Assembly (NCBI GenBank): GCA_965223795.1
Contig: CBDCXL010000002.1
Coordinates: 2,308,030-2,372,029, forward strand
Origin: Nitrospinales bacterium
Lineage (GTDB): Bacteria; Nitrospinota; Nitrospinia; Nitrospinales; VA-1
Reading direction: 5' to 3'
DNA length: 64,000 bases
Shown: positions 1 to 64,000 of the stretch, piece by piece
How positions within the stretch are numbered: the stretch's first letter is position 1
Layout: every line of letters starts with the position of its first letter
Made by a program: the position numbers and the translations under genes
Notes under the pieces: generated by a model
The model's input: the letters and a program-made list of their open reading frames with translations, nothing else
The model's database searches: none
Told to the model about the DNA's origin: nothing

Positions 1-69
1 TCTACCGGACTTCCAGGGGCTCGACGCGCCTGGTGCGCGACATCGAAAAAGAGGACGCGCTTTTGTGAG

Positions 70-609
70 TTGAACTTTTTGAGTGTTTGTCGGATTCCAT
101 TTTCTTTTTTCAAGGACGGAGTTTTGGAAAACAAAAAGCGATTTGTGGACAACGGCGACGGCACGGTCACCGATCATGAAACCCAGCTCATGTGGAAGCA
201 GACGGATTCGTACCAGGATACGAGCAAATGGCTCAACTGGTTCGATTCGTTGAGTTACATCCGCGATTTGAACAACAGCAAATTCGCAGGATTCGACAAC
301 TGGCGTCTGCCCACGCTCGATGAAGCGGAGGGGTTGTACGACGAAGAATTCCCGCTGCGCGATATGGACCGGCTGGAAATTCATCTGGACGCCAGTTTTT
401 CGCCCGGAGGCGGGTTTTCCACCTGGACGAGCAAAGAGAGCGCGCACAGCACGGCGGCGGTGTTTTACTACCGTTACGGCCACGCCAATCTCGCCAACAA
501 GGAAGGCATCACCAAGGATTCCGTGCGGGCGGTGCGCTATGTCAGTGGAGAAGCGGGGAAACCCGTCCGCCATGTCGACCGTCTTTCCTCCGGAAGACAG
601 ACGAGTTAG
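70..609 (+). CDS. DUF1566 (Lcl C-terminal domain)-like protein
   Basis: Track [21 protein letters not shown] ... [13 protein letters not shown] resembles the DUF1566 signature. The frame is open back to position 1, so the start is uncertain; TTG at 124 behind AAGGA is an alternative. Confidence 0.6.
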
Positions 610-689
610 CAATACCAAAAAGGCATAGAAGGAGAGTCGTCATCGAATCGTATTGGGTCATCAATGAAGAAGAGAGCAGGGCGTCGGTC

Positions 690-1478
690 ATGACGTATCG
701 CTTCGAGGAAGAGGATTTCAAGAACACCTATATCCTCGAAGACTACTACTGCACCAATCCATTTTGCGACTGCAATCACGTGACCGTTTCGTTCTGCGAC
801 AAGGAAAATCTGGACAACCGGTTTCTGTTCCTGCTCAATTTCAATAAAACCCAGAGTCCGCTGCCCAACGCGCCGAAAATGAACAAAGTGCAGACGGAAA
901 TCGTCAAAGGGTTCGTCAAGAACCTTTCCGACGAGCTGCTGGTATTGTTCAAGCAGCGGTACCTGGAGGCCAAGGCCTACGGCGAGAAAAATCCGATGTC
1001 GTATCTGATGCTGGAGCCCGGCCGTTACGTGAATTTTTTCGAAATGTTCCCGCGCAATCAGGAGATGCTGGATTTCAATTACCAGGAGGAAAAGTATTTC
1101 GCCGAGGATTCCTACGACATCGACCCGAGAAACGACAACCGGGATGTGCGCCTGTCTTTTTACAAGCTGGAACTCGACAGCAAACAGCAGCAGTCGGCTT
1201 TTGACTACACCTATTATTTCAATGAGAGTCAGCGGGAAAAAGAGGACAACCGGCTGGAACCGGAACACAACGACATGGTGATGGCGATGAACCAGGCCAT
1301 CCCCGATTTGAACGACCGGCTGAAAGCCCGTTTTAGGAAGGCCAAGGAAGTGGGCGAGCAGCTGCTCAAGGATCCGCCGAAACCGAACATTCTGGAAGAA
1401 AAAGTGGGCCCGAATGATCTGTGTCCCTGCGGATCGGGGAAAAAGTTTAAAAAGTGCTGCGCGCAGAGGCTGAACTGA
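690..1478 (+). CDS. SEC-C motif (metal-binding) domain protein
   Basis: The C-terminus [13 protein letters not shown] is the classic SEC-C zinc-binding motif. The N-terminus has a Cys cluster, [12 protein letters not shown]. Confidence 0.7.
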
Positions 1479-1613
1479 TCCTCCGGCTTGATTCACTGCG
1501 CGTGGCCTGACCGGGGATCGCGATTCCCGGAACGTTCTTTAATTTTGCGTCGCGGAACACGAGTCGGTATGGAAGCCGCGATGATATTTCTTCTTCGATA
1601 AAGCGATGGTGCC

Positions 1614-2165
1614 ATGACTTCAGAAAATAAACCCAAAGAAAAGCGTGTCAAAAAAGTTCAGGCCCGCCACATTCTCGTCAACAGCAAGGAGAAGGCGGAA
1701 GAACTGAAAAAGCGCATCGACGAGGGGGAGGATTTTTCCTCGCTGGCCGAGGAGCACAGCGAATGTCCTTCCAAGAAGCGCGGCGGCGATCTGGGCTGGT
1801 TCGGTAAAGGGGCCATGGTGCGGCCGTTTGAAGTGGCGGCGTTCACGGCGGAGGAAGGCGACGTGGTGGGGCCGGTGAAAACGGAATTCGGCTGGCACCT
1901 GATCTACGTGTACGAAATCCAGACCGACATCAATCCCGATGCCGGGCCGCCCACGGGCGACGAAGACGCCGACGAGGACACCCTGACGCTCGTTGCGGAA
2001 AACTACGCGCATGAGTTCATGATGCTGGGATACACGAGCAAAAAGGTGCTGAGCCTGTTCACCAGCCAGCATTTCAAATCGGCCAATACGGTTTACAACC
2101 TTCTCGGGCCGGAAAAGATCAACGAGATCATTGCCAACGTGTTCGGCAAGAAAAAAGAAGGCTGA
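1614..2165 (+). CDS. Parvulin-type peptidyl-prolyl cis-trans isomerase with C-terminal extension
   Basis: ARHILV...CPSKKRGGDLGWFGKGAMVRPFEVAAF...GPVKTEFGWHLIYV is a PpiC/rotamase domain. About 80 extra C-terminal residues are of unknown function. Confidence 0.8.
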   Translation: MTSENKPKEKRVKKVQARHILVNSKEKAEELKKRIDEGEDFSSLAEEHSECPSKKRGGDLGWFGKGAMVRPFEVAAFTAEEGDVVGPVKTEFGWHLIYVYEIQTDINPDAGPPTGDEDADEDTLTLVAENYAHEFMMLGYTSKKVLSLFTSQHFKSANTVYNLLGPEKINEIIANVFGKKKEG

Positions 2166-2174
2166 CCGGAAAAG

Positions 2175-2232
2175 AAAAAAGCGGGCAGCGCTGAGGAATG
2201 TTTTTTCCTCCGGCGGTGCCCGCTTTTTTTAT
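2175..2232. terminator. Bidirectional rho-independent terminator between the PPIase gene and serA
   Basis: The long imperfect hairpin GCGGGCAGCGCTGAGGAA-tgtttt-TTCCTCCGGCGGTGCCCGC has an A-run on its left and a T-run on its right. It sits between convergent genes. Confidence 0.6.
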
Positions 2233-2239
2233 TTTGAAA

Positions 2240-3844
2240 TCACTCTGCGGAAAGTCCCGGCGAGTTTTTCAGCGTCACGCTGTGAACGGAAAGGATGTTC
2301 GGCGTTTCCCGCAGCTCTCTTAAGGTTTCGCTGGTGGGCGGCGTGTCGATGTTGATCACCGCCACCGCCTTGCCGCTTTGTTTCAGCCTTCCCAGGTGAA
2401 ATCCCGCCACGTTGATGTTGTTTTTCCCCAGGATGTTTCCCAGGTTGCCGATCACGCCCGGCACGTCCACGTTGTTGAGCACCAGCATGTGCTGAGTGAG
2501 CACCGCCTCGAAATCGTATTCGTCGAACTTCACGATCCGGGGATTGCCTTTGCCGAAAATGCTGCCGGTGATCGTGTGGCCGCCGTTTTTCGTGGTGACC
2601 TGAACCATCAGTGTGTTGGTGTATTCCAGCACTTCGTTGCTTTTGGATTCCTGCACTTCGATCCCCCGTTCCTTGGCGATGAAGGGGGCGTTGACCATGT
2701 TCACCCCGTCGATGCTGGGGCTCAACAGGCCTTTCAACGTGGAAATGGTGATCGGTTCCACGTTCAGGCCGGCGATGTCTCCGTTGTACTGGATGTGGAC
2801 TTTCTTGACCGGCTGGTTGATGAGCTGCGAAGCGAGCAGGCCGAGATCCTCACCGAGGACGAGGTAGGGCTTGATTTTGGCCAGCGTCTCCGCGTCGATC
2901 GAGGGCATGTTGATGGCGTTGCGCACGTTGCCGTATTTCAGGTAGTCGATGATCTGATCGCAGATCGCGACCGCCACTTTTTCCTGCGCCTCTCCGGTCG
3001 ATGCACCCAGGTGCGGCGTGCAGATGATCTCTTTCATCCCCAGAAGGGGGCTGTCCGGATTGAGCGGTTCCTTGGCGTACACGTCCAGGGCGGCCTGCGC
3101 CACCTTTCCGGACTGGATCGCGTCGACCAATGCCTGCTCGTCGATCAGCGTCCCGCGGGCGCAGTTGACGATGCGGATTCCGTCTTTCATCAGGCCGAAT
3201 TCCTCTTTCCCGAGCAACGGCTCGCCCGAGCCTCCCGGCGTGTGCAGGGATATGTAGTCGGAGCGTTTCAGCAGTTCCTTGAACTCGACAATTTCCGCGC
3301 CGATTTTTTCCGCGCGTTCCTTCTGGATGTAGGGATCGTGCACCAGGACCTTCATGTGAAATCCCTTGGCGCGCTCGGCGACGATGGAACCGATGCGGCC
3401 GAGTCCCACGATCCCCAGCACTTTTTCGTACAGCTCGCTGCCCATGAACTTTTTTGGGGACCATTCCTTGTTGCGCACCGAGACGTCGGCCTGCGGGATG
3501 TTGCGGGCCATGGCGAGCATCAGCGCCATGGCGTGCTCGCCGGTGGTGATGACGTTGCCTTCCGGGGCGTTCATCACGATGACGCCTTTTTTGCCGGCGG
3601 CGTCCAGGTCGATGTTGTCCACGCCGATGCCCGCGCGGCCCACCACCTTGAGGTTGTCGGCGGCTTCCATGACATCCGCGGTGACCTTGGTGGCGCTGCG
3701 GACCAGGATGCCGTGGTAGGGCGGGATGGTTTTGATCAGCTCCTCTTTGGACATGCCGGTTTTGACATCCACTTCAATACCGCTCTCCTTTTTGAGGATT
3801 TCGATCCCCGCTGGTGAGAGGTTGTCGGCAACAAGTACTTTCAT
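2240..3844 (-). CDS. serA: D-3-phosphoglycerate dehydrogenase (long form, with C-terminal regulatory domains)
   Basis: 534 aa. MKVLVADNLSPAGIEILK...VVGRAGIGVDNIDLDAAGKKGVIVMNAPEGN is the 2-hydroxyacid dehydrogenase fold. The ~200-aa C-terminal extension is typical of type-I SerA. Confidence 0.95.
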   Translation of the reverse strand: MKVLVADNLSPAGIEILKKESGIEVDVKTGMSKEELIKTIPPYHGILVRSATKVTADVMEAADNLKVVGRAGIGVDNIDLDAAGKKGVIVMNAPEGNVITTGEHAMALMLAMARNIPQADVSVRNKEWSPKKFMGSELYEKVLGIVGLGRIGSIVAERAKGFHMKVLVHDPYIQKERAEKIGAEIVEFKELLKRSDYISLHTPGGSGEPLLGKEEFGLMKDGIRIVNCARGTLIDEQALVDAIQSGKVAQAALDVYAKEPLNPDSPLLGMKEIICTPHLGASTGEAQEKVAVAICDQIIDYLKYGNVRNAINMPSIDAETLAKIKPYLVLGEDLGLLASQLINQPVKKVHIQYNGDIAGLNVEPITISTLKGLLSPSIDGVNMVNAPFIAKERGIEVQESKSNEVLEYTNTLMVQVTTKNGGHTITGSIFGKGNPRIVKFDEYDFEAVLTQHMLVLNNVDVPGVIGNLGNILGKNNINVAGFHLGRLKQSGKAVAVINIDTPPTSETLRELRETPNILSVHSVTLKNSPGLSAE

Positions 3845-3984
3845 CTGGGTCTCCCGTTATTCAAAGGTCCCCGTTTGTATCGGGGTTGAGTTCACTGGTT
3901 CAATGATTGGGGTGCAGACCGCGTTTGTGTCTGCAATCGATCGCGTCCGCCACACTCCGGCACCGTTCACTGCCCGGTATCCGG

Positions 3985-5133
3985 TCAGTTGTACGCTTCC
4001 ATCAGAATTTCCTGGGCCGCGCCGACGCCTTTGCCGAATTCGATTTTTGCACCGAATTTTTTCAACGCCATTTCCAGAGCGGAAATCGCGAGGATCACGT
4101 CGAAAGTGTCGACGTATCCCAGGTGCGCGATGCGAACGACTTTGCCTTTCCACTGGTCCTGTCCGCCGGCCAGCGTGACGCCGAATTCGTCGCGGATCGT
4201 TTTCACCAGCTTGCCTCCGTCGACGCCGTCGGGAACGAAGACGCCGGTGGCGCTGTCGGCGGGAGAATCGGGAGCGATCATAGTGAGGCCCATCGCCTTC
4301 ACCGCCGCGCGGGTGGCCCGGGCCAGCCGGTTGTGGCGCTCGAACACGTTTTCCAGCCCTTCCTGCTTGATATTGGCGAGCACCCGGCGCAGGCCGACGA
4401 CCAGGGACACCGCCGGTGTGTAGGCGGAGGTTTTGTCGGCCAGGTTTTTCTTTTCCTTTTTGAAGTCGAAGTAGAACCGCGGGCAGGTGGATTTATCCGC
4501 AAACTTCCAGCCCTTTTCGCTCAGGGCCACCAGCGCCAGGCCCGGCGGCAGCTCCAGCGATTTCTGCGAGCCGGTGACCATCGCGTCGATGCCCCAGGCG
4601 TCCATGGGCAGGTTGAACACGCCGAGCCCGGTGATGGCGTCCACCACCAGGAGCAGATCGTCCCGGCCGCGCGTCAGTTTGGAGAGCGCTTCGATCGGGT
4701 GCGCGGCAGTGGTGGAGGTTTCGGAGGCCTGCACCAGAATGCCGCGGATGTCTTTCTCTTTGTTCAGGATGGCTTCGATCTCTTCCGGTTTCGCCGCCTG
4801 TCCCCATTCCACTTTGTGCCAGATCACCTGCAACCCATAGGTTTCGGAGATCTTGCCCCAGCGTTCGCCGAACTTGCCGCCGTTGATCACCAGGACCTTG
4901 TCTCCCGGTGAAAACAGGTTGGTCACGCAGCCTTCCATGCCGCCGGTGCCGGTGGAAGCGAGGATCAGCACATCCTGTTCGGTCTGAAACAGGTATTTGG
5001 CGTCGGCCGCGGCTTCGGCAAAAATTGCGCTGAACTGCGGAGTGCGGTGATGGACCATCGGCTGGGCCATTTCCAGAGAAACGTGTTCCGGAACCGGTGT
5101 CGGTCCGGGGGCGAGCAGATATCGTTTTTTCAT
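3985..5133 (-). CDS. Class-V aminotransferase (serine-glyoxylate / phosphoserine aminotransferase-like)
   Basis: I chose ATG at 5133 (MKKRYLLAPGPTPVPEHV...). The upstream part of the 472-aa track ORF is Pro/Arg-rich and looks noncoding. GSQKSL is the PLP-lysine context. The gene lies directly upstream of serA on the same strand. Confidence 0.85.
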   Translation of the reverse strand: MKKRYLLAPGPTPVPEHVSLEMAQPMVHHRTPQFSAIFAEAAADAKYLFQTEQDVLILASTGTGGMEGCVTNLFSPGDKVLVINGGKFGERWGKISETYGLQVIWHKVEWGQAAKPEEIEAILNKEKDIRGILVQASETSTTAAHPIEALSKLTRGRDDLLLVVDAITGLGVFNLPMDAWGIDAMVTGSQKSLELPPGLALVALSEKGWKFADKSTCPRFYFDFKKEKKNLADKTSAYTPAVSLVVGLRRVLANIKQEGLENVFERHNRLARATRAAVKAMGLTMIAPDSPADSATGVFVPDGVDGGKLVKTIRDEFGVTLAGGQDQWKGKVVRIAHLGYVDTFDVILAISALEMALKKFGAKIEFGKGVGAAQEILMEAYN

Positions 5134-5624
5134 CCTGTCATCCTGTGCGTTGGTTGTTGGGAATTTCCTCGATCCCGGTTGGTGCGGGAGCGCCGATCGT
5201 GCCGGGTCTCTGCGTCCCGAAGGGTCCGAAATGCCCAGTGAGAACGAGGAACCGGAAATGAAACCCCGACCCACCGTTACAGGAGGGCTCAGCGGGCGCG
5301 CTGTTTTTATCGCTCCCAGGCCTGGCGGATGCGATCGCGGACCCACTCCCTGTTCGGTGAATCGGTGACGAGAAGCTATTCTTATAATGGAATTTAAGTG
5401 CAAAATCCAATATTTTTAGGCCCTCTGAGCCTATAAGGATGCGGAATCGCTGGCAATGGATTCGAGATCCCGAAAAAGAAGGGATTGTCAGGAAACAGGG
5501 TGTGGTGGTGTGATGCTGCGGGATGAAATTACGGTTTCTGTGACTTGGGAGGTGGCGGTGCGTTGCTAAAGGGGAAACGCTGTGGCGGTTGCTGCAAATG
5601 CTTCAGGAAATGGGGCGGGGGGTT

Positions 5625-6713
5625 TTACTTCTGTTTTTCGTCTTCGGGGGTCTCGGTGTCGTCGCCGCTGTCTTCCAGCTCCAGATCGTCGATGGCGAGA
5701 TCGGGTTCGCCCAGATCGTCCATCTCGGCGGTCAGTTCGTTGTCGAGCAGGTCCTCTTCGGATTCCCCGTCGAAGCTCAGGTCTTCCAGCTCCAGTGAGG
5801 GGTCCAGTTCGAGATCGCCTTCATCCAGCTCGAGGTCCGGCTGCAGGTCCATGTCGGCGCCGGTTTCTTCCGGCTCGTCGATGGTGAGATCCGTGTCCAG
5901 TTCGATTTCGTCGACGGCGATGGCACTGTCTTCCACTTCGACGGCGGTGTCATCCAGATCGCCGGTGTCCACGGCGACTTCTTCGTCCTCATCGAGGGAA
6001 ATCTCGTCCATGGCGATTTCGCCGCTGTCCAGATCGTCCATCAATTCGATCCCGGTATCCGGTTCCTCCGTCTTGACGGCGATTTCTCCGGTTTCATCGA
6101 CCTCTTCGACGGCTTCAGAATGCGGCTCTATTTCGGTTTCGGTGATTTCGGCGGTTTCCGGCTCGGATTCGGCGATTTCCGCGGCGGCTTCGGTGTCCAC
6201 CAGCTCCGCCTCATCGGCGATTTCGGTCACGGCCTCGGCGGGGGCGTCCTCCATCGGAACGAATCCCAGGCCTTCCACTTCGATTTCATTCAAGGAATAT
6301 TCATCGGAATCGGCTGCAGGAGCGAAGGAACCCATTCCATACGGTGTTTCCATCATGGAAGCGGATTCGAAGGCAACCGCGTCGGAAAGGTCCAGCTCAA
6401 ACACGCCTTCGTCCTCATCCATGAATTCAGCAGCGAACCCTTCGGATGCGGGCGAGGAGTCGAACAGACTCGGGTCCATACCGCCCAGGGATTCCTGACC
6501 GGCCATGTTTTGCTCGGAAGCCGCCTCAGCGGTCGCAACAGCCGCTTCCGCCCCGGCTGCGGCGAATATGGTGAACATATTCTCGGCATCGAGGTCGTGG
6601 GCGCCATTGGATGCGTGCTTCTTGAAGTTGAAGCCGCAATTGCCGCATTTGGGGACCGTTTTGAATACGATGTAACCACATTTCGAACATTGCATAGTTC
6701 CAACATAAGACAT
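5625..6713 (-). CDS. Zinc-ribbon protein with long polyacidic low-complexity tail
   Basis: The N-terminus CSKCGYIVFKTVPKCGNCG carries two CxxC pairs. The remaining ~330 aa are dominated by D/E, L and A (LELDEGDLELDPSLELEDLSFDGESEEDLL...). ATG at 6695 is an alternative start. Confidence 0.6.
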   Translation of the reverse strand: MSYVGTMQCSKCGYIVFKTVPKCGNCGFNFKKHASNGAHDLDAENMFTIFAAAGAEAAVATAEAASEQNMAGQESLGGMDPSLFDSSPASEGFAAEFMDEDEGVFELDLSDAVAFESASMMETPYGMGSFAPAADSDEYSLNEIEVEGLGFVPMEDAPAEAVTEIADEAELVDTEAAAEIAESEPETAEITETEIEPHSEAVEEVDETGEIAVKTEEPDTGIELMDDLDSGEIAMDEISLDEDEEVAVDTGDLDDTAVEVEDSAIAVDEIELDTDLTIDEPEETGADMDLQPDLELDEGDLELDPSLELEDLSFDGESEEDLLDNELTAEMDDLGEPDLAIDDLELEDSGDDTETPEDEKQK

Positions 6714-7091
6714 AAATCAAATAAGGTCAAGAAAATTAGATAATTAGGGGTGAATTTATGTGTAATTAATTGGCCGGAGCGCAAACCCGTGGGCTGAGAA
6801 TCGTTGTCAAACCACAGGTTATTCCGCGGGCGGACCGGTGCGCATTTTATGTCTCCGGTTCTGTTTTTCTCTGCCTGAAGCTGTCTGGAAACGAGAAAGA
6901 AAAGGGAACGAAGGAGCCGGAAATGCTTGTTGGGCGCGGATGTGAGGATGCCCTGGTTTTCGGTTCCATAAATGGCAGGATAATGTTTGACGGGCTTTTT
7001 TAATTTGGATAGAATCTGTTGGTTCCAGTAAAGGTTCAGGGTTTTTAGCTACCCGTAAACAGGCTTTGGCGGCCGTTCTTGACGCACTTTT

Positions 7092-7754
7092 TTGGCATGT
7101 CCCGGCGGGGATTGGATGCGAGTCGGAAACCTCATTCAATGGATGCAAATGAAACTCGGGGGGCTGGTGTTTCCCCTGATGGAGCCGGTTTACCGAGGCA
7201 TGGAAAACCGCGATCCGACGGTCAAAAAGCATTTCAGCCAGGCGGTGCAAAGCCTGCAGCAAAAACGCACTCCTATCGCGCTGCTCAACCTCAACATGGT
7301 GTTGAGCATCAAACCCGACCATTTCCTCGCCCGGGTGTACCGGGGCCGGATCTACATCCGCGACGGCCGTTACCGCCTCGCCTCGGAAGATTTTCTGCAG
7401 GCCAACAAGATCAGCCATTTCCGCTTCACGCATTATGATCTGAGCCATGAGTATTTCAGTTCAGTCAAGAAGGAGTTCGGTGAACTGGGAGCCTCGATCT
7501 CGAAAAACTTCGACCAGATTTTCGAAGCGCTCAAATCGTCGAACCCGGAACGGGGAGGCGATCCTGACGGCATCGATCAGATCATGGACGCGCTGCCGCC
7601 TTTGGAAGAGGAGGGAAAATCGAACGCCGAGCTTTTGGAGTGCGAGACGATGGACCCATCCGAATCTCTTAAATTCAAGAATTTAGGCCCTATTACCCAG
7701 AATGAGATTGAAGAAACCGACTGGGACAAACTGATCAAGGAATTGACCTCTTAA
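7092..7754 (+). CDS. Hypothetical protein, TPR-like N-terminal half and acidic C-terminal half
   Basis: Track ORF. ALLNLNMVLSIKPDHFLARVYRGRIYIRDGRYRLASEDFLQA resembles a TPR helix pair. The start is uncertain (ATG at 7116, 7143 or 7179 are possible). Confidence 0.5.
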   Translation: MACPGGDWMRVGNLIQWMQMKLGGLVFPLMEPVYRGMENRDPTVKKHFSQAVQSLQQKRTPIALLNLNMVLSIKPDHFLARVYRGRIYIRDGRYRLASEDFLQANKISHFRFTHYDLSHEYFSSVKKEFGELGASISKNFDQIFEALKSSNPERGGDPDGIDQIMDALPPLEEEGKSNAELLECETMDPSESLKFKNLGPITQNEIEETDWDKLIKELTS

Positions 7755-8013
7755 GCCTTCCCGCCGCCGTTTTCGCCCCCCTTTCTGCATCCGGACACCC
7801 CCTTACATCCTTTTTTTAGAGATTCCCAATACCCACTGGACTCTGAAAAACCTGCATTGTGATTGATTTTAAAGGGGTTTTTCGGTAGACTGGTATTTGT
7901 CATTACTTGTAAATATATTCATCCGTCCATGCCCATGCCCCATTCGGCAGCATGGAAAAGGGACCCCCGGTCCGCTGCCTCATGGGGCCGGACCTGGAAG
8001 GACGCCGAATCGT

Positions 8014-8370
8014 ATGCCGCGATTGAAGACAGAGCTATTGCAAGCCGGAATGGTCATCACCGAAGATGTTTTCGCGGAAGACGGCCGCAAACTGCTGCCA
8101 CGAGGGACTCTGTTGAACGAGGGGCATGTCAAGAGCCTCAAGTCCTGGGGCATCGAAGAAGTCTCAGTGGGCAAGGAAGAGAGCACGGAAGCGCTGAACG
8201 CCATTTCCAGTGAAATCGATCCTGAGCAGTGGAAGGTGATCCGGAAGCAGGTGGAGGCTCTGTTTTCCCGTTCCAATACGGAGTCCTCGATCGTCCAGGA
8301 GATGATGCGTCTTTGCGGCGTGAACAAGTACAACAGCGATAAGAAAGTGAAATCCGACAATGGTTCATAG
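8014..8370 (+). CDS. Small hypothetical protein upstream of, and overlapping, the HDOD gene
   Basis: I chose ATG at 8014 (MPRLKTELLQAGMVITEDVFAEDGRKLLPRGTLLNEGHVKSLKSWGIEEV). This motif resembles the N-terminal modules of HD-GYP/HDOD-type signalling proteins. The gene overlaps the next ORF by 11 nt. Confidence 0.5.
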   Translation: MPRLKTELLQAGMVITEDVFAEDGRKLLPRGTLLNEGHVKSLKSWGIEEVSVGKEESTEALNAISSEIDPEQWKVIRKQVEALFSRSNTESSIVQEMMRLCGVNKYNSDKKVKSDNGS

Positions 8371-9209
8371 CCCGGAGGCAATGCTGTCGGGATCGATCCG
8401 GCTGTCGTCGCTGCCTCAAATTTACACGAAGATCAACAACGCCATCAACGATCCGGAATGTTCGTTCGGCGATGTCGCGGAAATCATCAGCAACGACACG
8501 TCCTTGTCCGGGCGGCTGCTGAAGATCGTGAACAGCTCCTTTTACAATTTTCCTTCCAAAATCGGAACCATCGCGCATGCGGTGTCCATCGTGGGCACGC
8601 AGCAGCTCCGCGATCTCGCTCTGGCGACCTCGGTCATCAGCGCCTTTAAGGGAATACCTGAAGAACATGTCTCCATGGAGTCGTTCTGGAAGCACAGTGT
8701 GAGCAGTGCCGTGGCCGCCTGGGTGGTGGCCATCCATTGCCGCGAAACCAGCGCGGAACGCTATTACCTTGCAGGGATCCTGCACGACATCGGCCGGCTG
8801 GTGATTTATCGAAAACCATCCCGAAATTGCGCAGGAACTCATGCAGCGGTACCGCTCCGGCAAGCAGAACCTGTACGAGGTGGAACGGCAGATGCTGGGC
8901 TTCGATCACGGCGAAGTGGGAGCCGCGCTGCTGGCGGAATGGAAACTGCCGGAATACCTGCAGGAAATCGTCGCCAACCACCATCAACCGCTGGAATCGA
9001 AGCGGTTCCCGTTTGAGACCGCGGTGCTGAGCCTGGCGGATTTCATCACCAAATCGATGGAGCTGGGACACAGCGGGGACCGGTATGTGCCGCCCCTGGA
9101 TGCCCGGATCTGGAAAAAAGTCGGTCTGCAGGAAAGTTCTCTTACTTCCATCTGGGACCAGGTGCAGAAAAAATACGCGAGCACGATCGAAATATTCATT
9201 TCCAGTTAA
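8360..9209 (+). pseudogene. HDOD domain signalling protein, interrupted by a 1-nt frame break near 8805-8816
   Basis: Frame 8360 reads LPQIYTKINNAINDPECSFGDVAEIISNDTSLSGRLLKIVNSSFYNF...GILHDIGRLVIYRK and then degenerates. The frame of ORF 8841..9209 opens at 8805 with ENHPEIAQELMQRYRSGKQNLYEVERQMLGFDHGEVGAALLAEWKLP, which continues the HDOD domain. The break is at cgaaaacc. Confidence 0.75.
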
Positions 9210-9230
9210 ACCGTAATCGAACAGCCGGCC

Positions 9231-10583
9231 ATGAACGACAATGAGATCATCAGATTGAAGGCTCGGGTCGAATACCTTGAAAGGGCGAACAGCTGGTATT
9301 TTTTCGCTCTGGAGCGGCTGACTTCCTTCGGGGATCTCCACAAGGACGTGCAGCAGTTCCGCGAGTCGGGATACCTGTTCGCCAACGCGGAAAAATACCT
9401 CAAACAGCTGATCGGATTCCACACGCTCGCCTTTTTCGAGGTGGACGAGCGGTCCAGCCAGTTCGTCCTCAAAGACTGCCATCCCGAATCGGACCTGGAC
9501 AAGATCCAGAAGGTCACCGACGAACAGATCGAGAACGGCAGTTTTGCGTGGGCGCTGAAAAAAAACCGCCCTCTGATCGTGGAAGGCGAAACCCCGGACG
9601 ATCATTTCATCTTTCACGCGCTGGCGACCAAATCCCGGGTGCGGGGGATGTTCTGCGGCTGGTTGAACCAGAAAGCCAACAAAATTCCCGTCGAGCACCT
9701 CAACCTGATCTCCGTCATCCTTTCCTTCACCGCCTACGCAGTGGAAAGCGGCACGCTGTATAAAATCGTGTCCCGCCAGAACCTCAACCTGGAAGAGATG
9801 GTCGCGAAACGGACCCTCAAGCTGGAAACCCAGGCGCAGGAATTGAAAAAGGAAATCGGCGAACGTAAAAAGGTGGCCGAGGAACTCAATCGCAGCAATC
9901 AGGATCTGCAGGATTTTGCCTCCATCGCCTCGCACGATCTGCAGGAGCCGCTGCGCAAGGTGATCATCTTCGGCGACCGCCTGAAGGAAAAGTTTGCCGG
10001 TAAAATGGATGAATCGGCGCTCAACTATCTGGAACGGATGATCAGCGCCTCGGCTCGCATGCAGAACCTGATCGACGAGCTGTTGTCCTTTTCACGGGTG
10101 AGCACCAAGGCCAAACCGTTCGAATCCACCGATCTGAATAAAGTGGTGGACGGGGTGCTGACGGATCTCGACAGCCGCATCGCCAAATCGAAAGCCAAAA
10201 TCGAACTGGACGGCCTGCCGACGATCGACGCCGATCCGGTGCAGATGCAGCAGCTGTTTCAGAACCTGGTGGGCAATGCGCTCAAGTTCTGCCGCGAAGG
10301 GGTGGCGCCGGTGGTGTCTATCGGTGGAAATTTAAATGGAGGCGGGACCTGCGAGATCCGGGTTCAGGACAACGGGATCGGCCTGGATAAGAAATATGTG
10401 GACCGCATCTTCAAACCCTTCGAGCGTCTGCACGGCCGCAGCGAGTTCGAGGGCACGGGGATGGGGCTCGCCATCTGCCAGAAAATCGTCAAGCGTCACC
10501 GCGGAACCATCGAGGTGGAAAGTACGGACAACAAGGGCTGCACGTTCATCATCCACCTTCCCGCAAAGCAGGTCCCTGCCTGA
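9231..10583 (+). CDS. Sensor histidine kinase (cytoplasmic GAF/PAS-like N-terminus, HisKA, HATPase_c)
   Basis: The H-box is FASIASHDLQEPLRKV. N, G1 and G2 boxes are present (LVGNALKF, RVQDNGIGLD, GTGMGLAICQKIV). No transmembrane segment is evident. Confidence 0.9.
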   Translation: MNDNEIIRLKARVEYLERANSWYFFALERLTSFGDLHKDVQQFRESGYLFANAEKYLKQLIGFHTLAFFEVDERSSQFVLKDCHPESDLDKIQKVTDEQIENGSFAWALKKNRPLIVEGETPDDHFIFHALATKSRVRGMFCGWLNQKANKIPVEHLNLISVILSFTAYAVESGTLYKIVSRQNLNLEEMVAKRTLKLETQAQELKKEIGERKKVAEELNRSNQDLQDFASIASHDLQEPLRKVIIFGDRLKEKFAGKMDESALNYLERMISASARMQNLIDELLSFSRVSTKAKPFESTDLNKVVDGVLTDLDSRIAKSKAKIELDGLPTIDADPVQMQQLFQNLVGNALKFCREGVAPVVSIGGNLNGGGTCEIRVQDNGIGLDKKYVDRIFKPFERLHGRSEFEGTGMGLAICQKIVKRHRGTIEVESTDNKGCTFIIHLPAKQVPA

Positions 10584-10662
10584 TCGCGGCTCACGCGAAC
10601 ACTCCGCCGCGCAGCGGACCCTCCCGCACCATATAAAGACCTGGCTTCCGGCCAGAAGCCCT

Positions 10663-11142
10663 TCATCCCAGGCACAATCCATCCACTTTGTTGTTTTCCT
10701 CTCCGGAACCTTCGGGAATGCTGTTTTTCGAATCGACGGTTATGGTGAACACGCAGCGAACGAAGCAGGCGTCCTCGGGCAGGCTGACATCCAGCTCGAT
10801 GCCGTTGTCTCCGACGGGAGGCGTTTCGAGGTGATAGCGTGTGTACTTTCCCTGGCTGAACAGCACGACAGATGTGGTGGAGATCTGCGAGGTGGGCGGT
10901 CCCAGGTTTTTCAGCAGTATCTTGAGCTTCGGCCCTTCGACCCGGCAGAAGCCTTCCGGCCCTGGCATGTCGCGGCCGTCGGGCCCTTTCATGCGGACGG
11001 GAACCAGATCCGGCACGCTGGACACGGCCGGCTCGGGGTCGATGTCATCCGGGACGGGTGGTGTCTGCGCACAAGCGGCGAAAAGCACAAGCAGCCCGAT
11101 CCTGAGGAAGCGGTTTTTGCAATGAATCGGTTTCATGGCCAA
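10663..11142 (-). CDS. Putative lipoprotein, unknown function
   Basis: The signal peptide has a lipobox-like LVLFAAC. There is no recognisable domain. Confidence 0.6.
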   Translation of the reverse strand: MAMKPIHCKNRFLRIGLLVLFAACAQTPPVPDDIDPEPAVSSVPDLVPVRMKGPDGRDMPGPEGFCRVEGPKLKILLKNLGPPTSQISTTSVVLFSQGKYTRYHLETPPVGDNGIELDVSLPEDACFVRCVFTITVDSKNSIPEGSGEENNKVDGLCLG

Positions 11143-11445
11143 GACCTGGTGAATGCAAAACGCAGCGCACAGACAATCGAAAGTGTTTCGGGTTATCCGA
11201 AGCAGGAATCCGATCGGGCGCGTTTTTTCGCGCTTCCATTATCGCTGTTTCGCGCTGGATTTTGAATCCCCCGATCGGGGTAGAAATTCTTATAATAATA
11301 TAGACCTTTAAGAAAACCGCCTGTTGCGAATCGTTCCGTGTGGCGGCGAAAGCTGGAATATTGGATCCCCGCCGGAGGTCTTAATATAGAGTGCGAGGTT
11401 GAGCCTGGTTCGCTCCCGTTGCAACCGTTTACTTCGAGGCAAACT

Positions 11446-11808
11446 ATGATTCCGCTCAAAGAGTTCATGACTTCCCCGGTGGTGCACGTGGATTCTCAAA
11501 CCACGGTGGAAGCCGCCGCCGCACAGATGGCTGAAAAAAAGATCAGTTCGCTTTTGGTGAAGGAAGGCGAGGATATGGTGGGCATCGTCACCAAGACGGA
11601 CATGGTGAGCAAGGTCCTCGCCCAGGGAAAGGACGGCCGCACGATGACGGTCGCGGACATCATGTCCCAGCCCATTAAAAGCCTGGATGCGTACGTGTTC
11701 CGCAGCGAAGCCAATGAGTTCATGCTGCGAAACCGGATCCATCACCTGGTGGTCACGCAGGGCAAACAGGTCGTCGGCATCCTCACCCGCAAGGACATGA
11801 TTGCCTGA
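11446..11808 (+). CDS. CBS-pair domain protein
   Basis: ATG at 11446 (MIPLKEFMTSPVVHVDSQTTVEAAAAQMAEKKISSLLV ... IHHLVVTQGKQVVGILTRKDMI). The protein contains two CBS motifs. Confidence 0.85.
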   Translation: MIPLKEFMTSPVVHVDSQTTVEAAAAQMAEKKISSLLVKEGEDMVGIVTKTDMVSKVLAQGKDGRTMTVADIMSQPIKSLDAYVFRSEANEFMLRNRIHHLVVTQGKQVVGILTRKDMIA

Positions 11809-11988
11809 GTGCCTTGTGATATTCAGGGACCCCGCCTCTTTCCAACAGGGCGGGGTTTTCCGCATTCCTCTGCTTTCCACGACTCCCTGTTACAATCTGA
11901 AACAATTCGTTACGCTGGCGAAAGGAACCTTTCTGCTGCAAGAGCTAGGATGGGGGCATTGAAACCCGATCCAGGAAAGGAGTCCAAA

Positions 11989-12444
11989 ATGGAAATCACA
12001 GGAAAACTCATCGCTCTCTCCGCCATCGGTCTGTTGCTCATGGGCGCGGTCACTGCCTGCGGCAAAGGCCATTTCCGCCTGAGCCCGGAAAAACGCGCCC
12101 AGTATTTCGTCGAGCACGTCACCGAGGAGTTGAAGCTCACGGAACCGCAGGTGGCCAAGTTGAACGGGGTCAAGGACGAACTGCTCGCGGCCCGGCGGCA
12201 CATGGTGGCGCAGCGTCAGTCCGCACAGGAAACGGTCCTGGAAATGCTCGAGCAGCCGACGATGAACCGTGAGCGTGTTCTTTCACTGGTTCAGCAGCGC
12301 ACGCAGGAGGTGAACGACAAGGCGCCCCAGATCGTGGCGGCGCTGGGTGACTTCTACGACGCGCTGAGTCCCGAGCAGCGGCAGAAACTGCGGGATGAGG
12401 TCAAGGAACACATGGAGCACCGCAGGCACCGTTGGAGCCATTGA
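11989..12444 (+). CDS. Spy/CpxP-family periplasmic protein (LTxxQ motifs)
   Basis: ATG at 11989 sits behind AGGAAAGGAG. The product has a signal peptide and LTEPQ and LSPEQ motifs in helical, charged sequence. It lies immediately upstream of an OmpR-family two-component pair. Confidence 0.75.
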   Translation: MEITGKLIALSAIGLLLMGAVTACGKGHFRLSPEKRAQYFVEHVTEELKLTEPQVAKLNGVKDELLAARRHMVAQRQSAQETVLEMLEQPTMNRERVLSLVQQRTQEVNDKAPQIVAALGDFYDALSPEQRQKLRDEVKEHMEHRRHRWSH

Positions 12445-12538
12445 AAGCGGACGCCCGCGCCGTATGCCGTTCGGTGCGGCGCGGGCGCTGTGGTATAAGT
12501 GAATTCGTGGACGCAATGTCAACGCATCGAATCGAACC

Positions 12539-13207
12539 ATGGCGCGCATATTTCTCATCGACGACGACGAACGGCTGGCGGAGCTTCTGGGGCAGTATTT
12601 CGAACGGTTCGATCTCACTCTGGAGAGCGCCGCCCACCCCAGCGAAGGGCTTTCACGGCTCGATGAAGGCGGCGTCGATCTGGTGGTGCTCGACGTCATG
12701 CTGCCGGAGATGGACGGCTTCGAAGTGTGCAAGGCGATCCGTAAAAAGAGCGACGTGCCCATCATCATGCTGACGGCGCGGGGGGACGTGATGGACCGCG
12801 TTGTGGGCATCGAGCTGGGCGCCGACGACTACCTGCCCAAGCCGTTCGAGCCGCGCGAGCTGGTGGCGCGCATCCACACGATCCTCAAGCGGACCGGGAC
12901 CCACCGCGAAGGCGTGCTTCGTTTCGATGCGCTGACGGTGGATACCCAGCGCCGGCAGGCGGCGCTCGACGGCAAAGAGCTGGCGCTGACGTCCATGGAG
13001 TATCAGCTTCTGGAACTTTTGGCGCGCAACGCGGGCAAGACGCACACCCGCGATAAAATTCTCAATCATTTGCAGGGCGTCGAGGCGGACGTGTATTCCC
13101 GCTCGGTGGACATCCTGATCAGCCGGCTCAGGCAGAAACTCAAGCCGCTGAACATCATCCACACCGTGCGCGGCAGCGGTTACTGCTTTGCGGGAAAGAG
13201 CCGATGA
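12539..13207 (+). CDS. OmpR-family response regulator (CpxR-like)
   Basis: The receiver domain reads DDDERL...DLVVLDVMLPEMDGFEVC...LTARGD...ADDYLPKPF. The C-terminal winged-helix domain reads LTSMEYQLLELLARNAG...VRGSGY. Confidence 0.95.
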   Translation: MARIFLIDDDERLAELLGQYFERFDLTLESAAHPSEGLSRLDEGGVDLVVLDVMLPEMDGFEVCKAIRKKSDVPIIMLTARGDVMDRVVGIELGADDYLPKPFEPRELVARIHTILKRTGTHREGVLRFDALTVDTQRRQAALDGKELALTSMEYQLLELLARNAGKTHTRDKILNHLQGVEADVYSRSVDILISRLRQKLKPLNIIHTVRGSGYCFAGKSR

Positions 13208-14523
13208 GATCGTTCTTCAAACGCAAACGCCATTCGCTCACGACCCGCCTGGTGTTTCTGTTCGTCGTCATGGCGGTGCTGTTTCTCATCCTGGTGGGAT
13301 CGTCGCTGCGCTGGGCCTTCCGCGCGAACTTTCAGGAAAGCATTCGTCCACATCTGTTCCGTTACATGGAGTACATCCAGAAGGATCTGGGATCGCCGCC
13401 GGAGATCGCGAAAGCCGAAGCGATCGTGAACCAGCTGCCGGTGGAGATCCACATCTTCGGGCCGGAAGGATCCTGGTCTTCGACGGGAGAGCCGCTCAAG
13501 CTGGAAGACGTGCACTATCACAGGCGGTTTACCGAGAACGGTGCGGACTATGCGTTCGGCAGGTTCTCGGGAAAAGAATATCTGATCAACTGGCGTTCCG
13601 ATCACACGCTGGCGTTTTCCGTGCCGCACGCGCGCGGATCCTGGCACTGGCGCAAGGCGTTCCCGCTGGCGATCCTGCTGGTCATGCTGGTGGTCCTGTA
13701 TTACTACACGCGCCGCATCTTCGCGCCCATCCAGCAGATCCGCGCTGGAGTGGAACGGATCGGCGAAGGCGAGATGGGCCACCGCATCCACCTGGAGCGC
13801 AACGACGAGCTGGGTGAGCTTGCGGGCAGCATCAACCGGATGGCGGACGACATCCAGCAGATGCTGGAAGCCAAGCGGCAGCTGCTGCTGGCGCTGAGCC
13901 ACGAACTGCGCAGTCCGCTCACGCGCGTGAAGGTCGCGGTGGAGATGCTGAAAGAGGACAAGCTGCGGCAGGAGATGCACAAGGACATCGACGCCATCGA
14001 TCAACTGATCGCGGAACTTTTGGAGACCGAGCGGCTGAGCAGCCGGCACCGCGCGCTCAATAAGGCGCCGATCGACTGCGTTGCGCTGGTCAAGGAAACC
14101 CTCGATTCGTTTTTTGCGGATGCAACGATCGCGCTCGATCTGCCGGAGGAAGAAACGTTCGCCGACATCGATGCGACACGGGTGCGGCTGCTGATCAAAA
14201 ATCTCGTGGACAATGCACTGCGTCACAACCGCAAAGACGCGCCGCCGCCTAAGGTGTCGCTGAAAGAAAAAGACAGCGCCATCGAATTCGCGGTGGAGGA
14301 TTTCGGGCCGGGAATCCACGCGGCGCACCTGCCGTACCTCGCCGAGCCGTTTTACCGGGTCGATCCGGCGCGGCAGCGGCAGACCGGCGGCTACGGGCTG
14401 GGGCTGTACCTGTGCCGCGTCATCGCCGAAGCGCACGGCGGAAAACTTGAAATCGCCAGCGAGAAAGATAAGGGGACCACCGTTACTGTGTGTCTTCCTG
14501 TTGAGAATAACCGAACTGAATGA
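13204..14523 (+). CDS. Membrane sensor histidine kinase with HAMP domain (CpxA-like)
   Basis: The start overlaps the regulator stop (ATGA). The product has two transmembrane segments, a HAMP domain, the H-box LSHELRSPLTRV and the G-boxes GYGLGLYLCRVIAEAHGG. Confidence 0.9.
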   Translation: MRSFFKRKRHSLTTRLVFLFVVMAVLFLILVGSSLRWAFRANFQESIRPHLFRYMEYIQKDLGSPPEIAKAEAIVNQLPVEIHIFGPEGSWSSTGEPLKLEDVHYHRRFTENGADYAFGRFSGKEYLINWRSDHTLAFSVPHARGSWHWRKAFPLAILLVMLVVLYYYTRRIFAPIQQIRAGVERIGEGEMGHRIHLERNDELGELAGSINRMADDIQQMLEAKRQLLLALSHELRSPLTRVKVAVEMLKEDKLRQEMHKDIDAIDQLIAELLETERLSSRHRALNKAPIDCVALVKETLDSFFADATIALDLPEEETFADIDATRVRLLIKNLVDNALRHNRKDAPPPKVSLKEKDSAIEFAVEDFGPGIHAAHLPYLAEPFYRVDPARQRQTGGYGLGLYLCRVIAEAHGGKLEIASEKDKGTTVTVCLPVENNRTE

Positions 14524-15230
14524 ACGTTTACTTCAAGATAGCGTGTGGTTTCTTACTTTCTATTGTTGTTGTATTTTTCGGTTTTGCCCAAAGTGAACTC
14601 GATGAAATCAAAAGCGTCTGTTACGGGACTACCGCAAAAGGAAGGCTCGAAAACGGTATTGCACTTCCCGATAGCGGAAAAAATTTTGTATCCTACGGCA
14701 CGCTTCCGCAAATATTGGGCAGGACCTATGTACATAACAAGGTGCGTGACGTGGTATTGGAATCTTATCGAATGCTGGAGAAGGTGCAGCCGGGAAAAAT
14801 CTTCAAATATGCCGAAACCGGGTTTAAAGAAGGAGGGGCGTTCAAGCCGCACAAGACGCATCAAAACGGTTTGTCAGTGGATTTTATGGTACCCGTACTG
14901 AATGCAAAGGGTGATTCGGTGCATTTGCCCACCCACGCATTCAACAAATACGGTTATGAAATCGAGTTTGACGACAAAGGCCAGTTTGACGAATACAGAA
15001 TCGACTATGAAGCTCTGGGTGCTCACATGATGACTTTGCACCAGGCCGCAAATTCCCAGGGAATCAAAATCTGGAGAATCCTGTTCGATCCGGTATTGCA
15101 GCCTTTTTTGTATGCTTCAAAATACGGGACCTACATCCGTGATAATATTTCGATCCCTAAAAAACGCTCCTGGGTGCGTCACGATGAACACTACCATGTG
15201 GATTTCATCCTGAAATGCAAACCACTTTAA
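14520..15230 (+). CDS. mepA: Penicillin-insensitive murein endopeptidase (MepA, peptidase M74-like)
   Basis: The product has a signal peptide. HKTHQNGLSVDF and WVRHDEHYHVDF resemble the MepA metal-ligand motifs. The start overlaps the kinase stop (ATGA). GC is visibly lower, at 27/60 in the line at 14581. Confidence 0.8.
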   Translation: MNVYFKIACGFLLSIVVVFFGFAQSELDEIKSVCYGTTAKGRLENGIALPDSGKNFVSYGTLPQILGRTYVHNKVRDVVLESYRMLEKVQPGKIFKYAETGFKEGGAFKPHKTHQNGLSVDFMVPVLNAKGDSVHLPTHAFNKYGYEIEFDDKGQFDEYRIDYEALGAHMMTLHQAANSQGIKIWRILFDPVLQPFLYASKYGTYIRDNISIPKKRSWVRHDEHYHVDFILKCKPL

Positions 15231-15290
15231 AACCAATAAAGTGAATCATTCCTTCTTTAGATCCGTGAGATTTATTGGAGTATGAATTTT

Positions 15291-15506
15291 CTATTTATCC
15301 CCTTTGTATTTGAATGACAGGTGCACGCGGGCGCGGTAGGCGCTGACCTTGCCGTTCTCCACATGCATGTCCAGCTTGACGATTTCGGCGATTCTGAGAT
15401 CGTCCAGGCTTTTGGCCGCCGTGTCCACCGCGTTTTTCGCAGCGTCTTCCCAGGATGTTTCACTCGTTCCCACCAGCTCGATGATTTTGTACACGCTGTC
15501 TTTCAT
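15291..15506 (-). CDS. Dodecin-family flavin-binding protein
   Basis: 71 aa. VYKIIELVGTSETSWEDAAKNAVDTAAKSLDDLRIAEIVKLD matches the bacterial dodecin pattern. Confidence 0.85.
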   Translation of the reverse strand: MKDSVYKIIELVGTSETSWEDAAKNAVDTAAKSLDDLRIAEIVKLDMHVENGKVSAYRARVHLSFKYKGDK

Positions 15507-15865
15507 GGTGCCCTCTTTCTCAATAGAGTTTCATTCAAAATGGACGCGCCGTTGTCTTTCCGGCCCTTTCTTCAACTCGTATCTGCGGCGCGAACGCCAG
15601 CGCCGACCCGCATCGTTTCCGCTGCGCCGCGGCATCGGTTATCCCTATACACTAAAGATAGTTCCGGATACGCATCCTTCAACCTTTTCTTTTTCTGAAC
15701 GCCGGTACAGAAGATAAAAAACTCAGGATTTGGTTGACTTTGTTGCTTGCGTAGGTGTCTTTTTTCTTTCAGGAAATGCGATTGACTTAATTATGGAAAG
15801 GCCTATATTGGAAGTGAGGGGAGGAGATTCATAACGCTCATCCTGTGTTGCGAAAGGAGAGAGTG

Positions 15866-16240
15866 ATGAAATCGATCCTCATCGTGGACGATGAAGAAAA
15901 TATTCGCTTTCTGTACAAGGAAGAATTTGAAAGCGAGGGCTGCCGGGTTTCGCTCGCAGAGACCGCCGAGGAAGCGCTTGAATTGCTGGAAAAAGAGCGA
16001 TTCGACGTGGTTTGCCTGGACATCAAGCTGCCGGGAATGGACGGCATCCATTTCCTGGAAGTTCTGAAAGACCGGTGGCCGGACATTCCTGTGGTGATCA
16101 GCTCCGCCTACGGGCATTACAAGCAGGATTTCCGCGTCTGGGGCGCGCACGGGTATGTCGTCAAATCCGCCGACCTCACGGAGTTGAAAGACAAAGTGAA
16201 AGAATCGATCGATGCCTGCGCGCTCGCCGGCGACCGGTGA
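15866..16240 (+). CDS. Stand-alone CheY-like response-regulator receiver
   Basis: ATG at 15866 sits behind AAAGGAGAGAG. The sequence ILIVDDEENIR...DVVCLDIKLPGMDG...VVISSAYG...GYVVKS is a receiver domain with no output domain. Confidence 0.85.
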   Translation: MKSILIVDDEENIRFLYKEEFESEGCRVSLAETAEEALELLEKERFDVVCLDIKLPGMDGIHFLEVLKDRWPDIPVVISSAYGHYKQDFRVWGAHGYVVKSADLTELKDKVKESIDACALAGDR

Positions 16241-16411
16241 GATAAGGCCGGGTTCCTGAGTTCTTTTCATCTAAGGGAATCCGGCTTGTGATCGTGAAGC
16301 ACGTCCTTCCTGTTTTCACTTTTTACCCCGCCTGTTTCTCCACAGAGAATACATCTTCTTTGGACCCGCATGGGTTTTTATGCCGCGGATGCCCTGCGGC
16401 CGCGCCGGTGT

Positions 16412-17311
16412 TCAGAACGTGAACACAAAATCCACATTGGTCCTCCAGTCGAACAGATCTTCCCGCTCGGTGATGGGAAACTCGTAGCCCGCGCCCATCT
16501 GGATGTGGTTGTTGAATTTGTAGCGCGCGCCCAAACCCATCGTCACCACGGTGCCGGAGTCGGTGCTGCCGAAGTTGAACACATCGTTGCCTTCAAAATC
16601 GTCGATGCCGGTTCGGGTGCCGTCATCGATGGTGGTCTGTCCGTTGAATTCAATCATCGGGAACAGGTTTTTGTAGATCTCGTAGTCCACGTGCGCCGAC
16701 CAGTGCCAGAAGGAACTGTCGTTGTCCCCATCGATGGCGAGGTCCAGTCCGGTGCTGCCCTGCACGCCGAGCTTGCCGAACGCCTGCGCGCCGGTGACGA
16801 ACAGGTCGATCAATCCGTCGCCGCTGCCCTGCAGGTCGATGCCGGCTGTGGACAACGACCCTGTGGGGGCCTCGTACTCCGCGCCGACGGTGAGGATCCT
16901 CTCCCGGCTCGGATCGGAGATGAGGGCGTACTTGAATCCGAAGGAGATGTTCGCGAATCCATCGGTGTCCGGCAGCACGCTGTCGAACTGCACGTCGGCG
17001 TAGCCGTCTTTGGTGGCGATGAATCCGAGGCGTTCGGTCAACGCCACTCTGAGTTCGAGCGCGAACAGGTTCACCTGGCCGCCGCCGGTCACAAACGATG
17101 AGGGTATGTTGTGGTGAATCCAGATCGGGCGGGCCTCGGTGGTGATGTAGGGGGTTTCGTTGAAAATCGGGTTGGACAAAGGAGGAACGTAGCGCTGGTG
17201 CTTGCCTTCTCCCAGAGAGCCGTGAAAATCCAGATCGAACGCGTGCGCGGGAACTGTGAGTGCGAGTACGGCGATGAGCGTGCCTGCGGCAAGGGGTGCT
17301 TGGAACTTCAT
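16412..17311 (-). CDS. Outer-membrane beta-barrel protein (MetA-pathway/transporter-like)
   Basis: The signal peptide ends AHA. The sequence has an alternating beta-strand pattern and ends in a C-terminal Phe (VDFVFTF). Confidence 0.65.
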   Translation of the reverse strand: MKFQAPLAAGTLIAVLALTVPAHAFDLDFHGSLGEGKHQRYVPPLSNPIFNETPYITTEARPIWIHHNIPSSFVTGGGQVNLFALELRVALTERLGFIATKDGYADVQFDSVLPDTDGFANISFGFKYALISDPSRERILTVGAEYEAPTGSLSTAGIDLQGSGDGLIDLFVTGAQAFGKLGVQGSTGLDLAIDGDNDSSFWHWSAHVDYEIYKNLFPMIEFNGQTTIDDGTRTGIDDFEGNDVFNFGSTDSGTVVTMGLGARYKFNNHIQMGAGYEFPITEREDLFDWRTNVDFVFTF

Positions 17312-17446
17312 GGTGGTTGCCTCCTTTGTCTTTGTCTGATCGGATACATATAAAGAGACAACCGGAGGATTGATTTATTCCCCTTTTGTTGCGAATAAAC
17401 GGGATATCCTTGAGCCGAACGGCAAGGCGGGGAGAGAAGCGAGGAT

Positions 17447-19297
17447 TCAGTTCCGGGGCAGGGTGGGGTTGTTCGTGCTTTTGGCGTTGCCCGGGTTTTC
17501 GACGCCGTTTGACTCCGGTGAAAAACTGATCACCGTGTCACCGGGTTTGGGTACAGTCTTTGACTCGGGAAAATTGAAATCGATGGTGCCTTTTGCATGA
17601 ATGAGCATGATGGGTTCGAGTTTCCCATCATTGGTTTCCATGAAATCTTCATAATCGAATTCCTTGGTGAGCCGGGTTTTTTTGAATCGCCAACCCCGGA
17701 ACCAGCGGCTGATCCAGTCTTCGAAAAGAAGTTTTTTGCTGAACGCCACACGGCCGCGCGAGGCGCTGCGCACTTCCTTGCTTTCTTCCTTCGTTTCATG
17801 CACTTCCAGTTGAAAAACTTTGTCGCGGCCGAAGTGGCTGATAAACGCATTGCACACCAGCGCATTGTAGGCGTCGTTGCCGGTCGCCGCCAGCAGGTAG
17901 CCCATTTCGGATAATTCCAGATAGGCCTCCCGGTTTTCCGACAGGATTTCCCCATAGTGGATCGGCAGCCCTTCCAGGCGGGCCTCCTTCAAACTGTGCC
18001 AGGAACTGTCCACCAGCATGACCGGCAATCCGGAGTCGGACAGAATCCGGGCCAGTCCGATGCTCCAGGCGTTCGACCCCACGATCAGCACGCCTTCGCG
18101 GTGGCCCGTGGCCAGGCCCAGCTTGTTCGCCAGCCACTGGATGCTGAATCCGTGCAGCAGGACGGTGGCAAAAATCACCGAAAAGATCAGCGGGCTCAGC
18201 AGGTGTGCATCCGGATAGCCGCGCTCCGCCAACTCCAGCCCGACAAATCCCGCCACGGATGCGGCGATGATGCCCCTGGGGGCGATCCATCCGATGAACA
18301 GTTTTTCCTGCCATTTCAAACCGGAGCCGAATGTGGCGATCCAGACCGCCGCCGGCCGGACAAAAAACAGGAAGCAGATGAGAAAGGCGACGCCGCGCCA
18401 GTCGAGATTGGCGATGGCCTTGAGATCGGTGTCGGCGGTCAGAATGATGAATACCACCGAAACCAGTATGAGCGTGATGTGTTCCTTGAATTGCCTCAGC
18501 TCGTAGATGATCAGCATGTTGATGTTGCCCATGGTCATGCCCAGCACGGTCACGGCCAGCAGCCCGATCTCTTCCTGCATGAGGTTGGCCACCACATACA
18601 CCGACAGCACGATGGAAAAAACGATGGGCAGTTTGAGAAACTCCGGAGCGTGCCCTTTTTCAAAAAGAAACTTCAAGAGGTAACCCGCCGCGATTCCCAG
18701 CAGAATCGCAATGGTGATCGCGCCTGCCAGATGGAAAAAGGTCGCCTGGGTCAGTTGCAGATCTCCGGTGACGACCAGAAATTCAAAAACCAGGACGGCC
18801 AGCAGCACGCCGATGGGATCGTTGATGATGCCTTCCCATTTCAGGATGAGGGAGGTGCGGGCTTCGAGCTTGGTGCGCCGGATCAGCGGCAGGATGACGG
18901 TGGGCCCGGTGACGACCAGAATGGCGGAAACGAGCAGGGAGACCGTGACGGAAAACCCACCCACAAAACGGCACACCAGGTAACCGAAACCAAAGGACAG
19001 CGGCAGGCCCACCAGGATCAGCTGCCACAGGGCGCGGCCCGCGTGCTTGAGTTCATGGAACCTGAGATTCAGCCCCGCTTCAAACAAAATGATGGCGACC
19101 GCCAGTTTGATGATGGCGGGCAGCAGGGTGCCAAAATCCTCACTGGGATTGACCAGGTTGAGAAGGGGGCCCAGCACGATCCCCGCGATGGAGAACAGGA
19201 TGATGGAAGGAAATTTCAGGCGCCACGAAACCCATTGCGAGAGAATCCCCAATATGATGATGAGTGCCACCTGATGAACAATGCTGATGGATTCCAT
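17447..19297 (-). CDS. CPA1-family cation/proton (Na+/H+) antiporter with C-terminal RCK/TrkA-N-like domain
   Basis: 616 aa. The ~400-aa polytopic N-terminus is typical of NhaP-type exchangers. The soluble C-terminus includes VLIVGSNAWSIGLARIL. Confidence 0.85.
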   Translation of the reverse strand: MESISIVHQVALIIILGILSQWVSWRLKFPSIILFSIAGIVLGPLLNLVNPSEDFGTLLPAIIKLAVAIILFEAGLNLRFHELKHAGRALWQLILVGLPLSFGFGYLVCRFVGGFSVTVSLLVSAILVVTGPTVILPLIRRTKLEARTSLILKWEGIINDPIGVLLAVLVFEFLVVTGDLQLTQATFFHLAGAITIAILLGIAAGYLLKFLFEKGHAPEFLKLPIVFSIVLSVYVVANLMQEEIGLLAVTVLGMTMGNINMLIIYELRQFKEHITLILVSVVFIILTADTDLKAIANLDWRGVAFLICFLFFVRPAAVWIATFGSGLKWQEKLFIGWIAPRGIIAASVAGFVGLELAERGYPDAHLLSPLIFSVIFATVLLHGFSIQWLANKLGLATGHREGVLIVGSNAWSIGLARILSDSGLPVMLVDSSWHSLKEARLEGLPIHYGEILSENREAYLELSEMGYLLAATGNDAYNALVCNAFISHFGRDKVFQLEVHETKEESKEVRSASRGRVAFSKKLLFEDWISRWFRGWRFKKTRLTKEFDYEDFMETNDGKLEPIMLIHAKGTIDFNFPESKTVPKPGDTVISFSPESNGVENPGNAKSTNNPTLPRN

Positions 19298-19524
19298 TCG
19301 GATGCGATTTCCAGGATGGGATTGTCGATGCCGGAAGGACTCGTTACCGCAGTGAGGCCGGCACCATTATAACGCAGCCGCTTGCGATTGCGAGGGGACA
19401 ATATCCATGCAGTTTCGATAAATGAGGCGAGTGAGGGTGAAATCAAAAAAGCCGGGAGAAATTATCTTGCGGCATGAATTCAAAAAAGGAAAAAAATAAG
19501 GCAAAATGAGGCCCGGGCCTAAAT

Positions 19525-20727
19525 TTGCAGGCGGTCCGGACTTTTTCGTTCAACCCGAGCCACGATGGGAGCCGCCCCTTGATCGATCGCAACGATATCG
19601 AAGAAAACGAGAAGACGGCGCTCGCGCCTTACGCGGTGCGCAGCGGGGACAGCCGGGGCCGCCAGCACGCGGAGCCGGAGCATCCCTACCGCACGCGCTT
19701 TCAGCGGGACCGCGACCGGGTGATCCACAGCTCGGCGTTCCGCAGGCTGGAATACAAGACCCAGGTGTTCGTCTACCACGAGGGCGATTACTACCGCACC
19801 CGGCTCACGCACTCTCTGGAAGTGGCGCAGATCGCGCGCTCGATCTGCAAGTCCCTGCAGCTCAACGAAGACCTGGCGGAAGCGATCGCGCTGTCGCACG
19901 ATCTGGGGCACCCGCCGTTCGGGCACACGGGGCAGAATGTTCTGAACAAACTGATGCAGGACCACGGCGGGTTCGAGCACAACAAGCAGAGCCTGCGCAT
20001 CGTGAAGCTGCTGGAGAAGCGCTACCCGGAATTCGCGGGGCTGAACCTCACCTGGGAGGTGCTGGAAGGGATCAGCAAACATTCGAAGGATGCGGAAAAT
20101 CCGATCACCCGGCAGGCAGGGTTCCGCTACCCGTCGCTCGAGGCGCAGGTGGTCGACCACGCCGACGGCATCGCCTACAACGCCCACGACCTGGACGACG
20201 GCATCACCTCCAACCTTCTGGACCTTGCGGAACTCAGGAAGGTGGCGCTGTGGACGGAGAACGAGGCGTGGCTGGATCAGAATTACGCCAACCTGGACTT
20301 CAAGCTGAAGAAATACCAGATCGTGCGCCGCATCATCAACGACCTGATCACGGATTTCAGGGAAAGCACGCTCAAGAACCTGTCCGCGCTGGACATCCGC
20401 AGCGCCGACGACATCCGCTGCGCTTCCAGCCGGGCCGCGGGTTTCAGCCCGGAAACGGATGCCAAGAACAAAGAGCTCAAACGATTTCTGTTCAAGAACA
20501 TGTACACGCACCGCAGGGTCCGGCGCATGGAATTCAAAGCCAAATTGTATCTAACGGAGATATTTCAAGCGTACGTCAAGATTCCGGAACTGCTTCCGGG
20601 AACCCTTCTGGATGGGAAAAGGGAAGACCCGTTCGAACGGAGGTTGTGCGACTACATTTCCGGGATGACCGACCGCTACGCCATTCGTGAATACAAGCGG
20701 CTGTTCACACCGGATGAAAAAGAGTGA
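19525..20727 (+). CDS. dGTPase-like deoxynucleoside triphosphate triphosphohydrolase (HD domain)
   Basis: FQRDRDRVIHSSAFRRLEYKTQVF...RTRLTHSLEVAQIARS...SHDLGHPPFGH supports the call. The track start is TTG at 19525; TTG at 19579 behind GGGAG is an alternative. Confidence 0.9.
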   Translation: MQAVRTFSFNPSHDGSRPLIDRNDIEENEKTALAPYAVRSGDSRGRQHAEPEHPYRTRFQRDRDRVIHSSAFRRLEYKTQVFVYHEGDYYRTRLTHSLEVAQIARSICKSLQLNEDLAEAIALSHDLGHPPFGHTGQNVLNKLMQDHGGFEHNKQSLRIVKLLEKRYPEFAGLNLTWEVLEGISKHSKDAENPITRQAGFRYPSLEAQVVDHADGIAYNAHDLDDGITSNLLDLAELRKVALWTENEAWLDQNYANLDFKLKKYQIVRRIINDLITDFRESTLKNLSALDIRSADDIRCASSRAAGFSPETDAKNKELKRFLFKNMYTHRRVRRMEFKAKLYLTEIFQAYVKIPELLPGTLLDGKREDPFERRLCDYISGMTDRYAIREYKRLFTPDEKE

Positions 20728-20836
20728 CGGAACGACCCGGTTCCCATTGTCCCCGGTAATGGGAAGCGGGCTGCGGTTTATGGCTGCAAGGAAAGGCGTC
20801 CATTTGGGCGCGTTTCCTGGGTTGGTGCGGGAAAGA

Positions 20837-21049
20837 TCATTTCCTTTTGAATTCGTCGGAAAAATCGGGAAACTCGACATCGAGGATGTCGCGCACCATC
20901 CGCGGCACCCGGCCCTTGGCGAGCTTGCCGATGTAAATGTCGTTGGTGGCTTCGTGGAAGCTTTTCCAGTGTTCCCGGCTCAATTCCTGCTTGGTGATCA
21001 GTTTTTTCAATTTTCCGTCCGGGCCGAAAATTCGAACCTCATGAAGCAT
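20837..21049 (-). CDS. Small hypothetical protein (70 aa)
   Basis: ATG at 21049 is preceded by GGAGGTG (MLHEVRIFGPDGKLKKLITKQEL...). There is no recognisable domain. Confidence 0.45.
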   Translation of the reverse strand: MLHEVRIFGPDGKLKKLITKQELSREHWKSFHEATNDIYIGKLAKGRVPRMVRDILDVEFPDFSDEFKRK

Positions 21050-21291
21050 AATGCACCTCCCCATTGGGTTGATCTCACTTGCCGCGAGGATGCTGATCAG
21101 CAAGTATGTTGTTAATAAATATAATTTTGTCGCGCCCAATTCGTAAGGAGAGCGGTCACAAATAATTGTGATACAAATTACATTTACCGGAGGGGTGCGT
21201 GTAAGAAATGGGTTGGGAGCCGGGGTGGGCGGCGCCGTCCCGGCGCCTGCCGCCGCGACTGGGCGGGTTCTGATTGGAAAAGGGGGAGTTC

Positions 21292-21870
21292 ATGAAAAAC
21301 GTGCGCGCGATCTGCGTGTTCTGCGCTTCCAGTTCGGCTGTGGCGCCGGTCTATAAAGAAGCCGCGACGGACCTGGGGCGCCGCATGGGGATGCTGGGCG
21401 TGGAGTTGATCTACGGCGGCGCGTCGATCGGGCTGATGGGCTGCGTGGCGCGGGGGGTGCACGAAAAAGGCGGGCGAGTGACCGGGGTTCTGCCGGCTTT
21501 TTTCAAAACGAAAGACATCGAATACATCGAGGCCGATCAGCTGATCGTCACGCAGGACATGCGGGAGCGCAAGGCGGAACTGGATAAGCGCTCGGACGGG
21601 TTCATCGTGCTGCCCGGCGGCATCGGAACGCTGGAGGAGGCGATGGAAATCCTGTCCCTGCGTCAGCTCAAACAGACGGACCGGCCGCTGGTGTTCGTCA
21701 ACACGGAAGGGTTTTACGACGGGCTGCTCTCCCATCTCAAGGAAATCGTCGCGCTCAACTTCGCCAAAAAGAACACACTGGACCTGTTCGGCGTCGCCGC
21801 CGATCCCCAAGGCGCGCTGGACTACATCATGAACTTCAATGCGGCCGGTCCCATACCGGATAAGGTATGA
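21292..21870 (+). CDS. LOG-family (TIGR00730) nucleotide 5'-monophosphate nucleosidase
   Basis: ATG at 21292. ICVFCASS...IYGGASIGLMG...VLPGGIGTLEE contains the PGGxGTxxE motif. Confidence 0.9.
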   Translation: MKNVRAICVFCASSSAVAPVYKEAATDLGRRMGMLGVELIYGGASIGLMGCVARGVHEKGGRVTGVLPAFFKTKDIEYIEADQLIVTQDMRERKAELDKRSDGFIVLPGGIGTLEEAMEILSLRQLKQTDRPLVFVNTEGFYDGLLSHLKEIVALNFAKKNTLDLFGVAADPQGALDYIMNFNAAGPIPDKV

Positions 21871-21942
21871 AGCTCATGCGAGCTGGTGTTCCGCTTGCAA
21901 TACGAGTTTTAAGGGTAGGCGAAACGATGACGCCCGTTCAGG

Positions 21943-22635
21943 CTAGTTGGCCTGGACGGTCAGGTCGGGGTGAAGGGCTTCCTTGAGGAAGTTTTCGATG
22001 TAATTGAGGGTGCCGGTGGTGGAGCTGGGGCAGCTGCCGCAGGCGCCCTGATAATGGATCTTCACGACGTTGCCTTCGATGCCCAGAATGTCGAGCCCGC
22101 CGCCGTCGTTGGACAGTGCCGGCCGGATGGCCACATCCAGAAGCGCTTCGATCACCTTGGTCTTCTCCTCGTTGCTGCAGTTGGGAAAATCCTCCTTGCG
22201 GAAACCTTCCAGAACCGGTTCGAGGTTTGCGGACGCCTCTTTGGGCTCATCGCCGCTTTCGTAAAACGTGAGGTGTTTTTCTATGGCCGCGCCGATGTTC
22301 TCGGTCACCGTGTGCCAGCCGACCACACCGGATTTGGTGACGGTGACGAAATTTTCCTTCACGAACACATTCTCGATGCCAAAGATGGCGAACAGGGACT
22401 CCGCCAGCACATCGCCTTTGGCTTCCCCGGCGTTGTTGAAGGAGCGGGTGCCGGCGGCGATCACCGGACCGTTGAGGATGAACTGAAACGCATCGGGGTT
22501 CGGCGTGGGCTGGATGCGGACGACTTTGAACGTGCCTTTGCCCTCGGCGGAGCCACCATCAGGCGCTGCCGTCTGGCTTTCCTCAGCGGCGGGTTTGCCG
22601 AACCATTTGCCAAATAAATTGTCGATGAATCCCAT
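21943..22635 (-). CDS. Nfu/NifU-type Fe-S cluster scaffold (Nfu_N + NifU C-terminal domain)
   Basis: ATG at 22635. The Nfu_N-like part reads VRIQPTPNPDAFQF. The C-terminal part reads IRPALSNDGGGLDILGIEGNVVKIHYQGACGSCPSS. Confidence 0.85.
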   Translation of the reverse strand: MGFIDNLFGKWFGKPAAEESQTAAPDGGSAEGKGTFKVVRIQPTPNPDAFQFILNGPVIAAGTRSFNNAGEAKGDVLAESLFAIFGIENVFVKENFVTVTKSGVVGWHTVTENIGAAIEKHLTFYESGDEPKEASANLEPVLEGFRKEDFPNCSNEEKTKVIEALLDVAIRPALSNDGGGLDILGIEGNVVKIHYQGACGSCPSSTTGTLNYIENFLKEALHPDLTVQAN

Positions 22636-22710
22636 GGTGTTTTCCGGCGGGAAGCGCCGCCGTTCGGAACGGGAAATGCGCGAGTGCAACGATCTATTAG
22701 ACCAGAATTT

Positions 22711-23241
22711 TCACCCGATCTCAAGGGATTGCAGGGTATTTGTGAAAATGGCGAGGCTTTCTGCGTCGAACAGCACGAACCGCACCGACTTCAGTCCGGT
22801 GTCGCCGGACAGGTGTTGGACCGCCGCCTCAAGCAGGATGCGCGCCGCCGGCTCGAGGGGAAAGCCGAAAATGCCTGTGGACAGGGCCGGAAGGGCGATC
22901 GAGCGCAGCCCCTTTTCGTCGGCCCGTTTGAGGCTGTGGAGGCAGGCGCTTTTGAGTTTGGCGTCCTCGCCGCCTTCGCCCCATTTGGGGCCGACGGCGT
23001 GGATCACGAATTTCGCACGCAGGTTTCCACCTGTGGTGACCACCGCTTCGCCGACGGGACAGGAACCCAGGGCGCTGCATTCCTGCTGGATGGCCGGGCC
23101 GCCTTTTCTGGCGATGGCGCCGGCGACGCCGCCGCCCAGGATCAGCCGGGAATTGGCCGCGTTGACGATGGCGTCGGCGTCGTTTTCGGTGATGTCCCCC
23201 TGCAAAAGCTCGATTTCCGAATCATTCACCTGGACTTTCAT
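22711..23241 (-). CDS. Macro-domain protein (O-acetyl-ADP-ribose deacetylase-like)
   Basis: LLQGDITENDADAIVNAANSRLILGGGVAGAI...FVIHAVGP...SIALPALSTGIFGFP supports the call. Confidence 0.9.
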   Translation of the reverse strand: MKVQVNDSEIELLQGDITENDADAIVNAANSRLILGGGVAGAIARKGGPAIQQECSALGSCPVGEAVVTTGGNLRAKFVIHAVGPKWGEGGEDAKLKSACLHSLKRADEKGLRSIALPALSTGIFGFPLEPAARILLEAAVQHLSGDTGLKSVRFVLFDAESLAIFTNTLQSLEIG

Positions 23242-23699
23242 TTTCCTGTCGAGCCGAATCCGTTGTCTCCCCGGCCGGAGTCTTCCAGCGAGTCCACCTT
23301 CACGAACTGGACGCGTTCGACCTTCTGCACCAGCAACTGGGCGATCTTGTCGCCCGGCTGGACGCAGTGATCGGTGTCCGTGTGGTTGAACAGCAGCACT
23401 TTCACCTCGCCGCGGTAGCCCGCATCGATGACGCCGGCGCCGCAGTCGAGCCCCTGTTTCACCGCAAGTCCGCTGCGCGGCCAGATGAGCCCGACGCAGC
23501 CGGGGGGCAGGCTGAGACGGATTCCGGTGCCGACCAGTTTGCGGCCGCGCGCCGGTATCCGTGCTTCTTCGGAAGAATGCAGGTCCGCGCCGGCGTCGCC
23601 GGGATGGGCGTACTGCGGCAGCCGGTCGCCCGTGACATCGCAGCGCGGCCGGTTTGTTTGGGTGAGCATGGATTTCCCCCGGTTCGGTTTATCAGACAT
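23238..23699 (-). CDS. dut: dUTP diphosphatase
   Basis: AHPGDAGADL...GLIWPRSGLA...GVIDAGYRGEV...RGDNGFGSTG supports the call. The stop overlaps the macro-domain start by 4 nt. Confidence 0.9.
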   Translation of the reverse strand: MSDKPNRGKSMLTQTNRPRCDVTGDRLPQYAHPGDAGADLHSSEEARIPARGRKLVGTGIRLSLPPGCVGLIWPRSGLAVKQGLDCGAGVIDAGYRGEVKVLLFNHTDTDHCVQPGDKIAQLLVQKVERVQFVKVDSLEDSGRGDNGFGSTGK

Positions 23700-24934
23700 T
23701 CACTATAATGCAGGGACCCACGCGGAGCAAGGCCGCGGGAGTTGCTGTGGCAATGGCGGGGAACGCGGGGAAATGCGTGAAGCGGGGATAATATGCGGTA
23801 TTGGGATTGATATGAAAAATGCCTCGCCCGTTGCCGATCCAAAGAAAATTCAAAAAGCGGCTGGTTGAAGCGCACCCGTCCTTGACATGGGAATGGGATT
23901 GAAACCGGAAAACCTGGACACGGACGGGCGAGGCATTGAAAAGCAAGAAAGGAGGCGGGTTGCTATTTTGACAAGCGAAACGGCGTGAGTTTCGCTGTGC
24001 CACGAAAAGGAGGTTCCATCATCTTTGTACGCCACTTGGAAGGAATTCTGTTGCCGATACAAATGCAGGTTTCGGCTGGCGCTCGTTGCATATGGGGGTA
24101 TGGGAAGGGGTTTGAGACTGGCGTACATCCCGTTCGCTATCATCCTTTTCTCGAAAGAATTCCGGGGATGTGTCTCGTTCAAGATGGATTCCTCTCTTTC
24201 AACAGCAACCCGCCAGTGGAAGTTCTTATCCGCAGAAAGCGGCGGGTTGATCGTGAATGGTGCCGATAAAAATTATTAATATGCCGATAAAACCTAGATT
24301 TTGTAACCGATTAGGGCCGTCCAGCACCCCCTATCTAGTGTGGCCAGAGAACGGTAGCACTACATATAGTGGCCTGTCAAGGGCTAAAAATTAAAATTTC
24401 TTCATTTTCAGGATATTGGCAATGATATCAATATGTTATATGGAGGAACTTTTTCCGGAGATCCGATTTTTTTGCCACCGGATACTACATAATGTGTCCT
24501 CATACTTCGCATAATCTACATATTGTGGGGTGTCGCTTTCCCGCGGGCGTGCCGTTTTCCGGAATATCGGAGGGAGCGCTTTTATTTCAAGGAGCTGCAA
24601 AATAAAAAACCAGCGATTTCCTCATTTTACGGGGCGGACGCCGAGGCTTTCCATTAACCATTTGTTATTAAACAGCTTATTTTTCCTGTGGATAAAATTG
24701 TGAGTTTCGGGCTTTCACGCCCTGTTTTGCCGGCCGCCCTTCACCCCACGGAATCGGATTATTCGTTCCGAAAAGCACTCTGTGGCCGCCTGATCCCCGG
24801 TTGCAGGAAAAATGTGACCTGGCTCCGGTTTCGGTTTTTTCCCTTCATTTCTCCGGCAGGGTTTTTCGGTTTATCCCGCCGGTCGATCGGGATGGCTGCA
24901 CAGTTCTCTGAAACACATCGGATTTTATGTGGTT

Positions 24935-25296
24935 TCAGTTGAGCCGGGTGCGGATGCTCTGCGTGTCGACACGGCTGTAATGGCCGTTGGGCTCGCATTT
25001 CGCGAGAGAAAAACAGTCCTCGGTGCCCAGATCGCACAGAAACTCCACCGCGAGCGCCTGACTCTGGCATTCGGGGCAGCCCTTTCCGGTGAGGTGCGCT
25101 TTCACCTTGCCGAGCAGGCCTTCCTGCGTTTTGCGGTCCTGGGTGACGATGAACTTGTAATGGCAGTGCCCGCACGCGGCCTGGGTGTCGCAGAGACCGC
25201 GGCAGCTCGCAGCTCAGTGACTTCAAACCGGGTGTTGAGGCAGACGGGACAGGGGATTGTTTGAATCAGGGTTTCCACCACTTCCAGTGTGCTCAT
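24935..25296 (-). pseudogene. Cys-rich (multiple CxxC) small protein, reading frame broken near 25205-25218
   Basis: The ATG frame (25296) reads MSTLEVVETLIQTIPCPVCLNTRFEVTEL and then turns Ala/Pro/Arg-rich. A second frame has no start codon and is closed upstream by TGA. It reads (AAS)CRGLCDTQAACGHCHYKFIVTQDRKTQEGLLGKVKAHLTGKGCPECQSQALAVEFLCDLGTEDCFSLAKCEPNGHYSRVDTQSIRTRLN to the stop at 24935. The 362-nt span is not a multiple of 3. Confidence 0.5.
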
Positions 25297-25472
25297 GATC
25301 CACGCTCCTTGCATGCGCCGTGAACGTTCATCAACGCCCGTTGCAAAGTCGGAACGGGGCGGGTTTCCTTTCGCCCAAGCCTGCGGGGCGGATGCCGGAG
25401 GTGGTTGTGAAGCCTGTATTTAAAGGGCTTTGAGGAAAAAAGGGGAGGCGGGCCTGTGGCGCGGACCGGGAT

Positions 25473-27236
25473 TCAACCGCTTTTGAATTTTTCCAGGTCT
25501 TTGGGGATCTCGTCGAGAAAGCGGTCCTTGATGGTGAACAGGCCCGGCTTGCCACTGACGCGGGCGTAGCGGCGTTTTTCGTCGTTTTCGGTGGGATTGC
25601 CGACGCTCACGCGCCCGGCAAGATTTTCATTTCCTTTCCAGATGGATACCGTGACGCTGGGTTTGTCGAGGCCGGACTGTTTGTCGGTGAGCGGCTCCTC
25701 GACGATGGATTCGAATTCCAGGTTGGTCAGGGTCCAGAGAATGTCTTTGCCGAGAAATTCGGGCACCGCGTCGATCGTTTCCGGCTTTTTCAGCGCCCAT
25801 TCCTTGCCCTTTGCCTTGAGTTCGAAAGTCCGGTCCGGATAGGCGATGGCGATGCGGTCGATGTCCTTTTTGTCAAATTGCAAAAGCTTTTTGAAGCGCA
25901 GATCGTGCAGCGAACGGAACAGTTTTTTAACCGTGTCCTTGCCCAGAGTGAACACGGTGCCGTCCTCGGAGCGGGTGGCGTAGACGTTTTCCCGGTTGAT
26001 CGAGTCATTGCCCAGTTTCATCGTCCAGGGATTTTTGTTCCTGCGGTGGACGGTCAGGATTTTGGGTGGGAAATCGAGCCCGAACAGGGCGGGGCTTTTG
26101 TCCACGGTCTTGATGAATTCGCTGATCCGCGCCTGCTTCAGATCGATCAGCACGCTTTTCACGGCGGCGGGATCGACGCGCAGGGATTGGGGCTCGGTGA
26201 TTTTCCAGTCCTTCGCGCCGCTGCGCGCCAGCCGGATGGTTTCCTGGCCGTTCTGGATGTCGAGCTGAGTGACGTTTTCCTCCTTAAACTCAAGCAGAGA
26301 GCGGTCCATGAACTCGTCGAACTGCCTGGACAGGATTTTGAACATCTGATTGCCCAGAAGGACGACGTTGGGAGCGCTCTCGACCTTGCCGAAATAGCCC
26401 GACGTGTCGCGCTTTTCTCCGGCCAGCAGTGTGAGGGGCTTTCCGGATTTTTTGGAATGCAGTTTTAGCGTCGCGGCCGGCGCGTTGAGGCCGAATGGGG
26501 CGAGCGATTTGGGCGCTTCTTCCACGAACTCCTTGACGCGGGCGTTTTCCAGGGTGTGCAGGAAGTTGTCGATCTCGATGGTGTCGCCGCGGGATTTTAG
26601 ATCCTTGTGCGACACTGTCCAGCGTTCGCCTTTTTTGACCAGGGTGAAATCGTTGTCCGCATTTTTCAGGCGCACGGTATCGATGTCCCTGGCGTCGAAT
26701 TTCAACAGGGACTTGTCCCGGAGAGCGAACACCGACTGTTCGAAATCCTCCCGGGCGTCGGCGGCCAGCAGCACGCGCGTTTCCCCGCCGCGCTGGACGT
26801 AGACTTTCTGGTTGAGGGGATTGACATCGCCGATGGCGAGCGTGTGCTCCTTGCCGTCTTTCAGCTTGAGCCGGACCGTGAGTCCGGGATCCTTCAGGCC
26901 GTAGGAAGCGGGGTCTTCGGGGACCTCCTCGACCACGCGGGTGAAGCGGGCGCCGCTGAGTTTCGCCGCGAAGGCGTTGGCGTTTTCGTTGTCGGCCGCG
27001 GCCTTGAGGGGTTCGATCAACTGCCAGGTGTCCGCGTTTTTGCGTTTGAGACGCAGGTTCTGCGCGGCGGACTGCAGGGCGAATTCGCTGATATCCGCGG
27101 CGTCGAACTGAAAAAGCTGTTCCGATCGCGCTTCCTCGCTTTTTTTCCTTTCCTGGGAAGGCAGCTCGACGCCGTAATAATAGGCGATGAGCGCGATCAG
27201 CGCCACGACCAGCCACAGGGTTCCTTTAAACCTCAT
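25473..27236 (-). CDS. DUF4340 domain protein (partner of GldG-like ABC auxiliary protein)
   Basis: ATG at 27236 overlaps the upstream stop (ATGA). The product has an N-terminal transmembrane anchor followed by a long repetitive beta-rich ectodomain typical of DUF4340. Confidence 0.8.
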   Translation of the reverse strand: MRFKGTLWLVVALIALIAYYYGVELPSQERKKSEEARSEQLFQFDAADISEFALQSAAQNLRLKRKNADTWQLIEPLKAAADNENANAFAAKLSGARFTRVVEEVPEDPASYGLKDPGLTVRLKLKDGKEHTLAIGDVNPLNQKVYVQRGGETRVLLAADAREDFEQSVFALRDKSLLKFDARDIDTVRLKNADNDFTLVKKGERWTVSHKDLKSRGDTIEIDNFLHTLENARVKEFVEEAPKSLAPFGLNAPAATLKLHSKKSGKPLTLLAGEKRDTSGYFGKVESAPNVVLLGNQMFKILSRQFDEFMDRSLLEFKEENVTQLDIQNGQETIRLARSGAKDWKITEPQSLRVDPAAVKSVLIDLKQARISEFIKTVDKSPALFGLDFPPKILTVHRRNKNPWTMKLGNDSINRENVYATRSEDGTVFTLGKDTVKKLFRSLHDLRFKKLLQFDKKDIDRIAIAYPDRTFELKAKGKEWALKKPETIDAVPEFLGKDILWTLTNLEFESIVEEPLTDKQSGLDKPSVTVSIWKGNENLAGRVSVGNPTENDEKRRYARVSGKPGLFTIKDRFLDEIPKDLEKFKSG

Positions 27237-28804
27237 AGACGCCGTCTCCTCCACCAGTTGCGGACCCCGGCCAGCACCACCAGGCCGGGGAACACCACCA
27301 GACCGAGGATGTACATCGCGCTTCCCGAGGCGCGCGTCAGCTGCAGCGGGCTGTCCTTGCGCTCGCGCGGACGGATCGAGATCAGGTTTTCCTCCTCGGC
27401 CAGCCAGGAGGCGGCGTTGAGGAAAAAGTCGCCGTTGCCGCCGGCGCGAAAGTAGCCGTTGCTGGCGAAATCCGAATCGCCGATGACGAGCAGCCGCCCT
27501 TTGGGCTTGCCGGAGGGGCTTTTCTCAGGCGGGTCCACGGGAGCGTGGCCGGCGGGAAGCTCAGGCTGTTCCTCCCCGGTCTTGGTGGAGGCGAGCACGG
27601 CGACGGGCACCGGCCCCATGCGGTCGACGCCCTGATCGAATTTCACCTTTTTGGAATCGAAATCGGTTTCCGCCCAGCTGTTCTGCCCGCTCTGCATGAG
27701 TTCGGTGGTTTCAATGCCCTCGACCTCATTGGCGGTCACCGAACGCAGCACCGGGTAGACGGTGTCGAGACCGAAATCTTTGGTGATGGCGTGCAGGGTG
27801 TACTGGCTGATCACCGGCGTCGCGAAGTCGCCGCCGAACAGTTTGGAAAGCGGGTCGATGATGATGTCCTGCTGCAGGCCGACGCCCCATTTTTCCAGAA
27901 GATCGGTCAGGCCGAATTCGGTTTTCGGGTCGGCCTGCAAAAGCACCGCACCGCCCTTGTCCAGGTATTCGGCGATGAGTTTTTCCTCCTCGGGAAGAAT
28001 CGGTTTTTCCGGGCCGGAGACGATGAGCACGGAAGCGTCGTCCGGAATCGCGCCGCTTTGCAGCAAAAGCAGGGGCTTCACCTCGAAGCCGTCTTTCATC
28101 AGGGCTTCCTTGGCGGCGGAATAGCCCTGGTTTTCCTTGCTCTCGATGTCCTTTTCACCGTGCCCCTTGAGGAAATAGATGGTTTTCTTCTCGTCGCGGA
28201 TCACCTTGGCGAAGGCGTTGGTCAGGTTTTCCTCGGTGGGGTTCTGCACCTTGGTTTCCTGCTTGCCGCTTTCAAACGCCACCGTGTCGTAGGTGGTGAT
28301 GCCGTACTGCTTGACGATGGCCGGGTTGCGGTCGGGATCGACGAAGCTGAGTTTGATCTTGTCGGAGAGGCTCAAGTAGCCGTCGATCAGGTTCTCGAAC
28401 TTCGTTTTGGTCGGCGCGTCGCTGCGGAAAAACGCGGTCAGCGTCACCTCGCGGGGCAGGCTGGAGACGATCTTTTTGGTCTGCGGCGCCAGTGTGTAGA
28501 CGCCGGATTCGGTGAAGTCGAAGCGGTGCTTGTGCCGGAAGGCCAGCAGGTTGACGAAGATCAGGATACCCAGCACCACCGCCACCAGCACAACGGCGTT
28601 CATGCCGTACAGCGCGGTGCGGGTTTTCAGGCTGCGCCGGATGGAATCCCAGCCGCCGACCAGGAAAAACACGGCGTTGATTCCCGCCACGGCGGCGAGC
28701 GAACCCATCAGGATCGTCTGGCCGGGCAGCACCACGTAGAAAAACAGCGCCGCAAAGCCGAACAGGATCGCCAGCCAGCCGAAAATGGGAATCCATTGTT
28801 TCAT
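27233..28804 (-). CDS. GldG-like ABC-transporter auxiliary protein (ABC_transp_aux family)
   Basis: 523 aa with N- and C-terminal transmembrane segments. RFDFTESGVYTLAPQTKKIVSSL...LTAFF...DPDRNP is typical of GldG-family proteins. Confidence 0.85.
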   Translation of the reverse strand: MKQWIPIFGWLAILFGFAALFFYVVLPGQTILMGSLAAVAGINAVFFLVGGWDSIRRSLKTRTALYGMNAVVLVAVVLGILIFVNLLAFRHKHRFDFTESGVYTLAPQTKKIVSSLPREVTLTAFFRSDAPTKTKFENLIDGYLSLSDKIKLSFVDPDRNPAIVKQYGITTYDTVAFESGKQETKVQNPTEENLTNAFAKVIRDEKKTIYFLKGHGEKDIESKENQGYSAAKEALMKDGFEVKPLLLLQSGAIPDDASVLIVSGPEKPILPEEEKLIAEYLDKGGAVLLQADPKTEFGLTDLLEKWGVGLQQDIIIDPLSKLFGGDFATPVISQYTLHAITKDFGLDTVYPVLRSVTANEVEGIETTELMQSGQNSWAETDFDSKKVKFDQGVDRMGPVPVAVLASTKTGEEQPELPAGHAPVDPPEKSPSGKPKGRLLVIGDSDFASNGYFRAGGNGDFFLNAASWLAEEENLISIRPRERKDSPLQLTRASGSAMYILGLVVFPGLVVLAGVRNWWRRRRL

Positions 28805-28811
28805 AGAAAGG

Positions 28812-29579
28812 CTATCTCCATCGTTGCGAATCCAGCACCCGGTGGGTGAGAAACAGGGTGAACAGCGTGAACGTGATGTAGTACACCAGATCGCTGGTGT
28901 CCACCATGCCTTTGAGGAAACGGTCGACGTGGTCGATCAGGGAAAGGTAGGTGAGCGCTTCCGCCACGCCAGGTCCGGAGGACTGGGCGGCCCAGCCGAT
29001 GATCCACATGAATAAGGACAGGCCGAAAGCGATCACGCCGGCGATGATCTGGTTTTCGGTGAGCGAGGAAGCGAAGATCCCCATGCCCACGAAGCAGCCC
29101 GCCATCAGCAGGATGCCCAGGTAGCCGGTGACGATCGGGCCGATTTCCGGTTCGCCCAGAATGATCAGAAACCAGACTCCGTAGGAGGACAAAAGCACCA
29201 TGACCGTCACCACCGCCATGCAGGCGAGGAACTTGCCGAACACGATCTCGCGCAGGTGCACCGGCGACGACGCCAGCAGGGTGAAGGTCTTGAGTTTTTT
29301 CTCTTCCGCGAAGCTGCGCATGGTGATCACCGGAATGATGAGCAAGAGGATCACCAGCATGTTGTGAAAAGCGGGCTCGATGACGATGTCGTTCAGGTTC
29401 AGGCCGACGTTCATGCCCTGAAAGCGGCTGGCCTGCACGCTCTGCATGCTGAAAAAGCTCAGGATGTTGAAAAAGATCCAGCTGTTGATGAAGAGGAACA
29501 CGGTGGTGACCACGTAGAACACCGGCGAGCCGAAGTACGACCCCATGTCCCGTTTGGCGATGACCCACGCGTTGCGCAT
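28812..29579 (-). CDS. ABC-2-type transporter permease (GldF-like)
   Basis: 255 aa with six predicted hydrophobic segments. The N-terminus is MRNAWVIAKRDMGSYFGSPVFYVV. Confidence 0.85.
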   Translation of the reverse strand: MRNAWVIAKRDMGSYFGSPVFYVVTTVFLFINSWIFFNILSFFSMQSVQASRFQGMNVGLNLNDIVIEPAFHNMLVILLLIIPVITMRSFAEEKKLKTFTLLASSPVHLREIVFGKFLACMAVVTVMVLLSSYGVWFLIILGEPEIGPIVTGYLGILLMAGCFVGMGIFASSLTENQIIAGVIAFGLSLFMWIIGWAAQSSGPGVAEALTYLSLIDHVDRFLKGMVDTSDLVYYITFTLFTLFLTHRVLDSQRWR

Positions 29580-29590
29580 GCTGGTTTCCT

Positions 29591-30535
29591 CTATTCGTGT
29601 TTGGCTTCGACTTCTTTTTCCTCAAGCGTGAGCTTGAGGAAAATGTCTTCGAGCGTCATGGACAAGGGTTTCAACTCATCGATCCCCCATTGATTGTCGA
29701 GCGCGAGGCGGGCCACCTCGTCCTGCAGGTGTGCGTTGATCTCGCATTCGAGCACGTACTGCTGCGGGTGATCGGACTGCACCGAACGCACGTTGGGAAG
29801 ATTCTGCAGGGTCTCGGCGATGTTGCCGGAACCGTTCCGCACTTTCAGAAAAAGCCGTTCGCTCTTGTTCAAAGACGCCGTCAGGCCGTCGAGAGAATCG
29901 ACCGCGGCGATCTCGCCTTCGTTGATGATGATCACGCGCTTGCAGATCTGCGTGATCTCGGGAAGGATGTGCGAACTCAGGATGATGGTGTGCGCCGCGG
30001 CGAGCTCCTGGATCAGCTTGCGGATCTCGATGATCTGGATCGGGTCCAGCCCGATGGTGGGTTCGTCGAGGATGAGGATGTCCGGGTTGTGGATCATGGA
30101 CTGGGCCAGGCCGACGCGCTGCTGGAATCCCTTGGACAGCCGGCCGATGAGGCGGCCGCGCACGTCCTTTAAGACGCATTTTTCCACCACGCGGTCGATG
30201 CTCTGCTGGATCTTGTTTCCCGGAACCTGGCGCAGCCCCGCCGCGAACGCGAGATAACGGGAAACGGTCATGTCGGGATAGAGCGGTGGATTTTCCGGCA
30301 GGTATCCGATCATTTTCCTGATTTCCAGCGACTGCTCGAACACATCGTGGCCGCCGATTTTCACCGAACCTTCGGATGCGGGCAGGATGCAGGCGAGGAT
30401 GTTCATGGTGGTGGATTTGCCGGCGCCGTTGGGGCCGAGAAAACCCACCACTTCACCTTTGTCGATGCGGAACGTGAGACCCTTTATGGCCGGACGCGGG
30501 CCGTAAAATTTCGTCAGGTTCTGGACTTCAATCAT
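29591..30535 (-). CDS. ABC transporter ATP-binding protein (GldA-like)
   Basis: Walker A is GPNGAGKST, the signature is LSKGFQQR and Walker B is ILILDEP. Confidence 0.95.
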   Translation of the reverse strand: MIEVQNLTKFYGPRPAIKGLTFRIDKGEVVGFLGPNGAGKSTTMNILACILPASEGSVKIGGHDVFEQSLEIRKMIGYLPENPPLYPDMTVSRYLAFAAGLRQVPGNKIQQSIDRVVEKCVLKDVRGRLIGRLSKGFQQRVGLAQSMIHNPDILILDEPTIGLDPIQIIEIRKLIQELAAAHTIILSSHILPEITQICKRVIIINEGEIAAVDSLDGLTASLNKSERLFLKVRNGSGNIAETLQNLPNVRSVQSDHPQQYVLECEINAHLQDEVARLALDNQWGIDELKPLSMTLEDIFLKLTLEEKEVEAKHE

Positions 30536-30719
30536 GCATCGGCTCCGGCGGTGAAATTACGGTGGACTCGGAAAAAAAATTAAACGAAATCAATATAAGG
30601 AAGAACCACAGAATGCAGAATTGAAGTGGGAGATTTCGTTAAAAAAAATAGCATACAGCCTGATTTTTTTTCAATTAAAAAATTTTAATGGCACGCGGGT
30701 TGACCCCGTCGCGGTGCGC

Positions 30720-31370
30720 TCAAACCCGGAACAGCCCCCAGATCCACAGCGCATAAAAAACAACGAATCCACCCGTGAGCGCCCAGCCGGGCCGGGGTTT
30801 CAAGGCGCCGCTTTTAGTCACAGCGAGGACAATGAACAACACGGCGCAGAGCACCCAACCGAAGAATCCCACTTCCGCCAGCACCGCCCAGCCGGGCCGC
30901 GGCGATCTTTCTTCGCTGAGCCGCGAGAGGTTCTGTGCCTTTCTCTGTTCGAAGGTCAGTTCCTGTTCAGACGGCGAGGAAGGCGGCGCCTTCGCCATCA
31001 GCGCCGCGATTTTTTCATTGCACTTTGCGATCCAGTGTTTGCCCGGCGTGAACACGCTGCGCGTCGAGTAGAAAGCGCTGCGCAACAGCCGGTAGGCATC
31101 CAGCGCCTGCTGCGGTTCGCCCGCGGCCTCATGGGCCTCGGCGATGCGCCACAGTCCTGCAGCGGCCCGGTCCGTGACGTCGAGACCGGGCAGGTACCAG
31201 TGGATGGCGCGTTCGTAGTGCGGCACCGCTTCGGCGTATTTTTTTTCACCGGCCAGTTGCTCGGCCAGCCGGAATTCGTCGTGGGCGCTGCTGTAAATTT
31301 TGATCACCGTGGTCACAAGCAGGATGCCGATGATGAGACCGATCCAGAGCGTTGCGTTTTTTGGGTTCAT
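30720..31370 (-). CDS. Membrane protein with TPR-like central region
   Basis: The product has an N-terminal transmembrane segment, a helical repeat (YAEAVPHYERAIHWY...EPQQALDAYRLL) and two C-terminal transmembrane segments. The start overlaps the upstream stop (ATGA). Confidence 0.6.
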   Translation of the reverse strand: MNPKNATLWIGLIIGILLVTTVIKIYSSAHDEFRLAEQLAGEKKYAEAVPHYERAIHWYLPGLDVTDRAAAGLWRIAEAHEAAGEPQQALDAYRLLRSAFYSTRSVFTPGKHWIAKCNEKIAALMAKAPPSSPSEQELTFEQRKAQNLSRLSEERSPRPGWAVLAEVGFFGWVLCAVLFIVLAVTKSGALKPRPGWALTGGFVVFYALWIWGLFRV

Positions 31371-32404
31371 GTCAGTTTGATGCGCTGTCCTTTATTCTGC
31401 GCGGAACGGTAAATGGAAAGGATGACGTTCAAGGCCCTGAGGCCGTCCTTGCCCGAGGAAGCGGGCGGTGTTCCCCTGCGGATGCTGGCGACCAGGTCGC
31501 GGGCGCCGCCGATGAAAGGACTGACGTCCTTTCGGGGGGCGGGAAACGGAACGGGTTTGAGTTCGGTGAAGCCGGTGAAGCGTTTGCTCTTTTTCGCGAG
31601 ATGCAGCTGCCGGCCGTCGTTGCCGATCATCAGACGACCTTCGGAGCCCTGGATGTCGAGCTCGAAATTGAAATAGTTGCGGGCGCCGCCGCCTTCGATG
31701 AATCCCATCGCCCCGCTTTTGAAACGGAGCAGGGCGCAGGCGGTCTCCTCGATGTGGTTTTTGCCGTGCGGCCAGACGGCGTGGCCGGACACCCAGTCGA
31801 TGGGTCCGCCAAAGTATAACAGAAGGTCGGTCAAATGGGTGCCGTCGTGAAACAGGGGACCGCCGCCGTGCACGTCGCGCGGCCGTTTGCCCGGCTTCCA
31901 GCTCAAGGCGTTGCCGACGATGGTGCGCACCTCGCCGATGCGGCCGCTTTGAATGAGGGCGCGCGCCTTGTTGTACCAGGGGTCGAATCGGCGTTCGTGG
32001 TTGACGCTCAGGACCACGTTGTTTTTCTCACAGACGCGGACCATTTTGCGGGCGTCTTTCAGGTTGTTGGCGATGGGTTTTTCGCAGTAGATGCCGCGCA
32101 CGCCCGAACGGGCCGCATCGAGAGTCAGGGCCGCGTGCAGGTGGGTCCAGGCGGCGACACAGACAATGTCGAGGTCTTCCTGCCGGAGCATTTCTTTGTG
32201 ATCGGTGTACAGGTTGGGCACGTTGAAGCGTTTGCCGAAGCGTTTGAGCCGCTCGGTGTCGATGTCGCAGGCGGCGGCGATGGCGACCGAGGGCAGGGCG
32301 GCAAAGCCGCCGGCATGGGTGCAGGGTTTGCCGCGCAGCGGATCGTCCTCCAGCAGCGCGCCGATTCTGCCGCAGCCGATCAGACCCAGTTTCAGTTTTT
32401 TCAT
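31367..32404 (-). CDS. Gfo/Idh/MocA-family NAD(P)-dependent oxidoreductase
   Basis: The Rossmann motif is LKLGLIGCGRIG and EKP is present (IYCEKPIA). This is the typical sugar/nucleotide-sugar dehydrogenase fold. Confidence 0.9.
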   Translation of the reverse strand: MKKLKLGLIGCGRIGALLEDDPLRGKPCTHAGGFAALPSVAIAAACDIDTERLKRFGKRFNVPNLYTDHKEMLRQEDLDIVCVAAWTHLHAALTLDAARSGVRGIYCEKPIANNLKDARKMVRVCEKNNVVLSVNHERRFDPWYNKARALIQSGRIGEVRTIVGNALSWKPGKRPRDVHGGGPLFHDGTHLTDLLLYFGGPIDWVSGHAVWPHGKNHIEETACALLRFKSGAMGFIEGGGARNYFNFELDIQGSEGRLMIGNDGRQLHLAKKSKRFTGFTELKPVPFPAPRKDVSPFIGGARDLVASIRRGTPPASSGKDGLRALNVILSIYRSAQNKGQRIKLT

Positions 32405-32608
32405 GCCGTGTCCAAAGATTTGAAGGGCGGTGGTGTGGGCGTGCCCTGGATGCTGCCGCTGGATTCTGTGACGGGACTTTGCCGGTCTGGAAGTGAAACG
32501 CGTTCGGAGGATTGAAACGATCCAGACTCCGGTGGTGGCAGGAGTATAACACTTCCCGTGCGCGGATGCGGAAAGGATTTTATCCCCGTTTCGGGCCGTT
32601 TCGGGTGC

Positions 32609-32644
32609 TGAAAAGAAAAGACACGCCCGCGGGCGGGCGTGTCT
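32609..32644 (-). terminator. Rho-independent terminator downstream of flagellin 1
   Basis: The 10-bp GC-rich stem AGACACGCCC/GGGCGTGTCT (32619-32644) is followed on the minus strand by TTTCTTTT. Confidence 0.65.
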
Positions 32645-32676
32645 TCGTTGTGTGCCTTGCGCTGGCGGGCGCCGCG

Positions 32677-33525
32677 TCAGAGAAGGGTCAGCACCGCCTG
32701 CGGCGTGAGATTGGACTGGCTCACCATGGCGGAACCGGCCTGCACCAGGATCTGGTTTTTGGTCAGCTCGGCGAGTTCCACCGCCAGGTCCGCGTCCTTG
32801 ATGGTGGTCAGGGCGTCGGTCAGCCCCTCGATCGTCACATTCAGGTTGTTCAGCGCCCGGGCGACCCGGTTCTGGGTGGCGCCGACCCGGCCGCGGATTT
32901 CGTTGAGAATGTCGATGGCGTCGGTCAGCGCGCCGAGAGCCTCAAACGCATCCGCCTGGGTGACGATGGTTTCATTGTCGATGCCCAGCGATTCGGCGGT
33001 CACCTCGGTGAGGTTGATCGCCTGATTGAGGTTGATGCGGCTGTCGGAGGTGGAGTCCAGCCCGACCTGAATCACGATGTTCTGCGATGCGCCGGCGGCG
33101 AGGGAACCGTCGATCAGTTTCTGGCCGTTGAACTCGGTGGTGTTGGCGATGCGGTCGAGCTCTTCGCGGAGCGCGTCGAATTCCAGCTGGATGGTCTCCC
33201 GCTCGGTGCGGCCGATGGTGCCGGTGGCCGCCTGGGATGCCAGCTCGCGCAGGCGGATGAGGATGCCCGCCTGCTCGCTCAAAGCGCCGTCCGCGCTGTT
33301 GATCAGCGCCTTGCCGTCGTTGAGGTTTTTCGCTCCCTGCTTGAGAGCCTGGACGTCGGAGGTCAATCCTTCGGAGATGGCGAGGCCGGCCGCATCGTCG
33401 GAACTTTTGGTGATGCGGATGCCGGACGCGATGCGGGAAATCGAACGGCCCAGCTGCGACCGGTTGGACTCGAGCGCCCGCTGCGAATTCAATGAGGATA
33501 CGTTGGTGAATATTTTGAGTGACAT
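32677..33525 (-). CDS. Flagellin (divergent paralogue, 282 aa)
   Basis: The conserved N-terminal D0/D1 region is NVSSLNSQRALESN...RIASGIRITKSSDDAAGLAISEGL and the C-terminal region is ELTKNQILVQAGSAMVSQSNLTPQAVLTLL. There is no large variable domain. Confidence 0.95.
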   Translation of the reverse strand: MSLKIFTNVSSLNSQRALESNRSQLGRSISRIASGIRITKSSDDAAGLAISEGLTSDVQALKQGAKNLNDGKALINSADGALSEQAGILIRLRELASQAATGTIGRTERETIQLEFDALREELDRIANTTEFNGQKLIDGSLAAGASQNIVIQVGLDSTSDSRINLNQAINLTEVTAESLGIDNETIVTQADAFEALGALTDAIDILNEIRGRVGATQNRVARALNNLNVTIEGLTDALTTIKDADLAVELAELTKNQILVQAGSAMVSQSNLTPQAVLTLL

Positions 33526-33610
33526 TCTTTTCCTCCCTGAAAAGATTCAAGCCACAATATTTTTTTATCCGATGAGCTTCTGCCGTGTGGTGTCCGGCGG
33601 ATTCTCCCGT

Positions 33611-34468
33611 TTACTGGAGCAGCTGCAGCACCGACTGCGGGATCAGGTTGGCCTGACCCACCATGGCCGTGGCCGCCTGCACCAGAATCTGGTTCCGGGT
33701 CAGAAGCGCGACTTCTTCCGCGATGTCGGCATCGCGGATGGCGGATTCCGCTGCGGACAGGTTTTCCACCGAAATCGACAGGTTGGCGATGGTGCGCACC
33801 AGCCGGTTCTGCACCGCGCCCACTTTACCGCGGCCCTGGGTGACGATGGAAATCGAGTTGTTCAGCAGGTCCAGCGCGGTCAGCGCGGCGCCGGCGGTGG
33901 TCACGCTCAACACGTCGATACCGAGGCTCGAGGCGGTGATGGCCTGCAGGTTGACCTCGGTGTTGAGGTTGATGCGGCTGTCGGTGGTCGCGTCGATGCC
34001 CACCTGGATCAGAATCTGATTGGTGAAGGCGACCGACGAGGCCAGCGAGCCGTCCACCAGTTTCTGGCCGTTGAACTCGGTGGTGGCGGCGATGCGGTCG
34101 ATTTCGGACCTGAGCGCGTCGAATTCCAGCTGAATGGTCTGCCGCTCGGTGGAACCGACGGTTCCGGTGGCGGCCTGGGAGGAGAGTTCGCGCAGACGGA
34201 TGAGAATACCCGACTGCTCGTTGAGCGCGCCTTCGGTGACGTTGATGAGGGAGATGCCGTCGTTGGCGTTGCGGATGGCCTGCCTGAGGGCGCGGATGTC
34301 CGAACGCAGCGCTTCGGAAATGGCGAGCCCGGCGGCGTCGTCGGCGCCGCGGTTGATGCGGATGCCGGACGCGATGCGCTCGACCGAGATGGCCAGCCTG
34401 TCGTTGTTGATGCCCAATATGCGCTGGGCATTGAGGGAGGGGATGTTGTTAAAGATTCTTATCGGCAT
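33611..34468 (-). CDS. Flagellin (285 aa, member of a near-identical trio)
   Basis: MPIRIFNNIPSLNAQRILGINNDRL...GADDAAGLAISEAL...LTRNQILVQAATAMVGQANLIPQSVLQLLQ supports the call. Confidence 0.95.
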   Translation of the reverse strand: MPIRIFNNIPSLNAQRILGINNDRLAISVERIASGIRINRGADDAAGLAISEALRSDIRALRQAIRNANDGISLINVTEGALNEQSGILIRLRELSSQAATGTVGSTERQTIQLEFDALRSEIDRIAATTEFNGQKLVDGSLASSVAFTNQILIQVGIDATTDSRINLNTEVNLQAITASSLGIDVLSVTTAGAALTALDLLNNSISIVTQGRGKVGAVQNRLVRTIANLSISVENLSAAESAIRDADIAEEVALLTRNQILVQAATAMVGQANLIPQSVLQLLQ

Positions 34469-34640
34469 GTGCCTAATCCTCCTTGATTATTGAAACAATC
34501 ACTTGCCTAGCCCCAGCTTCCTTGCTGGAGCCTGCCTGCTAATATCATCGGATGGGGTGTTTTTTTCGGGGCAACCTCCAAATGCAGATGGATGACGTGT
34601 TTCTTCCGGTCGTTTTGCAAGAGCAATGCAACTTTTGGTT

Positions 34641-34668
34641 GTATCGGGATTTTGAAAAATTACCTTTA
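34641..34668 (-). promoter_or_regulatory. Sigma-28 (FliA)-type promoter candidate for flagellin 33611..34468
   Basis: The minus strand reads TAAA-N16-CCCGATAC, against the consensus TAAA-N15-GCCGATAA. It lies ~170 nt upstream of the ATG. Confidence 0.5.
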
Positions 34669-34765
34669 AGGCTTTTTTCCCGGCTGGAACGGCGTCAGGG
34701 GAAGGGGAGGGCGGTGGGCGGTGCGGCGGTGCGGCGGCGCGCTGCAACGCGGCCGGTTGCGGGGA

Positions 34766-34796
34766 GCAAAAAAAAGCGCCTCCGGGGAGGAGGCGC
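34766..34796 (-). terminator. Rho-independent terminator downstream of flaG
   Basis: The hairpin GCGCCTCC-gggga-GGAGGCGC is flanked by an A8 run on the plus strand, which is a U-tract on the minus transcript. Confidence 0.65.
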
Positions 34797-34845
34797 TTTC
34801 GTTTTGCGTGTGCTTTCAAAGAGCACGCAAGAGCTTCAATAAAAC

Positions 34846-35175
34846 TTATGCGAACTCATTGAAGAAATCCCCTGGGGAGGGAGCGGGACGATTTTTCACC
34901 AGGGAAAAATCGTCCCGAGGAATCTGAACCACGATTTCCCCGGTTTTTGCGTTGATCACCTGGACGATCAATTCCTGAGAATCGTGATCTACCTGGAAAT
35001 CCACTTTCCGGTTCATCGTTCGTGTCAGATGGCCGTTTTCCTCCACCAGGATTTTATCCGGATGCGGCTTGCCGGAATCGGCCGAGCTGGATTCGTTTCC
35101 GGATGTTTTGAGACTCAAAGGCTTCTTAGGCGGAGGCCTAGGCACCGCCACATCCAGAGAAACTTTCAAAGACAT
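34846..35175 (-). CDS. flaG: FlaG-family flagellar protein
   Basis: ATG at 35175 sits behind GGAGGTGA. The C-terminal half, KVDFQVDHDSQELIVQVINAKTGEIVVQIPRDDF, matches the FlaG pattern. The gene starts 53 nt downstream of a flagellin stop. Confidence 0.75.
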   Translation of the reverse strand: MSLKVSLDVAVPRPPPKKPLSLKTSGNESSSADSGKPHPDKILVEENGHLTRTMNRKVDFQVDHDSQELIVQVINAKTGEIVVQIPRDDFSLVKNRPAPSPGDFFNEFA

Positions 35176-35228
35176 GCGGATCACCTCCAGAAACACTTTA
35201 AAATTTATAATCAGTTAAGGGGTATACC

Positions 35229-36086
35229 TTAACCTAAAAGCTGAAGTACGGACTGCGGCAGCAAGTTGGCCTGTCCGACCATGGATGTCGCCGACTGCAC
35301 CAGAATCTGGTTCCGGGTCAGGGTGGCGACTTCCTCCGCGATGTCGGCATCGCGGATGGCGGATTCTGCGGCCTGCAGGTTTTCCACCGTGATGGACAGA
35401 TTGCCGATGGTGCGCACCAGCCGGTTCTGCACCGCACCCACCGCGCCGCGGCCCGCCGTGACGATGGCGATGGCGGAGTTGATGGTGTCGAGCGCGGTCA
35501 ACGCGTTGCCGGCCGTGGTGACGCTCAGACCCTCGATACCGAGGCTGGTGGAGGTGATGGCCTGCAGGTTCACCTCGGTGTTCAGGTTGATGCGGCTGTC
35601 CGAGCTGCTGTCGATGCCGACCTGAATCAGGATCTGATTTGCAGAGGCGACCGAAGAAGAGAGCGAGCCGTCGACCAGTTTCTGGCCGTTGAACTCGGTG
35701 GTGGCCGCGATGCGGTCGATCTCATTCCTGAGAGCGGTGAACTCGAGCTGGATGGTGGCGCGCTCTGTGGAACCGACGGTACCGGTGGCGGCCTGGGAGG
35801 AAAGCTCCCGCAGACGGATGAGAATCCCCGACTGCTCGTTGAGCGCACCTTCGGTGACGTTGATCAGAGAGATGCCGTCGTTTGAGTTGCGGACGGCCTG
35901 CCTCAGTGCCCGGATGTCGGAGCGGAGTGCTTCTGAAATGGCGAGCCCGGCGGCGTCGTCGGCGCCGCGGTTGATGCGGATACCGGATGCGATCCGTTCT
36001 ACCGATTGCGCCAGGCGGTCGTTGTTGATGCCCAATATGCGCTGGGCATTGAGCGAAGGAATATTGTTGAAGATTCGAACTGGCAT
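35229..36086 (-). CDS. Flagellin (285 aa)
   Basis: MPVRIFNNIPSLNAQRILGINNDRLAQSVERIASGIRINRGADDAAGLAISEAL... supports the call. It aligns without gaps to ORFs 33611..34468 and 36709..37566. Confidence 0.95.
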   Translation of the reverse strand: MPVRIFNNIPSLNAQRILGINNDRLAQSVERIASGIRINRGADDAAGLAISEALRSDIRALRQAVRNSNDGISLINVTEGALNEQSGILIRLRELSSQAATGTVGSTERATIQLEFTALRNEIDRIAATTEFNGQKLVDGSLSSSVASANQILIQVGIDSSSDSRINLNTEVNLQAITSTSLGIEGLSVTTAGNALTALDTINSAIAIVTAGRGAVGAVQNRLVRTIGNLSITVENLQAAESAIRDADIAEEVATLTRNQILVQSATSMVGQANLLPQSVLQLLG

Positions 36087-36282
36087 TGCCTCATCCTCCT
36101 TGATGTATGATTGTCGTCAGGGTTATTGTTTTGGCCTCCATACCAAAACAAGCCTCCAAGCTTTAACCCTTGAGTGGAGAATCCCTTTCCCCACCCTGAA
36201 ACATTCGTTTCCGGTCACCTCCTTGATTTTAAAATTGTTATCAAAATTCCGCGAAATGCGGCACAACTTCCCTCAATCAGGC

Positions 36283-36309
36283 CTATCGGACGGAGCGAGA
36301 TGAACTTTA
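36283..36309 (-). promoter_or_regulatory. Sigma-28-type promoter candidate for flagellin 35229..36086
   Basis: The minus strand reads TAAAGTTC-N11-TCCGATAG (TAAA-N15-TCCGATAG). It lies ~195 nt upstream of the ATG. Confidence 0.6.
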
Positions 36310-36669
36310 ACGATTTGTCCGGGAAAAATGCTGCGGTGAAACTCGGAGGTACGGTGACAGACGGGGTGGGGAAGAAACAACGAGCGGTATTTTAGGGAAT
36401 TTCGCGGGGGACGGGAGGCTGAGAAAAAGCGGTGTGAAAAGGGACCCAGAAACGCCCGGCCTCTCCTAAGATCGCGCTTTGTGCGGGGAGAATGAGGGCG
36501 CTGGCTTGGGAAAAGGTTCGGGCCGCCCGGAACGGGCGCGGTTTCTGGGTCCCAACAAGGCTTCGCAGCGTGCGCGGGCCGTGCGTTGCGACCGGCCCGG
36601 ATTGCTGTCGTGCTGCGATATGTCTGAGGAGCGGGGGATTTGTGTGGCCATCATTTGAGATCGCCTCCA

Positions 36670-36698
36670 GGCCGGGACGCGGAATCGCGATCCCGGCC
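36670..36698 (-). terminator. GC-rich stem-loop immediately downstream of flagellin 36709..37566
   Basis: GGCCGGGA...TCCCGGCC contains an inner CGCG/CGCG pairing. There is no clear U-tract, so terminator function is uncertain. Confidence 0.4.
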
Positions 36699-36708
36699 TG
36701 AGAATGGA

Positions 36709-37566
36709 TCAGCCTAAGAGCTGAAGGACGGATTGCGGCAGCAGGTTCGCCTGTCCCACCGCGGAGGTTGCGGTCTGCACCAGGATCTGGTTCCGTGTCA
36801 GCGTGGCCACTTCTTCGGCAATGTCGGCGTCGCGGATGGCGGATTCTGCGGCCTGCAGGTTTTCCACGGAAATCGACAGGTTGCCGATGGTGCGCACCAG
36901 CCGGTTCTGCACCGCACCGATGGCGCCGCGGGAGGCGGTGACCGAAGCGATGGCGGTGTTGATGGTGTCGAGTGCGGTCAGCGCGTTGCCGGCGGTGGTG
37001 ACGCTGAGTGAGTCGATCGACAGCGTCGTGGAAGTGACGGCGGTCAGGTTCACCTCGGTGTTGAGGTTGATGCGGCTGTCGGCGGAGCTGTCGATGCCGA
37101 CCTGAATGAGGATCTGGTTCGCGGAGGTGACCGAGGACGCCAGCGAGCCGTCGACCAGTTTCTGGCCGTTGAACTCGGTGGTCGCCGCGATGCGGTCGAT
37201 TTCGTTTCTGAGCGCCGAGAACTCAAGCTGAATGGTGGCGCGCTCGGTGGAGCCGACGGTTCCCGTGGCTGCCTGGGAAGCGAGTTCCCGCAGGCGGATG
37301 AGGATGCCGGACTGCTCGTTCAAGGCACCTTCCGCTACGTTGATGAGCGAGATGCCGTCGTTTGAGTTACGGACGGCCTGCCTCAGTGCCCGGATGTCGG
37401 AGCGGAGTGCTTCTGAAATGGCGAGCCCGGCGGCGTCGTCGGCGCCGCGGTTGATGCGGATACCGGATGCGATCCGTTCCACCGATTGCGCTAGGCGGTC
37501 GTTGTTGATGCCCAGGATACGCTGGGCATTGAGTGAAGCGATGTTGTTGAAAATTCGTATTGGCAT
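36709..37566 (-). CDS. Flagellin (285 aa)
   Basis: MPIRIFNNIASLNAQRILGINNDRLAQSVERIASGIRINRGADDAAGLAISEAL...QANLLPQSVLQLLG supports the call. Confidence 0.95.
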   Translation of the reverse strand: MPIRIFNNIASLNAQRILGINNDRLAQSVERIASGIRINRGADDAAGLAISEALRSDIRALRQAVRNSNDGISLINVAEGALNEQSGILIRLRELASQAATGTVGSTERATIQLEFSALRNEIDRIAATTEFNGQKLVDGSLASSVTSANQILIQVGIDSSADSRINLNTEVNLTAVTSTTLSIDSLSVTTAGNALTALDTINTAIASVTASRGAIGAVQNRLVRTIGNLSISVENLQAAESAIRDADIAEEVATLTRNQILVQTATSAVGQANLLPQSVLQLLG

Positions 37567-37773
37567 CCCCTAATCCTCCACCAAGAGTTGGAAACGTGTT
37601 TACAATCTGTTTTATTAAAAGGTGTTGCGTGCCCCCGAGGTCTTTGTTTATCGTGGCCGGCCTCAGAATCCACGCAAAATTCCTTAAGCTTTAATTTCAA
37701 TCTGCCGTTCTGGTAAATAAGTTGGGTTATTGGGAAACCCTTGAATTTCAAAAACTTCCCAACTCAATTTTGC

Positions 37774-37800
37774 TTATCGGCAGCCGGAATTAGAACTTTA
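37774..37800 (-). promoter_or_regulatory. Sigma-28-type promoter for flagellin 36709..37566
   Basis: The minus strand reads TAAAGTTC-TAATTCCGGCT-GCCGATAA. This is an exact TAAA-N15-GCCGATAA, ~205 nt upstream of the ATG. Confidence 0.75.
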
Positions 37801-37825
37801 ATGTAAATCTAAGATTTTGTTGATA

Positions 37826-38563
37826 TTAGCGCCGCCAGTCTTTTTGCGCGACATGGGCGTTGCATTTCGCCAGCTCGGGATGGGCGTTGAGATAAGCGAG
37901 AACCTGCTCCAAATTGACGGTTTCGCCGGCGGGGTGGAAGAAACGCTCATGGATTGTTTGCATGAGGGTGACGTCTTCCTGCGTGTCCACGGTCAGTCGA
38001 AACGGCTGGTCCTTCAGATAAAGCGGAGCCGGCAGGTGGGCGATGCGGAAGGCATCGGGATGGTCCCTGAAATAGGTGGTGACGTGTTCCCGGTGCGCGG
38101 GAAGCGTCGTGCTTGCGGCGATCCGCTGCAACGCGGCAAGCCGGACGACCTCGGTGCCGGTGCCCAGAGGGATCGCATCGGGAGTGACGGTGTGATCGGC
38201 GTTGCTTTTAATATGCAGGTTTAACAGGGATTGCAGGAGGTTTATGTCGAACAGGGGATTGTCGCCGCAGACGCGGACCACATGCCCGGCGTTTACCGAT
38301 TGTGCCGCCATCAGGAAACGCGCCAGCACATCCTCCTCCGGACCCTGGATGAAACCGATGTCATATTTTTTTGCGGTTTTGGCGAGCGGTTTGTCCTTCG
38401 CCCCCTCGGGCGCGGCGAGGACGATGGCGCCGATCCCGTTCACCCGCTTGAGGCGTTTGATGATATGCTCGATCAGCGGCACGCCCGCCAGCGGCAGCAT
38501 CACTTTTCCCGGATAGCGGGTGGAGCCCATTCTGGCCTGGATGACGGCGGCGGTTCGGGTCAT
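37826..38563 (-). CDS. SpsF/NeuA-like cytidylyltransferase family protein (CTP_transf_3)
   Basis: The N-terminus AAVIQARMGSTRYPGKVMLPLAGVPLIEHIIKRL is typical of acylneuraminate-type cytidylyltransferase / SpsF proteins. Confidence 0.85.
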   Translation of the reverse strand: MTRTAAVIQARMGSTRYPGKVMLPLAGVPLIEHIIKRLKRVNGIGAIVLAAPEGAKDKPLAKTAKKYDIGFIQGPEEDVLARFLMAAQSVNAGHVVRVCGDNPLFDINLLQSLLNLHIKSNADHTVTPDAIPLGTGTEVVRLAALQRIAASTTLPAHREHVTTYFRDHPDAFRIAHLPAPLYLKDQPFRLTVDTQEDVTLMQTIHERFFHPAGETVNLEQVLAYLNAHPELAKCNAHVAQKDWRR

Positions 38564-38626
38564 GGCGCGGGTTGAAAGGCGTTCAAGGACAACACACCCA
38601 TTGTAGCGGTTCGATCACAAATTGTA

Positions 38627-39547
38627 ATGGCGAAACTCATACAGCCCGCGCGGCTTAAAAAAGGCGACATGGTAGGCGTGGTGGCTCCGGCGGGCCCGGT
38701 GGAACCGGACCTGCTGGAAAAGGGCATGCAGGCGCTCAAACGCATGGGCTTCACGCCCCGGCCCGGCGTGCATCTGCTGGATCGAAGGCGCTACCTCGCG
38801 GGCGACGATGCGGCGCGCGCCGCAGACCTGATGGCGATGTTCGAAGACCCGGCCGTCAAGGGGATCGTGTGCGCGCGCGGCGGCTACGGCGTCAACCGCA
38901 TCCTGCCGCTGCTCGATAAAAAGGTCATCCGCAAAAACCCGAAAATCGTCGTCGGCGCCAGCGACGGCACGCTGCTGCTTTTGTATCTGGTGCAGAAATG
39001 CGGGCTGGTGGCGTTTCACGGCCCGATGGTGGCGGGCAATTTCGGCGCCCATCCCATGAGCAAAACCAAAGGCCAGTTTCAGGATCTGTTGAGCGGCAGG
39101 GCGGCGGCGAAAAAGCTGAAATTCCCCCGCGGCCGGGTGTTGTTTGAGGGCACCGCTTCGGGGCCGGTGACAGGCGGCTGCCTGACGCTGTTGTGCCGGT
39201 CGCTTAGGACCCCGTATGAGATCGAGACGAAAAACCGCATTCTCTTGATCGAAGATGTGAACGAAGCGCCGTACCGGATCGACGGCATGCTGTGGCAGCT
39301 CAAGCAAGCGGGGAAACTGCGCGGCGTCCGCGGCGTCGTTCTGGGGGAAATGGTGGGCTGCGCCACGTCACCCAAAACCAGACGCTGGCTGGAAGAGGGA
39401 TTTAAAGAAGTGTTCGAGGGCGTTCCCGGTCCCGTGGTGTGGAACGCGCCCATCGGTCATGGCAAGGAGATGTGGACCCTGCCTCTGGGTGTCGAGGCGG
39501 CGCTCACGGTGGACGGCATCCGGTTTTCGCACTGCGGCGTGGCCTGA
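38627..39547 (+). CDS. ldcA: LD-carboxypeptidase (muramoyltetrapeptide carboxypeptidase, peptidase S66)
   Basis: LKKGDMVGVVAPAGPV...YLAGDDAARAADLMAMFEDPAVKGIVCARGGYG...GASDGT...FGHG-like IGHG supports the call. Confidence 0.9.
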   Translation: MAKLIQPARLKKGDMVGVVAPAGPVEPDLLEKGMQALKRMGFTPRPGVHLLDRRRYLAGDDAARAADLMAMFEDPAVKGIVCARGGYGVNRILPLLDKKVIRKNPKIVVGASDGTLLLLYLVQKCGLVAFHGPMVAGNFGAHPMSKTKGQFQDLLSGRAAAKKLKFPRGRVLFEGTASGPVTGGCLTLLCRSLRTPYEIETKNRILLIEDVNEAPYRIDGMLWQLKQAGKLRGVRGVVLGEMVGCATSPKTRRWLEEGFKEVFEGVPGPVVWNAPIGHGKEMWTLPLGVEAALTVDGIRFSHCGVA

Positions 39548-39618
39548 TCGTGCTTTAAGTAATACCTGAAGCGGCGGGGTGATACCGGTTTTGCTAAAAG
39601 AGGTTGCCGCTTTGCTTT

Positions 39619-40455
39619 TTAGATCCGCACGACGATGCCGCGGGACTTGAGATAGTTCTTGGTCTCGGCGATGGTGAATTCCTTGAAGTGGAAGATCGAG
39701 GCGGCGAGCACCGCGTCGGCCTTGCCGGAGACGATGCCTTCATAAAGGTGCTCCAGCGTGCCCGCACCGCCGGAGGCGATGACCGGAATGGTGACCGCTT
39801 CGGACAGGGTGCGGTTCAGCTCCAGATCGTAGCCTTCCTTGGTGCCGTCCCGGTCCATGCTGGTCAGCAGGATCTCGCCCGCGCCATAGATTTCCATCTG
39901 CTTTGCCCAGCGTTCGGCGTGGATGCCGGTGGGGTTGCGGCCGCCGTGCGTGAACACCTGCCAGGCGGGCAGGCGGTCCTCCGCGTGAAAGAACAGCTCC
40001 GGGTGGCGGTCGTGCCAGGGGAACGGCGTGTCCGGCAGCGCGGGCGCGCCGGAAACCTGTTTGGCGTCGATGGCGACGACGATGCACTGGCTGCCGAATT
40101 TCCGCGCCGCCTCGCCGACGAAATCGGGATCGTGGACCGCGGCGGTGTTGATCGCCACTTTGTCGGCGCCCGCCTTGAGCAGGTTGCGGATGTCCTCCAG
40201 CGTGCGCACGCCGCCGCCCACGGTCAGCGGCATGAACACCTTTTCGGCGGTGCGCCGCACGACGTCGAGGATGATGTCGCGTTTTTCGTGCGAGGCGGTG
40301 ATGTCGAGAAAGGTCAGCTCGTCGGCGCCTTCGGTCTCGTAGGCGTGGGCGATCTCCACGGGGTCGCCGGCGTCGCGCAGGTTCACGAAGTTGACGCCCT
40401 TGACCACCCGGCCGTCCTTGACGTCGAGGCAGGGGATGATGCGTTTAGCCAGCAT
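39619..40455 (-). CDS. hisF: Imidazole glycerol phosphate synthase cyclase subunit
   Basis: I chose ATG at 40455 ([23 protein letters not shown]...). The sequence then continues LTVGGGVR...[13 protein letters not shown]...IASGGAG. An extra segment of ~25-30 aa sits after AIDAKQVSG. Confidence 0.95.
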
Positions 40456-41179
40456 CGCTTTCAACCAGTCTGCGCGCGTCGCGGTAGGAAATGCTTTTGT
40501 CGTAAAGGGCTTTGCCGGTGATGACGCCAACGACGCCCACCGGTTCCAGCGCGATCAGATCCTCGATGTCCTTCAGCGTGCCGACGCCGCCCGAGGCGAT
40601 CACGGGCACGGAAGTGGATTCGGCGAAGGCGCGCACGCTGTTCAGATTGGGGCCTTCGAGCATGCCGTCGCGGCCGATGTCGGTGAAGATGAATTCGGCG
40701 ACGCCCAGCGGCTGCATGCGCGCGGCGAGGTCGCTGGCTTTTTCGCCGGAAACCTCGACCCAGCCTTTGACGGCGACAAACCCGTCTTTGGCGTCGATGC
40801 CGACGGTGATCTTCCCCGGAAACCGCTTGCAGGCGTCCTCCACGAATTTCGGGTCCTTTTGCGCCACGGTGCCCAGGATGACGCGGTACGCGCCGGCGTT
40901 GACGTAGGTTTCGATGGCTTTCATCGTGCGGATGCCGCCGCCGACCTGGATGTCCACGGAGCTGTTGTAGATGATGTTTTTGACCAGTTCGGCGTTTTTG
41001 GGGATGCCGTCGAACGCGCCGTCCAGATCCACCACGTGGATGAGGCGCGCGCCTTCTTCGTCCCAGTGGGAGGCCATGGCCAGCGGGTCCTCGGAATACA
41101 CGGTTTCCTGGTCCGCTCTTCCCTGGGTCAGGCGGACGCAGCGGCCGTTTTTGATGTCGACTGCGGGGATGATTTTCAT
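40445..41179 (-). CDS. hisA: ProFAR isomerase
   Basis: [20 protein letters not shown]...HVVDLDGA...QVGGGIR...[14 protein letters not shown]...IASGGV supports the call. Confidence 0.95.
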
Positions 41180-41402
41180 GCTCGTGTCCTGATTGCGGCG
41201 GCCGGAAATCCTGCCGCCGGGTCCATTCTAGCAGATCGGCGGACGATTCTAACAGATCGGGCGGCGATTGACGAATCAGGATGTTCGGGGAAACGACCGT
41301 TGCGGCCGCGTCGCCATGCTTCGACAGGCTCAGCATGACAGGCTGGAAACGGATGCAAGCATTCCGTGCATTTGCCGGTCCGTTTCGGCGGGGAGATAAG
41401 GG

Positions 41403-41431
41403 TTTACTCGCTTTCGGGGAGTGACTATAAT
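41403..41431 (+). promoter_or_regulatory. Sigma-70-like promoter candidate for the O-antigen-ligase-family gene
   Basis: TTTACT-N17-TATAAT lies ~90 nt upstream of ATG at 41520. Confidence 0.4.
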
Positions 41432-41519
41432 CCGTGCGGGTTTGAACCCGGAAGCGTCCTTTCATGTTTCTAAAACGCTGTCGCAAACGGACAGCCGTTG
41501 ACCGACCCCCCGGATCACT

Positions 41520-42689
41520 ATGGAGCGAATCCTGCCGGCCCTGGACCGGACAATCGCCATCTGCCTGATGGTGTTTGCGGTTGCCTCGCAGTTTTCCATC
41601 AGCGTCACGCAGATCGCGTTCGCCGTGGGCACGCTGGCCTGGCTGATCAAAACCGGCCTGACCAAGGAGTGGCAGGCGGTGCGCTGGCCGCTGTGGATGC
41701 CGTTCGCCGCCTACTGCCTGGCGGCGGTGCTTGCGGTGGCGCTGGCGTACGATCCCGCCTACAGCGTGAAATCGCTCAAGAAACTGCCGCAGATCCTGAT
41801 CTTTTTCTGGGTGCTCAACAGCATCCGCGACGCGCGGCAGCGGGATTTTCTGGTTCTGCTTTTGATCGGCTCGGCTTCGGCGGCGGCGCTGTACGGGTTT
41901 TACCAGTCTCTGATGACGGAGGTGACGCTGGCAACGCGCGTCGCCGGCACGATGAGCATCTACATGACCTTCGCCGGGCTTTTGATGCTCACCGGATTGC
42001 TGGCGGCCGGGCGGCTGCTGTTCAAGGAACCGAGAGAACCCTGGCTGGCTCTGGCGGTGGCGGTGATCCTCGTCTGCCTGCTTTTGACGCTGACGCGTCA
42101 GGCCTGGCTGGGATTCTGCGCCGGGGCGGTGTTTCTGGTGTATTTCTGGCGAAGGATCTGGCTCTGGGCCATTCCGGTGACGCTGGCGCTGGCGTTTGTG
42201 CTGTCGCCGCCGGCGGTGAAGCAGCGCATTCTGTCGATGACGGACCTTTCGGACTGGACGGTGCAGTCGCGCCTGGCCCTGTGGCGGGGCGGCGTCGCGG
42301 TGGTGAAGGATTATCCGGTCACCGGCTGCGGCTTCCGCTGCATGGATCTGGTGCATCCCAACTACCCCGACCCGACGGGCTACATCGCCACGTACCGGGG
42401 CATGCACAACAACGCGGTGCAGGTGGCGGTGGACACCGGACTGCTGGGGCTGACCGCCTGGCTCAGCATCTGGGCGGCGTATTACTGGAATCTTTTCCGG
42501 CGGCAAAGGGACGGTGTATTTGACGCCGCTTCACGCTGGGTGGTGATGGGCAGCGCGGCGGCGGTGACGGGATTTCTGGCGGGCGGGATGTTCGAGGTGA
42601 ATTTTTACGATTCGGAGGTGGTCATGGTGCTGTATTTCATCCTGGCGCTGCCGTTTGCGGCCGGGAATGGCAAACAGGCGCTAGCGTGA
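41520..42689 (+). CDS. O-antigen ligase / Wzy_C-family polytopic membrane protein
   Basis: 389 aa with ~10 hydrophobic segments. LLLTLTRQAWLGF is the typical Wzy_C core. Confidence 0.8.
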   Translation: MERILPALDRTIAICLMVFAVASQFSISVTQIAFAVGTLAWLIKTGLTKEWQAVRWPLWMPFAAYCLAAVLAVALAYDPAYSVKSLKKLPQILIFFWVLNSIRDARQRDFLVLLLIGSASAAALYGFYQSLMTEVTLATRVAGTMSIYMTFAGLLMLTGLLAAGRLLFKEPREPWLALAVAVILVCLLLTLTRQAWLGFCAGAVFLVYFWRRIWLWAIPVTLALAFVLSPPAVKQRILSMTDLSDWTVQSRLALWRGGVAVVKDYPVTGCGFRCMDLVHPNYPDPTGYIATYRGMHNNAVQVAVDTGLLGLTAWLSIWAAYYWNLFRRQRDGVFDAASRWVVMGSAAAVTGFLAGGMFEVNFYDSEVVMVLYFILALPFAAGNGKQALA

Positions 42690-42698
42690 CGGACGCGG

Positions 42699-42890
42699 TC
42701 ACGAGGATTTGCGGCGGGGACGGGTGGAACCGAACCGCTCGAAAAACTTCGGGTGCTTTTTGAGCTTTTCTTTTGCCTCGGCCACTTCCTTGCGGATGGT
42801 TTCGGCGTCGCTGCCGGGAAAACGGGTTTCTCCAAAACTCGCGAAGATGGGAAACTCGGTTTTGCTGAATTTCGCTTGTACGAGGGACAT
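42699..42890 (-). CDS. Small basic hypothetical protein (63 aa)
   Basis: ATG at 42890 sits behind AGGAGA (MSLVQAKFSKTEFPIFASFGETRFPG...). There is no recognisable domain. Confidence 0.45.
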   Translation of the reverse strand: MSLVQAKFSKTEFPIFASFGETRFPGSDAETIRKEVAEAKEKLKKHPKFFERFGSTRPRRKSS

Positions 42891-43207
42891 GTTGCGTATC
42901 TCCTTTTTCCTGCCTTTTCGGGGGTTTGCCGTTTCCGGGTTCGGCTGCGGTTTCAAATTCGGCTCCGAAATTGCGTGATATAGAAACTTTCCTTTGTTTT
43001 CTATTACTTATCGAGATTTTTTCAAAATCGCTTGAGCTTTTTTTTCATTCTTCCGGGCCGAAAAGGGGTTCACCGTTGAAATTCTGCCATTTATCGCTAA
43101 AATCGGGCGTCGGGCGGAAAATCGCCCGATTTTAGTCAAAACCGCTGTTTTTTAGGCATTAATCTCTTGTTGTCCCTTTTAAAGACTGTGATTGCGACGA
43201 AGCGACC

Positions 43208-43735
43208 ATGAACGTGACCGCGACAGAAATCGAGGGGGTGTTCCTCATCGAGCCCAAGGTGCACAGCGACGCCCGGGGCCTGTTTTTTGAAAGCTATGTG
43301 AGGAAAAACTACGCCGATCACGGAATCGACGCCGAATTCGTGCAGGACAACCATTCGGTTTCCCGCAAGGGGGCGCTGCGCGGACTGCATTTTCAGGAGA
43401 ACCCCGGCCAGGCGAAGCTCGTGCGGGTGGGCCGGGGAGAGGTGTTCGATGTGGCGGTGGATGTGCGCAAAGGCTCGCCCACCTTCGGCCGCTGGGTGGG
43501 AGCGCGGCTTTCGGAGAGCAACCACCTGCAGATGTACATCCCGGCGGGATTCGCGCACGGGTTCTGTGTGCTGAGCGAATCGGCGCTGTTTCTGTACAAA
43601 TGTTCGGATTACTATTCCCCGCAACGGGAGCGCGGCGTGCTGTGGAACGACCCCGACATCGGCATCGAATGGCCGATCGCAGACCCGATCCTGTCGGAAA
43701 AAGACAAAACCCTGCCTCGCCTCAAGGACCTGTGA
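43208..43735 (+). CDS. rfbC: dTDP-4-dehydrorhamnose 3,5-epimerase
   Basis: IEGVFLIEPKVHSDARGLFFESY...RGLHFQ...KLVRVGRGEVFDVAVDVRKGSPTFG...IPAGFAHGF supports the call. Confidence 0.95.
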   Translation: MNVTATEIEGVFLIEPKVHSDARGLFFESYVRKNYADHGIDAEFVQDNHSVSRKGALRGLHFQENPGQAKLVRVGRGEVFDVAVDVRKGSPTFGRWVGARLSESNHLQMYIPAGFAHGFCVLSESALFLYKCSDYYSPQRERGVLWNDPDIGIEWPIADPILSEKDKTLPRLKDL

Positions 43736-43840
43736 TTTTCCCGCGAAATTTTTTCCCGCCGTTTCTCCGCTTGCCCTTTCAACACGCTAAATCCTGAATT
43801 AAAAAGGGCTTGAACTTGAGCCCCGCGCCTGAATTCCGCT

Positions 43841-43867
43841 TAATGTTTATGCAGGTAATGCCGATAA
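43841..43867 (+). promoter_or_regulatory. Sigma-28-type promoter candidate upstream of ORF 43893..44693
   Basis: TAATGTTT-ATGCAGGTAAT-GCCGATAA differs from the consensus TAAAGTTT-N11-GCCGATAA by one mismatch. It lies 25-50 nt upstream of the candidate starts. Confidence 0.65.
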
Positions 43868-43892
43868 AGTCCATAGCAGGGATCTTAAGGGA

Positions 43893-44693
43893 GTGACTGA
43901 TAAGGCGCAGCGGATCATGGCGATTTCAGAATTGAACCCAGTCCAATCCATTCTTTCCAGGCGCAGTTTCGCCTCTGCGATCGACGTTGCCTTCACGACC
44001 GGCCTGACGCTCAAAACCGACGAAGGGGATCAGGTCCGGCTTTCCTTTGAAAACCAGAGTTCCCTGGCCGAATCGGAATCCGAAACCCAATACGCCGACG
44101 GCAGCGCCGTGAAGGAGTTTTCCTCGGTGGCGGTGGCGGCGTACCGCTATTCGCTGTCGGTGGAGGGGGATCTGAATCAGGAAGAGCTGGATGCGATCCA
44201 GTCGCTGGTCCAGGAAATCGCGCCCATCGCGCGGCAGTTCTTCGCACGCGCGGAATTCGACATTGAAAAGGCGACCGAGGCGCTGAGCGGATCTCTGGGC
44301 GTCATCGAAGAGGTGGAACTCGCTTTAGAGCGGGTGATCACCGCGACCTTTTCCTCCCGCAGCGTCACAAACGGCGCGGCCGAGCCGGTTCCCGGAGCGG
44401 AAATACCGGCTGTGTCGTCCGAAAGCGAAGCGCCGGTGGATGCGGCGCAGATCCGCGATCTGCCTTCGCTGATTCTGGCCGCCACGGCATCCGAATTCGA
44501 GGCGCAGGCCGCCAAGCTGCCGCCGAAAGCGCCGATACTGCGTTCGCTGAACGACCTGATGAGTTTCCTGAGAGACCAGCTGGCGCAGTTTCTCGCTCCG
44601 CTGAAGCACTTCTCGCAGCCCGCGCCGGACAGCGTGCCGCAGAGCGAAGTTCCCGCCGCCTCCGGACAGGAAAATCCCGAACCGCAGTCCTGA
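43893..44693 (+). CDS. Acidic hypothetical protein, candidate sigma-28 regulon member
   Basis: Track ORF with GTG at 43893; ATG at 43917 (MAISELNPVQ...) is an alternative. There is no transmembrane segment or signal peptide and no motif I recognise. The protein is rich in A, S and E. Confidence 0.6.
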   Translation: MTDKAQRIMAISELNPVQSILSRRSFASAIDVAFTTGLTLKTDEGDQVRLSFENQSSLAESESETQYADGSAVKEFSSVAVAAYRYSLSVEGDLNQEELDAIQSLVQEIAPIARQFFARAEFDIEKATEALSGSLGVIEEVELALERVITATFSSRSVTNGAAEPVPGAEIPAVSSESEAPVDAAQIRDLPSLILAATASEFEAQAAKLPPKAPILRSLNDLMSFLRDQLAQFLAPLKHFSQPAPDSVPQSEVPAASGQENPEPQS

Positions 44694-44771
44694 TCACTCA
44701 CTTTTCCAACTGAACATTCAATAGAAGAAAAAGCCGGTCGTGCCCGGCGCTCGTTGCTTTTTGGGTGTGGG

Positions 44772-45530
44772 TCAGGGCATCAGTGCGCCGCCGTTGGGGT
44801 CGAAGGTCTGACCGGTGAAGGCGGTGGTCTCTTCGGCCATGAGAAAGCCGGTGAGCCGGGCGACGTCGGTGGGCTCGGACATTTTGCCCAGCGGCACTTC
44901 GCTCATGGCCCGCTGGTAGGCTTCTTCCTTGCTGATGTCGAACACCCGCGCCATGCCTTCCAGCCCCTGGTGCGCCATCGCCGTGTCCACCCAGCCGGGA
45001 CAGATGGCGTTGACGAGGATGTTCTGCGCGGCGAGCTCGGCGGCGAAGGCGCGCATGAGTCCCAGCATTCCGGCTTTCGAGGCGCAATAGCCCGTGTAGG
45101 CGGGGACGCCGAGCCGCGCCAGGATGGAGGACATCAAAACGATTTTCCGGTACGGGGCGGGGTCTTTTTTCAGATAGGGCAGGCATTCCTGCACGGTGTG
45201 GTAGCTGCCGCTGAGGTTGATGTCGATGATCTCGTTCCAGCGGTCATCGGCGCCATAGTGGTTTTCCCCGCCCACTCCGGCGTTGGCCACGACGCCATAC
45301 AGGGATTCGATGCCGCTCGCGGTGAGCGCTTTGCGGATGGCTTGCGGATCGCGCACGTCGGCGGAGTGGCTCTGGTGGTGTTCCGGCTGTTTGAGCGATT
45401 TGCGCGTGGTCTCCAGGCGCGACGCATCGCGTCCCAATAGCAGGATGGAGAATCCCATCCCTGCAAGGTGGTGGGCGATGGCTTCGCCGATGCCGCTGCC
45501 GGCGCCGGTGACAACGATGGTTTTTGACAT
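44772..45530 (-). CDS. Short-chain dehydrogenase/reductase (FabG-like)
   Basis: TGAGSGIG is present, with NAG and YxxxK motifs (YCASKAG). Confidence 0.9.
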   Translation of the reverse strand: MSKTIVVTGAGSGIGEAIAHHLAGMGFSILLLGRDASRLETTRKSLKQPEHHQSHSADVRDPQAIRKALTASGIESLYGVVANAGVGGENHYGADDRWNEIIDINLSGSYHTVQECLPYLKKDPAPYRKIVLMSSILARLGVPAYTGYCASKAGMLGLMRAFAAELAAQNILVNAICPGWVDTAMAHQGLEGMARVFDISKEEAYQRAMSEVPLGKMSEPTDVARLTGFLMAEETTAFTGQTFDPNGGALMP

Positions 45531-45549
45531 GATCGGGTTGCGCTCGAGT

Positions 45550-46428
45550 TCAGGTGGAATGGGGGCTGAAGCTTTTGGGAGATTTCAGCAGGATGTTGAT
45601 GAACCGGGTGAGCTGCCGCGACTTTTCCAGTTCCTTGTTCTGATTGTAAATCATGATGAGGTTGTTCATCATGCGCACCAGCGTCTCCCGGTGCGTGGCC
45701 TGGGCAAGGAGGTGCTCCTCGAAGCGGTGGCCGAAATTTTCCACCCGCTGGATGCACTCGTCCCGGCTGAGAATCCGGCCCTGGTAAAAGGGGTCGAAGA
45801 ACACCGGATCCTTGGGCGCGTTGTATTTGGCGATGTAGTGGCCGGGCAGTCCGACGCCAACCAGCGGCAGCCTGAGCCGCTCGCCGATGAGGACGCACAG
45901 GGCCGAAAGCGTGATCGGAATGCCGGTTTTGTTTTCCAGGACCTTGTTGAAATAGGTGTTGTCCGGATCGAGAAAATGCTCCTGGTTGCCTTTAAACTCC
46001 ATTTCCTGAAACAGAAACCGGGTCACTTTCTCGACCACCTGAGCCGGCGTGTCCCCGGGCGTGAGATTGGAAGAAAGCTGGTGCGCCAAACGGTCCAGCC
46101 TGGCGGTCACCTCGGACGGATCGACGCCGGGATAGCCGAATTCCATGATGAGATGCACCCCTTTCTCCAGGTCGAGGTCGCCGGATCCTGCGGTGCGGCA
46201 AAGCTCGGTGAACCTGTTTGCGAGCTGGATGGGGAAGATGTCTTCGATCATCCTGCGCGCAATGACGCGGATTTCGGGCTTTTCGTTGTTGGCGGCGATC
46301 TCCAGAAACGGCAGCGCGTCCTCGCCGATCTGAAGCAGCTGCTCCTTCACTTTCGCGCGCACGAACGGGTCCGCATCGTCCATCAGGCGGATCAGGCTTG
46401 AGATTTTCTGGCGGCTTTCCTGTGTCAT
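45550..46428 (-). CDS. SirB1/transglutaminase-like family protein with N-terminal HEAT-like repeat
   Basis: DPDNTYFNKVLENKTGIPITLSALCVLIGERLRLPLVGVGLPGHYI is typical of the SirB1 N-terminal (Transglut_core2) family. Confidence 0.7.
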   Translation of the reverse strand: MTQESRQKISSLIRLMDDADPFVRAKVKEQLLQIGEDALPFLEIAANNEKPEIRVIARRMIEDIFPIQLANRFTELCRTAGSGDLDLEKGVHLIMEFGYPGVDPSEVTARLDRLAHQLSSNLTPGDTPAQVVEKVTRFLFQEMEFKGNQEHFLDPDNTYFNKVLENKTGIPITLSALCVLIGERLRLPLVGVGLPGHYIAKYNAPKDPVFFDPFYQGRILSRDECIQRVENFGHRFEEHLLAQATHRETLVRMMNNLIMIYNQNKELEKSRQLTRFINILLKSPKSFSPHST

Positions 46429-46492
46429 AGAAAATAAAAAAAGCCTGAACGGGCTTGGGCCGTCCAGGCTTTTTTGACGTGCCCTTAAAGGA

Positions 46493-47128
46493 TCAGAGAT
46501 TGGGTTGCGGCGTGGTCCTCAGGTACGGCTTGATGACCTTGTGCCCTTTCGGGAATTTTGCCGGAATGTCTTCCGTCTTGATCGCGGGGACCACCACGCA
46601 ATCGTCGCCGTGCTTCCAGTCCACCGGCGTCGCCACCTGGTAATTGGCGGTGAGCTGCAACGAATCGATGACACGCAGAATTTCATCGAAATTGCGGCCG
46701 GTGGACGCGGGATAGGTGAGCGACAATTTGACTTTTTTATCCGGACCGATGATGAACACCGTGCGGACGGTCAGGTTGTCGAGCGCGTTGGGATGGATCA
46801 TGTCGTACATGGTGGCGATTTTCCGTTCCGGGTCCGCGATGATCGGGTAGTTGACGGTGCAGCTCTGCGTCTCGTTGATGTCCTGAATCCAGCCTTTGTG
46901 GGAGTCGACCGGATCGACGCTCAGCGCGAGAACCTTGACCCCTCTTTTTTCGAATTCGCCTTTCAGGTTGGCCACACGGCCCAGCTCGGTGGTGCAGACC
47001 GGCGTGTAATCTTTCGGGTGGGAGAACAGAACACCCCAGCTGTCCCCCAGCCATTTGTGAAATTCAATGGTTCCTTCGGAACTCTCTGCGGTAAAATCGG
47101 GTGCGGTGTCGCCTAATCGGATAGCCAT
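46493..47128 (-). CDS. 1-Cys peroxiredoxin (Prx6 type)
   Basis: I chose ATG at 47128 (MAIRLGDTAPDFTAESSEGTIEFHKWLGDSWGVLFSHPKDYTPVCTTELG...). The upstream part of the track ORF is Arg-rich and looks noncoding. Confidence 0.95.
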   Translation of the reverse strand: MAIRLGDTAPDFTAESSEGTIEFHKWLGDSWGVLFSHPKDYTPVCTTELGRVANLKGEFEKRGVKVLALSVDPVDSHKGWIQDINETQSCTVNYPIIADPERKIATMYDMIHPNALDNLTVRTVFIIGPDKKVKLSLTYPASTGRNFDEILRVIDSLQLTANYQVATPVDWKHGDDCVVVPAIKTEDIPAKFPKGHKVIKPYLRTTPQPNL

Positions 47129-56447: not shown

Positions 56448-58400
56448 ATGGCACTCGATTACCGGGTCTTCAAATCCTCCGAGCCGTCCGCCGACAGCGA
56501 TAAACGACAAAATTATTTCGATTTCAATCCTCATCTTGCCTATTTGATTCGAAGAGCGAGCACGGGAGATCCTGAACTCGTGCAGGATATTCTGAAAATG
56601 ATCGGAGAGTTGAGCGCTCAGCATCTCGCGCCCAGGGCAGACGCAAACGACAAGGCAGGATGCCGCCTGAAATGGCACGTCGGAGATGTCGCTTTATCGC
56701 AATCTGAATTTAAAAAATTCAATGAACTGAAAGGAACAGCGGAATACCGCCCTGAGGAACCTGCCAGCGCCGTGGACAAGGCGCTGCAGGCCGCGAGTGC
56801 CGATCCCGAAATCCCGATCTATTCGGATGTCGTTTTGCCGCCCGGGGCTGTAGAGCAAATGAATCTGCTGCGAGAGCACGATCTGATCGGGATTGCCCTG
56901 CCTGAAACTTATGGTGGTACTTCTCTGTCACACATGGTCAACGGAGCCGCCCTGCTTTTTTATTCTCAGGCGGACGCCGCCTTGCTGCTGCGGGTCATGC
57001 TGACAGAAGGCGTCGCGGAGCTCATAGAGCATTTTGCCGACGACGCGTTGAAAGATAAATACCTGCCGTTGCTCTGCTCTGGCGATCCCGGGAATCATCA
57101 CATCGGAGCGATGCTGATCACGGAACCCGATGCGGGATCGGATTTGCGGGGGATTGCGGTGAAAGCGGTTAAAAAAGACGGCCGTTATTTCATTGGCGGC
57201 CGAAAAATATTCATCACCAATCCCGATGCGGATGTTTCGATCGTCCTGGCCCGCATGGACGGGGCCGCGCACGCGTCCCTGGAAGGGTTGAGTCTATTTC
57301 TGGTTCCCAAATTCATTGTGGACGAAACAGAAAACCGAAAAAGAAATCGAATCCTCATCGAAAACCTGGAGGAAAAGCTAGGCATTCACGCCTCGCCCAC
57401 GGGCTCCGTCTTTTTTAAGGGGGCGCACGCGCATCTGATCGGAAGGGAAGGCGAGGGGCTCAAGCAGATGTTGTATCTGATGAACAAATCCAGATTGGGA
57501 ATCGGCATTCAAGGGCTCGGGATCGCGGAACGCGCCTTCCTGGAGTCGGCGGTGTTCTGCACGGAAAGAAAGCAGTTCGGAAAGATCCTTGCGGAACTTC
57601 CCTTGATGCAGGAAATCCTCGCAAGCATGCGGATTGAAATCGAAGGTGCCACCAGTTTTATCTTCAAGGCTTACGACTGCATCGATCGATATTTCGCCTT
57701 GAACAATGACAATCAAGAAACAGATTCCATCACACCAGAGAATGGAGAACTCCGGTATTACCAAAAGTTGATTCGAATATTGACGCCCCTGGCGAAATAT
57801 CACGGATCCCGGCTCGGTGTTTCGATGGCGGACCGGGCCGTGAGCAATTTTGGCGGCTACGGCTATATCAACGAATTTAAGGTGGAGCGCCTGATCCGGG
57901 ATGCCAAAATCGCAACCATTTACGAGGGAACCAACAACATGATGGTTCTGGATGTTCAACGGTCCATCGTCAAAGAGGGGACTCTGGAGGTCCTGATCGA
58001 GGATATGCAAGCCAATCTGAAAAACGTGAAGGAGGATCTTTTACTGCCTTCTAAAGAACTCACGAATCGATGTGTTTCTCAATTGCACGCTGTCCGCAAA
58101 ACCATCATGCGATCCCCGGAATCTGACATTGCCGCGCAAGTGGAAGCGCGTAAATTCGCGGAATTTTTGATCCACGTTTATCAGGCAGGCCTGATGCTCG
58201 AAGAAGCGCAGCATCAAATGGACAGTGAGGGAGACTTGCGAAAAGCGGTGATGGCCATAAAATTCAGCAACGACACCTTGTTGCCGCCGGGCGAGCGCAT
58301 CACCGCAAAGAACCTGTCGGTAAAGTTTTTCAATTCGATTTTCTATCACCAGAAATTGAGCTATACGGACTATCAATCCGCCGTTGCTTGCAAGGCGTAA
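56448..58400 (+). CDS. Long acyl-CoA dehydrogenase-family protein (650 aa)
   Basis: The ACAD middle and C-terminal domains are LITEPDAGSD, FITN, GEGLKQM and IYEGTNNMM. There is also an N-terminal extension of ~140 aa and a C-terminal extension of ~130 aa. Confidence 0.85.
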   Translation: MALDYRVFKSSEPSADSDKRQNYFDFNPHLAYLIRRASTGDPELVQDILKMIGELSAQHLAPRADANDKAGCRLKWHVGDVALSQSEFKKFNELKGTAEYRPEEPASAVDKALQAASADPEIPIYSDVVLPPGAVEQMNLLREHDLIGIALPETYGGTSLSHMVNGAALLFYSQADAALLLRVMLTEGVAELIEHFADDALKDKYLPLLCSGDPGNHHIGAMLITEPDAGSDLRGIAVKAVKKDGRYFIGGRKIFITNPDADVSIVLARMDGAAHASLEGLSLFLVPKFIVDETENRKRNRILIENLEEKLGIHASPTGSVFFKGAHAHLIGREGEGLKQMLYLMNKSRLGIGIQGLGIAERAFLESAVFCTERKQFGKILAELPLMQEILASMRIEIEGATSFIFKAYDCIDRYFALNNDNQETDSITPENGELRYYQKLIRILTPLAKYHGSRLGVSMADRAVSNFGGYGYINEFKVERLIRDAKIATIYEGTNNMMVLDVQRSIVKEGTLEVLIEDMQANLKNVKEDLLLPSKELTNRCVSQLHAVRKTIMRSPESDIAAQVEARKFAEFLIHVYQAGLMLEEAQHQMDSEGDLRKAVMAIKFSNDTLLPPGERITAKNLSVKFFNSIFYHQKLSYTDYQSAVACKA

Positions 58401-58642
58401 TAAAAGCTTTCAACTTCTAGCTGTTGTTATATTTGAACGAAAGTGAATAAACTCAGAGCTCATCGTTCCGCTCTGAAATAGAGAGGTCGAACCAGGTCGT
58501 GTTTGCACTTAAAACGCTTCTAATCCCGCCCCTAAACCAAATGGTTGACCTCACGGCAATGCGATTGATAAGTATGGGGTTATAGCGATATTCGGGTATT
58601 GCCAAATCGGCTGGAAAGTGTATATTGGAAAGAGGGAGGGGA

Positions 58643-59851
58643 ATGGATTCGCACCGGGAGTTTTCCATGCATCCGTTCGAAAGGGTCTCCTACATCTACA
58701 GCGCAGTCCGCACACCCATTGGTAAATTCAACGGGTCTCTCGCCTCCGTTCCCGCAGTGAACCTGGCTGCGATCGCCATCCAAGAAGCGGTTCAACAAAG
58801 TCACGTTCCCATAACCCGTATCAGTGAGGTCATCATGGGCAACGTCCTTTCCGCCGGACTGGGTCAGAATCCCGCACGACAAGCTTCCATCAAAAGCGGC
58901 TTACCCGTTTCCGTGGGAGCGACCACCGTGAACAAGGTCTGCGGCTCCGGATTGAAGGCCGTCATGCTGGCGGACAATTCAGTGCGTTTGAACGAAGCCG
59001 ATTTTGTGGTGGCAGGAGGCATGGAAAGCATGAGCCAGGCGCCCTTTTTAATCCAAAAAGTCCGCCAGGGTCTCAAGCTTGGAAACCACGAACTCATTGA
59101 CAGCATGATGCACGATGGGCTGTGCGACAGTTTCAGCAAACTAAACATGGGGGAAATCGCCGATAAGCTGGCCCGGAAAGAATCCTACACACGGGAACAG
59201 CAGGACGACTTCGCCAGAAATAGTTTTCACCGCGCAAGAGAGACGCAGGATCGATGTCTTTTTTCAAAGGAAATCGTCGCCGTTCCGGTCCAGCACCGGG
59301 GTAAAGAAACACAGATCGTCAAGGACGAAGCGCCTTATTCCTACGACCTGGAAAAACTCTCCACCTTGCCGCCGGCTTTTGACAGGGAAAGAGGAACCGT
59401 GACCGCAGGCAACGCATCGAGCCTCAATGATGGGGCTGCGGCGCTGCTAGTGGGCGGCCACAGTGAGAACCTGCGGCCCCTGGCACGGATCTGCGGGCAC
59501 GCGACGCATTCGCAGGCACCCGAGGAGTTTCCCGTCGCTCCTGCCGGCGCCATTAAAAAATTGATAAGTCGTTGGCAAGTTTCCCTGGAAGAGATCGATC
59601 TTTTCGAAATCAATGAAGCATTTGCGGTTTCCACGCTGGCCGTCTGCGACCGTCTCGGCCTGAATTTGAATAAAGTGAATGTGCATGGAGGGTCTGTGGC
59701 TTTGGGGCATCCCATCGGCGCCTCGGGCGCTCGAATTCTTGTGACCCTCATTCACGCTTTGAAAGCAAGGAAATTGTCCAAAGGCATCGCCAGTCTCTGT
59801 CTGGGGGGTGGAGAAGCGGTCGCCCTCGGACTGGAAATGATCGACGATTGA
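58643..59851 (+). CDS. Acetyl-CoA C-acetyltransferase (thiolase II)
   Basis: AVRTPIGKFNGSL, NKVCGSGLKA (active-site Cys), NEAFA, NVHGGSVALGHPIGASGAR and LCLGGG support the call. The start is uncertain (TTG 58625, ATG 58643 or ATG 58667). Confidence 0.9.
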   Translation: MDSHREFSMHPFERVSYIYSAVRTPIGKFNGSLASVPAVNLAAIAIQEAVQQSHVPITRISEVIMGNVLSAGLGQNPARQASIKSGLPVSVGATTVNKVCGSGLKAVMLADNSVRLNEADFVVAGGMESMSQAPFLIQKVRQGLKLGNHELIDSMMHDGLCDSFSKLNMGEIADKLARKESYTREQQDDFARNSFHRARETQDRCLFSKEIVAVPVQHRGKETQIVKDEAPYSYDLEKLSTLPPAFDRERGTVTAGNASSLNDGAAALLVGGHSENLRPLARICGHATHSQAPEEFPVAPAGAIKKLISRWQVSLEEIDLFEINEAFAVSTLAVCDRLGLNLNKVNVHGGSVALGHPIGASGARILVTLIHALKARKLSKGIASLCLGGGEAVALGLEMIDD

Positions 59852-59911
59852 GCTCGTTGCAAGGATGATTCTATTTCCGGTTGGCAGTTTCTAATCCGAA
59901 AAGGAAACGTC

Positions 59912-62900
59912 ATGGGGAAATTACCTCAAAACAGATTACAGAATAAAAAGCGGGGTCCAGCCGCAACCACTCCCAATATGTTCCTGCAGAAAAACAGATT
60001 TTCACTGGAAGAGGAGCGCTATCTGGGCACGAAAGGAAAGATTCACCTGACGGGCATTCAGGCCCTGGTGCGGCTTCCTTTTGACAACCTGCGCCTTTTG
60101 CAAACGATTTTTCCGAAAAAGAAATTTGCCTATTTCATTTCCGGTTACGAAGGCAGTCCTCTGGGCGGACTGGATATCAATTTAAGAAAGATGTATTCCC
60201 TGTTGAAAGAATGGAACATCATTCATTTGCCCGGCGGCAATGAGGAAGCGGGCGCAAACATGGTATGGGGAAGCCAGCTTCACCGTCTGTTCGGTTCCGC
60301 AAAGGTGGACGGCGTCATCGGTGCCTGGTATGGAAAAGGTCCGGGGGTTCGGCGCATTTCCGACGTCGAAGATCACATGCAGATGGCGGGATTGGATAAG
60401 TTCTGCGCCGCCTACTTCATGAGCGGCGACGACCACACCAGCAAAAGCAGCACCACGCCGCATCAGACCGACTATGTGCATTTTGCCAACCAGGTGCCCA
60501 CCGCTTACCCGGGCAATATCCAGGAGATCCTGGACATCGGGAAAAAAGCCACCCTTGCGTCCATGATTTCCGGGCTGGCCGTCAATCTGAAAGTGGAGAC
60601 TTTCGTCTGCGACGGCTCACAGGAATTTATTCTGGATCCCCATGAGGATTTGGAACTGGCCGAGAAATTCACTGCGTTTCTGGAGGAACATGCCGATTAC
60701 AAAAGGCATTTCAGTCCGGTCCTGCTGAAACCCCGTGTTTTGGAGAACGAGGAAGAGCTTTTTTATTCCAAATTGCCCATGCTGAAAGAAATCTCGAAGC
60801 AATTCAAATTCGATATCTGGAAAAACCGGAAATTGAAATCCGAATTTGGAATTGTGGCGACCGGAAAGAGCTATTACGACCTGATGGGCGCCCTGACGCA
60901 AATGGGCATTTTGGAAGAAGAAGTTGAAATATACAAACCGATGTTCGTCTGGCCGCCGGACACGGATTCCTTCCGGGAATTCATCCGGGGAAAAAAACAA
61001 ATCATCGTGATCGAGGAAAAACGGTCCTTTTTCGAAAACCACATCAAGAATGAATTTTTCAATGACACGAACCGACCTGCGGTCATCGGGAAATACGACG
61101 AGAACGGAAATGTTTTATTCCGGCAAAACTCCAATTTCGACGCTGATTACATCGTTCATGTTCTCGGTGGGATTCTTGCCCGCAAAGACCAGTTCAAGGA
61201 CCGGCATATCGAACGCATTGTCGATGAAAAAGAGAAATTAAATCACGTTTCCATCCCCGAAGAACTCACCGTTAAGCGGCCCCCGGCGTATTGTTCCGGT
61301 TGCCAGCACCGGACGGCGCTGGAAATTTCCGGCCACGACAATGAAAAGGGAACTTCAGAATCGATCCTGGTGGAAAACAAGGATCTCGACGGCAATCGCG
61401 TCCAGGTGGAGATCTCTCCCAAGCACCTGATGGGCATCGGCATTGGGTGTTCCACCATGGCCATCATCGACAGTCTGGCGAGCAACCGCGCGATAGTGGT
61501 GGGGCCCATGGCCAGCGAAGGACTGCTCTGGATGGGCGCTTCGGTATTCAGTTTTCGAACCCATGCGGACCAGGGATGTGGAGATGGTACCTATTTTCAT
61601 TCCGCCCGGCTCAATATCAGTTTCATCCGCGATGCCATTGAGCACTTAAAAGTGCACTACGATATCGACGACACCCACCAGACGCTTCTTTATGTGGACA
61701 ACAGTGTTGTAGCCATGACGGGAGGCCAACGTCCCATCGGTCAGGACGATCCGGAAACCGCTATATCCAGCATCAAAAAGGAAGGTATTGAAAACATCGC
61801 GCTGGTCGCGGAATACCCCGAGGAGTTCAAACACCTCAAGAAAAAGTACGGCATCGAGACCTATCACAAATCCGATACTTTGAGGGTGAAAGAAGAGTTT
61901 TCAAATAAATCCGGACTCAGCGTGATCTGGTATGTGCAGAAATGTGGCATCGAAAAAGTTCGGGAGCGAAAGAGGCACCAGGAACTGGCTCCCAGAATGC
62001 GGGTCCACGTCAATACAGAAGTGTGCGAGAACTGCGGCGATTGCGGTTTGAAAGCGAAATGCGCTTCCGTCTGGCAGACCGATACCGAATTCGGTCCGAA
62101 AGTGAGGATCCATGAATACAGCTGCATCCAGGATTTTGGTTGCGCCAAAGGCGAGTGCCCCTCTTATGTCAATATTTACACCCGAAGTGGCAACCCCTAT
62201 AAAAAAGTGGATTTGGACAAACTGTCTCTGCGGGACGAAGACCTGCCCGATCCCAATCGAGAGATTCATCCCGACAAAATTTTCAAAATCTACTCGGTGG
62301 GAATCGGCGGATGGGGACTCATGACCGCTTATGAAATTCTAGCCAGAGCCGCTTCTATCGAAGGCATGCATGTCGTCAAAGAAGATGACACCGGGTTGTC
62401 CCAAAAGGGAGGAGAGGTGCGCAACAGCCTGAAGATTTCCTACAAGAACAAAAAACTGATCGAAGGATTTAAAATTGAGGCTGGAGGTGCCGACTTATAC
62501 ATGTGCTCGGATTTGATCGGAGCGGTGAATCCGGAGAATCTGAAGGAAACCTCCAGAAAAAAAACCAAGGCCATTATCAATACGGAAAAAATACCCACCA
62601 TGCCCATGATCGTCGGCAAGGATACATTCCCCGATCCTGAAGCCCTGAAAAAAATCGTCACCGATCACACTCGAAAGGGAAAAAATATATTTGTCAATGC
62701 GACCGAAATCGTGGAAGGCCTGTTTAAAGATTTCAAACCAACCAATCTATTTTTGTTGGGTGTTGCTTTCCAGGGCATCAAAGACTTTCCTGTAAAATAC
62801 GCTAAAAACATTGAAAACGCCATTTTTCTCAACGGGGTGGATGTTGAGAAGAACATTCAGGCGTTCCGCTATGGAAGGCTGTATGAATTCGCTCCCGAGA

Positions 62901-63775
62901 AAGTGCTTTCTCTGATTCGTTCACCCGAGCCCACCGTCGAAGATAAAATACAAGGGTATGAACAAAAGCTGCGTGGAAAGGACAAATCGCGTTTCAGCGA
63001 CTTGGTGAGGCGCATCGATTTTAATGAAGATTACCGAGGGAAATTTGCACGTGAAATTTACGAGTTGATTCGTTTCCAAAATGCAAAATACGCCGAGGAA
63101 TTCGTCAACTTCGTTCAAAGGGTGTTCCTGATCGACACCGATCAGTTCCCCGCAAACCGGCTTGTCCTGACAAAGACCGTGGCGGATCATTTGTATGATG
63201 TCATGGCTTACAAAGACGAGTACCGGGTGGCCGATCTGTTGACCCGCCCTGAAGAAATTCAAAAAATACTGGATTCGTATGAAGACGGGGAGGTGGTCAA
63301 AATTCGATTCCTTTTGCGGCCTCCCATTCTCGAACATTTTCCCTGGATCAAAGACCTTAAATTTGTCAGAGATAAATTTGAAAAAGATGATAAATGGGAA
63401 GTGCCCGGATGGATGCTGACTATCCTCAGGCACTTTAAGTTTCTGCGTGGAACGGCATTCGATGTTTTGGCCTGGGGAAATGCAACCAGAATCGAAGAAA
63501 AAAAGGCGATCTCAATATACAGGCAAAGAATGGAAGGAATTCTCGCTCTATTGAATGACTCTAATTACGAGGCTGCCTGTGCTGCTGCCACTTATCCGAG
63601 CCTCGCCACGGGTTATGAAACGGTGAAGAAGAAGCACAGTCAGGTCGCTGAAGCGTTTTGGAGCAAAAAATGGACTGAGCTTGAAAACAGCGTTCAACTT
63701 CCTGGCGGGAATGATAAGAACTCCAATCGACACCGCCGATCGGAATCCTCGCTCTCCAGCGCGAATCCAGAATGA
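59912..63775 (+). CDS. Fused indolepyruvate:ferredoxin oxidoreductase-family protein (IorA-IorB-like 2-oxoacid:ferredoxin oxidoreductase, 1,287 aa)
   Basis: The N-terminal pattern RYLGTKGKIHLTGIQALVRLPFD...ISGYEGSPLGGLD is typical of single-polypeptide IOR-family proteins. The ferredoxin-type clusters are CENCGDCGLKAKC and CIQDFGCAKGECP. An IorB-like nucleotide-binding segment, IYSVGIGGWGLMT, is also present. Confidence 0.85.
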   Translation: MGKLPQNRLQNKKRGPAATTPNMFLQKNRFSLEEERYLGTKGKIHLTGIQALVRLPFDNLRLLQTIFPKKKFAYFISGYEGSPLGGLDINLRKMYSLLKEWNIIHLPGGNEEAGANMVWGSQLHRLFGSAKVDGVIGAWYGKGPGVRRISDVEDHMQMAGLDKFCAAYFMSGDDHTSKSSTTPHQTDYVHFANQVPTAYPGNIQEILDIGKKATLASMISGLAVNLKVETFVCDGSQEFILDPHEDLELAEKFTAFLEEHADYKRHFSPVLLKPRVLENEEELFYSKLPMLKEISKQFKFDIWKNRKLKSEFGIVATGKSYYDLMGALTQMGILEEEVEIYKPMFVWPPDTDSFREFIRGKKQIIVIEEKRSFFENHIKNEFFNDTNRPAVIGKYDENGNVLFRQNSNFDADYIVHVLGGILARKDQFKDRHIERIVDEKEKLNHVSIPEELTVKRPPAYCSGCQHRTALEISGHDNEKGTSESILVENKDLDGNRVQVEISPKHLMGIGIGCSTMAIIDSLASNRAIVVGPMASEGLLWMGASVFSFRTHADQGCGDGTYFHSARLNISFIRDAIEHLKVHYDIDDTHQTLLYVDNSVVAMTGGQRPIGQDDPETAISSIKKEGIENIALVAEYPEEFKHLKKKYGIETYHKSDTLRVKEEFSNKSGLSVIWYVQKCGIEKVRERKRHQELAPRMRVHVNTEVCENCGDCGLKAKCASVWQTDTEFGPKVRIHEYSCIQDFGCAKGECPSYVNIYTRSGNPYKKVDLDKLSLRDEDLPDPNREIHPDKIFKIYSVGIGGWGLMTAYEILARAASIEGMHVVKEDDTGLSQKGGEVRNSLKISYKNKKLIEGFKIEAGGADLYMCSDLIGAVNPENLKETSRKKTKAIINTEKIPTMPMIVGKDTFPDPEALKKIVTDHTRKGKNIFVNATEIVEGLFKDFKPTNLFLLGVAFQGIKDFPVKYAKNIENAIFLNGVDVEKNIQAFRYGRLYEFAPEKVLSLIRSPEPTVEDKIQGYEQKLRGKDKSRFSDLVRRIDFNEDYRGKFAREIYELIRFQNAKYAEEFVNFVQRVFLIDTDQFPANRLVLTKTVADHLYDVMAYKDEYRVADLLTRPEEIQKILDSYEDGEVVKIRFLLRPPILEHFPWIKDLKFVRDKFEKDDKWEVPGWMLTILRHFKFLRGTAFDVLAWGNATRIEEKKAISIYRQRMEGILALLNDSNYEAACAAATYPSLATGYETVKKKHSQVAEAFWSKKWTELENSVQLPGGNDKNSNRHRRSESSLSSANPE

Positions 63776-63781
63776 TTCGCT

Positions 63782-64000
63782 TCATGACAATTCAATCACG
63801 TTCTCATACACTCCCAATCTGACCTGCAACCCGTTCTCCACACTACGAGATGAAGGCACCGTGAATCTCCCCGTCCGGGTAAAAGAAAGCATAGCGCCGA
63901 AATTCACATAGCCGTCATCGGGGTAAACAACGCTGCAATTTTTGATCAGTTCGCCCACACTGTTTTTCGGTCCCTTGAGAACGGGTGCCTGCTTCCTTTT
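63782..64000 (-). CDS. 3' end of an unidentified ORF entering from beyond the window
   Basis: I translated the minus frame by hand. It is open from 64000 to TGA at 63782-63784 (...KGPKNSVGELIKNCSVVYPDDGYVNFGAMLSFTRTGRFTVPSSRSVENGLQVRLGVYENVIELS). It is not in the ORF track because no start lies in the window. It converges on the IOR-family gene. Confidence 0.35.
   Translation of the reverse strand, partial: KRKQAPVLKGPKNSVGELIKNCSVVYPDDGYVNFGAMLSFTRTGRFTVPSSRSVENGLQVRLGVYENVIELS

Follow-up and report, generated by a model that had tools for sequence, protein, structure and literature searches.

In the multi-flagellin loci of Caulobacter crescentus, Bdellovibrio and Vibrio, tandem flagellin paralogues show late, σ28-class expression, and small accessory genes such as flaG stand among or beside them. 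Caulobacter crescentus has six flagellins of about 273–276 residues, and FlbT and FlaF act on its flagellin leaders. The tandem flaA and flaB copies of Campylobacter jejuni undergo gene conversion. Filaments built from several flagellins are common, with up to 6–7 flagellins per cell (PMC8306008), and the flaA-flaB systems of Campylobacter/Helicobacter and Shewanella pair a major flagellin with a divergent, differently regulated paralogue, this minor flagellin having a σ54 promoter of its own (PMC8306008). The σ28/σD-dependent hag gene of Bacillus subtilis and flaA of C. jejuni have leaders of one design, in which a hairpin hexaloop displays one GGA and the Shine-Dalgarno (SD) sequence contains another (PMC4894983, PMC6529632); ANGGA hexaloops and the flaA SD are known binding sites of CsrA (PMC4894983), and a FliW-CsrA-Hag homeostasis has been described (PMC6529632).

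The window (the whole 64-kb stretch of DNA that was analysed) contains a multi-flagellin gene cluster of an ordinary kind from a marine nitrite oxidiser, a Nitrospinaceae-related bacterium of the Nitrospinota, a group in whose cultured member Nitrospina flagella have never been observed (PMC5029188). All features described below lie on the minus strand, and the order of transcription is flagellin D (36709..37566, 285 aa), flagellin C (35229..36086, 285 aa), flaG, flagellin B (33611..34468, 285 aa) and flagellin A (32677..33525, 282 aa). The four flagellin genes had been called from the letters of the DNA, and the open reading frames (ORFs) together with the Pfam domains confirm them. Each protein matched Flagellin_N (PF00669; 123.5–140.5 bits against a cutoff of 26.6, with D at 140.5) and Flagellin_C (PF00700; 76–86 bits against a cutoff of 23, with D at 85.3). 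All four are short flagellins of the D0/D1-only type. D, the sole query used in the structural comparison, aligned over residues 4–284 with residues 2–303 of B. subtilis Hag (5WJT; E = 1e-55), and also with several solved flagellins of 270–286 aa. By sequence the four proteins are flagellins of the FliC/Hag family, with predicted export and polymerisation. We consider that the cluster is best explained, with a probability of roughly two in three, as a late-flagellar multi-flagellin filament locus with three σ28-type transcription units and translational control of each copy.

As in Caulobacter and Bdellovibrio the flagellins are short, and the Bdellovibrionota and Myxococcota relatives that we fetched likewise carry 2–4 tandem short flagellins. 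The Nitrospinota locus differs from those of Caulobacter, Bdellovibrio and Vibrio in being isolated from other flagellar genes, its flanks being a cytidylyltransferase gene (with his genes beyond) and an oxidoreductase gene; in having a flaG with no fliD/fliS behind it; and in its long, structured leaders of 170–210 nt. A scan of about 60 ORFs across the window found no FliD, FliS or other flagellar protein, which for fliD and fliS agrees with the original prediction, and csrA, fliW, fliA, fliD and fliS were found neither in the window nor in the fetched Nitrospinota loci. Across about 30 loci the order is hisA-hisF-LDcp-CTPtr-[3–7 flagellins]-GFO-(TPR)-ABC. Given that about 30 related genomes carry the same locus, long-read contigs of 3.4–4.2 Mb among them, it is neither an artefact nor an oddity. 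The closest relative, L001, has the identical D-C-flaG-B-A order on a 3.37-Mb contig, with amino acid identities of 88–99% for the flagellins and 70% for FlaG.

The B, C and D proteins align without gaps over their full length, as had been noted, and 62–67% of their differing residues fall within positions 141–240, which bears out the earlier observation that the differences lie mainly in the central hundred residues. The description of these three genes as near-identical was an overstatement: pairwise identity is 85.6–92.6% for the proteins and 80.0–86.5% for the DNA, and each pair differs at 72–82 synonymous codons (dS 0.49–0.66). Comparison with the L001 orthologues gave dN/dS values of 0.083 for D, 0.015 for C and 0.032 for B at dS 0.39–0.46; these three genes, for which the ratio was computed, are each under strong purifying selection. 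A is intact and 88% identical in amino acid sequence to its L001 orthologue, and belongs to a phylum-wide clade. All four ORFs thus lack inactivating changes, as first reported, and all four genes look functional.

The view of the repeats of about 860 bp as substrates for gene conversion or recombination stands for one segment. We detected a tract of 110 nt exactly identical between C (35890..35999) and D (37370-37479), whose 13 successive concordant polymorphic sites form the longest such run (permutation p = 0.0018), and where D and C are 0.98 identical to each other against 0.82–0.85 to their respective orthologues. Outside this short tract, which is the longest exact repeat between any pair of the flagellin genes, the copies are poor recombination substrates. 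The coding regions of D and C have been homogenised and their leaders are anciently distinct, indicating that concerted evolution is confined to the coding regions; B belongs to an orthologue clade conserved by array position.

Tandem repeats of this size do mis-assemble easily in principle, and it had been allowed that the array might be an assembly artefact; a related reading would make the copies silent cassettes for phase or antigenic variation. Both are hardly credible. The copies differ at 13–20% of nucleotides, the spacers are unique sequence, and the order is shared with the L001 contig and the other genomes, so that copy divergence and synteny effectively refute an artefact. As for cassettes, no copy lacks a start codon or an SD, three of them (D, C and B) have promoters as well, and no inverted repeats flanking any promoter, and hence no invertible promoter segment, were found at the locus.

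The longest ORF for flaG (34846..35196, 116 aa) matches the Pfam FlaG domain (PF03646) with 36.1 bits against a cutoff of 23.8. Its scores against the NCBIfam equivalogs are 31.9 and 21.4 bits, far below the cutoffs of 154 and 107, and it is therefore a divergent member of the family. Translation probably begins with the ATG at 35175, which has GGAGGTG in front of it. A 7-bp hairpin (35214-35233) overlaps the stop codon of C ahead of flaG, and flaG is predicted to be co-transcribed with C; downstream of it come a terminator and then flagellin B, and the ORFs of the window offer no fliD/fliS continuation. That flaG follows the second gene of the array was correctly observed, and had been taken as unusual. 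In at least 10 related genomes a FlaG profile places the gene at the identical point of the array; a flaG within the array, with no fliD/fliS behind, is the conserved Nitrospinota layout and no anomaly. The C transcript would yield FlaG at a lower level, and FlaG may modulate filament length as in other bacteria.

The search for the motif TAAAG-N14-16-CCGATA returned 3 matches in the 64 kb against 0.01 expected, all of them upstream of flagellin genes. Scored against the σ28 consensus TAAA-N15-GCCGATAA, and supported by conservation in relatives, these mark predicted σ28-type promoters of D (37774..37800; TAAAGTTC-N11-GCCGATAA, with 8/8 matches in the -10 element), of the C-flaG unit (36283..36309; TAAAGTTC-N11-TCCGATAG, 6/8) and of the B-A unit (34641..34668; TAAAGGTA...TCCCGATAC, 6/8, with a 16-nt spacer). 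Of the flagellin genes, only D, C and B have such a motif, at a distance of 170–210 nt upstream; in relatives it keeps its place upstream of 70 major-type genes. Downstream boundaries were assigned from folds and terminator scans. The probable terminator of the D unit (36436..36553) is a long structured hairpin in the minimum free energy fold (GGGACCCAGAAAC...GTTTCTGGGTCCC) followed by TTTTC, in which the terminator scan gave a weak match at 36459-36446; this block is 78–80% conserved relative to L001, against 38–66% for the flanking spacer. The C-flaG unit is closed by an intrinsic terminator with a 12-bp GC-rich stem followed by T8 (34768..34800), and the B-A unit by one with a 13-bp stem (32611..32646). 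We thus predict three σ28-type transcription units, [D], [C-flaG] and [B-A].

The A protein is 58.5–60.3% identical to the others, so that its description as clearly more divergent holds, and has a central S/T fraction of 0.16 against 0.22–0.28 in B, C and D. Across the Nitrospinota the A-type flagellins form a separate clade that always occupies the last array position, and A is, from these comparisons, an ancient divergent paralogue. No σ28 motif was found upstream of A-type genes in any genome compared, the A gene of this window included, and inspection of the B-A spacer by eye revealed no σ54-like motif; A starts 85 nt after B and appears to be co-transcribed with it. The combination of a major type with a divergent paralogue recalls the flaA-flaB systems; however, in those the minor flagellin has its own promoter, whereas A shows no promoter motif. 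We favor A as an anciently specialised minor subunit that would be produced from the B-A transcript. A stronger version, possible though doubtful in our view and compatible with the main explanation, would remove A from the bulk subunits altogether and make it a hook- or tip-proximal segment or a regulatory flagellin. Its ancient clade and fixed last position, the consistent absence of a promoter motif of its own, and its roughly 60% identity to the others without central S/T enrichment point in that direction; against it, A equals the others in length, its Flagellin_N and Flagellin_C domains are complete and score normally, and it bears no sequence mark of non-polymerisation.

Less expected at this locus are the leader RNAs: every flagellin transcript carries a conserved one of its own, with a predicted fold. 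Each unit begins with a predicted 5' leader of 170–210 nt that is phylum-wide, position-specific and supported by covariation, the statistics for which were computed without correction for phylogeny. Three leader families, L1 (D), L2 (C) and L3 (B), track array position, and the leaders hold on average 6.3 GGA motifs each against 3.2 in shuffles, an enrichment of about 2-fold.

The B-type leader (34469..34640, about 170 nt; family L3, 16 genomes) contains two helices supported by covariation and predicted independently by RNAalifold: a hairpin at 34511-34530 (CUCCAGC-AAGGAA-GCUGGGG) and an SD hairpin at 34472-34490 (AUC-AAGGAGG-AU). The GGA is invariant in both loops. In these helices 93.8% of cells are paired, 6 pairs show two-sided changes against 2.2 in shuffles, and 0/500 shuffles reach the covariation score, phylogeny being uncorrected. 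The C-type leader (36087..36282, about 190 nt; family L2, 16 genomes) has five GGA sites. Its elements include a GGA site at 36216-36227 (AUCAAGGAGGUG), a P1 hairpin at 36173-36195 with the loop AAGGGAU, a P2/P3 multibranch at 36120-36169 (CUUGGAGGC and a hairpin with the loop UAUGGAGG), the latter two in the RNAalifold structure, and a GGA site in the SD at 36089-36104. The paired fraction of cells is 96.4% here, and two-sided changes occur in 12 pairs against 4.5 in shuffles (0/500, again without phylogenetic correction); furthermore, the segment 36121-36170 is 100% identical to L001 despite a coding dS of about 0.4. The B-to-A spacer has a GGA-loop hairpin and a GGA-containing SD in most relatives, and its upstream GGA hairpin is degenerate in this window. 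The leaders of B and C and, in relatives, the A spacers thus contain two or more GGA motifs, including one within a hairpin loop and one overlapping the SD; in the D leader the SD GGA site alone is conserved.

The B and C leaders resemble CsrA targets in that their ribosome-binding sites and hairpin loops carry GGA, and they are putative sites of such control. The arrangement of hag and flaA recurs, with covariation support, in both of these leaders and in most A-type spacers. The leaders are 4–5 times longer than the 45-nt flaA leader, and the C leader, with its five GGA in a multibranch fold, is nearer to a CsrA sponge than to hag or flaA. In the manner known from hag of B. subtilis and flaA of C. 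jejuni, a GGA-binding, CsrA-type regulator, with FliW as its expected partner, may gate translation of each cistron by occupying both the GGA hairpin loop and a ribosome-binding site that contains GGA. The same hairpins could instead be SD-like elements that recruit or park the 30S subunit (as a stabiliser-SD or standby site) or protect the 5' end from decay, an explanation that we regard as unlikely. Several of the sites are indeed full SD matches (AAGGAGGU) far from start codons, and the failure to find csrA or fliW in the window and the fetched loci would also fit it. But what is conserved is an (A/N)GGA core within G-C-closed hexaloops, with a second GGA at the true SD; this layout is the two-site CsrA geometry defined on flaA and hag (PMC4894983), and the B-type hairpin loop AAGGAU makes a poor SD.

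The D-type leader (37567..37773, about 200 nt; family L1, 17 genomes) is of a different kind. Besides an invariant SD block (37567-37591; CCAACTCTTGGTGGAGGATTAGGGG), it has a candidate H-type pseudoknot (37627-37675), recognised by a custom duplex test and a pattern search. Stem S1 is GGUGG/CCACC, and the loop CUGARGG would pair with a downstream CCUYCAG past an A-rich linker. The custom duplex test was used because MAFFT set the helix out of register; in it S2 scored -5.95 kcal/mol with its own partner against -4.38 (sd 0.19) with permuted partners (0/300). The closing pair of S1 is A-U in 26, G-C in 23 and C-G in 2 sequences. All 83 of the 83 matches to the pattern in 3.77 Mb were leaders of first flagellins, so that the element is Nitrospinota-specific; it sometimes occurs as a tandem duplicate (L009, L013). 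Rfam 15 at gathering scores yielded only a tRNA across the whole window, with no leader match, and when the locus and two D leaders were scanned permissively all matches stayed at chance level. The best Rfam match of the pseudoknot was to SAM-II in one relative only (12.7 bits against a gathering score of 36, E = 1.8). It shares with the SAM-II/SAM-V, preQ1 and guanidine-III riboswitches the H-type topology, a size of about 50 nt, a position in the 5' UTR, an S1 of 5–6 bp and a loop that pairs with a strand beyond an A-rich linker. In contrast to these, it lies about 40–85 nt upstream of the SD block with no overlap, and the gene context of D suggests no ligand.

These leaders bear on how the copies are used. 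One reading, in our estimate rather improbable, is that of alternative filaments, each made of one or two flagellins per condition, with the three leaders as condition-specific switches choosing which copy is translated. It draws on the three anciently distinct leaders of otherwise similar genes, on the unique pseudoknot of the D leader, and on the clustering of protein differences in the probably surface-exposed central 100 residues. It has to contend with a single σ28-type promoter class common to all three units, with the equal constraint on the copies seen in dN/dS of B, C and D, and with co-assembly being the usual outcome in studied multi-flagellin bacteria (PMC8306008). The original prediction of a complex or alternative filament accordingly survives in part: it is plausible that the filament combines several flagellins or selects among them, since three of the four genes have their own σ28-type promoter, and a complex filament in the Rhizobium sense is unsupported. 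Under the preferred reading of a multi-flagellin filament locus, the flagellins would be made together, late in assembly, and would co-polymerise into one filament, with B, C and D as major subunits differing slightly in their surface-exposed central segments. The D-leader pseudoknot may add a separate control element to the GGA-based one or substitute for it.

More tentatively, and with less confidence than we attach to that reading, the D-leader pseudoknot of about 50 nt may represent a previously undescribed class of cis-regulatory RNA, either a riboswitch or a dedicated protein-binding element that times the onset of the Nitrospinota filament. If so, the pseudoknot and the two multi-GGA leaders would together constitute a three-channel post-transcriptional control of filament composition. 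The group concerned has never been observed to be motile in culture.

The array comprises four flagellin ORFs on the minus strand, A (32677-33525, 282 aa), B (33611-34468, 285 aa), C (35229-36086, 285 aa) and D (36709-37566, 285 aa), all of which exceed by far the cutoffs of the Pfam Flagellin_N and Flagellin_C profiles, and agree exactly in position and strand with the original prediction. A 116-codon minus-strand ORF at 34846-35196, which scores 36.1 bits against the Pfam FlaG profile (cutoff 23.8) and is likely to start at the ATG at 35175, preceded by the ribosome-binding site GGAGGTG, follows the second gene of the array as predicted, giving the transcription order D, C, flaG, B, A. A Pfam scan of the whole window (~60 ORFs) found no flagellar proteins outside the array, and hence neither of the fliD and fliS genes that had been reported as missing. 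B, C and D align without gaps, with 62–67% of the differing residues falling in positions 141–240, which bears out the view that they differ mainly in the center; A is the more divergent copy, with 58.5–60.3% identity to the other three. However, the description of B, C and D as near-identical is too strong, given that they share 86–93% identity in protein and 80–87% in DNA, with dS of 0.49–0.66 and a longest exact run common to two copies of 110 nt. Flagellin D is collinear from end to end with Hag and further short flagellins of solved structure. The ORFs antisense to the flagellins (33077-34486 and 32512-33495 on the plus strand, and similar ones, of up to 469 aa) were rejected as genes, their length being a consequence of the high GC3 of the coding strand (0.81–0.88).

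Scanning one genome per species, we recovered the locus in Nitrospinota, from both Nitrospinaceae and Nitrospinales MAGs, and tblastn searches with the flagellins and their neighbors revealed a single conserved arrangement in ~30 loci: hisA - hisF - LD-carboxypeptidase - cytidylyltransferase - flagellin array - GFO/IDH/MocA oxidoreductase - (TPR protein) - ABC transporter. In a profile census these arrays contained 3–7 flagellin ORFs, nearly all of exactly 285 aa. The locus of the closest relative (L001; other L numbers likewise denote related loci or genomes), situated on a 3.37-Mb contig, shares the order D, C, flaG, B, A with amino acid identities of 96, 99, 70, 98 and 88%, respectively, and four-gene arrays are also present on contigs of 4.0 and 4.2 Mb. 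The concern that the array could be an artefact of assembly is excluded, because the order is conserved on long contigs, the copies have diverged by 13–20% at the nucleotide level and the spacers are unique. According to searches with the FlaG profile, at least 10 genomes have a flaG gene behind the antepenultimate flagellin; the embedded flaG, which had been taken as unusual, is therefore the normal layout of the phylum. A second flaG follows the last flagellin gene in at least 11 genomes (L004, L006, L008, L009, L016, L019, L021, L022, L028, L029, L032). It is absent after A in the window and in L001, which instead have a 270–295-bp spacer with a terminator, and it was lost or never present in this lineage.

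Some Nitrospinota arrays additionally carry promoterless paralogues of two kinds, both absent from the window, namely a very divergent flagellin-like protein of ~240 aa, scoring 79–94 bits against the flagellin profile, and a clade 52–64% identical to B-D. The array positions of these paralogues are position 2 (L005, L008, L009, L013, L015, L024) and position 2 or 3 (L005, L006, L008, L013, L017, L025). On a complete Nitrospinaceae chromosome (OZ250172; L037, 11140-12456), the second flagellin ORF encodes 438 aa and has a two-piece tblastn match, pointing to extra sequence inserted in the variable region or, alternatively, to a fusion or frameshift. The CTP_transf_3 cytidylyltransferase (37826-38563, minus strand) and the GFO/IDH/MocA oxidoreductase (31367-32404, minus strand) directly flank the array, upstream and downstream respectively, in nearly all Nitrospinota loci. 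Ser and Thr account for 22–28% of residues 141–240 in B, C and D versus 12–14% elsewhere, and this enrichment, together with the flanking cytidylyltransferase, could hint at glycosylation of the flagellins. Against a flagellin-glycosylation island, the cytidylyltransferase falls below every NCBIfam equivalog cutoff for PseF, NeuA and KdsB, and no Maf, PseI or NeuB-like gene occurs in the window. Farther away, beyond a tRNA-Lys(CTT) gene (48056-48131, plus strand), the G+C content falls from ~57–62% to 44–53% across 48.2–64 kb. This segment contains a transposase-like HTH fragment (49136-49393) and genes for methylmalonyl-CoA mutase/MeaB, the methylcitrate cycle (PrpD, PrpB-like and citrate synthase-like), acyl-CoA dehydrogenase, thiolase and 2-oxoacid:ferredoxin oxidoreductase, and possibly represents a genomic island that integrated at this tRNA gene.

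In a neighbor-joining tree of 127 flagellins, the A type, which always occupies the last position, forms one ancient clade, the B type (penultimate gene) is an orthologous clade among the nearer relatives, and C and D are sisters inside the lineage of the window and L001. Comparison with L001 (dS 0.39–0.46) gave dN/dS values of 0.083, 0.015 and 0.032 for D, C and B, respectively; each of the three is under strong purifying selection and none is decaying. The suggestion that the repeats could undergo gene conversion was also supported: C and D share an exactly identical tract of 110 nt (gene nucleotides 88–197, corresponding to 35890-35999 in C and 37370-37479 in D; p = 0.0018 in a Sawyer-type permutation test). 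Identity within the tract is higher between D and C (0.98) than between C and its orthologue (0.85) or D and its orthologue (0.82), which indicates that the conversion postdates the split from L001. At the same place, L001 too contains an identical run, of 86 nt. Within the genome, identity between D and C is 0.93, against only 0.82–0.87 between these genes and their positional orthologues in L002. Given that the coding regions of D and C are homogenized, yet their leaders are anciently distinct (see below), concerted evolution is limited to the coding sequence.

The consensus recognized by σ28 is TAAA-N15-GCCGATAA. Three motifs of the form TAAAG-N14-16-CCGATA, which match this consensus, were found in the 64-kb window against an expectation of 0.01. 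Each is on the minus strand, with the start codons of D, C and B lying 207, 196 and 172 nt downstream, respectively. In relatives, 70 major-type flagellin genes have this motif at the same spacing upstream, and it was never seen before the A-type genes or the extra divergent paralogues of the relatives examined. flaG and A are each followed by a strong intrinsic terminator (34800-34768 and 32646-32611, respectively), and a long hairpin, conserved and accompanied by a U tract, lies 3' of D (36553-36436). As the motifs precede D, C and B only, and a terminator or hairpin follows D, flaG and A, the array consists of three σ28-type units, D, C-flaG and B-A. A scan of 32300-38000 detected no σ70-like promoter. 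A σ54 promoter for A, considered by eye from a TGGC-N..-TTTT in the B-A spacer, was dismissed for want of the -12 GC element. An invertible element was also rejected, no inverted repeats being found. A 7-bp hairpin on the minus strand (35214-35233, GUUAAGG-UAUACC-CCUUAAC) spans the stop codon of flagellin C just before flaG, with an A/U-rich stretch directly 3' of it; attenuation of read-through at this point could result in less FlaG than flagellin.

The 5' leaders of the three units are 170–210 nt long, are not repeats of one another, and form families that track array position: the first gene (D-type, 17 genomes), the gene before flaG (C-type, 16) and the penultimate gene (B-type, 16). They contain on average 6.3 GGA per leader, ~2 times the 3.2 of shuffled controls. 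The B-type leader displays two hairpins, CAGC-A(A/G)GGAN-GCUG and AUC-ANGGAGG-AU, the latter being the SD, with an invariant GGA in both loops. Its helices, which were predicted independently by RNAalifold too, are paired in 93.8% of cells, with 6 both-sided pair changes versus 2.2 in shuffles and a covariation score reached in 0/500 shuffles. The C-type leader contains five GGA sites, a P1 hairpin, a multibranch P2 enclosing CUUGGAGGC, a P3 hairpin with the loop UAUGGAGG and an SD hairpin; here 96.4% of cells are paired, with 12 both-sided changes versus 4.5 in shuffles (0/500). A part of it is 100% identical to L001 although synonymous divergence is ~0.4. A 13-codon uORF in the C leader of the window was discarded because relatives do not conserve it. 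The B-to-A spacers of most relatives (median 106 nt) combine a GC-AAGGAU-GC hairpin, degenerate in the window, with an SD that includes GGA.

CsrA is known to control flagellin leaders in Bacillus, Campylobacter, Borrelia and Clostridioides. Its two-site geometry has been defined experimentally on C. jejuni flaA, in the form of two ANGGA hexaloop stem-loops of which the second lies over the ribosome-binding site (PMC4894983), and is also known from B. subtilis hag (PMC6529632; PMC8306008). We noted that the B- and C-type leaders, as well as the A-type spacers of most relatives, possess this same geometry. Among the loci searched a CsrA-like ORF was seen in one Bdellovibrionales locus only, and none of fliD, fliS, csrA and fliW was found in the other Nitrospinota loci where a distant flagellin is present (L043, L041, L033, L032, L056), which showed just a solitary flagellin-like gene. 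Relatives have a solitary flagellin-like gene elsewhere, 50–60% identical to D (L043 10001-11179, with a degenerate N-terminal motif; L033 6377-7567; L041 10001-10831, where the stretch ends within the match). The next ORF in L043 and L033, of ~103 aa (…VDRVSLS…), appears FlgM-like by eye, and the two genes could constitute a regulatory flagellin coupled to an anti-σ28 module.

The D-type leader has a conserved GGA only in an SD-proximal block, CCAACUCWUGGUGGAGGAUUAGGG. Upstream of this block is an element of ~50 nt with crossing helices (37675-37627), a candidate H-type pseudoknot in which S1 is GGUGG/CCACC and the loop CUGARGG pairs with CCUYCAG beyond an A-rich linker to form S2, followed by GGGGCAGCAG. 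A metagenome scan with the invariant SD block yielded 120 further contig stretches, and the element is present in 83/123 leaders, in 60 unique variants. Since MAFFT misregistered the 5' strand of S2, making column-wise pair counts invalid, a re-optimized duplex-energy permutation test was used: loops paired with their own downstream strand at -5.95 kcal/mol versus -4.38 (sd 0.19) with strands of other variants (0/300). The closing pair of S1 is A-U in 26 variants, G-C in 23 and C-G in 2. All 83 occurrences of the pattern in 3.77 Mb of sequence are in first-flagellin leaders, and in those of L009 (about 7130-7250) and L013 the element is duplicated head to tail, a tandem arrangement known for some riboswitch classes. 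No Rfam family was recovered for any leader at gathering or permissive thresholds; a SAM-II hit in one relative (12.7 bits, E = 1.8) was treated as chance.

Taken together, this is a conserved and selected locus of four flagellins and flaG, with three σ28-type units and three structured leaders. We favor, with a probability of about 0.68, a composite of a multi-flagellin filament, CsrA-type gating and extra control of D; its structural part is near-certain, co-assembly of the flagellins is likely, and CsrA control is somewhat better than an even bet. The flagellins would be late-class products co-assembling into a filament of D0/D1-only subunits, in which B, C and D probably serve as the major subunits, differing in their exposed central segment, and A as an old, specialized minor subunit, presumably made from the B-A mRNA. 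A putative CsrA-like GGA binder would gate the translation of every cistron, with FliW as the expected partner sensing cytoplasmic flagellin, and the first gene may be under additional or different control via the pseudoknot. The observations of the original prediction stand, bar the near-identity of the copies, and its interpretation is supported in part.

More than one flagellin gene occurs in ~45% of flagellated bacteria, with 6 in Caulobacter, 6 in V. vulnificus and 7 in R. leguminosarum (PMC8306008). As a gene arrangement, a tandem multi-flagellin locus is commonplace. The literature on Nitrospina flagellin or CsrA yielded no published description of this array or its leaders; what is new are the position-specific structured leaders, the homogenized coding regions versus stable leaders, and a pseudoknot outside the curated RNA families. 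For the study of flagella, the locus is a naturally occurring example of homogenized coding regions with distinct regulatory leaders, and supplies three candidate structured leader RNAs for testing. Nitrospinota are the main nitrite oxidizers of the ocean. Their cultures have never been seen swimming, although the core genome has flagellar genes (PMC5029188). The phylum-wide conservation of order, the strong constraint on the copies, and the presence of promoters and elaborate leaders argue for the use of motility in nature and for tight regulation of filament production, with implications for the way these bacteria locate nitrite and microniches low in oxygen.

Follow-up and report, generated by a model that had tools for sequence, protein, structure and literature searches.

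The DNA window analysed here, 64 kb from a Nitrospinota bacterium, carries four flagellin genes in tandem, all on the minus strand. Nitrospinota, the principal nitrite oxidisers of the sea, are difficult to manipulate genetically, and to our knowledge almost nothing has therefore been learned of how they regulate their genes. The genes, intrinsic terminators and sigma-28-type promoters of the locus are as follows.

37775..37800 (final A at 37774), minus strand: sigma-28-type promoter of flaA, TAAAGTTCTAATTCCGGCTGCCGATA, exact pattern match
36709..37566, minus strand: flaA, flagellin of 285 aa (Pfam Flagellin_N and Flagellin_C)
36284..36309, minus strand: sigma-28-type promoter of flaB, pattern match
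35229..36086, minus strand: flaB, flagellin of 285 aa
34846..35196, minus strand: flaG-like gene (Pfam FlaG)
34772..34800, minus strand: intrinsic terminator 3' of flaG
34642..34668, minus strand: sigma-28-type promoter of flaC, pattern match with an N16 spacer
33611..34468, minus strand: flaC, flagellin of 285 aa
32677..33525, minus strand: flaD, divergent flagellin with 58% identity to flaA
32617..32646, minus strand: intrinsic terminator 3' of flaD

The flaG-like gene is probably co-transcribed with flaB. Neither a promoter of its own nor a terminator was found 5' of flaD, which supports the suggestion of the initial annotation that this gene is read through from flaC. The locus would form three late-flagellar transcription units: flaA, flaB-flaG and flaC-flaD. 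The 400-nt spacer between flaA and flaB was checked as a possible flagellin remnant and this was ruled out.

Sigma-28 promoters and long leaders

The pattern TAAA-N15/16-NCCGATA has three matches in the 64 kb against 0.09 expected, and three were reached in 0/100 shuffles. All three lie on the minus strand where the initial annotation had placed them, upstream of flagellins only, and the downstream genes (flagellin and FlaG by Pfam) provide the late-flagellar, class-3 setting of such promoters. The ATG lies 208 nt (flaA), 197 nt (flaB) or 173 nt (flaC) from the end of the -10 element, and the leaders are indeed long, as had been noted. Equivalent promoters with this spacing recur in about 40 Nitrospinota genomes: the promoter is kept at 72 of 127 Nitrospinota flagellin genes, 170-215 nt from the ATG, and is present in 55/65 metagenome leaders, while in flaA orthologues of relatives it lies 178-254 nt from the ATG.

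The consensus of sigma-28 (FliA/SigD) class-3 promoters in Enterobacteria and Bacillus is TAAA(GTTT)-N-GCCGATAA. The flaA promoter matches TAAAGTT...GCCGATAA exactly, the flaB and flaC promoters retain TAAAG and CCGATA, and all three precede late flagellar genes, as FliA/SigD promoters do. Unlike the consensus, they carry a conserved T-purine-rich element 8-12 nt past the -10. No sigma-70-like site was found in the promoter/leader region. A fliA gene was found neither in the window nor in the roughly 2 Mb of flagellin-locus DNA examined from Nitrospinota. We infer that FliA (sigma-28) RNA polymerase would start each unit ~165-200 nt upstream of its first ATG.

GGA hexaloop hairpins in the flagellin leaders

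The leaders fall into paralogue-specific classes, each with covariation support. The flaC leader, like that of flaD in the majority of relatives, has two hexaloop hairpins in a row: the upstream one shows ANGGAN in its loop, and the second holds the Shine-Dalgarno (SD) sequence. Both hexaloops fit CANGGANG, the high-affinity CsrA/RsmE consensus, and they lie ~39 nt apart.

34510..34531, minus strand: flaC upstream hairpin, 8-bp stem, hexaloop AAGGAA, GGA at 34521-34519; CAAGGAAG fits CANGGANG
34475..34488, minus strand: flaC SD hairpin, AAUC-AAGGAG-GAUU, GGA at 34482-34480, 39 nt from the upstream GGA
33527..33544, minus strand: flaD SD hairpin, CUUUUC-AGGGAG-GAAAAG

The CCAGC-AAGGAA-GCTGG element noted earlier in the flaC leader was found at 34528-34513 on the minus strand, and four of seven pairs in the stem of its hairpin show compensatory changes. 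The flaD upstream hairpin of relatives is degenerate in the window (GCAGAAGC, with GAA for GGA).

We then counted hairpins that combine an ANGGAN hexaloop with four or more stem pairs in the 120 nt preceding the ATG of each of 127 Nitrospinota flagellin genes. Such hairpins are 67-fold enriched and their positions are bimodal, with GGA 10-16 nt and 44-62 nt from the ATG. The consensus CANGGANG is fitted by 52/68 upstream loops and by 54/54 SD hairpins, which present UCA-N-GGAGGA in hexaloop-hairpin form, and in 38/42 genes the two GGAs are 31-43 nt apart. GGAGG occurs within just 15 of the 68 upstream loops, and the majority are therefore not SD mimics. An independent metagenome set reproduces the hexaloop-motif result.

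The idea that these motifs are functionless chance or compositional features of AT-rich intergenic DNA is refuted by conservation and covariation, and we give it practically no credence. Folded as single sequences, the leaders give modest z-scores (-0.4 to -2.2), and values near zero for flaA and flaC would suit this idea. Against it stand the promoter count, the 67-fold hairpin enrichment, compensatory changes in every helix tested, and the retention of the features across the phylum and in the independent metagenome sample. Folding the leaders and looking for covariation in orthologues had been proposed as a check; the hairpins are kept in relatives, with compensatory changes in the stems of flaC and flaB.

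The flaB leader and its pseudo-SD

The flaB leader has five GGA sites: one in a pseudo-SD, one in each of three hairpin loops and one in the SD hairpin. The initial annotation was right that GGA sites are present here, and their number is five rather than two or three.

36215..36227, minus strand: pseudo-SD ATCAAGGAGGTGA, conserved, perfect anti-SD complement
36173..36195, minus strand: hairpin H1, loop AAGGGAU, GGA at 36184-36182, double changes in 6/8 pairs
36120..36169, minus strand: three-way junction GGGUU...AACCC, enclosing hairpins Ha and Hb
Inside 36120..36169, minus strand: hairpin Ha, loop UUGGAG, GGA at 36157-36155
36126..36151, minus strand: hairpin Hb, hexaloop AUGGAG, GGA at 36139-36137
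36092..36105, minus strand: SD hairpin, CAUC-AAGGAG-GAUG, GGA at 36099-36097

Hairpin Hb is the TTGTTTTGG-TATGGAGG-CCAAAACAA element seen earlier, which was recovered at 36151-36126. Across the flaB leader alignment 93.8% of cells are paired and 12 pairs are double-changed, values reached by 0/500 shuffles. A long-range pairing of the flaB 5' end (CCUCAUUGA) with the SD, proposed by RNAalifold, was discarded: it is without covariation and broken in the window.

The duplicate SD reported for this leader is real: ATCAAGGAGGTGA at 36227-36215 lies 123 nt upstream of the true SD, ATCAAGGAGGATGA, at 36104-36091. Within it, AAGGAGGTGA at 36224-36215 can pair with the 16S tail over 10 nt without a mismatch, and the GGAGG is kept in 15/15 core class-B leaders. 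No conserved start codon was found behind it in relatives, and an upstream ORF was rejected because neither frame nor start codon is conserved. A full GGAGG is present at three flaB sites; these and the pseudo-SD could bind 30S subunits rather than CsrA.

The STAB-SD in the Bacillus thuringiensis cryIIIA leader is an mRNA stabiliser. It shares with the flaB pseudo-SD a perfect SD-like sequence placed at a long distance 5' of the genuine SD, where it serves no start codon. The flaB element differs in lying ~50 nt inside the predicted transcript, among GGA hairpins, rather than at a processed 5' end. An alternative is that the leaders act purely in cis without CsrA, their 5' hairpins, pseudoknot and SD-like GGAGG sequences either stabilising very abundant flagellin mRNAs (by STAB-SD, ribosome stand-by or roadblocks to 5'-3' decay) or tuning SD accessibility. 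The strong 5'-terminal hairpins with which class-A leaders open would also suit a cis-acting role, as would the failure to find csrA and fliW nearby in the loci examined. However, 53/68 upstream hexaloops are not GGAGG and read mostly AAGGAU, AAGGAA or AGGGAC, which makes them poor anti-SD partners and good CANGGANG sites. Stabilisers, moreover, need neither a fixed ~39-nt spacing to the SD nor an SD presented in a hexaloop, and in other phyla the identical layout is found together with csrA and fliW. A purely cis-acting role is quite unlikely in our judgement.

Searches for csrA and fliW

The tblastn and HMM searches for csrA and fliW covered the window together with 78 loci from genomes and 120 from metagenomes. 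Neither gene turned up in the 64-kb window, nor among the loci from Nitrospinota genomes (~670 kb) and from metagenomes (700 kb); the same holds for about 2 Mb of Nitrospinota flagellin loci. Matches were limited to four loci of other phyla (L072, L044, L046 and L078), in which csrA and fliW adjoin flagellin or flgL genes. The hairpin-plus-SD layout is also present in L072, L044, L046 and Bdellovibrionota loci; flagellin leaders with this hexaloop layout occur in Firmicutes, Myxococcota and Bdellovibrionota with csrA and fliW next door. In the Firmicute L072, where csrA and fliW are adjacent, the leader reads GGC-AAGGAU-GCC ... UUCAAGGAGGAA, the layout of flaC. The same arrangement beside csrA and fliW in other phyla supports CsrA-type translational repression of flaB, flaC and flaD.

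The whole protein database was searched with CsrA as a profile and with FliW both as a single sequence and as a profile; none of the best 120 matches listed was labelled Nitrospinota. One CsrA genomic context that was inspected proved gammaproteobacterial. No report of csrA or fliW was found in the literature and supplements on Nitrospina.

A conserved pseudoknot in the flaA leader

The flaA leader is built differently. The AAGGAA and the CGTGG...CCACG hairpin that the initial annotation had listed for this leader are present, at 37685-37680 and 37674-37670/37656-37652, respectively. AAGGAA is kept only in the closest relative, and CGTGG...CCACG is in fact the S1 half of an H-type pseudoknot.

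37633..37674, minus strand: H-type pseudoknot, supported by covariation
37674-37670 with 37656-37652, minus strand: stem S1, CGUGG paired with CCACG
37668-37661 with 37640-37633, minus strand: stem S2, UUCUGAGG paired with CCUCGGGG, double changes in 7/8 pairs
37651-37641, minus strand: A-rich loop 3
37567..37590, minus strand: ribosome-binding region CCAACTCTTGGTGGAGGATTAGGGG, invariant (alignment A5), outside any AUC/GAU hairpin

An ANGGAN hairpin is missing in 63/64 independent class-A leaders and no conserved GGA hairpin was found in flaA, so the two-GGA architecture of CsrA targets does not extend to this gene. The ribosome-binding motif CCAACTCTTGGTGGAGGATTAGGGG served as the probe for metagenomes. 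MAFFT misaligned the pseudoknot, and a hand-made, N-padded alignment was used instead, cross-checked by an anchor-based test independent of it. The pseudoknot is backed by 64 distinct modules: a loop pairs with its own tail at -10.2 kcal/mol versus -7.6 with other tails (0/2000 permutations). GUGGA, the A-rich loop 3 and a 3' GGGG are invariant and unpaired. The element is modular, with tandem duplicates in about 10% of leaders, and lies ~65-85 nt upstream of the flaA ATG without overlapping the SD.

No Rfam covariance model matched the pseudoknot, the best being SAM-II (15 bits against a cut-off of 44), and none matched the leaders at E up to 10. Over the 64-kb window tRNA was the sole model above its gathering cut-off; no other family, Termite-flg, flg-Rhizobiales and riboswitches included, reached its own. 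As a structured RNA the flaA pseudoknot is well supported and new to Rfam. Two further pairings were tried. The pseudoknot 3' strand as anti-SD of the flaA SD (-8.9 versus -7.6 kcal/mol) was no better than shuffled controls, and a pairing of the flaA 5' end with the pre-SD region (GAGUUGGGAA with UUUCCAACUC) was found in the window and is not conserved. No conserved terminator or anti-SD partner for the pseudoknot could be demonstrated.

These features bear on a further explanation, in which the leaders are read in trans by something other than CsrA. The reader could be a different RNA-binding protein or a small RNA; in the case of the flaA pseudoknot it could also be a small-molecule ligand, as in a riboswitch. 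The invariant unpaired nucleotides are typical of a binding pocket, and the modular, sometimes tandem arrangement, the lack of an Rfam match and the absence of CsrA-type hairpins from class-A leaders all fit such a reader. Yet the pseudoknot is clear of the SD, has no conserved terminator or anti-SD partner, and its tail-to-SD duplex does not exceed shuffled controls. We know of no reader of CANGGANG hexaloops besides CsrA/Rsm, which counts against another reader for flaB, flaC and flaD. Overall we regard this explanation as unlikely.

Like the H-type aptamers SAM-II/SAM-V and preQ1, the flaA module has a stem 1 that is short, a loop 3 rich in A and a stem 2 to which the hairpin loop contributes one strand; it measures about 45-50 nt and has tandem copies. 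Unlike them, it has no sequence or covariance-model match, no U-rich triplex strand and no SD, and its flagellin context hints at no ligand.

Discussion

We consider it probable, with some reserve, that the locus consists of three FliA-started units in which flaB, flaC and flaD are under CsrA-type repression and flaA is controlled via the pseudoknot. The promoters, leader lengths, hairpins and pseudoknot, and their conservation, are observed, while transcription starts, binding by CsrA, the connection to FliW and the direction of regulation are inferred from them. A GGA in an upstream apical loop, as in hag and flaA of other bacteria, is present in flaC (34510-34531) and flaB (36173-36195 and 36126-36151), degenerate in flaD and absent from flaA; a second GGA covers the SD in flaB, flaC and flaD. 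CsrA permits site spacings of tens of nucleotides, and the 39 nt of flaC is compatible with bridging by one dimer. An optimum of 18 nt is cited in PMC4894983. At the level of the RNA, the CsrA/FliW-type signature first proposed is supported for flaB, flaC and flaD (apical hexaloops fitting CANGGANG, a covered SD, 31-43 nt spacing, compensatory changes and csrA/fliW-linked layouts elsewhere) and is not supported for flaA. By analogy with Bacillus and Campylobacter, a CsrA-type protein would restrain translation of the three genes: a dimer would grip the GGA of the upstream apical hexaloop and that of the SD-bearing hexaloop, blocking 30S binding, until FliW, freed by flagellin export, would sequester CsrA and relieve repression. 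With three extra GGA sites, flaB may bind several dimers or titrate the CsrA-type protein.

Repression of B. subtilis hag depends on a pair of GGA stem-loops, one of which covers the ribosome-binding site, as summarised in PMC13443453 from Yakhnin 2007 and Mukherjee 2011. The present leaders share with hag and its Hag-FliW-CsrA partner switch a sigma-28/sigma-D promoter and two GGA stem-loops, the downstream one over the SD. In contrast to hag, they are ~2x longer, flaB has five GGA sites, there are three leader architectures among four paralogues, and csrA and fliW are unlinked to the flagellin genes in the loci examined. For C. jejuni flaA, repression likewise acts through two stem-loops with GGA, SL1 and SL2, of which one covers the ribosome-binding site (Dugar et al. 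2016, PMC4894983). Shared with it are two apical hexaloops that contain ANGGA and resemble CANGGANG, with the ribosome-binding site under the second, compensatory changes in relatives and a sigma-28 promoter, and the C. jejuni idea of an abundant flagellin leader titrating CsrA would suit the multi-site flaB leader. However, the UTR in C. jejuni measures 45 nt and has its GGAs 21 nt apart, whereas the leaders here are ~165-200 nt with ~39-nt spacing, and the first paralogue here, flaA, lacks such hairpins. The initial interpretation is partly supported, and we read the locus as a new phylum-level variant of the known CsrA flagellin circuit, plus a new pseudoknot.

For flaA, control would run through the conserved H-type pseudoknot. 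We tentatively suggest that it could be a new cis-regulatory RNA family, specific to the first Nitrospinota flagellin paralogue, that replaced ancestral CsrA hairpins and acts as a modular sensor of a ligand or flagellar protein, or as a CsrA-responsive switch between SD-like and anti-SD-like strands. If so, tandem copies would give cooperative control, and two post-transcriptional logics within one operon family would set flagellin stoichiometry. Since the pseudoknot is small and has about 64 natural variants, it lends itself to easy biochemical testing.

Taken together, these leaders would add a further phylum to those with a CsrA-type flagellin operator and indicate that paralogues can diverge in operator architecture, with two sites, five sites or none. 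They provide a phylum-wide, testable map of promoters, transcript ends and candidate translational operators for the expression of four flagellin paralogues in Nitrospinota.

Organisation and promoters of the flagellin locus

The best relatives of the four tandem flagellin genes (flaA to flaD) were all from Nitrospinota, the closest being the related locus L001 with 96% amino-acid identity in flaA. The genes of the locus and its surroundings are as follows.

Genes (window positions)
37826-38563, minus strand: CMP-sugar-type cytidylyltransferase gene, directly upstream of flaA
36709-37566, minus strand: flaA
35229-36086, minus strand: flaB
34846-35196, minus strand: flaG-like gene
33611-34468, minus strand: flaC
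32677-33525, minus strand: flaD, divergent
43208-43735, plus strand: dTDP-sugar epimerase gene
48056-48128, plus strand: tRNA gene, the sole Rfam gathering-level match in the window

Searching the 64 kb for TAAA-N15/16-NCCGATA returned exactly three matches against 0.09 expected by chance, all at the sites read as sigma-28 promoters in the initial annotation. The motif was also present in 72/127 flagellin-like genes from ~40 Nitrospinota loci, mostly with 170-215 nt between the end of the -10 and the ATG. In an independent metagenome sample, chosen solely by the flaA ribosome-binding motif, 55 of the 65 unique leaders (5' untranslated parts) carried it 177-258 nt from the ATG, with a mode of 205-207. 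The long leader noticed initially is conserved across the phylum. By comparison, the C. jejuni flaA UTR has 45 nt (PMC4894983), but Bdellovibrionota too have flagellin leaders of ~175 nt. A T was found 8 nt past the -10 in 58/72 Nitrospinota flagellin promoters, and in every leader class purines come after it (aTTGAG or aTTAAG). This element, at 37766-37756, 36275-36265 and 34633-34623 (minus strand) in the window and likewise in orthologues, is probably the transcription-start context.

Strong intrinsic terminators lie downstream of flaG and of flaD, with none between flaC and flaD. No sigma-70-like site was found in the region, and the divergent fourth paralogue has a sigma-28 motif in no relative. 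From the promoter positions, the terminators and the lack of a motif at flaD, we therefore infer three transcription units, flaA, flaB-flaG and flaC-flaD, which supports the earlier suggestion that flaD is read through from the gene upstream.

The cytidylyltransferase gene and the nearby epimerase gene hint that the flagellins may be glycosylated. An additional divergent flagellin-like gene lies between flaA and flaB in some relatives (L005:7942, L008:7071, L009:8962, L013:2677, L015:8877); a 400-nt spacer (36310-36708) takes its place in the window, as it does only in L001. One lineage has an extra paralogue (L010:6354-6727, L018:6364-6734, L047:5137-5509) whose leader is of a different kind and far longer, with the sigma-28 motif ~345 nt upstream.

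CsrA-type hairpins in the flaB, flaC and flaD leaders

Leaders were orthologous by position and were sorted into classes A to D, named after the genes.

Elements of the flaC and flaB leaders
34510-34531, minus strand: flaC upstream hairpin, 8-bp stem, hexaloop AAGGAA
34475-34488, minus strand: small flaC hairpin AAUC-AAGGAG-GAUU with the Shine-Dalgarno (SD) in its loop
36215-36227, minus strand: flaB pseudo-SD, unstructured
flaB hairpin H1, loop AAGGGAU
flaB three-way junction, two arms with loops UUGGAG and AUGGAG
flaB SD hairpin CAUC-AAGGAG-GAUG

Among 19 class C orthologues, GCA-GGA-GC and AUCA-GGAGGAU were invariant and four stem pairs were changed on both sides. Class B (15 sequences) was conserved along its entire length, with five GGA sites; 93.8% of cells pair and 12 pairs show double changes, values that shuffle and slid controls came nowhere near. 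The leader hairpins proposed initially are backed by compensatory pairs in both flaC and flaB. The short intergenic class D leader has the same two hairpins as class C in most relatives; in the window the flaD SD hairpin (CUUUUC-AGGGAG-GAAAAG) is intact, but the upstream loop is degenerate and reads GAA. This upstream GGA hairpin (33560-33585, minus strand; GCAGAAGC) is also decayed in the closest relative (L001:13962-14055) and kept in most others. The flaB pseudo-SD AAGGAGGTGA (36215-36224, minus strand) is complementary to the canonical 16S 3' tail at all of its 10 nt, a better match than the real SD, and no conserved start codon was found behind it.

Upstream of the ATGs of Nitrospinota flagellin genes, hairpins with an ANGGAN hexaloop (stem of at least 4 bp) were 67-fold enriched. 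The GGA was 10-16 nt or 44-62 nt from the ATG, and the GGA-to-GGA spacing was 31-43 nt. The motif CANGGANG, described as the high-affinity CsrA/RsmE hexaloop (PMC4894983), fitted 52/68 upstream loops and 54/54 SD loops. GGAGG occurred in just 15/68 upstream loops, so most are not SD mimics. Enrichment, fit and spacing all recurred in the metagenome set. The hairpin and SD layout was also found in flagellin leaders of Effusibacillus, Myxococcales, deltaproteobacterial and Bdellovibrionota loci, and csrA and fliW adjoin flagellin or flgL in the first three and in the Bdellovibrionales locus L078. CsrA represses hag and flaA through the same two-hairpin layout (PMC13443453, PMC4894983). Judged by hexaloops, spacing, the layout in other phyla and this published work, the leaders of flaB, flaC and flaD have every sequence-level feature of a CsrA-repressed flagellin leader.

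The main alternative is a purely cis role in mRNA stability or stand-by ribosome binding. Such a role agrees with the perfect flaB pseudo-SD but is at odds with the non-SD hexaloops, their fixed spacing and the co-occurrence of csrA and fliW in other loci. A chance origin of the features is excluded. We consider CsrA-type repression the somewhat more probable explanation, in part because no reader of CANGGANG hexaloops other than CsrA/RsmE is known.

The window contained neither csrA nor fliW, and searches of Nitrospinota genome loci (~670 kb) and metagenome loci (700 kb) found neither gene; any copies in the genome are therefore not linked to the flagellin genes. The best 120 matches listed in protein-database searches for CsrA and FliW were mostly from Bacillus, Bdellovibrionota and Planctomycetota, and nothing was found in the literature on Nitrospina csrA or fliW. 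csrA occurs in most phyla yet in only ~30% of genomes (PMC13443453). Two metagenomic proteins (P0001 and P0002; 143 and 167 aa) reached ~2x the normal CsrA score (E = 1e-53 and 1e-49) and apparently contain two CsrA domains each, in a single chain.

A conserved pseudoknot in the flaA leader

The initial observation of promoters, leaders and motifs was confirmed as a whole. The flaA AAGGAA is not widely kept, being common to the closest relative only. On the RNA side, CsrA-type control as first proposed appears right in kind for flaB, flaC and flaD, with their GGA hexaloops and SD hairpin and CsrA as the putative partner, and wrong for flaA: an ANGGAN hairpin is lacking from 63/64 independent class-A leaders. 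For flaA only, another trans-acting factor or a ligand is a live option. The conserved element of this leader is different.

37674-37633, minus strand: flaA H-type pseudoknot

Stem 1 pairs (C/G)GUGG with CCAC(G/C), and one variant has a compensatory change in its core (GUGA with UCAC). Stem 2 joins the hairpin loop (CUGAGG in the window; GAAGGA, GAAGAG, CGAAGA or CUAAGG elsewhere) to a pyrimidine-rich segment after the A-rich loop 3. In a hand-made alignment of 18 modules (the pseudoknot unit as counted in relatives and metagenomes), 7/8 stem-2 pairs were changed on both sides; the covariation score was 0.52, whereas shuffles scored 0.21 and slid controls no more than 0.17. Because this alignment was fitted by eye, we retested stem 2 independently of pairing, cutting loop and tail at invariant anchors in 64 distinct modules. 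Loops folded with their own tails at -10.2 kcal/mol, compared with -7.6 for other tails and -4.4 for shuffled tails; the own-tail value was reached in 0/2000 permutations. Matches to a strict descriptor of the module were confined to class-A flagellin genes, 66-123 nt upstream of the ATG, apart from a few that equalled the null rate. At least 60/65 metagenome class-A leaders contained the module. About one leader in ten has two tandem copies (L009:7061-7323, L013:681-963; metagenome loci L091, L120, L130, L136, L174, L176, L197).

Nothing resembling the pseudoknot was found in Rfam. The module at L013:793-845 gave a weak, sub-threshold match to the SAM-II (long-loop) covariance model, scoring 15 bits where the cut-off is 44 (E = 2.6); the two have H-type topology alone in common. 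An anti-SD switch was considered and not supported; the pseudoknot does not touch the flaA SD.

The flaA pseudoknot is new and worth following up. Read from its sequence, the locus fits the known sigma-28/CsrA flagellin circuit, in a new version at the level of the phylum, with putative paralogue-specific operators.

Follow-up and report, generated by a model that had tools for sequence, protein, structure and literature searches.

The 258-aa gene of this Nitrospinales genome looks like a widespread, unstudied orphan of the flagellar regulon, with both the protein and its putative sigma-28 control conserved across phyla, and it carries the sequence-level marks of sigma-28 regulon membership. 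The explanation that we prefer, with a probability of roughly 0.6, is a stand-alone member of the sigma-28 (FliA) regulon whose product would be made late, with flagellar export or association weakly favoured. Throughout, the window is the whole stretch of DNA that was analysed, 64,000 nucleotides in length.

Gene, start codon and promoter

The gene and its surroundings in the window comprised the following features.

43208-43735, plus strand: dTDP-4-dehydrorhamnose 3,5-epimerase gene (rfbC), upstream neighbour
43841..43848, plus strand: -35 element TAATGTTT of the sigma-28 (FliA) type promoter, one mismatch to TAAAGTTT
43849..43859, plus strand: spacer between the promoter boxes, 11 nt (11 nt also in the closest relatives, 12 nt in most marine Nitrospinota)
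43860..43867, plus strand: -10 element GCCGATAA, exact sigma-28 consensus, ending 49 nt before ATG 43917
43874..43916, plus strand: predicted 5' UTR, placed by promoter geometry with a transcription start about 6-8 nt past the -10 box
43902-43905, plus strand: weak Shine-Dalgarno sequence AAGG, 11 nt before the ATG, present also in the related locus L001
43917..44693, plus strand: coding sequence, 258 aa plus stop, an acidic product of 27.5 kDa with no Cys and no Trp
44733..44748: GC-rich hairpin GCCGG-tcgtgc-CCGGC, between the 258-aa gene and the convergent SDR gene
44772-45530, minus strand: short-chain dehydrogenase (SDR) gene, convergent downstream neighbour

The open reading frame 43893..44693 (plus strand) encodes 266 aa if read from GTG 43893. 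Homologue N-termini align at the Met of ATG 43917 and the database copy P0001, which has 258 aa and is 100% identical, begins at the same residue, so the start codon is most likely ATG 43917 rather than GTG 43893. AAGGGA directly abuts the GTG, and AAGG lies 11 nt upstream of the ATG. A sequence-only reading made before this analysis had left the length at 258-266 aa; the open reading frame that it described exists, and only the longer, GTG-initiated version is most likely to be dropped.

The product is acidic (pI 4.27) and rich in Ala (14.7%), Ser (12.8%) and Glu (10.5%), and its top 19-residue Kyte-Doolittle mean is 1.01, indicating a protein without transmembrane segment or hydrophobic signal peptide, just as had been read from the sequence. 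Compared with the 79%-identical copy in L001, 123 codons were identical, 83 differed synonymously and 49 non-synonymously. On this excess of synonymous differences we regard the gene as real and under purifying selection. No non-coding RNA was found in the region.

The promoter TAATGTTT-N11-GCCGATAA is, as first proposed for 43841-43867, one mismatch away from the enterobacterial FliA consensus TAAAGTTT-N11-GCCGATAA. Through a two-box scan of the 64-kb window with up to 3 mismatches, we found 3 matches against 0.32 expected, a number reached in 0 of 100 shuffles. All three were located upstream of a correctly oriented gene, namely the 258-aa gene and two of the four flagellin genes (Pfam Flagellin_N and Flagellin_C) that stand in tandem in the window.

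37774-37800, minus strand: flagellin-gene sigma-28 match, 1 mismatch, 6.0 kb from the 258-aa gene
36283-36309, minus strand: flagellin-gene sigma-28 match, 3 mismatches, 7.5 kb from the 258-aa gene

The distance of 6-10 kb originally given for flagellin promoters with the same box was thus roughly right. No sigma-70-like promoter was found in 43600-44900, and no match to the sigma-54 consensus in the whole window. A Pfam scan of 40 ORFs of the window did not find fliA; the flagellin promoters with the same motif imply that the organism would have a FliA-type sigma factor. We consider it very probable that the 258-aa gene is driven by sigma-28.

Promoter conservation and genomic context

Scanning of a genome collection gave 42 loci, 41 from Nitrospinota and one from Desulfurivibrio. 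The promoter alignment contained 42 Nitrospinota sequences, consisting of the 41 scanned loci and the window copy. The -10 box, with up to 2 mismatches, was present 51-87 nt before the start codon in 42/42 of these copies with an invariant CGA. By our calculation, roughly one 85-nt window in three would contain such a box, taken alone, by chance. Nowhere upstream of the gene was the information content higher than in the CGA core (2.0 bits), and across the alignment it peaked exactly on the two promoter boxes. Nitrospinota orthologues also keep the -35 box CT(A/T)ATGTTT 11-12 nt upstream of the -10 box, with a T-rich tract further upstream.

When the 465 kb of these loci were scanned on both strands with both boxes and up to 2 mismatches, 46 matches were obtained and all fell into two classes by position, with 27 immediately before the 258-aa gene or its orthologues and 19 in a promoter region about 5 kb upstream. 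A flagellin gene, 73-87% identical to the window flagellin, was confirmed downstream of 16 of the 19 distal matches, and these flagellin promoters serve as an internal positive control for the scan.

Similar boxes were found before very distant relatives. The Desulfurivibrio relative has TAAAGTTT-N12-GCCGATGG upstream, and among genes of the DUF5610 type (described below) we found TAAAGATT-N11-GCCGATAT in Colwellia, TTAAGTTT-N11-GCCGATAC in Dongshaea and one further lineage, and also TCAAGTTT-N11-GCCGATAG. A metagenome scan with a different alignment, built from an 11-sequence subclade, added 80 loci, many of which carry TAAAG-N14-(G/T)(C/T)CGATA(A/C). In one high-GC clade the boxes take the form CTAAAGTCC-N11-G(T/C)CGACA(T/C)A. 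The idea that this high-GC clade was "sigma-28-negative" was considered and rejected, as its upstream sequences show the variant box TAAAGTCC-N11-G(T/C)CGACA.

Two motif definitions were compared over 135 loci.

Strict consensus (up to 3 mismatches, CGA core): upstream match in 63/135 loci; 0.655 per kb within 700 nt upstream against 0.021 per kb elsewhere
Degenerate motif T[ACT]A[AT]G-N13-15-[GAT][CT]CGA[TC]: upstream match in 105/135 loci; 1.165 per kb within 700 nt upstream against 0.072 per kb elsewhere

The two-box motif is therefore enriched 16- to 31-fold upstream of the family genes. Of the 35 strict-consensus matches elsewhere, 23 again lay in the distal promoter region, which precedes a confirmed flagellin gene in 16 loci. 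With the degenerate motif, the background rate alone would give about 7 matching loci out of 135; about 30 of 135 did not match it, some having truncated upstream sequence and some looser variants. A predicted sigma-28-type promoter is conserved before the family genes across lineages, and the suggestion that orthologues might retain a GCCGATAA-type box was borne out, in Nitrospinota and far outside them.

The same reading had also considered that orthologues might sit in flagellar loci, and here the genomes gave the opposite answer, the neighbours being unrelated in every lineage. It had correctly described rfbC and the SDR gene as unrelated flanks in the window. In Nitrospinota the order is LD-carboxypeptidase, hisF, hisA, sometimes a Wzy-type gene, rfbC, the 258-aa gene, SDR, a transglutaminase-like gene and 1-Cys peroxiredoxin, none of them flagellar. 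In Gammaproteobacteria the family gene is divergent from trmA, and in other lineages the neighbours encode TerB, GH16, RraA, sulfatase, OmpA-like and further unrelated proteins. Overall the neighbours belong to histidine, sugar, redox, tRNA-modification and other unrelated classes. Flagellar or chemotaxis genes were sought next to the family gene in all lineages and none adjoined it, bar a convergent chemoreceptor gene in Desulfurivibrio; in locus L048 a chemoreceptor gene lies three genes downstream.

The upstream gene is divergent in many loci, so the family gene needs its own promoter there. Since the neighbours are unrelated everywhere, we describe the family gene as a stand-alone unit that bears its own sigma-28-type promoter, as predicted from the boxes, across contexts. 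In the window, the hairpin at 44733..44748 is a putative terminator of the 258-aa gene; it was scored as a minus-strand terminator, and the plus strand has its T run no closer than 9 nt past the hairpin.

Protein family and predicted structure

The 258-aa protein has 55 close homologues of 253-295 residues. An exhaustive profile search (hmmsearch) of 1.84 billion cluster representatives recovered 1,442 proteins at E<=1e-3, of which 170 reached E<=1e-10, so the conservation of the ORF, on which the sequence-only reading depended, is confirmed; a search with the core-domain profile recovered mostly the same Nitrospinota proteins. The region common to the family is a beta3-alpha2-beta core of about 135 residues, roughly residues 25-140 of the window protein. 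Besides the Nitrospinota form of about 255 residues there are members with N-terminal extensions, and relatives of 385-671 aa whose core and conserved C-terminal helices are set apart by long Pro/Ala-rich repeats (about 320 residues in the 474-aa P0102, more in the longest relative listed).

In the gammaproteobacterial relatives (Colwellia, Thalassotalea marina, Dongshaea marina; about 400-480 aa) the core follows an N-terminal helical Pfam domain, DUF5610 (PF18433), as seen in P0132, P0137, P0153 and P0184. By hhalign, the Nitrospinota family and the DUF5610 group were matched over residues 19-155 with a probability of 99.5% and E=6e-23. The DUF5610 proteins have in common with the window protein the core, the motifs T-x-(E/D)GD and (V/I)-x-G-(D/E)-L-(N/D)..E..AI...FF, and a stand-alone gene with a sigma-28-type promoter, and they are likewise uncharacterised. 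They differ in length, in their C-terminal regions, in adjoining trmA instead of rfbC, and in the DUF5610 domain itself, to which the window protein gave no match even at E<=10. The common core is distinct from the DUF5610 domain of Pfam.

Scanning of the window protein against Pfam and NCBIfam at E<=10 gave only sub-threshold OspD (E=0.15) and CiaI (E=0.015); FliS, FlgN, FliT, FlgM, FlaG, PilZ and YcgR were sought in Pfam at the same threshold without a match. PDB sequence searches with the family profile, a DUF5610 relative or its profile gave nothing meaningful, and in the library of papers that was searched there was no mention of DUF5610, PF18433, IPR041651 or VC0155. Based on the profile matches and on T-x-EGD and GDL..E..AI..FF motif columns that are at least 90% conserved, the window protein does, by its sequence, belong to an unnamed core-domain family common to the DUF5610 proteins. 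It is not a member of the DUF5610, CiaI, FlgM, FlaG, FliS or type III chaperone families, because the defining match of each was looked for and none was found. The protein had been called unannotatable, which holds in that no Pfam or NCBIfam family covers it, but understates the size of its family, in which the gammaproteobacterial proteins bear the label "DUF5610 domain-containing protein".

The family is rich in Ala, Ser, Gln and Thr. Cys is absent in 135 of 150 members (0.08% against 1.19% in neighbouring ORFs) and Trp in 115 of 150 (0.13% against 1.01%). This depletion is suggestive only, and fits acidic low-complexity cytoplasmic proteins too.

Structure prediction divided the window protein into the following parts.

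43950..44369, plus strand: core domain, residues 12-151, from AlphaFold2 with 150 sequences, common to DUF5610 proteins
44370..44456, plus strand: acidic low-complexity linker rich in Pro, Ser, Ala and Glu, residues 152-180, low pLDDT, no secondary structure, poorly conserved
44457..44615, plus strand: C-terminal two-helix module, residues 181-233 (helices 182-199 and 211-233), model confidence only 50-70

With 23 sequences the AlphaFold2 model was poor (pLDDT 54.5) and its Foldseek matches were meaningless, whereas with 150 diverse sequences the block-mean pLDDT reached 91-97 for residues 11-150. The predicted core consists of long antiparallel strands (12-34, 39-59 and 64-83), two helices (88-111 and 116-124) and a last strand (130-151). 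Residues 1-10 had a block mean of 57, and the rest of the model (acidic linker, two helices, disordered tail) was of low confidence. In the C-terminal module the motif IRD..L....... ILRSLNDL..FL is conserved, and it forms the second matched stretch in the long-linker relatives.

The hydrophobic core would be formed by strand segments near the turns (L30, L32, V40, L42, F44, Y78, L80, V82, I130, V133, L135, L137) and by one face of the long helix (L91, I94, L97, I101, I104, F108, F109), while by column statistics the distal strand halves are rich in Ser, Thr, Gln, Ala and Glu. Two loop motifs, T34-x-E36-G37-D38 and G84-D85-L86-N87..E90, are near-invariant. By the topology of the model, both polar loops would be at one end of the sheet, where they would make up a conserved acidic patch.

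Foldseek searches of the 150-sequence model against PDB and BFVD gave no credible match (TM-scores up to 0.36, rmsd above 10 Å), and against PDB there was no match at E<=1e-3 and no type III chaperone among the best 50. The predicted model had no credible fold match to flagellar proteins, chaperones or regulators. The class I chaperone fold of type III secretion is alpha-beta3-alpha-beta2-alpha.

Possible function and known systems

In the mechanism that we propose, the gene 43917-44693 would be a monocistronic member of the sigma-28 (FliA) regulon. RNA polymerase with the flagellar sigma factor would start at TAATGTTT-N11-GCCGATAA, and the 258-aa protein would be made late in flagellar assembly, alongside the flagellins, whose genes lie 6-11 kb off. 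The product would have three parts: a two-layer alpha/beta core that is compact and hydrophobic at its centre and has a beta arm, long and polar, and a conserved acidic pole (T-x-EGD, GDLN-x-EE); a flexible spacer of variable length; and the C-terminal two-helix module. It may leave the cytoplasm through flagellar type III export as a late substrate, or alternatively bind an exported or axial component; both steps are weakly held. We infer FliA-dependent transcription and an action in or with the flagellum. A motility- or flagellum-related role is somewhat probable, and export by the flagellar apparatus is a tentative proposal with the odds against it.

An Ala/Ser/Gln/Thr-rich composition is typical of flagellar export substrates, and traits of this kind are known for flagellins, hook-associated proteins, FlgM and FliK, which use the flagellar type III channel. 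We lean towards export because the protein has no Sec or Tat signals, few Cys and Trp, such a composition, a disordered N-terminus and a variable spacer, and because non-structural proteins of Campylobacter use the flagellar route (PMC12445086).

The main rival of the exported or flagellum-associated reading is a cytoplasmic, non-exported accessory of the late class, such as a chaperone or adaptor for a late substrate, or a factor that modulates the motor, chemotaxis or sigma-28/FlgM; it would be made once the hook-basal body is complete. It draws on the same promoter evidence, and FliS, FlgN, FliT and the type III chaperones are likewise small, very acidic and soluble; a basic partner could dock on the conserved acidic pole. 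We nevertheless judge it unlikely, though the strongest of the alternatives, since neither the Pfam search for FliS, FlgN, FliT, FlgM, FlaG, PilZ and YcgR nor the PDB structural search for type III chaperones gave a match, a Pro/Ala-rich spacer of about 30 to several hundred residues is unusual for a cytoplasmic chaperone, and a near-total loss of Cys is unexpected for a cytoplasmic protein. The sequence-only reading had proposed a late-class accessory factor: that the gene is sigma-28-driven and of late class is well supported as an inference, while none of the roles suggested with it (chaperone, export substrate, regulator) was shown.

The protein could also be co-expressed by sigma-28 and yet act outside flagellar assembly, for example in surface interaction, cell separation or colonisation timed with motility, by analogy with the Campylobacter Fed/Cia proteins and the autolysins of the Bacillus sigma-D regulon. 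Its gene is indeed scattered outside flagellar clusters, CiaI was the most frequent weak NCBIfam match (7 of 150 members, best E 3.6e-4), and sigma-28 regulons include non-flagellar genes (PMC12445086). The gene and promoter are, however, kept across free-living marine, groundwater and wastewater lineages, which points to a general and not a niche function, and the CiaI match scores 15 bits where the cut-off is 290, spans only 40 profile positions and is absent from 10 short, distant members, so such a role seems improbable to us. We give very little credence to the upstream motif being a chance occurrence or the site of another regulator, with a conserved hypothetical gene read through from rfbC or transcribed from an unrecognised promoter. 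rfbC is co-oriented and only 181 nt upstream, and a lone -10 box arises readily by chance, as given above; against this stand the 42/42 Nitrospinota copies, the 105/135 loci and their enrichment, the same motif marking the flagellin genes of the same genomes, and the divergent upstream gene in many loci.

Returning to the late flagellar reading, several known systems can be compared. FlgM and FlaG are late, sigma-28-dependent and exported, with no signal peptide, partial disorder and few cysteines. The window protein resembles them in promoter class and in these features, and flagellar export would give it a comparable logic; it differs in having no Pfam match to FlgM (PF04316) or FlaG (PF03646) at E<=10, in being 2-3 times larger, in its predicted well-folded beta-rich core, and in not lying beside flgN/flgA or fliD/fliS. 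In E. coli and Salmonella the scattered sigma-28 "orphans" (YcgR, YhjH/PdeH, FlxA and YjcZ) are monocistronic, lie outside flagellar clusters and were recognised through their FliA promoters, and those with known roles act through c-di-GMP. The 258-aa gene is similar in its monocistronic, non-clustered arrangement, but the proteins have no sequence similarity and the window protein carries no PilZ or EAL motif.

The CiaI/Fed genes were reportedly found to be sigma-28-dependent by Barrero-Tobon and Hendrixson in 2012, and their products are co-expressed with late flagellar genes. To our knowledge CiaI is restricted to Campylobacter, whereas the 258-aa protein family spans phyla. Like the window protein, the CiaI/Fed proteins are small and without Sec signals; they are not flagellar parts and are secreted by flagellar type III export, a secretion for which the window protein is only a candidate. 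In C. jejuni, CiaI and FedB are non-flagellar proteins secreted through the flagellum (PMC12445086). Homology of the window protein to CiaI (NCBIfam NF041456) was considered and rejected, as the match has 15.1 bits against the cut-off of 290 bits, covers profile positions 48-87 only, and is found in 0 of the 10 short distant members.

The logic of FliA promoters is textbook knowledge; what is unusual is an uncharacterised family that appears to keep its FliA promoter across phyla, in Nitrospinota, Gammaproteobacteria, Desulfobacterota and several high-GC lineages. Where regulation is kept across lineages this far apart, the gene usually has a function bound up with the flagellum itself, and we know of few broadly conserved flagellar-regulon proteins that lack a known role. 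We might speculate, without much confidence, that the family is an overlooked, phylum-spanning late flagellar component with a new fold, which the flagellar type III apparatus exports or which attaches to filament, hook or export gate; as far as we know, E. coli and Salmonella may lack it, hence it was possibly overlooked.

The analysis yields a candidate that can be tested, with relatives in culturable Gammaproteobacteria that lend themselves to experiment, and a defined domain without a model in the curated libraries, whose predicted fold has no solved counterpart. Proof of export or of a motility phenotype would make the gene one of high interest. Nitrospinota are the main marine nitrite oxidisers and their motility programme is poorly studied; the 258-aa gene would add one gene to this programme.

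Flagellin array and sigma-28-like boxes

The window contains a flagellin array on the minus strand:
32677-37566, minus strand, four flagellin paralogues of 282-285 aa in tandem.

The two downstream copies are separated by 85 nt, and the spacing elsewhere reaches about 620-760 nt. A recognisable sigma-28 box was found only for the two upstream copies, at 37774-37800 and 36283-36309; scanning the window revealed neither a sigma-28 box at ≤3 mismatches nor a sigma-54 consensus for the other two. Three loci from other genomes that carry relatives of the target gene (the gene of the 258-aa acidic protein at 43917-44693) each contained a pair of sigma-28-like boxes spaced by about 330 nt (L029, L033 and L036, about 570-1054, minus strand). 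These pairs are located upstream of the LD-carboxypeptidase region, with neither a flagellin gene nor a convincing ORF downstream, and may serve as promoters for a small gene or RNA.

Duplication, an additional gene and linker length among relatives

In a single-cell Nitrospinaceae genome (L037), the target gene was present twice with one small gene in between. The first copy is located at L037:5201-5911, and the second, downstream of it, has its own box, TAATGTGA-N12-GCCGATCA, at about 7002. An additional unannotatable gene of ~210 aa, oriented divergently from the target gene, was found between it and rfbC in locus L006 (5003-5635, minus strand). This gene, for which Pfam gave no match, is likewise placed in about 25 further Nitrospinota loci, is sometimes duplicated, and is not present in the window.

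In four long database relatives of the protein (P0102, P0108, P0110 and P0118; 474-671 aa), the N-terminal part, which derives from the core, is separated from the conserved C-terminal helices by long Pro/Ala-rich tandem repeats (ASPALQNAQA...VENPV). Therefore, linker lengths differ by a factor of more than ten among family members.

ORF-poor and low-GC stretches

Few ORFs were found over about 1.4-1.7 kb at 23700-25100, where GC content is 0.48 versus about 0.6 in the surroundings. Two GCCGATAA boxes lie inside this stretch, 21 nt apart (24262 and 24283), both lacking a -35 partner, and Rfam gave no match there. The minimum GC content of the window (0.42-0.46, region 48000-50000) comes after a tRNA gene:
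48056-48128, tRNA gene.

This stretch is not an obvious island, because it is followed by metabolic genes (methylmalonyl-CoA mutase, MeaB, acyl-CoA dehydrogenase and thiolase).

Sugar-related neighbours

Sugar-related genes were found repeatedly near the target gene, in the window and in L049. Those of the window are:
37826-38563, CMP-sugar-type cytidylyltransferase gene, adjoining the flagellins
41520-42689, Wzy/O-antigen-ligase-family gene
43208-43735, plus strand, rfbC (dTDP-4-dehydrorhamnose 3,5-epimerase).

An acidobacterial relative likewise adjoins glycosyltransferase genes and a Wzy_C gene (L049:6154-10717). These neighbours may reflect a coincidence, or else may have to do with flagellin or surface glycosylation.
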